Below are positions 1 to 64,000 of a stretch of DNA of 64,000 nt, in pieces; the stretch's first letter is position 1, and each line of letters begins with the position of its first letter. Origin of the DNA: Mobula hypostoma (taxonomy: Eukaryota); assembly GCF_963921235.1 (NCBI RefSeq), contig NC_086097.1, positions 121,646,001-121,710,000 of the forward strand. Direction: 5' to 3'. The position numbers and the translations under genes were made by a program. The notes under the pieces were generated by a model that worked only from the letters and a program-made list of their open reading frames with translations, was not told the origin of the DNA and made no database searches.

Positions 1-272
1 CCTTGCAGATTCCTGTTAACTGGTGTGGGAGAAGTTTGTCTGAGGCTGCCAGTGCTAAATGCTTGTAAGAACACCAACCATATGTTGACTTAAGTGGAAT
101 CTGAATGCGCAGAGAAGCTAATATTGTCGGAGGCGTTTAACTCCAACAAGACATGAATTTCTCTCTGAGTCATTTAACTTTTCCAATCTTTCAACTAATA
201 CAATGTTTTAATGCTTTTGCTGCAAGAATTCAGTTTGTCTTTTTTTAAAACAAGTATCTCTTTGTCTTTTAG

Positions 273-484
273 AGACTATTTCCTTGTGCATTCAGCTGTC
301 TACCATCAATCCTAGTCTGTATACAGTGTCCTTGCAGTTCTTCTCTCTTCTTCTGGTGGAAGAGGGAAAGCGGCAGCTTGGAGCAGAAGGTCAACCACTC
401 ATGTCTCCTTCACTTACAAAGCTTCTGGATGAAGCTGAAGATGATGTATCATCAGGGAGCAAGATCTGTGAGAACATATTACAG
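273..484 (+). CDS. RTTN: Rotatin coding exon (1st in window; gene starts upstream of window)
   Basis: Pyrimidine tract + AG at 271-272 (an alternative AG at 273-274 is possible); donor CAG|GTATTC at 484/485. Encodes TISLCIQLSTINPSLYTVSLQFFSLLLVEE...KICENILQ and joins in phase 0 to SYEGKSS, as in the vertebrate RTTN ...LQSYEGKSS motif. Confidence 0.85.
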
Positions 485-1029
485 GTATTCTGAAATAATA
501 CAACACAATACATTCATTGTAATTATTTTGAATGTGTTAAGAATCCAAGCTAAAGTATTCAATTTCTATTTAAACTTAGAAGTGAATTACTGTATTGCAA
601 CATGTCATTTGGAGGCTTCTTAAACATTAGAATAAAGATATTTAGACTCAGATTGAGATTTAAGGGGAACATATAATGAAATGCGTCATTTGTGTTAACA
701 ACCAACACACCCAAGGATGTGCTGGGGGCAGCCCATAAGTGTTTCCGCACTTTCCGCCACCAGTCATACTCGACAGAACATGACAAAACAGAACACAATA
801 AGCAACTGAACAACAACAGTGAAACAAGCCGTTTCTCCCTCCCACTCATATACCCACGTGCACACATAGTCCTCCAACACCAAGAGTTGAACTTTGATCA
901 TTATTTTTACCAAACTTTTCATTTAAAACACTAAAGCATTGTTAGGTTTAAGAATTGCCAGGAAATTCACTCATCATCTTCAGTGTATGAGACTCCATTA
1001 GTTAGATATCTGGTTTCTCTTCATAAATC

Positions 1030-1700
1030 AGCCCCGAACAGTCCTTCCAGGTGAGACAACACCTCATTTCTGAGTCTGCTGGGGTCATCTATTGCATCCA
1101 GTGCTCCCGGTGCGGCCTCCTCTACATCGGTGAAACCCGACGCAGATTGGGGGACCGCTTCATCGGCACCTCCACTCCGTCCACCACAACAGACAGGATC
1201 TCCCGGTAGCCACCCACTTCAACTCTGCCTCCCATTCCCATTCAGATATGTCCATACATGGCCTCCTCTACCGCCATGATGAGGCTAAACTCAGGTTGGA
1301 GGAGCAACACCTCATGTACCGTCTAGGTAGTCTCCAACCCCTTGGTACGAACATAGAATTCTCCAACTTCCGGTAATTCCCTCCCCCTCCCTTCCTCTAT
1401 CCCAATTTCACTCTACCCCCTCCCCCAGCTCCCTCATGGTTCCCTACTGTCCATTGTTTCTAGGGCTATGACGTCAATGCTTCCCCTCCCCCGCCCCTTT
1501 GTCTTTCAAATTACTGGTCTTTCAACTGAAGCTACAAGCATTCTTCAAATCCTTCCCCATCTTTCATTCTTCAGTCCTGACGAAGGGTTCCGGCCTGAAA
1601 TGTCGACTCATCGTTTCTGACTGATGCTGCCCGACCTGCTGAGTTCATCCAGTGTACTGAAAGTGTTGCTTTGATCACAGCATCTGCAGATTATTTTGTG
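1030..1700 (+). mobile_element. Penelope-like element 3' fragment (GIY-YIG C-terminus + pLTR)
   Basis: Homologous to 30130-30870 of the full element (GVIYCIQCSRCGLLYIGETRRRLGDRF); hammerhead motif at 1573-1608. Confidence 0.9.
1573..1608 (+). ncRNA. Minimal type I hammerhead ribozyme motif
   Basis: AGTC-CTGACGA-AGGgttccggCCT-GAAA-tg-TC^GACT. Confidence 0.75.
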
Positions 1701-1829
1701 TTATCAATCATGATCAAATGACTGGCAGAACATGCTCAGAGGTTCATGTGGGTTACTGCCTCTTCTATTTACTGTTTCCGTGATGTAAATGCAGGGTACA
1801 ATTGTCAATGAATAACTCTGTGTGATCTT

Positions 1830-2370
1830 TATTCTAAGAGGATTTCAGCTCCAGAGCAGCGATGTCTTGTAGCAATTATATAGAGCCCCGATGGGACCAC
1901 ATCTATAACGTTGGTTTCCATAACTAAGCAATCTTTGCTGTAAATCCTGTCCTAGAGAGAGTGCAGCAACAATTTACCAGAATGATAACTGGGATGATGA
2001 GTTTGTCATATGAATAGAGACTAAGTCACTGATATTAAGTTGAGAACAATGAAAGGTGATCTCATTAAAGCATAGAAAATTGCTTAGGGATTTATGTGGT
2101 AGATGCAAAGTTGATATTTTTCCTGGCTGGGATGTCTAGAACCAGGAATTAAAATCTCAAATTAGAGGACCGGCAATTCAGATCAAAGCTAAGGAGGAAT
2201 TTCTTCACTCCTAAAGTCTTGAGATCTCACTGCTCAAAAGAGATCTTCTGGAGCATTTGTTCAGTCTAGTCAAGACAAATTGCTAGATTTATCGTCATTA
2301 AGAGAAACGTGAAAAGTAACGTTGTGGTAAGCGATCAGGGCTGGTGTATGGAGCTAAATGGCTACATCCG
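1830..2370 (+). mobile_element. Degraded CR1 LINE 3' fragment
   Basis: Similar to the 3' ends of other CR1 copies here (tagagagagtgcagcaacaatttaccagaatgat, ggtgatctcatt, ggaatttcttcactc). Confidence 0.65.
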
Positions 2371-2499
2371 CTGTTATTGTTTATCTCCTCAAATGCATGA
2401 GACATCGGCCAGAGCTAATATCCTAGGTCAGTGATTTTTCATTTTTACTAAAAACATCAAAGAAAGCTTTTAGTTATTGCTTATTTTTTTAAGGATACA

Positions 2500-2795
2500 G
2501 ATTAGTTTGTTTGTCACATGGATATCAAAGCGTAGAGTGAGTTAAGTTGTTTGCATCATAACATTCAGCAAGGATCGTGCTGGGGGCAGTTTGCAAGTGT
2601 CGCTATGCTTCCAGTACCAACATAGCATGCCCGCAACTTACTAGCCATACCCATACGTCTTTGGGATGTGGGAGGAAACTGAAGCACCAAGGGCAAATCT
2701 GCCTGGTTCTGGGGAGAATGTACAGACTCCTTACAGACACCGATGGGATTTAAACTCCAATTGGGGATTGTTGTAAAGCAATTGCGCTAACTGTA
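2500..2795 (-). mobile_element. tRNA-derived SINE (V-SINE/HE1-like)
   Basis: Reverse complement of the SINE at 20515-20820 (ctgtaaggagtctgtacattctcccc core). Confidence 0.7.
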
Positions 2796-3104
2796 TACAA
2801 CTGAGTCTTCTGCATACATTATTATATGCTAATGATAGTATACTCAGACCCCATCCAGATCTTTTGGTTGTGAGATCAGGGCTCGGGAAGGTGTTCATTG
2901 TTCATGGCACTTGTGGGGTGGTGGCACTCTGAAGAACACAGTTAAGCTGTTAAACAAGACCAAGCGTATTCCAGGTGGTGGTCCTCAGATTCACGTCATC
3001 CAATTCCCTGCTGATGGCACAGGGGATAGAGGTACCCCATGCCCAACCGCCATGCAATTGCTGCCAAATAGGAAAGCGTGACTCATGACTGGATATTCTG
3101 TCTG

Positions 3105-3505
3105 CCTGCTCTGTCACTGACGTTACGGACAGCAGTAAAGGTCCTCCATCCCTGGCAGTGTTCAAGGCTTCCTTCATCATGTCAGTAGCTTCCCCTCGGT
3201 TTTCACTCCTGTCAGTCATGTAAGTCCGGGTGGAGATTCAGGAATACTGTCACACTGAGATGTAGAATAATTCTTCCTTGCTTTTTCCATAACAATTTTA
3301 TTTTATCAGTCAGAATTATTAGCCCTGAGCTGAACCCCAAACCTGGAGAAGCGCTGGACCACTCTTGGTCTGTCCTCTACCCTTTCATTTGTTGGCATGG
3401 GTGACCCTACCAAGAACCAAAGCATAAATCCCTGACTCCATCCAATATAGCTCTCCAGGTCATTGAAGCACACAAGCCTCCAAGCCACAACGAGGATGGC
3501 TATGT
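3105..3505 (-). mobile_element. Non-autonomous RTE-derived bipartite element
   Basis: Reverse complement aligns along its length with 58265-58662; RTE-type 5' UTR plus a 3' tail resembling 60290-60350. Confidence 0.75.
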
Positions 3506-6500
3506 GCTTGGTTGAATTTCCCGAGTAGTACAATTTAACCCATTAATGAAAGCAGCTATATTTTTTTACTCTAGAATTTTGCGTACAATTATAACTGTGA
3601 ACTAGGTACCCAATATGTTGACTCCACCTGCCCTTCCTGCTGAAATCCAGGGTCCCGAGCATGTCTAGCAAGGTCCGGTTGAACCTCTCTGGCTGGGAAT
3701 CACCCTGTGGGTTATAGGGCGTGGTCCTCGACTTCTTGACTCCAAGTATGCCCAGTAACTCACGGATGAGTCTGCTCTCGAAATCCCGTCTCTGATCACA
3801 ATATATTCACTTGGGAAGGCCATAATAAATGAAATACTCCCATAACACCTTTGCCACTGTAGACACCCTCTGGTCCTAGGAAAAGCCTGAGCATATCTGG
3901 TGTAGTGGTCCGTGATGACTAAGACATTCACCATGTTGCTGGCATCGGGTTCTATTGACAGGAAGCCCATACACACCAGGTCCAGAGGCCCCGCACTCTG
4001 AAGGTGGGACAAGGGAGCTGCCCGCATGGGCAGTGTCTTCTGCTATATGCATCGAATGCATGACTTGCAGTATTCTTCAACCTCCGTCTTCATTCGGGGC
4101 CAGTAAAACCGGACTCTGAACAATCCATAGGTCTTTTCCACCCTCAAATGTCCAGAATCATCATGAAGTGATTTCAACACCATCCTCCAATACTTCTCGG
4201 GCAGAACCAGCTGGCAATGCTGGGGTTGGTCTGGGGGTGACGTGACCCGGTATAAGATCTGGTTCTTCAACTCCAACCGAAGCCATTCTCGTAGTAATGG
4301 AGGCACCGACACGTGTTTCATCCTCTCCGCCTGAGCCATGACTCCCTTTTCAACCGCTGCCCAAATGGTACCAATGCCCGGGTCATCTTGCTGCGCAGCA
4401 GCCACTTCCCCAGAACTCAATTCCGGCAGCTGATTTGTCTTCAGAGCAGTCAGGGTACAATGAACTTGGGAGATGTCGTCATCAGAAGCCCCCAATTGAT
4501 CCACCACTCGCTCCTGCCCCTCCTTTCCCTCTGCCTTCACGGTGATGGCAAACTGACACAGGGCCTTCACCCCCGAGGCAGGAACGCTCTCCCACTCTCA
4601 TCCCTGACCAGTCCCTCATCCACCCATCAGGACAAAGCATTAACATCAATATTCCTGCTTCCCGGCCGGTACTTCAGGCTGAAATCATAGGCAGACAACA
4701 CTGCCAACCACCGATGGCCTGTGGCATCCAGTTTCCCCAAGGTCAGGATACAAGTTAGGAGGTTGTTGTCCACCTCAAACTTGGCCCCGTAGAGGTAGTC
4801 ACTCAACTTATCTACCACCAGCCACTTCAACGCTAGAAATTCCAACTTGTTTGTTGGATAGTTTTTCCTCAGAGGGCGACAGACTCCGGCTGACAAACGC
4901 AACGGGCTCAACCCAGAGCCCTGATGCTGATACAGGATGCCCCTTAAACCCTCTCCACTAGCATCGGTGTGCAGTACATACGGTAATCAGGGGTCTGCAA
5001 AAGCCAGCACCGGCGCCTGGGTCAGCAGCTCCTTCAGCGACTGGAAGGCCTCCTCACGTTTTGCATCCCAGCTTGGTCCAAAGGGCTCCGATGGACTAAG
5101 ATACTCTCCACCCTCCTGTCCTTTTCTCACCCCTCCCTTTCTTCCCCAAGGGAGGGTAACTAATTCAAAGGGTGACTCAATTTTGCATAACCTTTCACGA
5201 ACCTCTGATAGTAACCACAGAACCCAAGGAACGAGCGCAAAGCACTCACAGTCTGGGGTCTTGGCCAAGTGGAAACCACCTCGATCTTAGCTGGGTCTGT
5301 AGCTACCCCATCTTCTGAGACTATGTGCCCAACGTAGCTAACAGACATTTGGCAGAACTGGCACTTGTCCAGGGAAAGTTTTAACCCTTCAGCTTTCAGG
5401 CGGCCCAGCACCTTCAGCAGCCCCGCTTCATGTACTTCCAAGGTGGATCCAAATACTATGAGGTCATCCAGATACATAAACACCTCAAGCAAGTTCACAT
5501 CCCCCACAATCTTTTCCATGACCCGCTGGAAGGTTGCAGGAGCTCCCAAGTTGCCCTGGAGCATCCTTTCGAACTGGAAAAATCCAAGTGGACATATAAA
5601 TGCCATTTTCTCTTTGTCAGCCTCACTCGTGGGGATCTGGTAATATCCATTCCTCAAGTCCAGCACACTGAACCACCGCACCACTCAGGCAGGCCAACGT
5701 GTCTTCAATCCTTGGGACAGTATACTGGTCAGGGATGGTGTGCCTGTTCAGAGTCCTATAGTCCACATACATCTGTATCTTCCCATTCTTCTTTCGGGCC
5801 ACCACTACTGGGGACGCATAGGGGCTTCAGGACTCGGTGATGATCCCAGCTTCCTTCAACTTACACAAATGCTGCCGAACGTCCTCCGCCTATGCAGGGG
5901 CCAGTTGCTGCGACCTTTCTCAGAACGGGGTGTCCTTAGTCACCTAGATATTATGATGCGTGCTCTTGGAACAACCCACATCAAACTCGTCAGTGGAAAA
6001 GACACCTTCCAGCTTCAACATCTTCTCTACCAGCCTCCTCTTCCAACCCGCAGGAACCGGGGAGTCCTTGAAGTTGAATGACTCAGCGGTCAACTTTCCC
6101 CACTTTTCCAATAGTTTCTCCCCGGCCTGTCTCACAGGGGCATTAGATATTACTGCCACCAGGAACAAATGCGCCAGGGGCATCCTCTGCTTGAAGGTGA
6201 CCCTCCCTCTTCGCAGTGTTCCGGACAATCACTGCCAACCTGTGTTCTAGTACAACCGTGGGCTTCTGCAATTCAGGCGTCACTAGTACCCCAGAAGGAA
6301 ATCCCGACTCCCCCTCGTGGTCTTCCAGAGCGTCTACGAAGAGGACTTTGTCCTCAGGAACTCCGGGAAATTTGGGAGTCCCCATCACTCTCGCTACTTC
6401 CCCAGGCCATACCACCATTGGCTTCGACTGGGTGAACCACACAGTCCCGTGTTTAAATTCGGTATCTGGCCCAATGCTGCCACGCACTTCCTCAAAAGCA

Positions 6501-8208
6501 GCTCGAAACCCCGGGTGCACAGAGAATGTTCCCAGAAAGCTCTCACCCGCCTTCTCCTTACAGGCCCCCATGAGCCTCTTAACAAAAGGGGTGTTGGTCC
6601 CCACCAGAACTGAAATGCTGCCCGTCTCAACGGGGTCCGGACAAACCAGCACCAATGTATCAAGGACCTTTGACACTCCCACTTCGGCCTCCGGGAACTC
6701 CAACTTCACTGACAAATAACCATCATATGGATAATCACTAGCACTAAGCCCCCAGATCTCCAGTGCCCTGAATGCTGTCAATGGTAAATGCTTCAGATAC
6801 AGGTTGTAAAATGAACAGTATAACAATGTGACCTGCGACTCGGTGTCGAGTATGGCTTTAGCATAAATACCCTCTCTTCATAGCGACACACTGGAGGAGC
6901 ATGGACCCACTAAGTCTTCAGGAATTGGGCCTTTCGCTTTCGGAGGTTCCTTGGTACATTGCTGGGAACGTGTTCCCCCAGAGACACCAGGCCATTCCCA
7001 TACTTGGTCTCCTCTAAGTTTTTCCAACGACTCTCTCTGCTGAGGTACCCAGGGGCTCCCTCTCCTTCTGGCGTGACACCTGCTGCCAGCAGCCCTCTGC
7101 ATTGTTCATCCCCTCAGGGGATCCACCCCCACCCCCGCCATTGGCTCCATCATATGGGGAGGGGGTCACACCCACTGATAACAGCCGACATATCTCCGTT
7201 CTCAACTCTGCCACAATCTCCTCTACCGCTCCCCAGGGTAGGCTATCTGTGGTCACTTCACCGCAGGGGACCACTACCGAGGACTGTACCCTGCTGACAG
7301 AGGCCTCCTGCGCCTCTGCCGCGTTCTCCTTTTCCCGTACCTCTCTGATCAGCTCAACAAAAGATGGAGGGGGGCACATCTAACGAGACTGTCGGAGACC
7401 CCACGCAATCAGGTCCTGGGACTGGGCGCCCCTGGCTGTCTGGTCCGTTCTTAACTGATCCACCTCAGCCGCCTGAATGACCCCTCTGCTCCGCAATCAA
7501 TTTAGCTGCCTCTCCAGCCGAAAAATAAAAGCAGAAAACTTCTCCCTCTTCTCCTGACACATGTTTTGAAACCCCACCAGGAGCTCCATTAGGCTTCCAG
7601 TCGGACCAAAGCATTGTCCTGTGCTTGCAGATAATTGACAGCTGTCGCTACGGGAGATTTCAACCTGACAGCTCTCACAACGTCAGCAGCCCGCCCACTC
7701 AAACTTTCAACCAATCTGTGTCGCTTTTCATCATCAGAGCACTGCCACTCATCTAACAACGGAGAGGTCTGCTCCGCCCAAGTCTCATACTCCTCCTCCC
7801 CTTTAGGGGTGGGTGTTATTCCAGAGAATAGGCGGAGCCTGCCATAGCTGGGACTTTGAGTCTGATTTTTCCATTTATTCACCAGAGAAGTAAGGGCAGA
7901 TACTAACTCAGAATTCTCACTCTTCACCGGTAGATGTGGACTAATTAAACATTCCAAATCCGACCATTCTTTCCCCTCACTCCTCAGAAATGAGAGAACC
8001 CTGTCTTTGAAATCTCCGTCCCCAGCTACCGCCACTTCAGCGCTGGTCTGCATTAAAACGAGAGCTGCGCCAGCCATTTTATCAAACCTCCGCTCACAAT
8101 TGCAACTTTAACATTTCCTAACAATGGAATTAACAATTCATCGGGAGTACAAATATCTGCCCCACTGGTTCATTGTTCAGGGTAATCACACAGCATCAAA
8201 TGGAATCA

Positions 8209-8227
8209 ATCCCAAACGTGGCCCCCA
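8209..8227 (-). promoter_or_regulatory. Primer-binding site, tRNA-Pro-like
   Basis: - strand TGGGGGCCACGTTTGGGAT resembles the tRNA-Pro PBS TGGGGGCTCGTCCGGGAT; 4 nt from the LTR end. Confidence 0.75.
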
Positions 8228-8231
8228 CAAT

Positions 8232-8851
8232 TGTAACTCTCATTTCGGCTAGTGACTTAATATAGGGGGTGATAATCCCCGGCCCAGCCAAACTTAAGAA
8301 ATCTCGTTTGGATGGATGCTGCACGATGTGTTCCCTGTTACAAATCAGTACCCCGAAATAACAAACAGTACACAATATGTGATTAAACGATTAAGCTTTA
8401 TAATTCTTACTTGGACTATATGGTTAGTAAAGAAACAAAAAAAAAGGGCCCAGTCTTATTAAGCAGTCTGTTGCGCAAAGTTGGAGCTCACTGATCAGTA
8501 GATTGTTCACCATTGACCTCCGATCGTCGCTACCCTTCGGACCCTCGCTCCAAGTCCACCCCGTCCAGCTGTCTACCAATTCTCTCCATTCGCGGCTTCT
8601 TTCCTCATCTCTCCCTGGCAAAAGCCTGCGAAAAATCTCCTTCCAAATTCACAAGACAAAGCAACAAAATCCTGATTGGCTAACATGCATACCATAGTCC
8701 TGTTATCTCCAGCCATAACCCAAACGTTGCTGCTACAGAGAAACTGTTACCTCAGCAGTGAACATTACAGAGAAGCCATTTCATTAGCCTTAGCAGTGAA
8801 ACATTGCAGAGAAGCCGTTACATTAGCAGTGAATCCTAACAACGCGTTACA
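8232..8851 (-). repeat. 5' LTR of the Gypsy element (620 bp)
   Basis: Termini TGTAAC...GTTACA; followed on the - strand by a PBS; internal direct repeats (agcagtgaa...cagagaagcc) at 8754-8833. Confidence 0.85.
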
Positions 8852-8874
8852 TTTAGATGCACAATGTTGATGAA

Positions 8875-9368
8875 GTGACATGAACATTGATTGCTCCAAT
8901 TTCCAGTAACTTCTCTCCTCCACGTCCCACTTCTCTCTTATTCCATTTCCCCATTCTGGCTCCCCTTTTGCCCATTCTCCTCACCTGCCTATCACCTTGC
9001 TCTAGTGCCCTTCCTCCTTCCCATTCTCCCATGATCCAAACTCCTCTCCTATCAAATTCCTTCTTCAACTCTTCACTTCCTTCACCTGTCACCTCCCAGT
9101 TTCACATTTCATCTCCCTCCTCCACCCAGCTACTTTTCCCCTCACCTCGCTTCACCTATCTCCTTGCAGCTTGTTCTCCTTCCCCTCCACCAGGTGCTTA
9201 TTCTGGCTTCTTCCTCTTTCCTTTCTAGACCAGATGAAGGGGCTTGACTCAAAATATTGACTCTCCATTGTCCTCTCCACAGATGCTGCCTAACCTGCGG
9301 CATTTTGTTTCTCCAAAATTTTGTGTGTTGCTCTGGTTTTCCAGCATCTGCTAGAATTTCTTGTGTTC
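8875..9368 (+). mobile_element. Old PLE pLTR fragment
   Basis: ORF end (tgaacattga...ttccagtaa), pyrimidine tract, decayed hammerhead (~9228-9262), agatgctgcc...ccagcatctgc terminus. Confidence 0.8.
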
Positions 9369-9592
9369 ACGATGTTAAAGAAACATTGCCCTGTGTATGA
9401 ACAACTTGGCCAGTCTTTTTTTTGTGGAATCAGTTATTCACAATCAATATTGCAGAACTTGAAATAGTGTAATTTGAAAACCAAATTTGAGTAAGGTAAA
9501 GGAAAAATGTAAACATTTTATTTCAGTGTTTTGTATATAAAATTATTTTCAGTTTCTTGTTATTGATCTTGATGTGGTGTTTTCTTTTGTAG

Positions 9593-9698
9593 AGCTACGA
9601 GGGTAAATCATCTGAAGATACTCAGAGGAAAGTTGCTGCAGGTGCTCTCACCACATTACTTCCTGTGAGTGCCTGTGCACAGAAACACGCCTTGCAGG
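9593..9698 (+). CDS. RTTN: Rotatin coding exon 2 in window
   Basis: tttcttttgtag|AGC...CAGG|gtgagt; 106 nt; SYEGKSSEDTQRKVAAGALTTLLPVSACAQKHALQ matches remembered RTTN [34 protein letters not shown]. Confidence 0.95.
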
Positions 9699-9775
9699 GT
9701 GAGTGATACAAGTATTAGAGTGCCCTTGTAAAATCAGCTCTGTCTAACATGAAGTTATCAGAAAAGTAAGCTATA

Positions 9776-10321
9776 GGCTCAGTGGCCACTTTATTAGGCC
9801 ACCTGTACACCTGCTCATTAATGCAGCCAATCATGTGGCAGCAACTCAATGCATAAAAGCATGCTGGTATGGTCAAGGGATTCAGTTGTTGTTCAGACCA
9901 AACATCAGATTGGGGAATAAATGTGATCTAAGTGATCTTGTCTGTGGAATGATTGTTGCTGCCAGACAGAGTGGTTTGAATATCTCAAAAACTCCTGGGA
10001 TTTTCACACACAACAGTTCTTAGAAATTACAGAGAATGGTGCAAAAACAAAAAAAAACACCCAGTGAGCGGCAGTTCTGTTGACAAATGCACCTTGTTAA
10101 TGAGAGAGGTCACAGGAGAATGGTCAGACTGGTTCAAGCTGACAGGAAGGTGACAGTAAGTCAAGTAACCTCATTTACAACAGTAGTGTGTAGAAGAGCA
10201 TTTCTGAACGCATAACGTCAAACCTTAAAGTGGATGGGCTGTAGCAGCAGAAGATCATGAACATTCCCTCGTGGCTGCTTTATTAGATATTTGAGTTATC
10301 TAATAAACTGACCACTGAGTA
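9776..10321 (+). mobile_element. Internally deleted Tc1/mariner element
   Basis: TIRs ctcagtggccactttattagg / ctaataaactgaccactgagt; remnant of the transposase N-terminus (KCDLSD...GMIVAARQSGLNISKT). Confidence 0.85.
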
Positions 10322-11424
10322 TAAATTTTATTATGTTTGATTAAACATATTACATTATTACAATTTTGATGCCTTTAATGGAGTAAACTTGAATAATCAA
10401 ACAAAATTGGATACCTTCTATCTTAAGAAAATATTGAAATTAGCAATTAAAGATTAAGTTTATTTGGCACATGAACATCAAAGCATACTGTGAAATTTAT
10501 CGTTGCATCAACATAGCCAACGTAACAAACACCTCCTGCAGCCTGCAAGTGTTACCATGTGTCCAGTGGTAACGTAGAATGAGTGTTGCATTAGCTTGGT
10601 AAGGAGGCAGGTTTGGAGAAACATTTTAAGGTGGAAAAATAGGGGGAGTGTTTAGTAAGAGCTAGTTATGTTAAGATACTGCCACCGAAGTTGGAACAAT
10701 GAAGAAAGGGGAAAGAGCAAGGTTAGAATTGGAGCCATTTAGAAATTTTAAAATTTGTAGAGGTGAAGAAAGACAGCAAAAGTAAGATCTTGAAGCATTA
10801 AAGATTAAGAAAGGAACCTTACTCTGGAGTTTTGTCAGAGTCTGAGTCGATCAACAGGAATGGGGGAAGATCCGATGTAATATGTGAACTCAAGGACGTA
10901 TTCACCTAAATATTTTGATGATTGGTGATTGTTCAAATGACAGCATGCCATACACTGTTTGACCCATTGATGCAAACTTCATTTGCACCTGAGGTCCAAA
11001 GCCTCATGCAATGATAGAGCATGGTAAAAGGACTTGCACCAATCTTTTTTGGAAATGTGCCACAGAAGTTATGCTTGGTGGAGATGGGGCGGGGGGGTGG
11101 CGGGTTTAGAATAAGGAAAGTAAGGATTTGTGATCATGGGACCAACTGAGACTTCTTTTCAAATTGATGAGAGGCTGGATATGTAGAAGAAGATTCATGG
11201 ATTAGCCAAATGGCCAGAGAGAAGGTAAGTGAAAGATGGTGATCAGTTACTGGGTTTAGATGAGTATGAAATGTGATGTCCAGTAAGTGGAAGGGAAGAT
11301 GCAGATTGGGTCTTTCATTATGAACTTTGAGGAACAAGATGTTGTGGGCCCTAATTAACTAAGATTGTGATTATGAATTTCAGATTTGGAGTTCAAGACT
11401 GATGGAGAAGACAAGATAAATTAA

Positions 11425-11720
11425 AGATTAGTTTTATTTGTCACATTTACATTGAAGCATACAGTGAAATGCATCATTTGTGTGAAATCAAATCAGTAAA
11501 GATTGTGTTGAACAGCCCATGAGTGCTGCCATTCTTCTGGCATCCCTCAGCTCACTAGCCCTGACCTGTATGTCTTTGGAATGTGCGAGGAACACCCTGA
11601 GGAAACACATGTGGTCATGGGACAAATTAACAAATTCAGATAGCGGCAGGAATCAAACACCAGTCTTGTAGCCAGTTCTGTAAAGGATTGCAGGAACCAT
11701 GACATTACCATGCCACCCCA
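11425..11720 (-). mobile_element. tRNA-derived SINE
   Basis: Same family as 21260-21535 (aagattag...tttatttgtcacat tail; taccatgccaccc head). Confidence 0.65.
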
Positions 11721-12389
11721 CTAGCTCCCACGCCACCCCAATAAATGCGGCAGAAATAGTTGAGTGAGTGCTCCCAAATGTCACAGGTGTTCAGTAGGCA
11801 AACTTCACAGAGTATTTCCTGGTAAGTGGTTGCATGTTCAATCTCCACTGCTGGGCTGCATGAGGTATCCAAATCCAATGTGTAATCAGAAACTTCTTGC
11901 AAAGTTTGGTGCTTTCACATTTACATGCCCAGCTTCACTCCAGTTATAGAGGGGAATGCTAATAGTTCCACAGGGAGCTCTCATACTTAAAAGGCTCGCT
12001 GTGGTAATCAAGTTCCTTCCTGAGCTCATTCCTCCCCAGCTCTGACTATTACTATCATCAAGCTTTCCAGGAGTTATCTCTTACTTCATCCAACTTGCAT
12101 TTATTCCTTCCTTGTTCACCACACCTTTGGCTATCCATGTCTGTGCTCTGTAACTTCCCCTCTTAACACATAGCTTACTTTTCCTTCTGCTTTCAATTTG
12201 TCCTTTGAAACTCTTTAACCATGTTACCATCATTACTTGTCCTCAATGTATTCATGTTTTTCAGTGCCCATTTTCTGTCTAATCACACCTTCCAATCAGT
12301 TTTCTCTTAAGTGCGAGATGTGATTATTTTGTATTCTTAGTCACAATCACATGAATTAGTTGTCATATGATATCCATAATTAGAATTTA

Positions 12390-12517
12390 AAAGCAACAAG
12401 CGTCTGCTGGAGGAATTTAGCTGGTGAACGGCGTCAGTGGGAGGAAAGGAATGGTTGACATTTCCGACAGATTATTTGTTTCTTCAGTTTCCAGCATCTG
12501 CAGTCTCATGTATATTC
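12390..12517. mobile_element. PLE-derived palindromic mini-element
   Basis: pLTR ends in opposite orientations; TSD attagaattta at 12379-12389 and 12518-12528. Confidence 0.65.
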
Positions 12518-12564
12518 ATTAGAATTTATAACGTTAAAAAGAGTTCAAAGAACATAGATCTGAA

Positions 12565-14660
12565 AGCATAGAACATTGCAGGAAAGTACAGGCCCTTCGG
12601 CCCATGATGTTATAGTAGCCTTTTGACTTACTCTAAGATCAATCTAGCTCTTCCTCCCTTCATTTTTCTATCACCCATGTGCCTATCTAAGAGTTGCTTA
12701 AATATATCTGTCTCTGCCACCACCCCAGGCACACACCCACCACACTGTGTGTAAAAATAAATAAATAAAATCATCTACCTCTGACAATCCCCCTATACTG
12801 TCCTTCAATCTCCTTAAAGTTATTCCCTCTTGTATTAGCCATTTCTGCCTTGGAAAAAAGTCTCTGGAGATCCACTTTATCTACAGTATGCCTCTTATCA
12901 TTTTGAACACCTCTTTCAAGTCACCTCTTATCCTCTTCCTCCTCTTCTCCAAATAGAAAAGCCCTAGCTTACTCAACCTATCCTCATAAGACATGCCCTC
13001 TAGTCCAAGCAGCATCCTGATAAATCTCCTCTGCACCCTATAAAGCTTTCACATCCCTGATAATGAGGCGATCACAACTGAACACAGTATTCCAAGTAAT
13101 GCACACACAATGCTGGAGGAACATAGCAGCTTAGGCAGCATCTAAGGAAAAGAGTAAACAGTCGCTGTTTCTGTAAGGCCATAAGATGTAGGTGCAGAGT
13201 TAGGCTTTGGAGTCCACTCTGCATTTCATCATGGCTGATCCAATTTTCCTTTCTGCCCCAATTTCCTGCCTTCATCCCATATTCCTACGTGCCCTGATCA
13301 ATCAAGAATCTATCAACCTCTGCCTTAAATATACGTAAAAACTTGGCCTCCACAGCCGCCTGTGGCAAAGAGTTCCACAGATTCACCACTCTCTGGCTAA
13401 AGAAATTCCTCCTCATCTCCATTCTAAAAGGACGCCCCTCTATTCTGAGGCTATGTCCTCTGGTCTTATATTGTCCCACCATAGAAAACATCCTCTCCAC
13501 ATCCACTCTATCTAGACCTTTCACCATTCAATAGGTTTCAATAAGGTCACCCCTCATTCTTCTGAATTCCAGCAAATACAGGCCTGGAGCCATCAAATGC
13601 TCTTCATTTCACAAGCCATTCAATCATGGAATCATTTTCGTGAATCTCCTTTGAACTCTCTCCAGTTTTGGCAAATCCTTTCTAAGATAAGGGGCCCAAA
13701 ATTTTTCATATTACTCCAAGCAAGGCCTCACCAATGCAAAAGTCTCAACATTGTATCCTTTCTGTTATATTCTAGTCCACTTGAAATGAATGCTAACGTT
13801 ATATTTGCCTTCCTCACCACAGACTCAACCTGTAAATTAACCTTTAGGGAATCCTACACAAGGACTCTTAAGACCCCATGTGCCTCAGTGTTTTTGTATT
13901 TTCTGTCCATTCAGAAAATAGTCAAGCCTTTCATTTTTTCTACCAAAGTGCATAACCATTCCCTTCCTGACTCTGCATTCCATCTGCCATTTCTTTGCCC
14001 AATCTCCTAATCTGTCTGTTCTTCTGTAGCCTCTCTACTTCCTCAAAACTACCTGCCCCTCCACCTATCTTCATATTGTCTGCAAACCTTGCAACAAAGC
14101 TATCAATTCCATCATCCAAATAATTGACATGTAACGTTAAAAGAATTGGTCCTAACACAGACCCTTATGGAACACTACTAGTCACCGCAGTCAGCTAGAA
14201 GACACCCTTTATTCCCACTTTTTGCCTCCTGCCAATCAGCCACTGCTTTTTCCATGCTAGAATCTTTCCTGCATTATCAGGGGCTCATTGCTTTTTAAGC
14301 AGCCTCATGTGTGGCACCTTGTCAAAGGCCTTCTGAAAATCCAAGTACACAACATCAACCGATTTTCCATTGTCTATCCAGTGAAGGGTTTCAGACTGAG
14401 ACCCTTCATCAGTACTTTATTTCAAGAGTGATCGAACTAGGGTTTTATAGAACTGCAATGTTGCCTTGTGGCTTTTGAACTCCATCTTCTGAGTAATGAA
14501 AGCTAACACACTATACACATTGTTAACTTGTGTGGCAATTTTGAGGGATCTACGAATGTGGGCCCCAAGATGCCTTGGTTTTTCCACTCTGCCAAGAATC
14601 CTGCCATTACCCCAAACATTGCCTTAAAATTTGATTTTCTAAATCGTATCACTGCACAAT
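12565..14660 (-). mobile_element. Nested cluster: old CR1 interrupted by a PLE pLTR fragment, itself interrupted by a younger CR1 (13172-14380)
   Basis: CR1 3' end at 12565-13098 resumes ~14420; PLE piece at 13099-13171 resumes 14381-14415; inner CR1 encodes RFADNMKIGG and KGLDRVDVERMF...RRNFFSQRVVNLWNSLP. Confidence 0.8.
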
Positions 14661-15503
14661 TTTTCTGTTTCATGCAGTCACATTTGCAGTATTATACTGA
14701 GTTTATGATTTCATCTCTAGTTTTCTTAATTCTGTAATAGCTCACTTCTTTCACACCTCACCAATATTAAAATGTGATTCTGTCTGAGTTAATTTTGTTC
14801 TTCTTGTGAATACATTGGTTGGATTGTAAGATCACCTGACCATTTAGTCATTGTCTAGTCAGATATGTCATTTGTTCGAAGTGAGGCTTCTGAAAAGTTA
14901 CTGCATTAACCACTCCGAGCTATTCAAACAACCGTATTTAAATTCCTTTCACTAAAATTTGTTTTCCATTTTACAGAATAATGATGTGACAGTAAACTGT
15001 TGAATTTGATGCTCCCAGTAGAGCTGTCATGTGGGCTTGGGTAAATATTTAATTGAAGTTTACTTTCAAGATTAATTCAAATCAGAGAATTGTTCTGTCT
15101 TCTCTTCTGTGGAGCATATAATTTGCATCGGGCAAATATTTTGACACTTGTTCTTTCTTGTGATCCAAGAACTCCAGGGCAACGAGCTGATGAGCATCCC
15201 TACTATGTTAAATAAATCTGCGTTCCACCATCTTGCACAGAATTGGCCCAGGAGCGGGTGAATGATATGTTTCCTCAACCAGAGCACTGTTAAGATACCA
15301 ATCATTGCAACTCTAAGGCTGCCATATAGGACAACATTTGAGCATTTACTCATACTTGTGTAGATACAGTTGCCAATCACAAACTGACTTCAGTTTGTTC
15401 AGATCTATTGTTTATAGGTCTTATAGTGAATCTGTCTATTTTAATGTTGCCCAAAGAATGTTTCAGGACACAGAATGAAGATCAATGTTTCTTTGATGAC
15501 ATA

Positions 15504-16056
15504 CACTCAGTTGCTACTTTAGGTTCCCTTGTACCTAATAAAGTGGACGTTGAGTGTATGTTCGTGGTCTTCTGCTGCTGTAGCCGGTCCACCTCAAGGT
15601 TTAATGTGTTGTACCTTCAGAGATGCTTTTCTGTACACCACTGTTGTAACGTGTGATTATTTGGGTTACTGTCAATTTCCTGTCAGCTTGAACCAGTCTG
15701 GCCATTCTCCTCTGACCTGTCACATTAACAAAACATTTTCACCCACAGAATTGCCACACTCTCAATTGTTTTTAATTTGTTTTACGCACCATTCTCTGTA
15801 AACTCCTGTGTGTGAAAATGCCAGGAAATCAGTTGCTTTTGAGATATTCAAATCACCCTGTCTAGGATTATCAATCATTCCACAGTCAAAGTTACTTAGA
15901 TCACATTTCTTCCCTATTCTGGTGTTTTGTCTGAACAACAACTGAACCTTTTGACTATGTCTGCATGCTTTTCTGCTTTGAGCTGCTGTCACATGGTTGG
16001 CTGAGTTGATAGTTGCATTAACGAGCAAGTGTACCTAATAAAGTAGTCAGTGAGTG
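15504..16056 (-). mobile_element. Internally deleted Tc1/mariner element
   Basis: TA|CACTCA...TGAGTG|TA termini with TA TSD; remnant GKKCDLSNFDCGMI...GVYREWC. Confidence 0.85.
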
Positions 16057-16860
16057 TATATTCCTCACATAACTTTAGACCACAAAGGTATCCCAACTGG
16101 GCTAACGACCTCAAACTGTATTTACAAGCTTCTGGTGCAGTGAATTGTTGCAGACTGATGAGAAGATTCATATTTTCAGACCCATGCCATGAGCTGAAAA
16201 ATAGTTCAAGTATTTACTTTTTGTATTTTACCAACGCACAGCAAGATTTATGCAAAATTAGGTATGGATTCATAAGCTCAACTGTGGTTATACTTAGTAG
16301 AGCCACAGATGAACGCATTCTTCCTATTAATAATTTTCATTTCAGTGGTGTAGTTAAAACAACTGATGTAGAAAATGAAAAAGCTACCACATACCCTGTG
16401 GATAGGAAGATTTATTCCTTGGGTTGGTTAAGGTATACCATTCAAGCAGAGTGGATGGAGCTTTCACATCACTAATACTGATTCTGAATGGTATTATTAT
16501 GCCACATTAACACCATGAGCTAATATATCTACCCTTATCACCTCTAAAGTGAAATATATTTGGGAATTAATATAAGCATTCTTTTAACTTATAAATATTT
16601 GATTCAAAAATGCATATTTTTCCACAAATCTGTTCTCATAATACATATACACAAAATTCTAGACATTTTTCATTGTAATTTATAAGCAATATTGGAAATA
16701 GGGTTGAAATAATTTTTGCAGATTTGATGAATAATTTTGAAAACTCAGTTTCAATCTCTCATTTTACATGAAAACAAAATCTCTTTATACAATTGAGATA
16801 AAGTGAATGTGAACAAACTGCTTCTAATCGGATGTGATTCTGCAATCGTTCCTTGTTTAG

Positions 16861-16958
16861 CTGGCCTTATTGACAGCTGTATAGAACAGATGAAGCAAAC
16901 ATATGTACAATTCAACTTGGATTCATTGAGACCCGGAAAAGTGATACAAAGGAGAAAG
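16861..16958 (+). CDS. RTTN: Rotatin coding exon 3 in window
   Basis: ccttgtttag|CT...AAG|gtaagt; 98 nt; (A)GLIDSCIEQMKQTYVQFNLDSLRPGKVIQRRK, with the RTTN NLDSLRPGK motif. Confidence 0.95.
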
Positions 16959-17734
16959 GTAAGTGAGGAAACAAAAATTCAATCAGCAAACCCAAAATGT
17001 TGGAGAAACAAAATATTAGATGACATCAGGATGGTCTTGTTGATTCCTTTTCAGAGATGCTGCCTGACCTGCTGTGTTCCTCCAGCACTTTGCTTGTGTT
17101 ATTCTGGATTTCAAGTATTTGCAGAATCTCTTCTATTTAGTCAACAAATTAATTTTTGTTCTATTTTCTTCAGACACAAAGATTTTCCATGTAACATAAT
17201 TACTTTGATAATTTCTTTGAAATACTCCTACTGATGTTTTGGCACGGTCTTATTCCTTCAGTTTGCTTTTGATTCACAATATGATGATTATTATTGAGGA
17301 GATCATTTATGTGCTGAAATGTAGAACACCAGTATTGTTAGTACCCAGCTGACTCCATACATTTGTTCTGTTGACATCCTAACAGGCATCGTTTAATTCA
17401 CTTCTATGTCGAAATAAAATTCAGTTTTGAAAATCGATGAACTACATTTTTTAAGTCATGAGTAATGTTGTTTGCATGGCTTTTTTCTCCTCTTCCCACC
17501 TCACTGCAAAGCAACAGTTTCCGTGCATGTCCGTCAACCCAGGTTCAGCCCTGATCTCTGGTGCTGTCCATCTGTTGTTTGCACGTACTGCTGCCCCATA
17601 GGTTTTCCTCTGATGTTTCGGATTATCTCTCCGCACATCCCACAGACACGCAGGTTTCTACATTATTTGGCCATTGTAAATTGTTCCTAGTGTGTAGAAG
17701 AGTAGTGAAATTTGTTGGGGATGAGAGCGCATTG

Positions 17735-18460
17735 ATGGGACTGAAACCTCTCCCTCAATGTCGCAAAAACAAAGGAGCTGGTTGTGGATTGCAGGAGGAA
17801 TGGAGACGGGCTAACCCGTATTGATATCAATGGATCTGTGGTTGAGAGGGTAAATAGCTTCCAGTTCCTTGGCATCCACATCACCGAGAACCTTGCGTCG
17901 TCTGTGCACACCAGCTGTGTGGTGAAAAAGGCACAACAGCGCCTCTTTCACCTCAGACGATCGAGGAAGTTTGGTATGGACCCCCAAATCCTAAGAACTT
18001 TCTACAGAGGCACAACTGAGAGCATACTGACTGGCTGTATCACTGCCTGTTTATAGGAACTGTACCTCCCTTAATCACAGACTCTGCGGAGAGTGGTGCG
18101 GACAGCCCAGCGCATCTGTAGTTGTGAACTTCCCATGATCCAGAACATTTACAAGGATAGGTGTGTAAAAAGGGCCGGTAGGATCACTGGAGATTCAAGC
18201 CATCCCATTCACAATCTATTCCAGCTGCTACCATCTGGGAAGCGGTACCGCAGCATAAAAGTCAGGACCAACAGGCTCCGGGACAGCTTCTTCCACCAGG
18301 CCATCAGACTGATGAACTCATACTGATTTGAGTGTACTCTATATTACATTGACTGTTCTATTTACAAACGTTTGTATTATAAATTACTATGATTGCACAT
18401 TTAGATGGAGACGTAACGTAAAGATTTTTATTCCTCATGTATGTGAAGAATGTAAGAAAT
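17735..18460 (+). mobile_element. Rex1/Babar-type LINE 3' fragment
   Basis: VERVNSFQFLGIHI...KKAQQRLFHLRR...ILRTFYRGTTESILTGCIT; LLPSGKRYRSIK...RLRDSFFHQAIRLMN. Confidence 0.85.
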
Positions 18461-18632
18461 AGGTTACAGAGGAAAGTTACCAGGGAATGGATTTGCCTTA
18501 ATAAACAACCTAAGCTCAGCACGTTGAAATGGAAGCCCTCCATATTATAAGGAAATATGGAAATTGTCTGTGACTGTTAGAATTTCTCAAGAAGTATTGA
18601 TATGGATTGATAATATGTTTCTGATGCCACAG

Positions 18633-18710
18633 GATGACCCTCTGACCAGAGAACTGAAAGCAGTAATGCAGTTGCTGCGGAATTGTCTACACCACAATAT
18701 CGAATGCAAA
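18633..18710 (+). CDS. RTTN: Rotatin coding exon 4 in window
   Basis: gccacag|GAT...AAA|gtaagt; 78 nt; DDPLTRELKAVMQLLRNCLHHNIECK. Confidence 0.95.
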
Positions 18711-18845
18711 GTAAGTCTGCTACCAAGTCAAACTAATCTGCGATGTTCTGAATTATTACCTGAGCAATCTCTAAACTTTTCTGTTGGCCCTCCACTGCAA
18801 TTCCACACATCTCTCTACTTCTGTACCCTAACCCCACCTCTACAG

Positions 18846-18972
18846 GTTGCAGCATCCGATGCTCATCTTGTCAGTGCTGTCCATTCACTTTGGCCCTGGC
18901 TTCTAATGGATGATGTGCTGATGTTGGAAGCTCTGAAGCTGCTCTGTGTCTACACTGCTAACCTTCCTGCAC
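18846..18972 (+). CDS. RTTN: Rotatin coding exon 5 in window
   Basis: cctctacag|GTT...GCAC|gtaagt; 127 nt; VAASDAHLVSAVHSLWPWLLMDDVLMLEALKLLCVYTANLPA. Confidence 0.95.
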
Positions 18973-19039
18973 GTAAGTAGAGCCTAGACTCTGTTACTGG
19001 AGTTAGTTGCAATGTGTGAAGGGCTGATACGATTAATTC

Positions 19040-19410
19040 CGTAAAAGTTGTTTTGAATGTCAGGAAACTAGGAAAACACCTCTACTTTTTGAGGAGGCTG
19101 AAGAGAGCTAGTCTATGCACACCAATTCTCTTGACCTTCTACAGATATGCAGTGGGCAGTATCCAAACATGCTGCACCGTTGTGTGGTACAGAAACTGCA
19201 TTGCAGTGAATACAGGGCTCAGTGCGTTAGAGGGCTCTGCAATGCATAGTTAAAACTGGCCAATACATCACCAGCACCAGCCTACCCACAATCAAGGACA
19301 TATTTACAAAAAGGTGCCAGCAATATCGTGAAGGATCTCATCCACCATAGTTATGGACTGTTTGTCCTATTCTAACGCAGCATCCACGCCTGGACCAGTA
19401 GACTCAAAAG
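19040..19410 (+). mobile_element. Rex1/Babar-type LINE fragment
   Basis: HLYFLRRLKRA...ILLTFYRYAVGSI...WYRNC. Confidence 0.7.
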
Positions 19411-19439
19411 CAGTTACTCGCATGGATAAAGCAGCGGCT

Positions 19440-20425
19440 GATTGGCAAAGTGTGAGAATAAAGGGAGCCTTTTCTAATTGGCTGCTGGTCAGTTGTGGTG
19501 TTCCACAGGGGTTGGTGTTGGGACTGCTTCTTTTTACATTATATGTCAATGATTTGAGTGATGGAATTGATGGCTTCGTGGCCAAATTTGTGGATGATAT
19601 TAAGATAAGTGGAGGAGCGACAGGGAAGTGGGGAGGCTGCAGAATGACTTGGAGCGTTTAGGAGAATAGGCAAAGAAGTGGGAGATGGAATATAGTGTCA
19701 GGAAGTGTACGGTCATGCACTTTGATAGAAGGAATAAGAAGCATAGATTATTTTCTAAACGGGGAGAAATTTCAAAAATCTGAGACGCAAAGGGACTTGA
19801 GAATCCTTGTGCAGAATTCCATAAAGATAAGCCAGTGGTGAGGAAGGCAAATGAAATGTTAGCACTCATTTCGAGAGGACTAGAATATAAAAACAAGGAT
19901 GTAATGCTGAGGCTTTATAAAGCACTAGTGAGGCCTCACTTGAATTTTTGTGAGCAGTTTTAGGCCCCTTATCTACGAAAGATGTGCTGACATTGCAGAG
20001 GGTTCAAAGGGGGTTCACAAAAATGATTCCATGAATGAAAGGCTTATATGAGGATTGTTTGATGGCTCTAGACCTATATGGAATTTAGAAGAACGATGGG
20101 GATCTTATTGAAACCTATCAAATGTTGAAAGGCCTAGATAGAGTGGATATAGAGAGGATGTTTCCTGTAGTGGAGAAGTCTAGACCTCGAGGGCACAACC
20201 ACAGAGTAGAGGAATGGTCCATTTAGAGCGGATGGCTTTGGAGGCCAGGTCATTGTGTGTCTATAAGGTGGAGGTTGATAGATTCTAGATAAGTCAGAGT
20301 GTGAAAGGTTGTGGAGTGAAGGCACGAAAATGGGGTTGAGAGAGAAATGGATCATCCATGATAAAATGACAGAGCAGACTCGATGGGCTGAATGGCCTAA
20401 TTCTGCTCCTATGTCTTATGGTCTG
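19440..20425 (+). mobile_element. CR1 LINE 3' fragment
   Basis: GVPQGLVLG...VAKFVDDIKISG; 3' tail gggctgaatggcctaattctgctcctatgtcttatggtc. Confidence 0.9.
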
Positions 20426-20514
20426 TGATATTCTAGTGCAGTTAACTGTGTATCTATCTGACAATAACAAAATGGCCATTTTGTATGTGTCCTGTACACA
20501 AGAAGCCAGGTAAG

Positions 20515-20820
20515 CACGGTAGAGTAGTGGTTAGCACAACTGCTTTACAGCGCCAGCGATCACTGATGAGAGTTCAATTTCCACCGCTAGCTTTAAGGAA
20601 TTTGTACGTTCTCCCCGTGACTGTGCAGGATTCACCTGGATGCTCCGGTTTCATCCCACATTCAGAAGACGTACGCTTAGAGTGAGTGAATTGTGCTCAT
20701 GTTCTGTTGGCGCCTGAACTGTGGCAGCACTTGTGGATTGCCCAGCACCATCCTTTGGTGCAAAATGAAGCATTTCATTGTATGTTTCAATGTACATGTG
20801 AGAAATCAAGCTAATCATTA
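20515..20820 (+). mobile_element. tRNA-derived SINE (V-SINE/HE1-like)
   Basis: A-box-like gtagtggttagc, B-box-like gagttcaatttcc, core aaggaatttgtacgttctccccgtgac. Confidence 0.8.
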
Positions 20821-21074
20821 ACCTTTAGATACAGCCTTTCTTGTCAATCTAAACTTCATCAACATCGCGATGAAAAGGGGCATTAGTAGTACCATCAAAT
20901 AGCATTTCCCAGTAACCAACTCATCAAAGCCTAATCCAGGTCTTACCAGGTTTATATGGCTCCAGATCTTAAAACAACTACACGTAGAAACTAGCTGAAT
21001 TCCAAGAGTGCAGCAGAATTTCGCTGTGGAAGCCATCAAGGAATCCTAATAAAATACATTCAACTATTAATTAG

Positions 21075-21203
21075 AAACATGTAAATTCTGCAGATGCTGA
21101 AAATCCAGAGTAACCCGCACAAAATGCTGGAGAAACTCAGCAGGTCAGGCAGCATCTGTGGAGGAAATAAACAGTCTACGTTTTGGGCCGAGACCCTTTA
21201 TCA
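21075..21203 (-). mobile_element. PLE pLTR 3' end fragment with decayed hammerhead
   Basis: ttctgcagatgctg...gcaggtcaggcagcatct...ttttgggccgagacccttt, homologous to 26560-26680. Confidence 0.8.
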
Positions 21204-21259
21204 TATCACCTACATGTGGAACAATTCCTTGACAGCTGGTGTTAAAGCAAGATTTGATT

Positions 21260-21535
21260 AAAGATTAGCTTTGTTTGTCACATAAACTTTGATGTGTAAC
21301 TTGCATCAAATCAAATCAGCGAGGTTTGTGCTGGGCAGCCCGCAAGTGTCCGGCACCAGCATAGCATGCCCACAACTCACCAATGTCAACCGAGCGTCTC
21401 TAGTTTGTGGGAAGAAACCCACACAGCCACAGGACGAATGCACAAGCTCCCGACACAGCAGCGGATATCGAACCCCGATCAATTTTGGTGCTAGTGCTGT
21501 AAAGCCTGGTGCCAACCACTACGCTACTGTGTCAC
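21260..21535 (-). mobile_element. tRNA-derived SINE
   Basis: Reverse complement of the 20515-20820 family (aaccactacgctac head). Confidence 0.8.
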
Positions 21536-22690
21536 CCATCGGGCTGGGCTTAAGGAATTGGGTTATATTACAGCTGAGATAAAATTGGGACTTACTGCTT
21601 TGAAGAACAAGTGTTAACTAATTTCAGTTAATTAACATGATGAAAGATTTGAAAGGGTTGAAGTGCAAAAGATATTTCTTATGGGAAGAGAATCCAGAAC
21701 AAGTAGCCACAGTGTCAAAATTAAATCAGGAAGAGCCTTTTCCACATATAAAGTAATCCTGTACCCCAGAAGGCTCAGGATCATTTTCATTTGAAATATT
21801 AGAGGCAGGGGTCAACATGGTTTCATTAAGTTGAGGTAAAATGAAAATGGAAGCAACAGACAGATCTCAGTCATTTGTGGAACAAATTAGGAGCACTTCT
21901 GTTCCTGAATGTATCACTTCGGCTTTTTTCTCCATTTGACATTTTCAAACTATCTGCTGCTTTTGCAGCTGACAGAGTGAAAGTCTAATCCACTGAGGCT
22001 GACTTTTGTTTTCAGTAGCTTGCTGCACTTTTTTTGTAAGTTAATTCCCTCCATTGAGTACATCTATAAGGAGCACTGTTGCAAGAAAACAGCATCCACC
22101 ATCAAGGACCCACACCATCCAGGCCATGCTCTCTTCTTGCTGCTGCCGTCAGGCTCCTGAACCAGACTGGATAACTTCACTCACCCCAACACTGAATTGA
22201 TTCCACAAACTATGGACTCTTCAATGTTTTGATATTATTGCTTTTTTTTAAATTTGCACAATTTTTTGGCTTTTGCACATTGGTTATTTGTCTATCTTTG
22301 TATTAATTGTGAATACCCCAAAGAAAATGAATCTCAAGTTAGTATATGATGACATATGTATACTTTAATAATAGATTTACTTTTAAACTTTGATTTACTT
22401 TAAACTTTGAAATGTAGTCAATGCTCTGGATTTTGCCACCAAGATGTTATTTTTGAGATTATGCGATGATAATGAGCATACTACACTCACATTTCTGTGC
22501 TTTAAGCAATTATTTTCCTCCTTGAATTTTTTAAACAAAGTTAAGACTGAGGAAGAATAATAACAAATAATAGAATATTCATTATCTAGTTCATGTTGGT
22601 TATAAAAAATACTTTGTTCATGTGTAACCATTTGAAATTGAAGCCTGAAACATTGGGTCTTGCTCAGTGATCTAACTTGTCATTTTTCAG

Positions 22691-22884
22691 CATGTGTTTC
22701 CCTGTGTTGTGGAACTGGAGGACCAGTTTCATCTCAGAAAGGACTTGGCGGGAGCAGTCTCGTGCATATGATCATGAAGCAAGCCTTGCAAAAGACACAT
22801 GACAGTAATATCATTCAACAAATAGCATTTGCTGTGCTCTCCAACTTGGTTATATCCCACGAATGTAAAGGCGTTTTACAAAAG
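22691..22884 (+). CDS. RTTN: Rotatin coding exon 6 in window
   Basis: catttttcag|CA...AAG|gttagt; 194 nt; CVSLCCGTGG...QQIAFAVLSNLVISHECKGVLQK. Confidence 0.95.
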
Positions 22885-22925
22885 GTTAGTAAAAACTCCA
22901 GGATAATCAAGGGACAGCTTTGTTA

Positions 22926-23150
22926 ACGTAAACACGAGGAATTCTGCAGATGCTGGAAATTCAAGCAACACACATCAAATTTGCTGGTGAACGTAGCAGG
23001 CCAGGCAGCATCTCTAGGAAGAGGTACAGTCGACGTTTTCGGCCGAGACCCTTCATCCTGACGAAGGGTTTTGGCCCGAAACATCGACTGTACCTCTTCC
23101 TAGAGATGCTGCCTGGCCTGCTGCGTTCACCAGCAAATTTGATGTGTGTT
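22926..23150. mobile_element. PLE-derived palindromic mini-element with hammerhead core
   Basis: Two pLTR 3' ends head-to-head (arms ~22967-23055 and ~23061-23150); 12-bp TSD acagctttgtta at 22914-22925 and 23151-23162. Confidence 0.9.
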
Positions 23151-23289
23151 ACAGCTTTGTTATATAAGTTTTAAAATACTCAATGCTCTTGGCATATATA
23201 ACTCAGAAAAGTCCACAGGGATCTTAGAATGCCCAGCTAAAGTTCTGAATATAGTATTTAGACTGGGAGACTAGAAGAATTAGTTTTAT

Positions 23290-24060
23290 TATCCCAGACA
23301 TAGTATATCATGAAATTTGTTGTTTTAAGACAGCAGTACAGTGCATTACATAAAAAATTATGATGTTACAGTAAGAAATATAGACAAATGAAATAAGCAG
23401 TGCAAATAGAAAGCAAATAGTGAGGTAATGGTCATGGTCCATTCAGAAATCTGATGGCAGAGGAGAAGAAGCTGTTCCAGAATCACCGAGTATGTGTCTT
23501 CAGGCTCCGGTACCTCCTCTCTGATGATAGTAATAAGAAGAAGACATGTCCTGGATGGTGAGGGTCCTTGATCATGAATGCTGCCTTCTTGAAGCAGCAT
23601 CTTTTGAAGATGTCTTCAGTGGTGGGGAGGCTAATTTCCATGATGGAACTGGCTGAGTTTGCAACTGTTTGCAGCTTTTTCCAATCCTGTGCATTGGCAC
23701 TTCCATACCAGATGGTTATGTAACCAGTCAGAACCCTCTCCACAGTACATCGAGAGGAATTTTCTAGAGTCTTTGGTGACGTACCAAATCTCCTTAAACT
23801 GCTAATTAAACTGAAATATAGCTGCAGGCATGCCTTTTTTTTAATTGCATCAAAATGTTAGGTCTGGTAGAGATCTTGAGAGATGTTGACACATAGGAAC
23901 ATGAAACTGTTCATCCTTTCCTCTGCTGATCCTTCAGTGAGGACTAATGTTCACTCAGTTTCCCCTTCCTGAAGTCCACAATCAATTTCTCAGTGAGTGC
24001 AAGGCTGTTTTTGCAACATCAGTCAACCAGCCGATCTGTCTTGCTCCTGCATGCCTTCTC
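23290..24060 (-). mobile_element. Rex1/Babar-type LINE 3' fragment
   Basis: ERVLTGYITIWYGSANAQDWKKLQ...KDPHHPGH...RRYRSLKTHT. Confidence 0.85.
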
Positions 24061-25494
24061 GTCACCATGAATATATTCAACATAATACATTGTTCACAAA
24101 GAGAAAGGTAAAACAAGTGATTGGGCATTCTACGGATCCACAATTAAAGATAGAATTAACAAACATTTGGAGTTCTCTAGTTTTGTGAAGGACAGTCTGT
24201 AAGGATGACTAGGACCTTTATCATGTCTGGCAGATTGTTTTTGTGAAGAATGGACAAGTAAAGGAAGTACAATGCAGATATTTGATCCAATCTCAGTATC
24301 CCAGAAGCCAAATTCATAGTTTAGAAGAAATCAACATTAATAGAAGTTTGGTTAACTAACGTAAAATTAATCTCCAGTTCTAGTGTTGCTCAAATTGAAG
24401 GAAGGTTGGAAAGGTTGCAGAAAGGTTAATTCCATGGGTCACCATTCAGGCTAGTTTTCTCCATTTAGAAAGGTTAGGACTTTGGTATGAAGACTAATTG
24501 TCAATCATTCTGACAACATGAAAGCAATGTTTAGAAGCAGTAAAAGCAATTTAAAAATGCACAAGAACATGGGTTAACTGGCAGAATGTGTCAACAGTTT
24601 GTTTAATTTTAGTTAGTATGAAGAAATCAGTTTTAAAACAAACCCCAGTGGAAGGGCACTGAAGGGTATGGAGCATTAGCAACATAATGTTTTAACGTCT
24701 TCTCTGAAAGTATAAATGTAATCAATACACAGAAAAGGCAAACAGCATTGACTTTTATTGAATTGCGTATGGAGCACAAGAATAGAGAGAAATGACCAAA
24801 TTGTTCTATTATAGCCTTTGAAGTTCTTTCATGTCAAGAAAAGCATAATAAACACACGCAGTGGGTCAATGGACATTTTGTGTGAGACGAAACATAACAA
24901 AATTCTGCTATGCATAGCGCCTTCCATGTTCAATGCTGACATAGGCCATTATTACAGTTATTTCATCATTTTGAGGAAGTCCAATAGAGCCCTGGGAAGT
25001 GTTGCGGGGCAAGGAAATCTCTTGCAGAGATGGGTGTGGTTTGCTACCAGATGGTGGGTGAATGGCTTTGTGAGTCTTGTGAACTGAGTCTGTTCAGTGG
25101 GGTCATAGCAGGTGTAGAACTGGATTTACAGTTGGCTGGGAAAGCAGTCATGGTTGAGTGCAAGCTAAAGTCATCAGTCCAAGCTGTGATCCTTGGGAAT
25201 TCCAGGTAGTGACCTGCTTCAAAGGAAAACATTTAAAAAGGGCCATTTTTCCATTGGTTTGCAGCCCTGGATTCCATGGAGTTGGAACTGGTTATATCGG
25301 CTTGCTTCACATATCACCAAAGTAGGCTACTCATTCATTACAGAGTCGGTTTCTGCACATCTGGTCAGGATGACTCCTGGGCCACATGTTCAGATCAATA
25401 TCATACAAAAATGACACACAATCACTTGTGCCAGTAAGCATACCTGAGATCTCACACTTCTTAGCACTCTGGGCATATAAACTAACTAGTTTAG

Positions 25495-26020
25495 ATACAG
25501 TCCATCAGAAGCAAAGCCTTCCCACCATTGAGCATATTTACAAGGAGGACTGCCACAAGAATGCAGCAGTCATCATCAAAGACTCCCACTACCAAGTTCA
25601 AGAACAGTTATTTCCCTTCGACCATCAGGCTCCTGAACCAGCAAGGATAATTTGACTCACCTCAACTCTGAACTGATTACATAACCTATGGACTCATTTT
25701 CAAGGACTCTACAACTCATGTTCTCGGTATTATTTATTTATTTACTTTATTTGCACAATTTCTCTTCTCTTGCACATTGGTGGTATGTCAGTCTTTGTTT
25801 ATATATAGTTCTTCATAAATGAGTCCTGATGAAGGGTCTCGGCCCAAAATGTCGACTGTACTCTTTTTCCACAGATGCAGCCTGGCCTGCTGAGTTCCTC
25901 CAGCACTTTGTGTGTATTGCTTCAATAAATTCTTTATTTTCCTGTAATGCCTGCAAGAAGACGAATGCCATGGTAGTATATGGTGATATATCCACACTTT
26001 GATATTAAACTTACTTGGAT
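25495..26020 (+). mobile_element. Rex1/Babar-type 3' end with an inserted PLE pLTR piece (25821-25921)
   Basis: LPTIEHIYK...IIKD remnant and 3' UTR; the insert carries a hammerhead motif at 25822-25857 with GAAA mutated to AAAA. Confidence 0.75.
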
Positions 26021-26648
26021 ATTTTTCCTGTGAAACTCCATTTGATAGCACACAATTATGTTATATCAAAATGAAGAATTCCTAGGCTAATAAGTTCAAC
26101 GAACTTTTACGTTAGAGCCACAAGGAGAAATCAAGAAAAAGTAATTTCCATCATCGGCTGTATTTGTTCAGAATTTATTTCTGCTTTTAATGATCTGATT
26201 AAGTTCAGGAAGGATTTTATCATGGTTCAGGACACTAATTTTATTTTCTAATTCCAGATAAATGGTAAAATCAAAAGTAAATATTTTCCATTTGTTGATG
26301 CAAGCTGTAAATCAGTTTGGCGGGGCAGTACCTTTTCACTCATCCTCTGTTCCTTGCCATTTTGAATAAGGATAAGACTGAACACCTTTTGGCTGGACAA
26401 TGTCATCTGAAGAACAAACAGATTAAACTGCAGATTAACCTGATGGCATGAACATTGACTTCTCTAACTTCCGCTAATTATTTAGGTGTATGTGGACTAT
26501 ATTAAATGGTGATATCTACCACACGTACGAAAATAGTTAGAAACATAGATAAACAACAGGAATTCTGCAGATGCTGGAAATTCAAGCAACATACATCAAA
26601 GTTGCTGGTGAACGCAGCAGGCCAAGCAGCATCTATAGGAAGAGGCGC

Positions 26649-26684
26649 AGTCGACGTTTCAGGCCGAGACCCTTCGTCAGGACT
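26649..26684 (-). ncRNA. Minimal hammerhead ribozyme (inverted pLTR copy)
   Basis: Exact reverse complement of 27261-27296. Confidence 0.85.
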
Positions 26685-27260
26685 AACTGAAGGAAGAGTG
26701 AGTAAGGGATTTGAAAGCTGGAGGGGGAGGGGGAGATGCAAAATGATAGGAGAAGACAGGAGGGGGAGGGATAGAGCCGATTTTAATTTTAATTTTAATC
26801 CTAATTTTAATTCCACATCCCATTCCCATTCTGACATGTCTATCCACGGCCTCCTCTACTGTAAAGATGAAGCCACACTCAGGTTGGAGGAACAACACCT
26901 TATATTCCGTCTGGGTAGCCTCCAACCTGATGGCATGAGCATCGACTTCTCTAACTTCCACTAAGGCCCCACCTCCCCCTCGTACCCCATCTGTTACTCA
27001 TTTTTATGCACATATTCTTTCTCTCACTCTCCTTTTTCTCCCTCTGTCCCTCTGAATATACCTCTTGCCCATCCTCTGGGTCACCCCCCCCTCCTCGTCT
27101 TTCTTCCCGACCTCCTGTCCCATGATCCTCTCGTATCCCCTTTTGCCTTTCACCTGTCCAGCTCTCGGCTCTATCCCTCCCCCTCCTGTCTTCTCCTATC
27201 ATTTTGCATCTCCCCCTCCCCTTCCAGCTTTCAAATCCCTTACTCACTCTTCCTTCAGTT

Positions 27261-27296
27261 AGTCCTGACGAAGGGTCTCGGCCTGAAACGTCGACT
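27261..27296 (+). ncRNA. Minimal type I hammerhead ribozyme (upstream pLTR)
   Basis: AGTC-CTGACGA-AGGgtctcggCCT-GAAA-cg-TC^GACT; predicted cleavage after 27292. Confidence 0.88.
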
Positions 27297-27430
27297 GCGC
27301 CTCTTCCTATAGATGCTGCTTGGCCTGCTGCGTTCACCAGCAACTTTGATGTGTGTTGCTTGAATTTCCAGCATCTGCAGAATTCCTGTTGTTTGCATTT
27401 AAATTCACTACTGCGAAGCCTCTTCCGGTG

Positions 27431-30400
27431 ATGCCTACACCGAAGAAGTTTAGATCCTCTCTTCGACGGGAGTTCAGTGAAACCATCTCTCACTGCTCCC
27501 CATCTGTAATTTCTTCGGCTCTTCAACTTTTCGACCACACTTTGACTCAAACTCGCTATCACAGCCATGTATCCTTTCTTGGAACGTGCCTCCGTCGCCA
27601 ACTTACTCCAGTTGGCTTTAGGATTCGTTTCCAAGCCTCTCAATTTGGACCTTCTGAGGATCCCAGGTACTCATATTTTATTGACTCTGCCTCTCGCCGC
27701 TTCTCCCGTCAAGCTCTGAAGGCGACGCTCTCCGCCATGAGGAGGTACTTGGTGTCCCTATCCCAGACCCTTCCACACCTTTGGGACACTTTCTTCGCCG
27801 TCTGTAATGGTCCTACCCGTTATTTCATCCTCCGTCGGATCCACGCCTGCAATCGCCGTTTTTTTGACTTTGTCATGTTAGGCAAAGATCGCAAGATCTT
27901 ACATCTACGCTCCAGAGCCTGCCGGCCCCGATGCTAGCAGGCATGAACTTTCAATTGCGGCTCCTGCCATTGATCTCGGCGGCTCCAACACCTCATGACA
28001 TATTCAAAACCCGGACTCCAGCAACGACCATGGACACATTCGAAGTGATTACGCAACCACCAACTGCGACTCCAGCCTTGAACTCCAGGCTGGGTCTTTA
28101 TGTGCTGCTGTGGTGACTCCCGTCTCCACTTCCCCCACCACCACTCCGCAGCCCCATCTTCCTCAGATCCCACCGTCAACTCCTGGGTCCTCAGAGGCTC
28201 CATCTTCCTCTCACCCCAACCCTCCCCTCTCCACTGACACCACCAGCCTCCCCCCTCCCCCCTCTGATCCCAGCTCTCATCCGTGCCGGGTCTTTACCAT
28301 CCCCTCCGACCTTCAACTGTCGGAGGCAGAACGCTCTGTTCTCAGTAAGGGCCTCACGTTTGTCCCCCTTCGCCCACACCTCAGCGAGTTCCGTGTTCGC
28401 CACGATGCGGAACTTTTCTTCCGCCGTCTCCGTCTCCGAGCCTACTTCTTCGGCAAGGACTCTTCCACCCCCACCGATGACCCTTTCTCTCGTCTTCAAC
28501 CCTCCTCTTCTTTATGGACACCCCGCTCTGGTCTTCTGCCTGCTCTGGATCTCTTTATTGCCAACTGCCGACGGGACATCAACCGTCTCGACTTCACTGC
28601 ACCTTGTCCCCATTCCAACCTCACTCCTTCGGAACGCTGTGCTCTCCACTCCCTCCGCACTAACCCTAACATTATTATTAAACCCGCTGATAAAGGGGGT
28701 GCTGTTGTAGTCTGGCGTACTGACCTCTACCTTGCCGAGGCACAGCGACAACTCGCGGATACCTCCTCTTATTTACCCCTCGATCGTGACCCCACTAAGG
28801 AGCACCAGGCCATTGTCTCCCACACTATCAACGACTTTATCCGCTCAGGGGATCTCCCATCCACTGCTACCAACCTTATAGTTCCCACACCCCGCACTTC
28901 CCGTTTCTACCTCCTACCCAAGATCCACAAACCTGCCTGTCTTGGCCGACCTATTGTCTCAGCTTGCTCCTGCCCCACCGAACTCGTTTCTGCATACCTC
29001 GACACTGTTTTATCACCCCTTGTTCAATCCCTTCCGACCTATGTTCGTGACACTTCTCACGCTCTTAAACTTTTCGATGATTTTAAGTTCCCTGGCCCCC
29101 ACCGCTTTATTTTCACCATGGATGTCCAGTCCTTATATACTTCCATCCCCCATCAGGAAGGTCTCAAAGCTCTACGCTTCTTTTTGGATTCCAGACCTAA
29201 TCAGTTCCCCTCTACCACCACTCTGCTCCGTCTAGCGGAATTAGTCCTTACTCTTAATAATTTCTCCTTTTGCTCCTCCCATTTCCTCCAAACTAAAGGT
29301 GTAGCTATGGGCACCCGTATGGGTCCTAGCTATGCCTGCCTTTTTGTTGGGTTTGTGGAACAATCTATGTTCCGTGCCTATTCTGGTATCTGTCCCCCAC
29401 TTTTCCTTCGCTACATCGACGACTGCATTGGCGCTGCTTCCTGCACGCATGCAGAACTCGTTGACTTTATTAACTTTGCCTCCAACTTTCACCCTGCCCT
29501 CAAGTTTACCTGGTCCATTTCCAACACCTCCCTCCCCTTTCTAGATCTTTCTGTCTCTGTCTCTGGAGACAGCTTATCCACTGATGTCTACTATAAGCCT
29601 ACTGACTCTCACAGCTATCTGGACTATTCCTCTTCTCACCCTGTCTCTTGCAAAAACGCCATCCCCTTCTCGCAATTCCTCCGTCTCCGCCGCATCTGCT
29701 CTCAGGATGAGGCTTTTCATTCTAGGACGAGGGAGATGTCTTCATTTTTTAAAGAAAGGGGCTTCCCTTCCTCCACTATCAACTCTGCTCTTAAACGCAT
29801 CTCCCCCATTTCACGTACATCTGCTCTCACTCCATCCTCCCACCACCCCACTAGGAATAGGGTTCCCCTGGTCCTCACCTACCACCCCACCAGCCTCCGG
29901 GTCCAACATATTATTCTCCGTAACTTCCGCCACCTCCAACGGGATCCCACCACTAAGCACATCTTTCCCGCCCCCCTCTTTGCATTCCGCAGGGATCGCT
30001 CCCTACACAACTCCCTTGTCCATTCGTCCCCCCCATCCCTCCCCACTGATCTCCCTCCTGGCACTTATCCGTGTAAGCGGAACAAGTTCTACACATGCCC
30101 TTACACTTCCTCCCTTACCACCATTCAGGGCCCCAAACAGCCCTTCCAGGTGAGGCATCACTTCACCTGTGAGTCGACTGGGGTGATATACTGCGTCCGG
30201 TGCTCCCGATGTGACCTTTTATATATTGGTGAGACCCGACGCAGACTAGGAGACCGCTTTGCTGAACATCTACGCTCTGTCCGCCAGAGAAAGCAGGATC
30301 TCCCAGTGGCCACACATTTTAATTCCACATCCCATTCCCATTCTGACATGTCTATCCACGGCCTCCTCTACTGTAAAGATGAAGCCACACTCAGGTTGGA

Positions 30401-30476
30401 GGAACAACACCTTATATTCCGTCTGGGTAGCCTCCAACCTGATGGCATGAACATTGACTTCTCTAACTTCCGCTAG
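27431..30476 (+). pseudogene. PLE polyprotein (N-terminal domain, RT, Cys linker, GIY-YIG endonuclease); intact from ~27999, with one frameshift and one stop upstream
   Basis: N-terminal HVSFLGTCLRRQLTPVGF; RT motifs KPADKG, TMDVQSLYTSI, GVAMGTRMGP, RYIDD, FLD; linker PCKRNKFYTC; endonuclease GVIYCVRCSRCDLLYIGETRR. Frameshift near 27908 and TGA at 27996-27998. Confidence 0.93.
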
Positions 30477-30770
30477 GCCCCACCTCCCCCTCGTACCCCA
30501 TCTGTCACTCATTTTTATGCACACATTCTTTCTCTCACTCTCCTTTTTCTCCCTCTGTCCCTCTGAATATACCTCTTGCCCATCCTCTGGGTCACCCCCC
30601 CCTCCGTCTTTCTTCCCGGACCTCCTGTCCCATGATCCTCTCGTATCCCCTTTTGCCTATCACCTGTCCAGCTCTCGGCTCTATCCCTCCCCCTCCTGTC
30701 TTCTCCTATCATTTTGCATCTCCCCCTCCCCCTCCAGCTTTCAAATCCCTTACTCACTCTTCCTTCAGTT

Positions 30771-30806
30771 AGTCCTGACGAAGGGTCTCGGCCTGAAACG
30801 TCGACT
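30771..30806 (+). ncRNA. Minimal type I hammerhead ribozyme (downstream pLTR)
   Basis: Identical to 27261-27296; predicted cleavage after 30802. Confidence 0.88.
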
Positions 30807-31521
30807 GCGCCTCTTCCTATAGATGCTGCTTGGCCTGCTGCGTTCACCAGCAACTTTGATGTGTGTTGCGTAGATTAAACTGCAGCTTTTTTATAAACTT
30901 AATTAGCTAGTCTGAATGATGCTGAAAGGAGGGGGGACTTGAAATATGAATATGAATCTTCTACTGACGTGCATTTAGCATCATTCTTGGCAGAATGTGG
31001 CCAAGAGATCAGGATGTTTTGATGTTAATTGCTATGTAGTAGCAGGACTGAAAGGACAAAAGCTTTCAATCTGTTCCAGCTGCATTCTTATCTCAGATCG
31101 GGTTTGAGAGTGACTGATAGATTTGGTATGCTATCCAATTATATATAAAAAGGAACTAATTCTGATAATCTACATGAAGATGCTTGCTGACTGAGGCAGA
31201 AGAGCCATTAGCTGAACTCCATGGCTTTGTAACTGAAATGTCAGCTATTAGCTGACACAGTAGTAATTTAAACAAATATTTCCCTTCATATATTGAGCTG
31301 AAAAGTTACACTTTGGACTGAAAACTTCCAATCAACATTAACTGCACTGTACATTAATATTTTATATTGCATGGTTCAAGATGTGATTTGCATTTTAAAT
31401 TGGAAGGTGATCCCTTTGCAGGAAGCAGGCAATATTGTATATGGGTCGTTGATTGTGAATTATGTTACTAATTATCAATATGATAACTTTAGGTCTTTTC
31501 TGCTTCTAATCTGTATTACAG

Positions 31522-31789
31522 AGCAATTTTTTACATAACTTCGTTTCCCTGCCATTACCAAAGGCTGCAGGCAGACAAGTTAGCAATTTGACCATGCTTT
31601 GGCTGAAGCTTTTACTGAATTTGTCTTTTGGAGATGAGGGACAACAGATGATTCTAAAAATGAATGGAAGTCTGGAGCTGTTGTCAACAATATCTCAGCA
31701 AAAGTGCAAAAGCAACCAACCCACTGCACTGCTTGTTCTTCACAATATTTGCTTCCATCCTGCTAACAAGCCAAAGGTTCTAGCTAATG
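31522..31789 (+). CDS. RTTN: Rotatin coding exon 7 in window
   Basis: gtattacag|AGC...AATG|gtaggt; 268 nt; SNFLHNFVSLPLPK...LWLKLLLNLSFGDEGQQMIL...HNICFHPANKPKVLAN. Confidence 0.96.
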
Positions 31790-31909
31790 GTAGGTTATTT
31801 TAAATGTTGTACTGTGGTTGAATATCTGGAGAATAACTGAATTGTTTTTAACTTTATTATAAATTACATGCTCTTTTTAAAATTATTATTGTGGTTTTTA
31901 CAGGTATAA

Positions 31910-32780
31910 TTCAACATTCAAAATTGTTTAATGTCATTTCCAATACACAAATGTAAAGGAGAAAGAAATAATTATTACTCCAGATCTGATGAAGCACAAA
32001 AAAAAACACAATTAGATAATGGGCACAATAAATTAAAAAAAGACATAATAAGTACAAATACATAAGATAGCTTGTGTACACACACCTACAAACACGCACA
32101 CACAAGCACTTACTTGATGGCAGGTAGACTTGATGCCAGTGATGTGTTGGCCAGTTTTAACTACCCTTTGTAGAGCCTTCCTCTCTACCACAGTGTGGTT
32201 TCCATACCATGAAGTGATGCAGCATGTTAGGATGCTCTCTACTGTGCAGAATGACATGAGTACAGATGTGCATCCTCAGAAAGCAGAAGTGCTGGTGAGC
32301 TTTCCTGATTGTGTAGGATGTGTTCTGGGACCAAGAGAGGTTGTGTGGGATGTGCACTCCCAGGAGATTGAAACTGCTCACGTTTCCACTGCTGTGCCAC
32401 TGATGCAAAGAGGGGAGTGATTGGTACGAGTTCTCCTGAAGTGAATAACCATCTCCTTTCTGTTGTTGACATTGATAGAGAGGTTATTTGCCAGGAATCC
32501 AGGCTCCGTGATCTTCCAACTCCTCTCTGTAGGCCATCTCATCGTTATTGGTGATGAGCTCCACCACTTTCATACCAGCGAACTTGACAATATGATTACT
32601 CGGGTGTTTGGCGGTGCAGTCATATGTGATCAACGTGTAGAAAATGAGCTCAGCACTCAGCCCGGGTGGGAGGGTGGGGGCACCTGTGTAGAGAATGATG
32701 AGGGAGGAAAGATGTGCATCCTGACTATCTGAGATCTGTTGGTTAGAAAGTATAACACACAATTGCACAGAGGTGTATTT
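31910..32780 (-). mobile_element. Rex1/Babar-type LINE 3' fragment
   Basis: YDCTAKHPSNHIVKFAG; VESILTCCITSWYGN; tail aatgacattaaacaattttgaat. Confidence 0.8.
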
Positions 32781-32944
32781 AGAAATTTCAACTATTACAG
32801 GATTTCTAACAATATTGGTCACACTTTAAATATGGCATTTAAATATAAGTTCTAAAAATGCATATCATTGTGTGTAAAATCTGCTTACGTAAGCACCTAG
32901 CAGTGGGCAAATTTTGCCTGCCAAGTAGAAAATAAAATCTCATT

Positions 32945-33150
32945 TATGAACCCGAGATTCTGCAGATGCTGGAAATCAGGAGTAGCAAACCCGAAATATT
33001 AGAGAAACTCAGCAGGTCAGACGTCATTTATGAAGAAGAAGAAGCAGTCATTTCAGGCCTTGAAGGGTCTCAGCCCAGAACATCAAGTATTTATTCCTCA
33101 CCATCGTTACAGCCTGATTTTTGTCTTCCACCAGCATTTTGTGTTGGTTA
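32945..33150. mobile_element. Decayed PLE-derived palindromic mini-element
   Basis: ttctgcagatgctgg...tttcaggcc|ttgaagggtctcagccc...ccagcattttgtgtt. Confidence 0.7.
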
Positions 33151-33279
33151 CTCATGAACCACTTGGACAGGTATTTTTTGTTCTCTCCCAAAGAACATGG
33201 TGGCCATGAGCAAGGCATGCAAAACTTTCAGTCAGTCTTCTTCAAACTTTAGTCACAGGACTGTGATCAATTAATTTAA

Positions 33280-33860
33280 GCCATAAAGCCATGAGATGTG
33301 GGAGCAGAATTAGGTCATTCAGCCCATTGAGTCTACTCTGCCATTTGATCATGGCTAATCCATTTCACTCTCAATCCTATTTGCCTGCCTTTTCCCCATA
33401 ACCTTTCACTCCCTGATTAATCACCCATCTAATGACCTGGCCTCCAAAGCCACCTTTGGCAACAAATTCCACAGACTTAATACCCTCTGGCTAAAGAAAT
33501 TCCTCCTCATCTCCATTCTCAATGGACGTCCCTCTATTCTGAGATTGTTCCCTCCAGTCCTGGACTCCCCTACTATAAGAAGCATCCTCTCTACATCCAC
33601 TCTATCTTGGCCTTTCAACATTCAATACATTCCAATGAGATACCCACTTCATTCTTCTAAAGTCCAGTAAGTACAGGTCCAGAGCCTTCAAATCCTCCTC
33701 AGAGGATGAGTCTTTCATTCCCGGAATCATTTTTTTGAACCTCCTTTGAACCCTCTCTAATGTCATCACATCCTTTCTTAGATAAGGGACCCAAATCTGC
33801 TCACATTACTCCAAATGAAACCTCACCAGTGCCTTATAAAGTTGCAGTATTACATCCTTG
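33280..33860 (-). mobile_element. CR1 LINE 3' fragment
   Basis: MLKGQDRVDVERM...RRNFFSQRVLSLWN. Confidence 0.85.
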
Positions 33861-34329
33861 ATGTACTCCTTTAGAGCTCCCAGTTGTAAGTTTGGTTAAA
33901 TAACTAATTAACCATAGCAACTTCAGTAAGTAATCAACTGAAGTCTCTCTCAAAAACACATTTTTTAATGCAGTTATTCTTCAAAGATTATGGGGAATTG
34001 GATAGAAGGTGGCACAATAATAGGAAAGAGTAGTGCAGTGGAACTGTTTACATAAACTTAAAAATTTGGGCAGATACGCTGGTCAGCATGACGCATAATT
34101 GTCAAACTTTCTGACAACATAAGAGCAAGGTATTGAACGAGTAAAAAGTATTTAAAAGACCTTAATGACATGGGTTGATTGATAGAATGTGCAAACGTTG
34201 TTTAATTTTAGCGGATCTGAAGAAATCCATTTCTAAACAAACCTCACTGGAAGAGCACTGAAGGGTATGGAACATTAAAGAAACAGTATTTAAAGAACTA
34301 ATCTGAAAATATAAATATACCAATGTGAA

Positions 34330-34665
34330 AGGCCTAGCTGGAGGATATTTCTTAAATAGTCAGGGAGTCTGGGACCAGAGGGTAAAGCCTCAAACAGAGG
34401 GGTGTTCGTTTAGAACAGAGATGAGGAATTTCTTCAGCCAGAGTGCGGTGATCTGTGGAATTCATTGCCACAGATGGCTGTGGAGGCCAAGTCATTGAGT
34501 ATCTTTAAAGCGGAGGTTGACAGATTCTTGATTAGTTAGGGTGTCAAAGGTTGCAGGGGAAAGGCAGGAGAATGAGGTTGAGAGGGATAATAAATCAGCC
34601 ATGATAAAATGGCAGAGGATACTCAATGGGCTGAATGGCCTATTTTCTCCTATGCCTTATGATCT
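34330..34665 (+). mobile_element. CR1 LINE 3' fragment
   Basis: gaggaatttcttcagccagag...gggctgaatggcct tail. Confidence 0.8.
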
Positions 34666-35665
34666 TTTATAGAGTGCTTCAGGAAAGCATCCAAACAATA
34701 TTGACAAAACTACTTTATTGGCTTGAAACTCCTATGATATTTTAATGATTTAATGAAAGTGAAAAATTATATTTTCTTTTTTTGCTATAGGCTTCTAGAT
34801 TTATATTTCCTGGTGTCATTTTCTGAGATTGTGCTGAGTGTATCTGTGCTGAGATAGCAGAATGCTAAGAAAAAATATTGTAGATTAAATTGCAAATTAT
34901 TTTATCTGGTATGCTGCTAAGCTTAGTCTAATCTATTTATTAGACTTTGAAGCTCACTGCAAGATCTTCCTTTGATTGCAAGAGGCCTTGATTAATTCAC
35001 TTCAGTTATAGTCCTTTAAAATTAAAATCGATCATGATTGTGAAAAAAGAGCTTTATTGAGTATTTTTTCCTAAATGCTTTACATTTGTCATTCACTTGG
35101 TGAATTTGGACATTGAGGAATGTGATTGTTTACCTCTGGATTTGAAAGGTAATAATGATGTAAAACAAAATTAATGGAAGCCCCAAGAAGTGATTAACAT
35201 ATTTCAAATGTGTGGATGAAGTACAATTTTGGCTACAAGATACTGAATTCTGTAAGTGATTCACTGTGTAAAGTGTTTCAAGCCATTACAATGTGATAAA
35301 GTGTTTCCTAAATGCCATTATCACTGCAATGTCCAGTTTCCTCAATCATGTGCCCATTTATCTTAATCCTCTTGAGAAACAAATGTATTTTGGAAGCTTG
35401 TTTATAGGGCCAAGAACAGCTGATTGTCCAAACAACCAAGTGACTATTTAGCCAAATGATGCTTTTAGCTGTTAGCAATGATTGGCAGCAACATGTTTTA
35501 CTTTTATTTCAGAGCACTTAGTTAAAATAATTGCTTGCTATTAAATCCACCTGAAGTACTTATCTGGCTTCTATTAGTCTCCAGACATGGGAGCAACAAT
35601 TAGAGAGAGGGAGTTATGAATAGAGGAATAATCACTGTGCTCTTTTGTTTTCCTTTTGTCCCCAG

Positions 35666-35769
35666 ATAAAACTGTGTCAATATTTTCTTCTTGTCTAGAA
35701 AATGACAATCCTGTGGTTCAGACTATAGGAGCCTCAGCTCTCTGGGCTTTGCTCCATAACTATCAAAAG
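35666..35769 (+). CDS. RTTN: Rotatin coding exon 8 in window
   Basis: ttttgtccccag|AT...AAG|gtgagt; 104 nt; (D)KTVSIFSSCLENDNPVVQTIGASALWALLHNYQK. Confidence 0.95.
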
Positions 35770-35930
35770 GTGAGTGTGCCCTTGAATACCTGCAGTGCAA
35801 TGTCAGCGTTTTGAGTTGTGTCTTGCTGGAAGAGCAACTCTCAACTGAAAGGTGCACCTCATGACTGGTTTCATCATCGCCAATAAGTATAGACTATTAA
35901 TGTTGAAGGTAGCAACTGTATTATGAAATG

Positions 35931-36475
35931 CACTCAGTGACCACTTTATTAGGTACACTCCTTTACCTAATAAAGTGGCCACGGGAGTGGAACCCGGTGT
36001 GGTCTTCTACTGCTGTGGCCTATCCACTTAAGGTTTGACATGTTGTGCATTCAGAGTTGTTCTTCTGCACACCACTGTTGTAGCACATGGTTATTTGAAT
36101 TACTGTCGCTTTTCTGTCAGCTTGAACCAGTCTGGCCATTCTCCTCTGACCTCTCTCATCAACAAGGTATTTTTACCCACAGAACTTCCGCTCACTGGAA
36201 TTTTTTTTGCATTATTCCCTGTAAACTGTAGAGGTTGTTGTGCATGAAAATCTCAGGAGATAAGCAGTTTCTAAGGTATTCAAACTACCCCAACAATCAT
36301 TCCACAGTCAAAGTCGCTTGGATCACATTTCTTTTCCATTCTGATGTTTGGTCTGAGCAGCGACTGAATCCCTTGACTATATTCCTGCACGCTCTTGTGC
36401 ATTGAGTTGCTGCCACATGATTGGCTGCATTAATGAGCAGGTGTACAGATGTACCTAATAAAGTGGCCACTGAGG
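35931..36475 (-). mobile_element. Internally deleted Tc1/mariner element
   Basis: cactcagtgaccactttattaggtac ... gtacctaataaagtggccactgag TIRs; same internal remnant as 15504-16056. Confidence 0.85.
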
Positions 36476-36835
36476 TAACATTAAATACAAACTGCCATTC
36501 CCTTCTTATTGCTTTAGTATGTGAGTTGGATGGAACCAACCACTAAATAAATTTTAAGAAAATGGCAAAACTATTGTTTGGAGACGTGGTAACTTTTTTA
36601 TCAGTTACACTAAAATTGCATTCTTGTGCTGCAGCATTGTTTAGCTATCACCTTGACACAATCTTTTACCATCTCTTCTATCTTTGTGTGAAGGTTAAAG
36701 TTAAATAACTGCATTTATGTAGGTTCAAAAAATCATCTTCATTTCACTTTGCCAGTTTACACTTAGTTGTAAACGTTTTTATGTGGAGTATAAATCCTAC
36801 AGCATGTGATTAAAGATTTTGTGCATTCCATTATA

Positions 36836-37397
36836 CAGTCAGTGGTTACTTTAGTAAGTGAATCTGGCCTGTTCGTTAATACGAGTATCTAATCAGGCAA
36901 TCACATTGCAGAAGCTCAATGTATAGCTGCATGCAAGCATTATCAAAGTGCTTCAGTTATTGTTCAGACCAAACAGCAGAATGGGGAAGAAATGTGATCT
37001 AAATGACTCTAATCATGGAATGATTGTTGGTGGTAGACAGGGATGGTTTGAGCATCTCAGAAACTGCTGAATTCCTGGACATTTCACACACAACAATGTC
37101 TAGTGTTTACAGAGAATTATGAAAAAAATACAGTTAGCAGCAGTTCTGTGGGCAAAAAAAAACCTTGTTAATGAAAGAGGTCAGAAGAGAATGGCGAGGC
37201 TGCTTCAAACTGACAGGAAGATGGCAGTAACTCAAATACTCACGTTACAACAGTGGTATGTAGAAGAGCATCTCTGAACACACGGCACATTGAACCTTAA
37301 AGTGAATGGGCTACAGCAGCAGAAGACCACAAAGAGACAGTATACTCAGTGCCCACTTTATTCAGTACAGGAGGTTCCTAATAAAGTGGCCACAGTG
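36836..37397 (+). mobile_element. Internally deleted Tc1/mariner element
   Basis: TA-flanked; MGKKCDLNDSNHGMIVG remnant; cctaataaagtggccac TIR. Confidence 0.85.
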
Positions 37398-38448
37398 TAT
37401 ATATGGTCATGAGGTTTAAAAGAGCATAACATTATGTGGATTTGTTTTAATCAGTTTGCAAACTTGTCTGACCAAAGTTAACAACTTCAAGAAAATTATA
37501 ACAGAAGAACATTTGGAGATCAATTGCTTAACAGATCTAGGGTTTTGTTGGGGTAGAGACAGGCATTGTGTTGTACATTGACCATGAAAGGTTCCTTGTG
37601 TGAGATGTAGTGGTCCAAGAAGAATGGCATTTCAACAAAACCATGAAAACTTCCTGTTACTGTTTCCAGTTGGCCCTCATCGTCCATCTGCCCACCATCT
37701 CCTTCTCCTTGAATTTCTCAAGCCACCTCCCCTGAAATTAAACTTCCTGTCCAAGGTCTGGCATCTTTCCCTCCATCATTATCTGTAGTGTACTACAAGC
37801 CAAATCCCAGACCCCAAATGGGCCTCTAATGTTCAGATAACCACTCACTCCACTCCCAAAGCCATGACTTGGTCTCCAGAGTTGCCAATGCCACCTCCAC
37901 CACCTCAATGCAATTTCATTTCCAAATGCTCATCCTATTCCTCTCTCAACCTTGATTTTACATGCCATTTCTTCCTTACTGTGCTCTGTAGTGAAAAAGG
38001 AAAACACAGATATGTGCATCACTGAAGTTTGCCGTTGTAGACTCCTCACTGAAAAGGTCAATGGTGCACAATATTTCTTCTTATTCAGCATTCAGTTTTC
38101 AGCCTACTGTCAGTAATTTCTATTCATCTGTGTCATGCAACAATGCTGCAGTTCAGAGTGTCAGAGTCTCAGATGCTTAAGCTTTATAACCCTCAAGAAT
38201 TAATATTTGGGGACTCTTTTCATGCACTATTTTCTTTGGCACCATTAATAGTAGATTAAATAACTGAGTATAGTTACCTTTCAAACAGTTCTGGAGAAGC
38301 TATGTTCTTTTTCTACTATAATAAATTATAATTGTTGAGGTTGTCTTCACTTAAGCGTGGTTGCTCTCGTTTGTCTCCTAGCAAAACAAACATCACCATC
38401 ATCATATTCATTTTCACAATTTAAAATTGAAATGAATGTTACTTACAG

Positions 38449-38518
38449 GCGAAGGTGACACTGAAAAATCCATCAATCAAGAGGAGAGTGGATGAAGCTT
38501 ATTTAGCAGTTAAAAAGT
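38449..38518 (+). CDS. RTTN: Rotatin coding exon 9 in window
   Basis: acttacag|GCG...AAGT|gtaagt; 70 nt; AKVTLKNPSIKRRVDEAYLAVKK. Confidence 0.95.
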
Positions 38519-39049
38519 GTAAGTATTAGAAAGAATGGGAAATTTGTCTGAAATATATAATTTAGTGTGTATATTTAATTGCTAACACCTGACAAAAGAG
38601 TTTGTTGCAAGGAGTTTATTCTTCCATTGAAGATAACATCTAGGGGTGCTATTAAAAATTCTAAAGTTCAAGCTCTTCTATAATTGTTCTGTCAACAGAT
38701 GGAACTTATTGGAAGTCAGACTGAGGAGCCCATAAAAAGATGAAATTAACTTGATGAAGGTGCTTTAATCAGCTCAATCTATCAGTTTGACTATAGAAGT
38801 GAATCCATTATTTATTTTCCCAAATTTGAGGTACATAAGCTGCATCATTTGTGAAGAAAAAGACATCCTGAGATTTTAGGAAGCATCTTTTTCGGAAATT
38901 AAGTCAGAATTAATATAGTTTTAGATTCATGCAGACTATTGGTGTGTTCTTCATGTCAATAAGAGCAAGTGCACCTCAACGTCCATATTGCTCAGACCAC
39001 ACAGCATGCTGACAACATCTAGTCTGTTATCTTTCTCTCCAGCCCAACC

Positions 39050-41290
39050 TGGAGCCAGGCACCTTTTTGACAACAGAGACATGCGGCACATGTGGGAGGG
39101 TATTCAAACCGTAACAGATTACAGGACCACCCTATGATTCAATTACAGTGATGCCTTCCTTCCTGATAGACCGAATGCCTTCTATGTGCAATTTGATGCA
39201 TTGAATGATGTGACATTGAGGAAAGCTCCATTTTCACCTGAGGGACAGACACCCTCTCTGGACACAGCTGAGGTGAGGACCATCCTAGCCAAAGTAATCC
39301 GACCAAAGGTGTGGGGCTGGACAACATATCTGGCTGTGTGCTGAGTGGCTACAAATCAGCTAACAGAAAAATTAATGGACATCCTCAACATCTCTTTGCA
39401 ACAGTCCATTGTCCCTGCAGGCTTCAAGGTAGCCACCAGTGTCCAAGAGATTACTGCACAGTAGCACTGACTTCAACAATCATGAAGTGCTTTGAACAGC
39501 TAATAATAGATCATATAAAATGCCATCTTCCTGCTACATTGAACCCTTTCCTGTTCGCCTACCACTCCAACCGGTGCACTGATGATGCCATAGCCTTGGC
39601 CCTCCACTCTGTCTTGTCCCATCTAGAAAATGATGCCTCATATGTCAAGATGCTGTTCAACTTCAGCTCGGTGTTTAACACAATCATCCCTCAGAGGCTG
39701 GTGGGTAAACTGTCCTCATTTGGGCTCAGTGCCCTTCTCTGTAACTGCATCTTGAACTTCTTAATGGAACGGCCCCAGTTAGTGTGAGGTGGCAGTAACA
39801 TCTCGCTGAGCACTGGTACCCCCAAGGCTGTGTGCTCAGCCCATTGCCGTTCACATTGCCTACTCACGACTGCACTGCCAGATTCAGCTCAAGCGGCATC
39901 ATCAAGTTTGCTGATGATACTAACAGTAGTTGGCCTCATCAGCAACAGTGATGAGTTGGCAGACAGAAAGGAGGTTGAGAGGCTTGTCAGATAGTGCACG
40001 AACAACCTGAGTCTCAACGTGGACAGAACAAAAGATGATTATGGACTTCAGGAAGGCATAGGTCAACCACTCTGCATCGCACATCAATGTCTCTGCTGTG
40101 GAGAGGGTGAAGATGGCGGCGTGACGCAGCTCGCAGCAGCCACTCTGCTGGTGATGTCTGTTATTTGTCAAGTAGGGTGCCGTGCACAATCCTGATTTGA
40201 TGGAGACAGACGTGAGAGCACGGAGGAACATCTGGTGAAACTTCTGAAATGCCTGCTTAGCTGCTGCTGCTACGGTGTGGTCCAGAATCTCCGGAGGAGA
40301 AGGTCCCAAGTCCTCGGCTTTGCTTGTTGCTCAGCGGCCAGGGCAGGGTTAAAGTGCTTGACAGAGGATGGTGCTCGGCGAGGCTGGTCAGAGGCTCGAA
40401 GTTTTCGGATGGACTCAGAGTCCGCTGCGGTTGAGTGCTTCCAATGGTGCTGCATCAGCGAGTTGGCGGTGCTTGGAGGTTCATGGCAGGGAGAGTTCCT
40501 CCCTTCTGCTGCCTGCGTGAGATGATGAGTCTATCGGGACTTTGAGACTTTTTTTTCCGTGCCCATGGTCTGCTCTTTATCAAATTACGGTATTGCTTTG
40601 CACTGTTGTAACAATATATTATAATTATGTGGTTTTGTCAGTTTTAGTCTTGGTTTGTCCTGTGTTTTTCTTGTGATATCATTCTGGAGGAACGTTGTAT
40701 CATTTTTTAATGCATGCATTTCTAAATGACAATAAACGAGAACTGAAGAGCACAAAGTTCCTTGATGTGCACATAACAGACAGTCTAACCTGGATCCACA
40801 ACCCATTCTCACTAGTCAAGATGGCACAGCAGCGTCTACATTTTCTGAGGAGACTGAGGTGTACACAACGTCCAGCCCCCATTCTAACAACTTTCTACAG
40901 GAGCAACATTGCGAGTATCCTGTCTCGCTGCATCATCCTGTGATACAGAGGCTGCAAGGCATCAGACTACAAGACCCTTCAGAGGATAGTTAGAACTGCT
41001 GTGCGGATCATTGGGGTCTTCCTTCCCCCTATTTGTGACATTTACTGGAGCGTTGCAGACAAAGGACCCAAAGCATTTTGAGGATCGCTACCACCCATCC
41101 CACAATCTCTTTGACCCACTACCATCAGGAAGGACTGGGTAACAGCTTCTCCCCTCAAGCTGACACCACCGAGATCTCATTAGGTCAATTACTGTATACT
41201 GTACTGTTTACCTGCGCTGTGTGTGTTATATGTTTTGAGGGTGCAACGTGGTTCACTGTATGTATGTACAGTCTGATAACAATAAACTTG
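39050..41290 (+). mobile_element. Rex1/Babar-type LINE RT fragment, interrupted by an insertion at 40110-40743
   Basis: VALTSTIMKCFEQL, FAYHSNRCTDDAI, FSSVFNTIIP, IIKFADDT, AQQRLHFLRRL. Confidence 0.88.
40110..40743 (+). mobile_element. ~635-bp non-coding interspersed element (unclassified non-autonomous retroelement)
   Basis: Second copy at 61860-62490 (-); starts aagatggcggcg, ends aatgacaataaacgagaac; flanked by a tgaaga duplication (40108-40113, 40744-40749). Confidence 0.8.
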
Positions 41291-41811
41291 AACATGGCAT
41301 CTCCAATCATGCTGCTCAGCTTGGCTTACCTCCATCTGGCCATCTAATCTTTAACTCTCCAACTACCTGAAATGCAGCTTTCATTTTATGAAGGTTTACA
41401 ACCGTCTCTATCATGCAGGCATCAAGCACATTCAGCAATTAACTAAACACATCAAAAGAGCTTCTTGCAATCATCACATCATCAGTGCAGATACTGCATT
41501 TAGACCACTCCAGAAAATAGATCCTTGCAAGTTTCAATAATTTGATGATTCTCTCATGTCCACATCTCATTTATCATTCCAAATAATAATATGAAGTCAG
41601 TGGCTCCATTTTCCTTGCACAGTAAAGATCGAAGCATAGTACAGTTAATCAGCATAATCCTTGTCAGATCTTTAGAGTGTCACTGATGAAAATTAGGAGC
41701 AAATCTAAAGACCATCTCCCAAGCGTGAGAGATATTTGAAGGATATTCAAGCATTTAGGGTCACTGGTTGGAGCCTTTATTTCTCTTGGAAACCAGTTTG
41801 TAAATTGATGG

Positions 41812-41897
41812 CAAACAAGAGAAAATCTGCAGAAGCTGGAAATCTAAACAACAAACACAAAATGCTGAGTTCCTCCAGCATTTTGTGTGTATGTTGC
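41812..41897. mobile_element. PLE-derived palindromic mini-element (86 bp)
   Basis: cacaaaatgctg...cagcattttgtg arms; 14-bp TSD ttgtaaattgatgg at 41798-41811 and 41898-41911. Confidence 0.85.
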
Positions 41898-42355
41898 TTG
41901 TAAATTGATGGGCAACGTTAAGAGGAAATGCGTGTGAGGACAGGCTTGTGGGGCAGCCTGTCAGGCAAACAAAAATTGTAAGCTCCAACCCAGCAAAAGA
42001 GAGATCCTTGGGTCAGAATTGAGTGACTAAATAAGTGGGGGAAAATAAAAAAATTAACTTCAAGTACAGGGTACATGGAAGTGGGAAGAGACTCTCATTG
42101 ATTAAAGTTTATTTATAAAACAACAAAAAGTTTATAATCAATGATAGGACACTATTTCAACACAGATCCAGATTGCTATTGTAATTCCAGCACTGATAAC
42201 TCTGATAGTTGAAATAATTCTTACCCTTTATGTTGTCAAACTATTTACATTATCTGACACGCATTCCATTTAAAAAAATCTTAGTTCTCTACATTTTAAA
42301 TAAGGAAATCATTATTGACTTGGTGTTTTTTCTGGTAGCAATCTGAATCTGAAAT

Positions 42356-42527
42356 AATACACGCAAAATGCTGAGGAAACCCTGCAGGTGAGGCACCATC
42401 AGTGGAGAAGAATAAGCAGTCGATGTTTATTCCAATGCAGATGCTGCCTGACTTGCTGAGTTCCTCCAGCTTTTTGTGTGTTATTCTGGATTTCCAGTAT
42501 CTGCAGAATCTCTTGTGTTTATGAATT
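42356..42527. mobile_element. PLE-derived palindromic mini-element
   Basis: Opposed pLTR ends; TSD tgaatctgaaat at 42344-42355 and 42528-42539. Confidence 0.8.
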
Positions 42528-43254
42528 TGAATCTGAAATTCAGTTACTAGTAAATTCTAGCATTTATGGTTTGTTGAAAAAAATCAATCATCATTTATTC
42601 AAACAGAACAAGTTTATGTGAATGTACCTTTGGTGGTGATTTGAGTTGTAATTCTGGTCTTCATATAAAAAAAATTGGCAAGGTCTGTAAATTGTAAAAC
42701 AGATTTATTAGAGGGAAACAGACATGCAATAGCAAAATCATGCACCATTTTATATTATTTCTGAGAAATATTGAACTTGCATTCTTTCCTGAAATCCAAA
42801 CGAGACTAGCTTAGAAATTCAATTACAAATTTCGAACTTTGTGCAGAAGCTCTTATACAGGAAATTCTTCTGGCCAGGAGGTCACAACTTGCCCCCTCCT
42901 ATGTGTAACACCACGATTCGTCATCTTAAGCCCATCAGCCCTGTGGCTTTGGGCTTTCACCACACAACTTCATGCCTCTAGGCAAAGACCTTTCCTCTCC
43001 AAGGGATGAAGTTTTTGGAGCTTCTGTAGCATTGGGTTTTTACACAGCTGGGCTTGGGACCATCCATGGGGGAGAAACCGCAGAATGCTACAAATATAAA
43101 CTGACAGGGAGAGCCCCAATACCTGGCCTGCTAGACATTTTATTCTATCAGCCTGCAGCTAAATTATGTAGCCTTCCCTCGTATGAATAAACCAATTTGT
43201 ATTACCGAAGAAAAAAACAATCAACTATCTTTGCGTAGATCAATGTTCATAGTA

Positions 43255-43540
43255 AGATTTATTTATTTAGAGATAGATCACAGAATAGCCCAGCCCAACA
43301 GACTGCAACACCTAGCAACCCACATATTTAACCCTAGCCTAATTACAGGACAATGTACAATCACCAATTAAGCTTCTGACCAGTATATCCTAGGACTGTG
43401 CAAGGAAACCAGCGGAGGAAACACATGTGGTCACAGGGAAAACATACAAACTTCTTTTTGATGGCGCCAGAACTGAACTCCAAACTCCAACACCCACAGC
43501 TATAATAGCATTGCACTACCTGCTGCACTACTGTGGCACC
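43255..43540 (-). mobile_element. tRNA-derived SINE
   Basis: Family of 63375-63645 in reverse (aaccctagcctaat...ggacaat; gcactactgtggcacc head). Confidence 0.7.
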
Positions 43541-43995
43541 TATTTAGATTCAAATCCCAAGGGTAGCCTCCAAGTCTTTCTCTAGCAAACCAAGGTGCTG
43601 AACTATCAGTCATGGAGACTGAATGAGGGCCACATTATTTGTAGTCCATTTGCCATTCTAATGTAGTTCTTAACGGCCCTGGGGCCTGTGAGTTGTAGCT
43701 GAATCCACTATTCACAATTGCTCCCCATCAACAAAAAGATTTTATAAACTTCGAAATGTGAATTATAATTATCCCTTACTCATCGCAGTTGTATTGTGTG
43801 ATTCTAAACTTTAGAAAGAGGTGGGTGTTAGTGGTTATTACTACCATCGAAATGTAAGTTTTTTTTCCGTTAAGCTGAGGCATGTACCAAAACCAGTGAG
43901 ACTGATAATTATTTAATTGAATAAATACATGTACAGCTAATGTTGTGTATTTGTATAAAAGTCAATTTTTAATATATATGCAAATTACTTTCCAG

Positions 43996-44069
43996 GTCTA
44001 CCTGAAGGTCCCCTAAATGTTTATCTTTTGAGGTGTCTGGAAAATCTTGCAGTCCTACTGACCAGTTAA
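43996..44069 (+). CDS. RTTN: Rotatin terminal coding exon
   Basis: actttccag|GT; (C)LPEGPLNVYLLRCLENLAVLLTS*, TAA at 44067-44069; matches the remembered RTTN C-terminus [20 protein letters not shown]. Confidence 0.93.
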
Positions 44070-44166
44070 TAATTTACCTAAATGTGTGAGCATTTTATTA
44101 TGAAGTGAAGTGCAATCTTGCTGTAAATCATCTGTATGTTTCATTGAAATTCTAATTTATTTTGGT

Positions 44167-44172
44167 AATAAA
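44167..44172 (+). terminator. Probable polyadenylation signal of RTTN
   Basis: AATAAA ~100 nt after the stop, followed by T/GT-rich sequence (ttttttggttgt...gtgttgctttg). Confidence 0.7.
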
Positions 44173-44427
44173 ATTTTTTTGGTTGTATTCACCAGTGTTG
44201 CTTTGACTTTTCTGGTGCCTTATGTGCCTTATGAAATGCAAGGATATCATGGATGCAGCATTGAACCAACAAAAGTCAACATTTAATCAATTGAGCTCAA
44301 CCAGAGGTGCAATAGAGGTTACAAAATTGGCCTTTGTTGGAGATGGAAGAGAAAATCAGGCTTTTTTTTGACATAAACATTGTTGGGGCTGACTCCTGTT
44401 ACGGTTGTATCAGGTGCCCTTTGAATA

Positions 44428-44570
44428 GGAATCTGACAGAAAGGTGACAGTAACTTGAATACCACATGTACAATAGGGGTGTGCAGAAGAGCATTTTTGA
44501 ACGCACATGTCAAACTTTGACGTGAATGCACTACAGCAGCAGAACACCGTGGCCACAGTAGGTTATCTGT
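44428..44570 (+). mobile_element. Tc1 remnant
   Basis: ctgacagaaaggtgacagtaact...ctacagcagcagaa, as in 10140-10255. Confidence 0.6.
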
Positions 44571-45439
44571 GAATACCTCGAGCAAGTAAATGGCATTGCC
44601 ACAGGCCCTTTGGCTCATTGTATCTGTTGCAACTGTGATCTGACTCACTGGAGACTTGGAAACTAACAGATACAAAGATTTTTATTCATCATGACAGGCA
44701 CCCTCTCAGTAGTCTTTGAACTCAAAAGTACATCTTTTTTATACACTCTTAACAAAAAGTAACAGCAGATGAGCTAAATACAATGTCAATATCTACTCAC
44801 TTTGAATCTGACAAATACAACGGTTGAATTACATTATCAAAAATGTAAGGGCACTGTATCTGACAAGACACTCCTAAGTGTTCAAACATCTTTGCTGGGA
44901 CAAAATAATTCACATGGATGTGGATGGTCTAAAAGCTTCTGAGGACAGATTTCAGAAACTCAAAATTATTGCTGTGAGGGCTGACTCTTTGGCTATGCAA
45001 ACATCCCAATTATTGATATACAGCATACATGCTTATGGTCGATGTGATAGGTGACAATGTCAGTGTGGTCCAGAAGCTTCCTTGATCTCTATATAATGAT
45101 GCGAAGTAACCTAGCTGCTGCCTGATGCCTAGTTTGATATGGGAGAATTAATATAGCCCCAGTTTCTTACATTTCACTAATGCAGATGAGTGCATCTTGT
45201 CACAGCAGTTTCCACGCCATATCTCATGATCAGCCTCCCGCTGTGGTCAGTAGCCTGTGCTCTGGATAACACTGTTGTGCTTATAATTTTAAACTGATTG
45301 CTGCCTGCAATTTACTTTAAAACCGGTTTCCTGAAGACTACTTCTCATTTGAATTAACACCTGCTATATCCACGTAATTCCGTAAATCATGAATCCCTAA
45401 TAATATTCAGGTTGGCCATAAAGCACTGGTACACATAAT

Positions 45440-47212
45440 CAGAATCAGGTTTGTTATCACTGATGTATGTCATGAAATGTGTTGCTATGTGGCAGCAGTA
45501 CAGTGCAAGACATAAAAATTACTATAAATTACAAAAAAGTGTAAAAAAGGAATAGCAAGATAGTGTTCATGAACCATTCAGAAATCTGATGGGAGAGGCA
45601 AAGAAGCTGTTCCTAAATTACTGAGTGTGTGTCATCAGTATTAATGACAAGAGGGTATGTCCCAGATGGTTGGGGTTCTTAATGATGAATGCCACCTTCT
45701 TGTGGCACTGCCTTTTGAAGATGTCCTCGATATGGAAGGTTGCGCCTGTGATGGAGCTGGCTGAGCTAACAACCCTCCACAGCCTCTTTTGATCCTGTGC
45801 ATTGGAGACTGCAGATCAGGCAGTGATGCAGTCTGTCAGAAAGGTCTCCACCTGATATTTGTAGGAATCTGCTAGATTTTTTTGGTGACCATACAAAATC
45901 TGCTCAAACCCTTGGCTGAAGTAGAGCGACTGGCATTCTGTCTTCATAATTGCATCGAATTGTTGGGCCCAGGATGGATCCTCTAAGATGTTGGCACCCA
46001 GGAACTTAAAGGTGTTCACCCTTTCTAAATTTAACCCCTCAAAATAGACTAGTGTGTGTTCTCTCAACCTCCCCTCCCTGAGGTCCACTGTCAATTCCTT
46101 GCTTTTACTGATGTTGAGAGCAAGGTTGTTAATGTGACACCATTCAAGCAGCCGATCTGTCTCAGTTCTGTACACCACCTCATCACCATCCGAGATTCTG
46201 CCAACAACAGTGGATGTGTAGACAACAGTTCAGCTGCGCCTAGCCCCACACAGAGTGTAGAGCGAGCTGAGCATGCATCCTTGAGGTACGCTGGTGCTGA
46301 CTGTTAGTGAGAAGGAAATGTAATTTCTCACTGAGGAAGTCAAGGATCTAGTTGCAGAGGCCTATTTTTCAAAGCTTGTTGACTAGTAGTGATGGAGTGA
46401 AGGTGTTGAACACCGAGCTGTAATTGATAAACAGCAGCCTGACATAAATATTGCTGTGTCCAGGTCCTCTTAAGACCAAGTGCAGAGCCACCATGGGCCT
46501 GTTGTGGCAGTAAGCAAATTGCAGCAGGTCTGGGTCCTTCCTCAGGCAGGAGTTAATTCTCGCCAAGACCAACCTCTCAAAGCACTTAATCACAGTAACG
46601 TGACTGCTGCTGGGTGATGGTCATTGAGGCAACTCACCCTTCTCTTCAAAAAGACACCAGTATGATCGATGCCTTGTGAGGCTGGTGAGAATCTCCAACT
46701 GCAGCTGCAGGAGGTTGAAGATGTCCCTGTATGCTCCAGCCAGTTGGTTGGCACAGCTTTCCAGCACCCGGCCAGATACCGTCTGTAGCATATTCATTCA
46801 GATCCAAAGTTGAATACCTGAATATGGTCCAGTCCAGTAAACCCTCCTGAGTTTCCCTTGAACATAAGGTCACAGTCCACACCACTGGTATTACAGTCCT
46901 CAGTCTTTACTTGTATACCAAGAGTATAAGTACGGCCAGGTGCACTTGATAGCATGGCAAGCGTTCTTGATGGTGGTATAACACTGATCAAGTGTGTTGG
47001 CTCCTCTGGTTCCACAGGTGACATGTTGGTCATAGTTTGTCAGAGACTTTTTCAGGCTGGCCCCATTGAAGTCCCCCGCAATGTTTGGGAAGGGATTAGG
47101 CCGATGCTGTATCATGACTGTTAATCACAGTGCTCAGCTCCTCCAGTTACAGTTGATGTTTGCCAATAGTAGAATGTACACTAACTAGGATGATGACAGA
47201 GAGCTTTATCAG
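45440..47212 (-). mobile_element. Rex1/Babar-type LINE, decayed (APE + RT)
   Basis: IAGDFN...HVTCGTRGANTLDQCYT (APE); IKCFERLV...QFAY (RT); tail aataaacctgattctgatt-like at 45440. Confidence 0.85.
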
Positions 47213-47227
47213 CATTGACAATATTTA

Positions 47228-48000
47228 GACCATAAGACATAGGAACAGAATTAGGCCATTCAGCCAATTGAGTCTGCTCTGCCATTTCATCGTGGCTAAT
47301 CCTGTATCCCATTCAGCTCCATGTTGTCCATTCTGTTGACTGATAAAGCTCTCTTCTATCATCCTAGTTAGTGTACATTCCACCAGATCCCTTGATGCAT
47401 CGACCAATGAGGAATCTGTCAACTTCTGCTTTGAATATATTCATAGACTTGGCCTTCACCGCTGTCTGTGGCAGAGCATACCACAGATTCACCACTCTTC
47501 AGCTAAAAAAATTCCTTCTCACTTCTGTTGTAAAAGGTCGCCACTCCATTTTGAGGCTGTGCCCTCTAGCTCTGGATACTCCCACCAGAGGAAACATCCT
47601 CGCCACATCCACCTTATCTAGTCCTTTCAACATTTGGTAGGTTTCAATGAGATTGCCACGCATTCTACTAAACTCCAGTGAATACAGGCCTAAAGCTGCC
47701 AAACACTCCTCATATGTTAACCCCTCCATTCCTGGAATCATCCTCATGGACCTCTTCTGGACTTTCTCCAATGACATCACATCCTTTTTGAGATAAAAGG
47801 CCCTGAACTGTTAACAATACTCCAAGTGCGGCCTGACTAATGTCTTATAAAACTTTAGCATTATCTTCTTGTTTTCATATTCTATTCCCCTTGAAATAAA
47901 TGCCAACATTGCATTTGCCTTCTTTATCACAGATGCAATTGCGAATTAACTTTCTGGAAGTCTTGCATGAGGACTCCCAAGTCCCTTTGCATCCCTGTTT
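47228..48000 (-). mobile_element. CR1 LINE 3' fragment
   Basis: LEKVQKRSMRMIPGM...LGLYSLEFSRMRGNLIETY...RRNFFS. Confidence 0.9.
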
Positions 48001-48199
48001 GAATTTTCTTTCCTGATGAATTTGATCAACAGATGTTCCAGTCACAGGAACAGGACTCAGACATAATCACACTTCTGTGCACCACGATGAGTTAATCATG
48101 AAGCAAATGCCGTCATCTCTGCCTTTATCTAATGCCGCTGTCTGGTCCCATATCATTCTTCCTACACCTCCAGATTCTACCACTCACCTACATATGCAA

Positions 48200-48400
48200 A
48201 GCAAATTACAGTGGCCAATTCATGCACCAACCAGCATGCCTTTGGTTTGTGGGAGGGAACTGGAGCATCTGGAAGAAATCTGTGCAGTCACCGGGAGAAA
48301 TGTGAAAATTCCACCCAGGCTGCACCAGCAGTATGGATTTATCCTGGGTCACTGAAACTGAGCAAACCATTCTACGAGCTGCAGCACTGTGCACCCTCGT
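48200..48400 (-). mobile_element. tRNA-derived SINE fragment
   Basis: tttgtgggagggaactggagcatctggaagaaat...gtcaccgggaga core in reverse. Confidence 0.6.
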
Positions 48401-48807
48401 GCTGCCTCACTTGTGGACTTGAGGCACCATGAAACTGCACTTCTGGGAGCAGAATTGAGAAGACTGCCGAGATTAGTGCAGTAAATAGCATTTATATGTT
48501 TGCACCTACAGTACGGTCGGGTGCCGGACGCTCGGAGAGATTCAGCGGTGGGGGGGACAGCCGCACGGTGCTCGGCCAGGGGCCGTGGTCGAGTGGTCAG
48601 CGACTTGGGCTGGCTCCCCCACCAGACTTAGTCTGGTGAGGAGAGTGTGAGAACACCCAGCAGGGCTAAAAAAAAAAGACCTGACAAAGGGCGGATGAGC
48701 TCCTTGTGAGTCAACGGCCATCTTCCGTGGAAGAGATTAAAGCCTCACCACGTATCTACAAATCGTATGCTATGCACTTAGTTAGAAGAGACATGATGAA
48801 CTTGGGC

Positions 48808-48985
48808 GCTGCACTGTGTGCCTGGACCTGCCCAAGGCCTCGGCCTAAGGAAGGGCTGAGCTCGAAGAAGCAGCCGCGGCTGGAGGCCGACACGGCCTCG
48901 GGCTCGAGTTCAGCGGGGGTGGCGGCAGGAGGTGCCAAGGCGGCCAGCGAGAACAAACTGGAGGAGAGGCTGTACTCGGTGCTGT
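48808..48985 (+). pseudogene. ZFTRAF1: Circularly permuted 178-bp fragment of CYHR1/ZFTRAF1-like coding sequence
   Basis: 48844-48985 encodes ...[12 protein letters not shown]+T and 48808-48843 encodes GC+[11 protein letters not shown]. Swapped, they give [22 protein letters not shown], the remembered CYHR1 RING-start motif. Confidence 0.85.
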
Positions 48986-49164
48986 CACAAAATCGAAGAA
49001 GATGGAGGTGCATAGCCGCCAACCCCGGATTCGGGACGGCACCCACTGACTGACTTAAAAATGATTTAAAAATGTTTCCCTTTTTGAATTTCCCTTTTTG
49101 AGATTCCCTTTCAGCAGTCAGGAAAACAATGTTTGAAGAAAAAAGTGAACTTTAAGAAAAATGT

Positions 49165-52100
49165 GCCAGTGAGAGTAAGAATAGGATGCTCTGGCGGATA
49201 AACGCGTGGCTGAGGAACTGGTGTAGGGGGCAGGGTTTCAGATTTCAGGATCATTGGGACCTCTTCTGGGGCAGGTGGGACTTGTACAAGAGAGACCGGT
49301 TACACCTGAACTACAGGGGGACCGACATCCTTGCAGGGAGGTTTGTTAGTGCTTTTGAGGAGGGTTTAAACTAGATTTACAGGGGGATGGGAACCAGAGT
49401 GCCAGAGCAGATAGTGGAGCTGGGGTGAAAATAAATGATGTTAAAAGTTCATGCAAAGTCACAAATAGAAGGGTTGTGTGTGGTGGTAATAATCTTCTGA
49501 GGTGTGTCTATTTCAATGCAAGGAGTATTGTGGGGAAGGCTGATGTGCTGAGGACGTGGATTAACACATGGAATTAGGACATTATCGCCATTAGTGAAAT
49601 TTGGCTGCAGAAGGGGCAGGACTGGCAGCTTAATGTTCCAGGGTTCCAATGTTTCAGACGTGATAGAGGTAGAGGAATGAAGGGTGAGGGGGGTGGGTGG
49701 GTTGGCATTGCTAGTCAGGGAAAATGTTACAGCAGTGCTCAGGCAGGACAGATTAGAGGGCTTGTCTACCAAGGTCATATGGGTGGAGCTGAGAAACAGG
49801 AAAGGTATGACCACATTAATGGGGTTGTATTATAGACCACCCAATAGTCAGCGAGAATTGGAGGAGCAGATCTGCAGAGAGATAGCAGACAACTGCAGAA
49901 AACATAAAGTTGTAATAGTAGGGGATTTTAATTTTCCACATATTGATTGGGATTCCCATACTGTTAAAGGTCTAGACGGGTTAGAGTTTGTAAAATGTGT
50001 TTAGGAAAATTTTCTAACTCAATATAGAGAAGTACCAACTAGAGAGGATGCAATATTAGATCTCCTATTGGGAAACGAGTTAGGACAGGCGACGAAAGTG
50101 TGTGTAGGGGAACACTTTGGTTTCAGTGATCGTAACACCATTAGTTTCAACTTGATCATGGATAAAGATAGATCTGGTCCTCGGGTTGAGGTTCTAAACT
50201 GGAAAAAGGCCAAATTTGAAGAAATGAGAAAGGATTTAAAAAGCGTGGATTGGGACAGGTTGTTCTCTGGCAAAGATGTGATTGGTAAGTGGGAAGCCTT
50301 CAAAGGAGAAATTTTGAGAGTGCAGAGTTTGTATGTTCCTGTCAGGATTAAAAGCAAAGTGAATAAGAATAAGGAACCTTGGTTGTCAAGGGATATTGGA
50401 ACTCTGATAAAGAAAGGGATGTATGACATGTATAGGAAAGAGGGAGCAAATAAGGTGCTTGAGGAGTATAAAAAGTGCAAAAAAATACTTCAGAAAGAAA
50501 TCAGGAGGGCTAAAAGAAGACAAGAGGTTGCTTTGGCAGTCAAGATGAAGGATAATCCAAAGAGCTTCTACAGATATATTAAGAGCAAAAGGATAGTAAG
50601 GGATAAAATTGGTCCTCTTGAAGATCAGAGTGGTCGGCTATGTATGGAACCAAAAGAAATGGGGGAGACCTTAAATGGTTTTTATTGCGTCTGTATTTAC
50701 TAAGGAAGCTGGCATGGAGTCAATGGAAATAAGGCAAACAAGTAGTGAGGTCATGGAACCTATACAGATTGAGGAGGAGGAGGTGCTCGCTATCCTGTGG
50801 CAAATCAGAGTAGATAAATCCTCAGGATTTGACAAGGTATTCCCTCAGACCTTGAAGGAGACTAGTGTTGAAATTGCAGGAGCCCTGGCAGATATATTTA
50901 AAATGTCGGTACCTACGGATGAGGTGCCGGAGGATTGGAGGACAGCTCAGGTTATTCCATTTTTTAAAAAAGGCTCTAAAAGTAATCTGGGAAATTATAG
51001 GCTGATAAAGTTGATGTCAGTAGTTGGTAAGTTATTGGAAGGAGTACTGAGAGATAGGACCTACAAGTATTTGGATAGACAGGGATTTATTAGGGAGAGT
51101 CAACATGGCTTTGTGCATGGTAGGTCATGTTTAACCAATCTATCAGAGTTTTTCGAGGAGGTTACCAGGAAAGTGGATGAACAAAAGCAGTGAATGTTGT
51201 CTACATGGACTTCAGTAAGGCCTTTGACAAGGTCCCGCATAGGAGGTTAGTTAGGAAAATTCAGTCGCTAGGTATACATGGAGAGGTAGTAAATTGGATT
51301 AGACATTGGCTCAATGGAAGAAGCCAGAAAGTGGTAGTGGAGGATTGCTTCTCTGAGTGGAGGCCTGTGACTAGTGGTGTGCCACAGGGATCAATGCTGG
51401 GTCCATCGTTATTTGTCATCTATATCAATAAGATCTGGATGATAATGTGGTAAATTGGATCAGCAAATTTGCTGATGATACAAAGATTGGAGGTGTAGTG
51501 GACAGTGAGAAAGGTTTTCAAAGCTTGCAGAGGGATTTAGACCAGCTGGAGAAATGGGCTAAAAATGGCAGATGGAGTTTAATACAGACAAGTGTGAGGT
51601 ATTGCACTTTGGAAGGACAAACCAAGGTAAAACACACAAGGTAAATGGTAGAGCACTGAGGTGTGCAGTAGAACAGAGGGATCTGGGAATACAAATATAA
51701 AATTCCCTAAAAGTGGCGTCACAGGTAGATAGGGTTGTAAAGAGAGCTTTTGGTACACTGGCTTTTATAAATCAAAGTATTGAGTATAAGAGTTGGAATG
51801 TTATGGTGAGGTTGTATAAGGCTATGGTGAGGTTGAACTTGGAGTACTGTGTACAATTTTGGTCAAATTGCAGGAAGGATATTAATAAGGTTGAAAGAAT
51901 GCAGAGAAGGTTTACACGGATGTTGCCGGGACTTGAGAAACTGAGTTACAGAGAAAGGTTGAATAGGTTAGGACTTTATTCCCTGGAGTGTAGAAGAATG
52001 AGGGGAGATTTGATAGAGGTATATAAAATTATGATGGGTATAGATAGAGTGAATGCAAGCAGGCTTTTTCCACTGAGGCAAGGGGAGAAAAAAACCAGAG

Positions 52101-52360
52101 GACATGGGTTAAGGGTGAAGGGGGAAAAGTTTAAAGGGAACATTGGGGGTGCTTCTTCACACAGAGAGTGGTGGGAGTTTGGAATGAGCTGCCAGATGAA
52201 GTGGTAAATGCGGGCTCACTTTTAACATTTAAAAAAAACTCGGACAGTTACATGGATGAGAGGTGTATGGAGGGATATGGTCCAGGTGCAGGTCGGTAGG
52301 ACTAGGCAGAAAATGGTTCTGTACAGCCAAGAAGGGCCAAAATGTTCTATGGTTCTATGG
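49165..52360 (+). mobile_element. CR1 LINE, 5'-truncated: end of ORF1 (esterase-like) plus disrupted ORF2 (APE-RT)
   Basis: LYKRDRLHLNYRGT (ORF1); [46 protein letters not shown]; tail ttctatggttctatgg. Confidence 0.95.
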
Positions 52361-52554
52361 TAATCTCTAATCCTAGAAAACTGCTACAATCAGTAAGGCC
52401 CTCTTGCAGCAAGTGAAACGACAGCTTACTTGCTGCTACTATTACAGGTGCTGAAGCAGCTTTATTTTAATCCATTTCTCGATGTAGGATTAACAAAGCC
52501 AAACGTATTACCAATAAGGACCACTAAGTAAATCTATAAGCTGCTGACCAACAT

Positions 52555-53135
52555 AACACATAGGAGTAGAATTAGACCATGTGGTCCATCGAGTCTGCTT
52601 CACCATTTAATCATGGCTGATCCTCTTTTTTTTCCCTCCTCAGTCCCACACCCCAGCCTTCTACCCGTAACCTTCGATGCCATGCGCAATCAAGAACCTA
52701 TCAATCCCTGCCTTAAATACACCCAATGATCTGGCCTCCACAGCTGCATGTGGTAATATATTCCACAAATTCACCACCCTCTAGCTAAAGAAATTTCTCT
52801 GCATCTCTGTTTTAAATGGACACCCCTCTATACTGAGGCTGTGCCCTCTTGTCCTGGACTCCCGCACGATGGGAAGCATCCTTTCCACATCTGCTGGCCT
52901 TTTAACTTTCGAAAGGTTTCAATGAGATCCCCCCCTCATCCTTATAAATTCCAGCGAGTACAGATCCAAGGCTATCAAACGTTCCTCATATGATAACCCT
53001 TTCATTCGCAGAATCATCCTTGTGAACCTCCTCTGAACCCTCTCCAGTATCAGTACATCTTTTCTTAGATGAGGAGCCCAGTACTGTTCACAAGACTCAT
53101 GGTGAGGCCTCACCAGTGCCTAATAAAGCCTCAGC
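52555..53135 (-). mobile_element. CR1 LINE 3' fragment
   Basis: LERVQRRFTRMI...LYSLEF. Confidence 0.85.
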
Positions 53136-53139
53136 CTCA

Positions 53140-53790
53140 TAATTCATTGAAAGTGGTGGCACAGGTCGATATAGGTCGAAAAGAAATCTTTCGGCACATT
53201 AGCCTTCATAAATCAAAGCATTAAGTACAGGAGATGGAATGTTAAGCTGAAGTTGTGTAAGACATTGGTGAGGCCTAATTTGGAGTATTGTGTGCAGTTT
53301 TGGTCACCTACCTACAGGAAAGATGTAAATAAGGTTAAAAAAGTACAGAGAAAATTTATGAAGATGTTGCCGGGACTGGAGGATCTGAACTATAAGGAAA
53401 GATTGAATAGGTTTCGACTTTATTCCTTGGAATGTAGAAAATTGAGAAAAGATTTGTTTGAGATGTGCAAAATTATGAGGAGTATAGATAGGATAAATGT
53501 AAGCAGGCTTTTTTCCACTGAAGTTGGGTGGGCCCACCACTGGTAGTCATGGGTTAGGGGTGAAAGGTGAATTGCTTAAGGGGAGCATGAGGGGAACCTT
53601 CTTCACTCAGAGGGTCATGAGGGTATGGAGCAAGCTGCCAGCGCAAGTGGGATGTGTGCTTGATGTTGATGTTTAAGAGAAGTTTGGATGGGTACATGGA
53701 GGGCTATGGTCTGGGTGCAGGTCAATGGGACTAGTTAGTTTAACTAGATGGGCCAAAGGGCCTGTTTCTGTGCTGTACCTTTCTATGAGT
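53140..53790 (+). mobile_element. CR1 LINE 3' fragment
   Basis: LVRPNLEYCVQFWSPTYRKDV; tail gggccaaagggcctgtttctgtgctgta. Confidence 0.85.
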
Positions 53791-54178
53791 CTGTGACTCT
53801 GTTCAAGATTGTTTAATGTCATTTCCAGTACACAAGTATAATGTGGAACAAAATAATTGTTTCTCTGGGCCTGTTGCAGCCCCAAAAAACACACCAATGT
53901 AAATAACGTAATAAAAACATTAAATATAAATACATAAGATAGCTTATATACCGATATTTAGAATATGTACTTAAAGTGACACTATGTACAGGACTGTCTG
54001 TACATTAGATGAGTCTGAAAGGAAACGATAAATTAGTGGTGGTGGAGGGTGTGCTATGGGGTGCATCAGTGGGTGGAGGTGGAGGTGTTGAAGAACCTTA
54101 CTGCTTGGGGAGATTAACTGTCTAACAGTCTGTCAAAATCTATCTGACAGAAAGTAACTGTCTGTCAATATCCTAATA

Positions 54179-54251
54179 CAGGGATTCCCAGCCTTTTTTA
54201 TGCCATGCCCATTAACCGAGGGATCCATGGATCTCAGATTGGGATCCCCTG
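54179..54251. mobile_element. Short hAT/Charlie-like MITE
   Basis: Imperfect TIRs cagggattccca / tgggatcccctg; the 8-bp flanks are only partly similar. Confidence 0.5.
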
Positions 54252-54279
54252 GTCTACGATATAGACAAAAAGTCATCTA

Positions 54280-55140
54280 AATTCAAAGTAAATTTATCAT
54301 CAAAGTACATAAATGTCACCATATGCTACCCTAAGATTCATTTTTCTCATTGGCATTCACAGTAAAATACAAAGAAACACAATCGAATGAATGAAAAACG
54401 GCACACAAAGACAAACAACCAGTGTGCAAACAACAACAATTGTGTAAGTTCAAAACAGAAGAACACAAAATAATAATAATAATAAAATAAATAATATTGA
54501 GAATATGACTTGTTGATTCCTTGAAAGTGAGTCCCTGTGTGCGGTGCTGGGGTAAGTGAAATTATCCACTCTGGTTCAGGAGCCTGATGGTTGGGGCAGG
54601 TGGGTAATAACTTTTCCTGAACCTGGTGGTGTGGGGCTTAAGGCTCCCTATGCCACCTCCCTGTTGCAGCAGCGAGAGAAAGCATGACTTAGTTGGGGGG
54701 GGGGGGTCCTTGATCACGAATGCTGCTTTCTTGTGACAGCATTCCTCACAGATGTGCTCAGTGGTGGGGAGGCCTGTACCCGTGATGGACTGGGCTCTGT
54801 CCACTACTTTTTGTAGGCTTGTCCATTCAAGGGCATTGGTGTTTCCATACCAAGCCATGATGTAACAAGTCAGTATACTCTCCACCATACATCAATGGAA
54901 GTTTGTCAAAACTTTAGAGGATCAGTTGAATCTTCGCAAACTGCTAAGGAAGCAGAGGTGCTGCCGTGCCTCCTTAGTTACAGCACTAATGAGCTGGACC
55001 CAGGACAGATCTTCTGAAATGACAACACCGAGGAATTTAAAGCTACAAACCTTCTCTATCTCTGATCTCCTGATGAGGACTGACTCAAGAACCTCAGGTT
55101 TCCTCCTCCTGTAGTTAATAATCAGCTATCTGGTTTTGCT
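54280..55140 (-). mobile_element. Rex1/Babar-type LINE 3' fragment
   Basis: VESILTCYIMAWYGN...TTRFRKSYYP. Confidence 0.85.
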
Positions 55141-56424
55141 GACGTGTGAGTAACCAGTTCAACAGAACCTACTCCGTGTAACTTCACAGGTAACCTGCTA
55201 TTCTCCATTTAAAAGGTGCAGGTAACAATTACAGCTGAGATATTCTTGGAACCACCAGATGCAGAATGTAAAATATTGAAAACAGGCTATTTCATTAAAA
55301 GAATCTTTTTTCTGTTGATGATGCTTTTATTTTCTTTCTTTAAGTTACAAAGAAACTGGGTCACCTTTTGTTAGTTTTGAGGATGCTATGTGCCAATTTT
55401 GCTCACGGAAAGGTTGTGATCTTGTCAAACTCAGGGCGTATGTAATTGAACAAGTTGTGCAATACAAGATGACTTCAAAAGTATACATATTGGACTCCAA
55501 TTGAGGAAGCAGTTTCCAAAGAAATCCTGTCATTGGCAGATTGAGATCAATAACCACTTCATTCCTAGAAATAGTTACACCTGTGAACCTGGAATTTTAA
55601 AATGAGAAAATAAATTCCAATTTTTCTATTTCTCTTGCCACACAATCAAGGCTGACTTTATTATTAGGCTCAGGCATTAGCACTGCTCCCTGCTAACTGT
55701 ATGAACTCCCTGTCTTGCAAAGGATCTAAATTCATACCCAAACTATCATTTTACATTAAAACTATCAAAGAATGGGTGGCATTTATTTCTTTTTCTGAAA
55801 TTATTAGTCTTGTTTGAGAATACCAGTTGCTCTATAGAGTAAAATCAAACCCTTCCACAATTTCATATTCCCAAGAAAGTGAAGAAAGGCAACTGGTAAC
55901 TTAAAATTGTTTTTTTTCAGAAAACTAGCTAATAGTTTTTCTTTGGTAACAAGAGAAATTGCTGGAAGTACTTAAGTGAGTTAACATCTATGGGGAGAAC
56001 AGACAAGTTAATAAAACATACAGCTCTTCTGAATGTGTTTCAAACAAGTAGGCCGAGTTTGATTTATGGTTTGCCTTTTTTTATTCTTCCCTATTGTCTT
56101 CTATTTTCATTATTACGAAAATCTTCTGGGATGAGCATTTTAGTCCATTGATTCCCCACAAGTGCCCTCATTCTAACAGGGCACACTTTTAAGCTGCAGT
56201 TTACAAAGCCAAACCTTGACATGCTGACTATTGAAATTAACTCCATACAGCCAATATTTGGACTGGCTTGCATTTATCTGTAGCCAGCACATGCTTAGCT
56301 CCTGCTTGTGTAAGAGAGCCTGATTCTATTCATGGAATATGTTCTCTAACTCCGTCGGAATAGATGGTTGGTTTTACTTCGTTTTAAAGCTTATAATTAC
56401 TTACTTGTTTTTATTGCAAAAATC

Positions 56425-56825
56425 AGAATCAGAATTCTGTTTAATATCACTGGCATACGTCCATGAATTTTGTTGTTCTACGGCAGCAGTACATTGCAAT
56501 ACATAATAATAATAACTATAAATTACAATAAGAAGTGTATGTGTATATATATATTTAAATTAAAAAGTCGTGCAAGAAGAGAAAAAAGAAAGAAAAAATA
56601 CTGAGGTACGTGGGTTTATTGTCCATCCACAAATCTGATGTTGGAGGAGAGGAAATTGTTCTTAATATGTTGTGTGTGTATCTTCAAACTCCTTTATCTC
56701 CTCAGTGACGGTGGTAATAAGAAGAAAGCACATCCTTGGTGATGGGGGCCAACAATGGATTGCTACCTTTTGAAGGTGTCCTGGATGCTGGGAGGCTAGT
56801 CCCCAAGATGGAGCAGCTGAGTTGG
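56425..56825 (-). mobile_element. Rex1/Babar-type LINE 3' end
   Basis: aatcagaatcagaat tail repeats and a 3' UTR like 45440-45780. Confidence 0.7.
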
Positions 56826-56827
56826 TT

Positions 56828-57250
56828 CAGTCGTCCCTTTTCACTGATCTCCCTCCTGGCACCTATCCCAGCAAGCGGGACCAATACTACACTTGCCTCT
56901 ACATCTCTTCCCTCACCATCATTCGGGGCCCAAAACCAGTCCTTCCTAGTGAAGCAACATTTCACACTCAAGTCTGTTGTGTCATCTACTGTATCCAGTG
57001 CTCAAGTGCTGCCTCCTCTATATCAGTGAGACCTGATGTAGATTGGGGGACTACTTTGTCAAACATCTTTGCTCCATCCACCACAAAAGGCTGAATTTCC
57101 CAGTGGCCACCCATTTTAATTCTACTTTCCACTCTCATTGCAACATGACCTCCTCAATTACCACAATAAGGCCACTCTCAGGTTGGAAGAACAACACCTA
57201 TATTCCTTCAAGGTATTCTCCCACTTGAGTGGATGAACATGAATTATAGA
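56828..57250 (+). mobile_element. Old PLE GIY-YIG fragment
   Basis: TDLPPGTYP...YTC..SSLTIIRGPK...VIYCIQCS; homologous to 30020-30460. Confidence 0.85.
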
Positions 57251-58019
57251 CCTGTATTCCCAAATTCCTCTGTTCTACCACACTCCTCAGTGCCCTAATG
57301 TTCTTTGTGTAATTCCTGGCCTGGCTTGTTCTCCCAAAGTGCAATACCTCACACTTGTCTGCAGTAAATTCCATTTACCATATTTCAGATCATTTTTCCA
57401 GTTAGTCCTACTGTAAGCCCACAGCTGTTCTCCAAGTATCTCATTTCCAGCCTTCAAACCATAACAACACCACAGTCCCATCTGGCTTTACATTGCCTTA
57501 ACTTCTCTCTCTGTAAAACAATGCATCATCTGTTACTGTCACTTGTCAATCCATCATTCCCAGCTCACAATTTGGCCAAGTATTCTCGCATGCCTTGTAT
57601 AACTAGATTATTTACTCTAACATTAAGTGTAACTCCTCAGATTTTCCTTCAGTCCTTCCTGGTAGCCCCTGGACAGATACATTCAGTCCAGTGTAACACA
57701 ACTACTAAATCTAAATCTAAAATATAAATATAGTTTCAATTCCCCTGTTGTTTATTACTTTCTAATTCCCAGCAGATTTTGAATAACATCCTTTCCAAAA
57801 AACACAGTCCTCCTCCAGTTTTCTCTGCAGCTAACTTCATTTTTGATTTAATTCACTGGAGTACTCTGTCTAGTGTCCGTTTTCCATTTTAGTACTGAGA
57901 TATCTTGTAAGCCCATTGTTCTGTAGTACTGAATACAAATTACAGTTGCCATTACAATCATTTGGAGTGTTACTGTATGATGGTAAAAGGATAGTCCAAT
58001 AACCTGGGTTCAAACCTGA

Positions 58020-58715
58020 CCTTGGGTGTTGCTTATCTGCTTCTCCAGCCCCTTACCTTTTCCACCTATCACTGCCCAGCTTCTCGCTTCAACCTTTCTC
58101 CATCACCCACCCACCTTCCCCCTCACTTGGTTTCACCTTATCAACTGCCAGCTTGTACATCTCCACCCCACACCTTATTCTGGCTTTTTCCCCCATCCTT
58201 TCCAGTCCTGATGAAGGGTCGCTGCCTGGAAATGTTGACTTTATTCCTTTCCATAGATGCCGCCCTCCAAGAGGAGCACAGCCTTGCGGTTTGGAGGCTT
58301 GTGTGCGCGTGCCTCAATGACCCGGAGAGCTATGTTGGCTGAAGTCAGGGCTTTATGCTTTGGCTCTTGATAGAGGCCAGTCTAAGAGTGGTCCACTGAT
58401 CCTCCAGGTTCAGGGGCTCAGCTCAGGGCTAACAACCCTTACACGTAAAACAAAATTGTTATGGAAAAAGCAAGGAACAATCCTTCTTCATCTGAGTGCA
58501 ATGGTATTCTTGTGTCTCCACTCAGGACTTGCATGACAGCCAGTAGTGAAATCCGAGAGGAAGCTACTGACATGATGAATGAAGCCCTGAATGCCGTTTG
58601 AGATGGAGGATCTTCATTGCTGCCCTAAATGCCAGCGGCGTAATGGGCAGAAAATAAGTAAGCATAGATGCTGCCGGTCCTGCTGAGTTCCATCAGCATT
58701 TTGTGTGTGTTTGCA
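58020..58715 (+). mobile_element. PLE pLTR fragment (hammerhead-like motif 58204-58240) interrupted by an RTE-derived element
   Basis: agtcctgatgaagggtc...gaaatgttgact; the pLTR resumes after 58662 (agatgctgcc...gagttcc...ttttgtgtg). Confidence 0.8.
58265..58662 (+). mobile_element. Non-autonomous RTE-derived bipartite element
   Basis: TSD catagatgc(c/t)gcc at 58252-58264 and 58663-58675; RTE-type gggctaacaaccc...cgtaaaa motif; 3' tail like that of the RTE at 60290-60355. Confidence 0.8.
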
Positions 58716-59375
58716 TATTTCCATGTACTTTGCTGCATTCTCAATCACATTACAGACTCCCAGTGAATTTTTTTATACTGTAACATCAATGAACCAGATA
58801 ATTTTAGAAAAGAACATTGTTTTACTATGTTTCTTTAGAATGCAACATCGATTTAATCCTTTTTTTCCTAATCAAGTTTATAATTCCTTGGCAACCTCTG
58901 ATGTTGGCTGTGGGAGGAGTCAATCCGGAAAAAAAAAGCATTATCCCCTAAACTTGAGGTAATGGAATTAAACTATGTTTTAGTAAATGTTCACATAGCA
59001 AATAATAGTTAACATTTTAATTTAGACTGCGTGAAACTGAAGCTACTCTGCTCAACTACAGCTACAGCATTTTAAAACACCTTTGATTTTAAACTAGTGT
59101 CATTTAGGAAATTATAAAATCAGAAAATTCTGGAATTACCCAGCATGTCAGGTAGCCTCTGACTGCAGAAGCAAGAGAGTGAAGGTGTTGTAAACACTCC
59201 AGCCACTTAATTAGCACGTCTTCTGTACTCTGTCAAATGGTGTGCCAAACTAATTAAATGTGTAAGTGCCTATCTGAACTAATCCCTTCTACCTACACAG
59301 TGTCTATTGTCCTCAATTCTCAGCACATTCATGTACCTATCTGAGAGCCTCTGAAATGACTTATATTTGCCTCCA

Positions 59376-60355
59376 AAATTGTTAAGCTTATCCAGAGTTT
59401 CTATTCTAACTTCATCTGAATAATTGTGGACTTAATTTGAGCTTTGAAGTCAAGACAAGTCAGGCAAGGCTCTATGATGTCGGCGATATTGATTAACTTG
59501 GTGATTGACTGGGTTATGAGGCAGACAGTGAAAGATGAACAGAGAGGCATTGAGTGGACTCTATTCTCTACTTTGGAAGACCTTGACTTTACGGATGAAT
59601 TCACATACTGTCACATACACGCCAGCACATGTAAGAGAAAACACAGCACCTGTGTATCTTCGGTGGACAGCTTGGACTCAGAGCCAGCCAGAGAAAGACT
59701 GAGAGCGTGCCCCTCAATGTAGAGTCTCCCGTCAAGGCATAGGACATCAACTTACCCTGCACTGGCAGATTCACCAACCTGGGCACCATCATTCCGCAGG
59801 ATGGTGGGACCGAGGACGACTCCAGTGCAGGCTCAGCAAAGCTAGAAAAGCCTTCAGTTCAATGAGCAGCATATGGGGTTCAACCAAGTACAGCGTCCAC
59901 AGCAAGGTGAAGCTGTACCACAGCTGTGTTCTGTCGCCACTCTTGTTCGGGTCAGAGTGCCGGCGCGTGACAGAGACTGGCCTTGCCAAGCTGCCATCGT
60001 TCCACACCATGAGCCTCTGGATGATCCTCCAAGAAAGATCTCTAACCACGCCCTACTCCTTCATTGTCACCCTGAGGACGTGGCCGCAATCACCATGAGG
60101 AAACATTGGAGGTGGATTGGGCAGATGTTGAGAAGAGAGGCCAACTCCATCATCAAGAAAGCACTTCATTGGACCCCTGAAGGGCAGAGGAAACGCGGGA
60201 GACTAAAGACAACTTGGCACTGTACGGTAGAGGCAGAAATGAGGGCCCTGAACCACACCTGGTGTGCATTAGAGAAGACGGCCAACAACAGACAGATAGA
60301 GGAACTTCATTACTGCCCCAAATGCCAGTGGCATAACAGGCAGTAACTAACTAGC
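59376..60355 (+). mobile_element. RTE-clade LINE 3' fragment
   Basis: VRQG...VIDWVMR...LEDLDFTD; WRWIGQMLRRE...ALHWTPEGQRKRGRLKTTW; (taac)n tail; 14-bp TSD tatatttgcctcca at 59362-59375 and 60356-60369. Confidence 0.92.
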
Positions 60356-60680
60356 TATATTTGCCTCCATTACTGTCCCCGACAGTGCACTCCAGGCACA
60401 CCCCACTCTCTGTGTAAAATAATTTTCCCCATACATCTCCTTTGAACTTACCCCCCCCACCTTAAAAGCAGAGCTCTACAGAGGATACAATCACTGTCTC
60501 CCTCTTTAGCAGTTAGCACAGAATCAGTGAAATAATCTGCACTTCTTACAGGCAGGTTTTAATGTAAAAAGCTTTTTATGCTGCTGCAGAAAGAGGGAAG
60601 GTATTAAAACACTCATAGAAGCTTTCGATTTTAATTTCAAGATGCTATCGCATTTCCTGTACACAATAGCAATCAGGAGG

Positions 60681-60817
60681 AGCCCTGATGAAGGGTCTCA
60701 GCCTGAAATGTTGACTCTTTATTCTTCTCCATAGATGCTGCCTGATCTGCTGAGTTCCTCCAGCGTTTGGTGTGTGTTGCTCTGGACTTGCAGCAACTGC
60801 AGAATCTCTTGTGTTTA
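60681..60817 (+). mobile_element. PLE pLTR 3' end with hammerhead-like motif (60681-60716)
   Basis: agcc-ctgatga-agggtctcagcct-gaaa-tg-tt^gact followed by the pLTR terminus. Confidence 0.8.
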
Positions 60818-61859
60818 TGGTAATCTAGAAGTTTGGTAGTTAAAAGCAAGTATGTACTGAAACTTCAGATCTAGTTCAATATTCCTCCCATATGCACTGT
60901 GCTGTGCCCCTTGTAACATTTGGTGGTATACATGAGTATGGCTGAATGAAAATGAACTTAAACTTGAGCTTGACTTAAACTAGTAAAAGCCTAACTAAAC
61001 CAATCCCTTCTACCTACACAATGACCATTAGCATTCATTCTCAGTACATCCATGTGCCCATCCAAGAGCCTCTGAAATGCCTCTTCCGTATTTGCCTCCA
61101 CCACCAGCCCAGGCACCCACCACTATCTGTGTAAAGGTAAGACAGTTTTCCCCATAACATCTCTGTTGGATTTACCCCCCCCCCCACCTTAAATGTAGAG
61201 CTTTGTGGAGCGTGCAATCACTGTCTCCTCTTTGGTAGCTAGCACCGGATCAGTGAAATGAATCTACTTTTTATCGACTGGTTTCACTGTAAAAACCACT
61301 GATATTTAATCTCAGATTAAACAAAGTGTAACAGAGGTTTTAAATGGCATTCTATACAGTTTATGCCAAACAACCTTCTTAACTGTGAAAAAATAAACTG
61401 ATTTTATGAATAAATATGTCAATTTTTCATGGATTTTAAAATTAGTTTTTACTTTTTTTCCTGTTATCTCCCCCTGTGGTGTAGGTCGAGATCTTTCAGT
61501 GAAAGATAAGAAGGGATAAGTCCTATAGGGCCATTAAAATAAAAACTTAGCTTCATCTTTAAAGCTCCCCCTCCCCAGGCAATTAATCTGATCAACTATT
61601 CTGGTTTGCCACCCCACCCTTTCTGTTACCTCAGTCACTGTGCTGTACTGCGAACACTTTAAATGCTTTTTAGAATGCTGTTTACATTGTAAATGCATGC
61701 TGGTACTGTATTTACGCACATTTTATTCTACATCTGTATATTAGCCTCTAACTTTATCGTTATATAATGGTTAATTTTTATAATTGCTGAATACCGTTGC
61801 ACACTGTGCCCTGACCAACACAGCACAACAAATTCCTAACACTTTTTTTTAGGTTATGA

Positions 61860-62490
61860 GGACACGCAGTCCTCTTTTATTGTCATTTAGTAATGCATGC
61901 ATGAAGAAATGATAAAATATTTCTCCAGAATGATATCATAGAAATACATGACAAACCGGCTGAAAAACTAACAAAAACCACATAATTATAACATATAGTT
62001 ACAACAGTGCAAAGCAATACCGTAATTTGATAAAGAACAGATCATGGGCACGGTAAAAAGTCTCAGAGTCTCTCGAAAGTCCCATCATCTCACGCAGACA
62101 GTGAACCTCCAGCACCACAAACTTGCTGATGCAGCATCCTGGAAGCATCCGACCACAGTCCGACTCCAAGTCCGTCCGAAAACTCTGAGCCTCCGACCAG
62201 CTCTCCGACACCAAGCACCGAGCATCATCTCTGCCGAGCGCTTCGACCCCGACCCCAGCCCCGGCAATAGGCAAAGCCGAGGATTTGGGGCCTTCCCCTC
62301 TGGAGATTCTCGATCGCACAGTAGCAGCTGCAGCGAAACGGCATTTCAGAAGTTTCTCCAGGTGTTCCTCCATGCTTCTCATGGCTGTCTCCATCAAATC
62401 AGGATTGTGCACGGCACCCTAGTTAACACATATGATATCATTCGGAACAGCCGCACACACTGCGTCATGCCACCATCTTCTCCTCCCTCC
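61860..62490 (-). mobile_element. Second copy of the 40110-40743 element
   Basis: Reverse complement aligns end to end with 40110-40743. Confidence 0.8.
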
Positions 62491-62519
62491 CTTGTAAATG
62501 TCTATAGCAAATACAGCTG

Positions 62520-64000
62520 ATCCTTGACCCTTGAAGGTGGAAGTGATAGGTGGATCCAGGTGAAGAGGGATGATGCGCTAATAGAGGAGGCAACAGGGTC
62601 TGGGAGGTCATAGGTGGAGGCTACAAAGTTCTCCAGAGAATGGATTCAAGTAAGGGAGGTGGAGAAGGCAGACAGGAACAGTGCGCAAAGGAGACCTCGT
62701 GGGAGGATTTGATGGGCAGATGGAGTGGATGGAGGAGGGGAGAGAAACAAAGTGATGAGGCACTGGCTGCAGGTGTGGGGTGAACTTGGTGGGTCAACAG
62801 GTGAGGAATAAAAGAGGCGGGGTAAGCATTTTACTTGAAATTTCAGAATTCAATATTCTTAGAATTAAGTTGAAGACTTACCAGGTGGAATACGACAGGC
62901 ATTTCCTCTAGTTTGCTTTTAGCCTCATCCTGGCAGTGGAGGAGGCAGAGGACAGGCGGGTCAGAGTGGAAGTGGGAGAGGGGAGTAGATTTAAGATGGT
63001 TAGCTACTGGGAGATCCAGGACTCTATAGGAGGTGAAGCTCAATACTTGGCAAAGTGGTCACCTAGTCTGTGCTTGGTCAAACCAATATAGATGAAGCCA
63101 CATGGAGAGCACTGAATGCAATACACAAGTGTGTGGAGGAGGTGCACATGGAAGGGTTGTTTCGGCCCTGAATGGTGGTGAGGGAGGAGGTGTAGGGACA
63201 GGCGCTGCGTCTCTTACAGTTACGAAGAAAAGTGCCTGGGGAAGGGGAGGGGCAAGCAAGCCAGGGAGTCTCGGGGAGAATGATCCCTGTGGGAAGCAAA
63301 GCGGGGAGAGCAAGGGAAGGTGTGAACGGATGCAGGGCCATGTTGTAGTTCATGAAAATGGCAAAGAATGGGGTGGTACAGTAGTGTAGTAGTTAGCACT
63401 AGGTTTTGCAGTACCAGTGGCCTGTGTTCAGTTCCTGCCCGATGCCTGTAAGGAGCCTCCCCCCACACGTGACCACACGGATTTCCTCCCACAGTCCAAA
63501 AGCATACCAGTTGGAAGGGTAATTGGCCATTGTAAATTGTCCCATGATTAGGCTAGGATTAATTCAGGGGTTGCTGGGTGGTGTAGCTCAGAGGGCCAGA
63601 AAGGACTACTCCATACTGCATCACAATAATAAAATTAAATTAAAATTAAAAACAGTGTGCTGGGTCTGTTGGCTGGTGGGTGAAAGGTAAGAATCAAGGG
63701 GACTCTATCCGTGCTCTGGCCTGGAGGAGGTGGACTAAGATCAGTTGAGAAGAGAGTGTCAGCCAGAGTCAGGGAAAAGTCCTGTTTTTAAAAGAAGAGG
63801 GACCTCTTGGATATCACAGAGTGGAAGGCCTCATCTTGAAAATAGATGCAGTGGAGACAGAAGCCGAGAGAAAGAAACGGCATCCTTGCAAGTGGCTGGT
63901 CGGGATGCGGTGCAGTATGGCTGACTGTGGGAGTGGGGGGGGGAGTAGATAATGCCTGTAGATTACTGCTATCCCAAGATGGAGACAGCAAAATTAAGAA
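62520..64000 (-). mobile_element. Old PLE fragment (RT thumb, GIY-YIG, pLTR) interrupted by a SINE
   Basis: QDEAFHS; PGTF...CPYTSSLTTIQG; HCQDEAKSKLEE...LQLNSKNIEF. Confidence 0.8.
63375..63645 (+). mobile_element. tRNA-derived SINE
   Basis: gtagtgtagtagttagc A-box-like, gttcagttcc B-box-like, ctgtaaggag core, AT-rich tail. Confidence 0.75.

Follow-up and report, generated by a model that had tools for sequence, protein, structure and literature searches.

The 64,000-nt stretch of the Mobula hypostoma genome analysed here (the window; contig NC_086097.1, positions 121,646,001 to 121,710,000, forward strand) carries on its plus strand, at 48514..49055, one copy of a ~560-bp non-autonomous retroposon of RTE type, which lacks the first 32 nt of its family consensus and at which no target-site duplication was found. 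Its left end (48514..48611) is the remnant of a fold-back head, recognised by consensus alignment and folding, that consists of LINE 5′ UTR with a 98-nt deletion together with its own inverted copy, a ~50-bp stem in full-length copies, and bears fixed A-to-G changes. The remaining LINE 5′ UTR and the start of the LINE ORF follow (48612..48807), with 7-nt and 10-nt deletions relative to the LINE consensus to which they were aligned. Next come two segments of the first exon of ZFTRAF1, placed by BLASTN and by comparison of cut points: segment B (40 nt, 48808..48847), which in the gene lies downstream of A, and segment A (138 nt, 48848..48985), which begins on AG. LINE alignment identifies the right end (48986..49055) as the last ~70 nt of the LINE, comprising the ORF end, the stop codon and an (ACTG)n tail. 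A putative chimeric open frame of 93 codons runs from the first ATG of the LINE to the LINE stop (48772..49053, plus strand); it reads A, but not B, in the native frame.

Other mobile elements share the window. A young Penelope-like element occupies 26506-30870, with direct and inverted terminal repeats 98-99% identical and an 825-aa open frame at 27999-30476 whose motifs we take to be RT-like and GIY-YIG-like. The listing of open reading frames places on the minus strand, at 4043-8107, what remains of a broken LTR-retrotransposon-like element, including pieces that resemble gag, protease, RT and integrase. Just 3′ of the retroposon lies a broken CR1-like LINE (~49160-52345), which we place outside the family because the tails of other copies lack it nearby; the end of another RTE-like LINE frame, at 59846-60346, has no DNA match to the retroposon.

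The exon piece is a base-precise permutation. Its segments stand in the order B then A across 48808-48985, and joining A ahead of B gives an unbroken translation; segment A matches the sawfish ZFTRAF1 protein at 63%. The original prediction had recognised the piece as CYHR1/ZFTRAF1, and a search with the sawfish protein located that single parent gene: ZFTRAF1 is single-copy in the assembly, with four coding exons on the minus strand of contig C5 that match the sawfish protein at 86-99% identity, exon 1 being C5:228090993-228091328. In BLASTN against the reverse-complemented locus, A corresponds to 1646-1783 and B to 1784-1823, so that the two are contiguous in exon 1, as predicted, with no base gained or lost. 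Among 12 cut points tried, the best ends B at 48847, with 3 mismatches; the predicted cut, after 48843, gives 5 and falls 4 nt too early, and because the later cut has the fewest mismatches, 48844-48847 is part of B rather than A. Of the 178 positions, 11 differ between the window copy and the parent, and 3 between the family consensus and the parent. Exact adjacency of A and B would arise by chance about once in 300, taking the start of B as random within the 327-nt coding part of exon 1.

The piece measures 178-180 bp, with 71% GC and a CpG observed/expected ratio of 0.91. B ends 4 nt upstream of the exon-1 splice donor and A begins on AG, as do 7% of positions. The original prediction held that the B-A junction had no exon-boundary character and on that ground preferred a DNA circle to a circular RNA; because the junction does have such character, that argument falls. 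We did not find the piece in a tandem array. Within intron 1 of ZFTRAF1 (~91 kb), one kilobase is CpG-rich at 66% GC (locus L063, 9001-10000). Words of exon 1 sought in public sequencing runs gave 14 rows with at least half of the words, from three organisms, and are not informative on expression or cross-species spread; the predicted fold of exon-1 RNA leaves every junction position unpaired and is uninformative.

The permuted piece belongs to a large dispersed family. Of 928 candidate matches, 40 were scored, and every one of these is permuted and complete, at 93-100% identity; they lie on many contigs, and in nearly all of 30 loci the sequence common to copies starts well upstream of the piece and ends at 49055. 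A 25-letter motif spanning the B-A junction has 367 exact matches in the genome, against none for a reversed control; this motif is present in 11 of 30 copies chosen by their 5′ head alone, which gives an estimate of ~1000 copies (95% range 650-1840). The exon piece itself is present in 28 of these 30 head-selected copies, the alignments of the remaining two ending before it. Left part, piece and 3′ end are all found in 84 of 90 distinct copies, and from these 84 the family consensus was built, the 6 other rows being left out. A fixed 3′ end, variable 5′ truncation and target-site duplications are the marks of target-primed reverse transcription. Across the 84 copies the 3′ end is fixed and carries the (ACTG)n tail, the 5′ ends vary, with clusters around consensus positions 0, 20-30 and 80-98, and repeats of at least 7 nt flank 32 copies, compared with 2 of 84 controls. 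We conclude that the family multiplied by retrotransposition. What had been predicted as a single local insertion is a multicopy repeat to which both flanks also belong. A multicopy repeat was among the conditions that the original prediction had named as refuting it, although that repeat was to have arisen by tandem duplication and this one spread by retrotransposition.

Variable sites in the 84 copies show no linkage (smallest p 0.07), and hence no subfamily structure, and a search of 48450-49100 against Rfam returned four matches, all far under their gathering scores, with no ribozyme or tRNA family. The window copy is an ordinary, worn member; the family itself is real and unusual. Individual copies have local histories: one locus (L008) holds two copies in opposite orientation ~350 bp apart (488-976 and 1332-1748), one copy (L058) looks split by another element, and four (L039, L044, L058 and L183) break within ~10 nt of the left LINE-exon junction, where a fragile spot and chance are both possible.

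The LINE that supplied the two ends is also present in the genome. In a genome pattern search the right-hand 70 nt occur without A upstream at 164 places, and all 30 LINE-type loci examined among these carry the last ~70 nt at 88-97% identity, with the same consensus tail and varying 5′ truncation points. Three long copies span ~3.2 kb, and 48586-48795 aligns to them at 81-87%; about 33 LINE copies retain the 5′ region. LINE copies encode a single broken endonuclease-RT frame, in which an endonuclease domain was found, and the protein relatives are endonuclease-RT proteins of ~1000 aa, the named ones mostly "craniofacial development protein 2" or "-like", which we take to be the usual label of RTE proteins. 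We call the LINE RTE-type, judging only by its ~3.2-kb size, one endonuclease-RT ORF, tandem tail and the names of its relatives. A fourth long copy is 5′-inverted, and 5′ inversions or rearrangements mark the LINE copies at L113, L181 and L183. Two 5′-truncated LINE ends (L097 and L100) have ~1 kb of common flank at 98% identity, probably a segmental duplication on contig C2. A ray protein annotated as PD-L1-like contains a stretch 85% identical to the LINE ORF over 23% of the query, explained by either an erroneous gene model or the exonisation of a LINE piece.

In the retroposon, the exon piece stands in place of 2905-2910 nt of the LINE ORF (~2.9 kb), so that endonuclease and RT are both missing, and both LINE-exon junctions are blunt. 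A pattern of the element's left end followed by anything except B had no exact match in the genome, and of 17 LINE-type left ends 16 continue into the LINE ORF, with neither B nor the 3′ end of the LINE following any of them. An empty two-ended element was not found with either head type, by exact-match patterns that rare worn copies could escape. Because no such empty element was found, capture of the exon and deletion of the ORF were probably one event.

Element and LINE appear to be of similar age. Copies of the element diverge from their consensus by 2.6-3.5% at non-CpG sites and by 17-21% at CpG sites; for the LINE the non-CpG value is 3.3% (26 of 30 loci used). Because the non-CpG divergences are similar (3.3% against up to 3.5%), the two were likely active in the same period. 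The decay of CpG sites refutes the recent event or unmethylated site that had been proposed from the CpGs retained in the window.

The head of the element records a further step. In full-length copies the first ~125 nt fold to the ~50-bp stem, the 3′ arm being LINE 5′ UTR minus 98 nt and the 5′ arm an inverted copy of the 3′ arm; one full-length head has a folding z of -5.4 against 200 shuffles. Compared with a consensus built from 15 LINE copies, the hairpin head has G in place of 15 of 23 A, whereas outside the head 0 of 55 A are so changed in the LINE-derived left part (Fisher p 1e-10), and T-to-C changes number 0 of 19. Four other changes were tallied, one of them a consensus artefact at a CpG. 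The hairpin supplies an internal control: T in the 5′ arm is retained opposite the new G of the 3′ arm, turning A-U pairs into G-U. The changes are fixed across copies, with 98 of 100 listed arms changed at a non-CpG site; by a count made by eye, A stands in only 2 of 100 listed arms there and in ~18 of 100 at a CpG site. An unedited older subfamily was considered for one copy with LINE-like bases in its 5′ arm (L176) and rejected, as one double case fits back-mutation. ADAR disfavours A with a 5′ G, and a 5′ G lies beside 6 of 7 unedited head A compared with 5 of 15 edited ones, both small numbers. Clustered A-to-G changes are a hallmark of ADAR in the available text of PMC2873906, and in the head the cluster is likely the trace of ADAR acting on the master RNA, whose edits reverse transcription then fixed in DNA. 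Such editing attests an RNA stage of the master, common to every retroposon, and is silent on the route by which the exon was captured.

The B-A junction itself admits two readings of how the loop closed. Either a blunt 178-nt loop closed with no microhomology, or a 180-nt loop from donor to AG, whose ends share 3 nt, later lost 2 nt. Microhomology at the outer ends, anticipated by the original prediction, is accordingly zero for the best 178-bp reading and 3 nt for the 180-bp one, and these 3 shared nt fit both splicing and microhomology joining. Junctions with 1-4 extra nt, as an intact splice-type joint would have, gave no exact match among genomic copies; with no copy keeping an intact splice-type junction, a splice would have to have been followed by the loss of 2 nt in the founder. 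The candidate acceptor is a weak cryptic AG within the first exon and is not the first AG past the best branch-point-like motif.

The reading frame bears on the same choice. Under the 180-nt reading, and before the 10-nt deletion, the first ATG of the LINE, B, A and the last LINE codons form one open frame in which both exon pieces are native; the present element has 10 nt and 2 nt fewer, yet its frame still runs uninterrupted between that ATG and that stop, and 35 of 83 copies keep this short frame open. Coincidences of frame of this kind have chances of roughly 1 in 14 to 1 in 27 and were spotted after the fact, and frame continuity under the 180-nt reading is suggestive only.

We suggest, at about an even chance, that the founder captured the exon piece when the LINE reverse transcriptase switched to a looped or circular ZFTRAF1 exon-1 RNA, copied it for exactly one lap and switched back. 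The loop would close at or beside the exon-1 splice donor, by back-splicing to the cryptic AG (180 nt, later minus 2 nt) or alternatively through a jump of the enzyme between the two ends of a free exon-1 fragment; copying would end at one lap, with the loop nicked once or the enzyme meeting its own cDNA; the same two template switches would delete the ~2.9 kb of LINE ORF; the head of the founder would fold back, its RNA would be edited by ADAR and the edits reverse-transcribed; and the LINE would then amplify the chimeric master in trans. We prefer an RNA route because the end of B lies near the splice donor and the piece is in sense orientation. To account for the exact adjacency it would be enough that a DNA circle was cut once, that an RNA circle was nicked once, or that the reverse transcriptase ran into its own cDNA when a lap was complete. 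Against capture from RNA stand the blunt LINE-exon junctions, unlike the microsimilarity reported at 25 of 29 junctions of LTR template-switch chimeras in the available text of Tan et al. (2016; PMC5131818), the 3 shared nt at the ends of the 180-nt reading, which suit a DNA circle, and the weakness of the frame coincidences.

A fuller version of RNA capture, for which the sequence makes a tentative and on balance doubtful case, would have the LINE reverse transcriptase copy exactly one lap of a back-spliced, 60-codon first-exon circRNA whose frame joined that of the LINE ORF on either side. The product, its fold-back head edited by ADAR and its translation kept open to the LINE stop by compensating deletions of 10 and 2 nt, would have given rise to a family of ~1000 copies that outnumbers the LINE. 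If true, a circRNA became a successful transposon.

Of the other accounts, a small DNA circle survives best, and judged from the same sequence features it is a serious candidate that we hold somewhat unlikely, capture from RNA being favoured over it. A nucleosome-sized circle from the CpG island of exon 1 would have been opened once and patched into a broken germline LINE, replacing the ORF, and the chimera would have become the retrotransposing master. The size, GC content and CpG ratio of the piece speak for such a source, and the original prediction was sound in finding them, with the CpG-island 5′ exon, consistent with small eccDNA. According to the available part of Hu et al. (2023; PMC10581685), the sizes of germline eccDNA have a peak at ~180 bp, 5′ UTRs are enriched among its sources and the circles form by microhomology. 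The 3 nt shared by the 180-bp ends agree with this, the blunt LINE junctions suit end joining, and a single cut yields exact adjacency. From a DNA circle, however, an end at the splice donor is not expected (by position a chance of roughly 1 in 100, in an after-the-fact estimate), microhomology is lacking under the 178-bp reading, and a simultaneous 2.9-kb deletion is required, no empty element having been found.

It is improbable that a larger DNA circle or duplication, opened at the A|B boundary, entered the LINE and that splicing from the donor to the cryptic AG trimmed its transcript to B-A ahead of amplification, in which case 178 bp would not be the size of the circle. Such an insert would account for the exact adjacency and the donor-proximal junction together; it likewise requires the 2-nt loss, and no longer form occurs among the 90 distinct copies or the 30 head-selected loci. 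Separate template switches onto linear ZFTRAF1 RNA, copying A and B independently, would suit a lineage prone to rearrangement, as seen in its 98-, 7- and 10-nt deletions, its fold-back head and the LINE copy with a 5′ inversion; they leave the adjacency to a coincidence of ~1 in 300, and we consider them very improbable. A recent DNA-circle integration at this locus, or an assembly chimera, would explain the permutation and nothing else, and is refuted by hundreds of dispersed copies with the same three junctions and flanks and by their decayed CpGs. Of the original prediction, the gene identity, the adjacency in exon 1 and a one-lap origin of circular type stand; the integration from a circle at this site gives way to a multicopy family with shared flanks.

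In its ~1000 copies the family would be a heritable record of a host exon that was looped, copied exactly one time round and dispersed by a LINE. Three phenomena meet in it, namely two-ended RTE derivatives, gene fragments derived from circles and RNA edits fixed in DNA, and its precisely known junction makes the question of an RNA or a DNA circle testable. The copies also have practical consequences: they give false matches to ZFTRAF1 exon 1 (98 of 102 protein matches), and they would imitate back-splice or eccDNA junctions in circRNA or Circle-seq pipelines. We found no description of this element, or of a permuted exon in a LINE derivative, in the journal literature searched.

Several known systems resemble parts of this history. 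Small eccDNA or microDNA of the germline, as described in the available part of Hu et al. (2023; PMC10581685), is like the exon piece in being ~180 bp, GC-rich and from a 5′ exon, and in its short shared ends under the 180-bp reading; the window locus differs in being a retrotransposed copy and not an integration site, and no empty pre-integration form was found. The LTR-mediated retroposition chimeras in the available text of Tan et al. (2016; PMC5131818) are similar in that a piece of host mRNA replaces part of the ORF between element ends and can be amplified further, whereas here the carrier is a non-LTR element, microsimilarity is absent from the blunt junctions, and the cargo has a permuted order. 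CircRNA-derived pseudogenes, of which mouse circRFWD2 has 33 high-confidence copies (Dong et al., 2016; PMC4897178), likewise fix a non-colinear junction in genomic DNA in many copies and in association with a retrotransposon. Those pseudogenes join annotated exon ends and are LTR-associated; in contrast, our junction lies inside one first exon, 2 nt short of a clean splice, spans exactly one lap and is carried by a LINE derivative, and the parent circRNA is putative.

In how it works, the element parallels the bipartite non-autonomous RTE LINEs (Bov-A, RTESINE1/2, WALLSI3 and MAR4_MD; Kojima, 2018; PMC5786205), which, in the passages describing them, similarly combine part of a LINE 5′ UTR with the extreme 3′ end and its microsatellite tail, have lost the ORF and spread in trans. 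Those passages yielded no case of a host exon as cargo in bipartite RTE derivatives, which usually consist of LINE sequence only and retain the extreme 5′ end, whereas the head of our element begins inside the LINE 5′ UTR. Unlike the derivatives described there, it also carries 178 permuted nt of a host coding exon between its halves and has a rebuilt, edited hairpin for a head. We conclude that the element is a variant of the bipartite non-autonomous RTE LINEs rather than a plain member.
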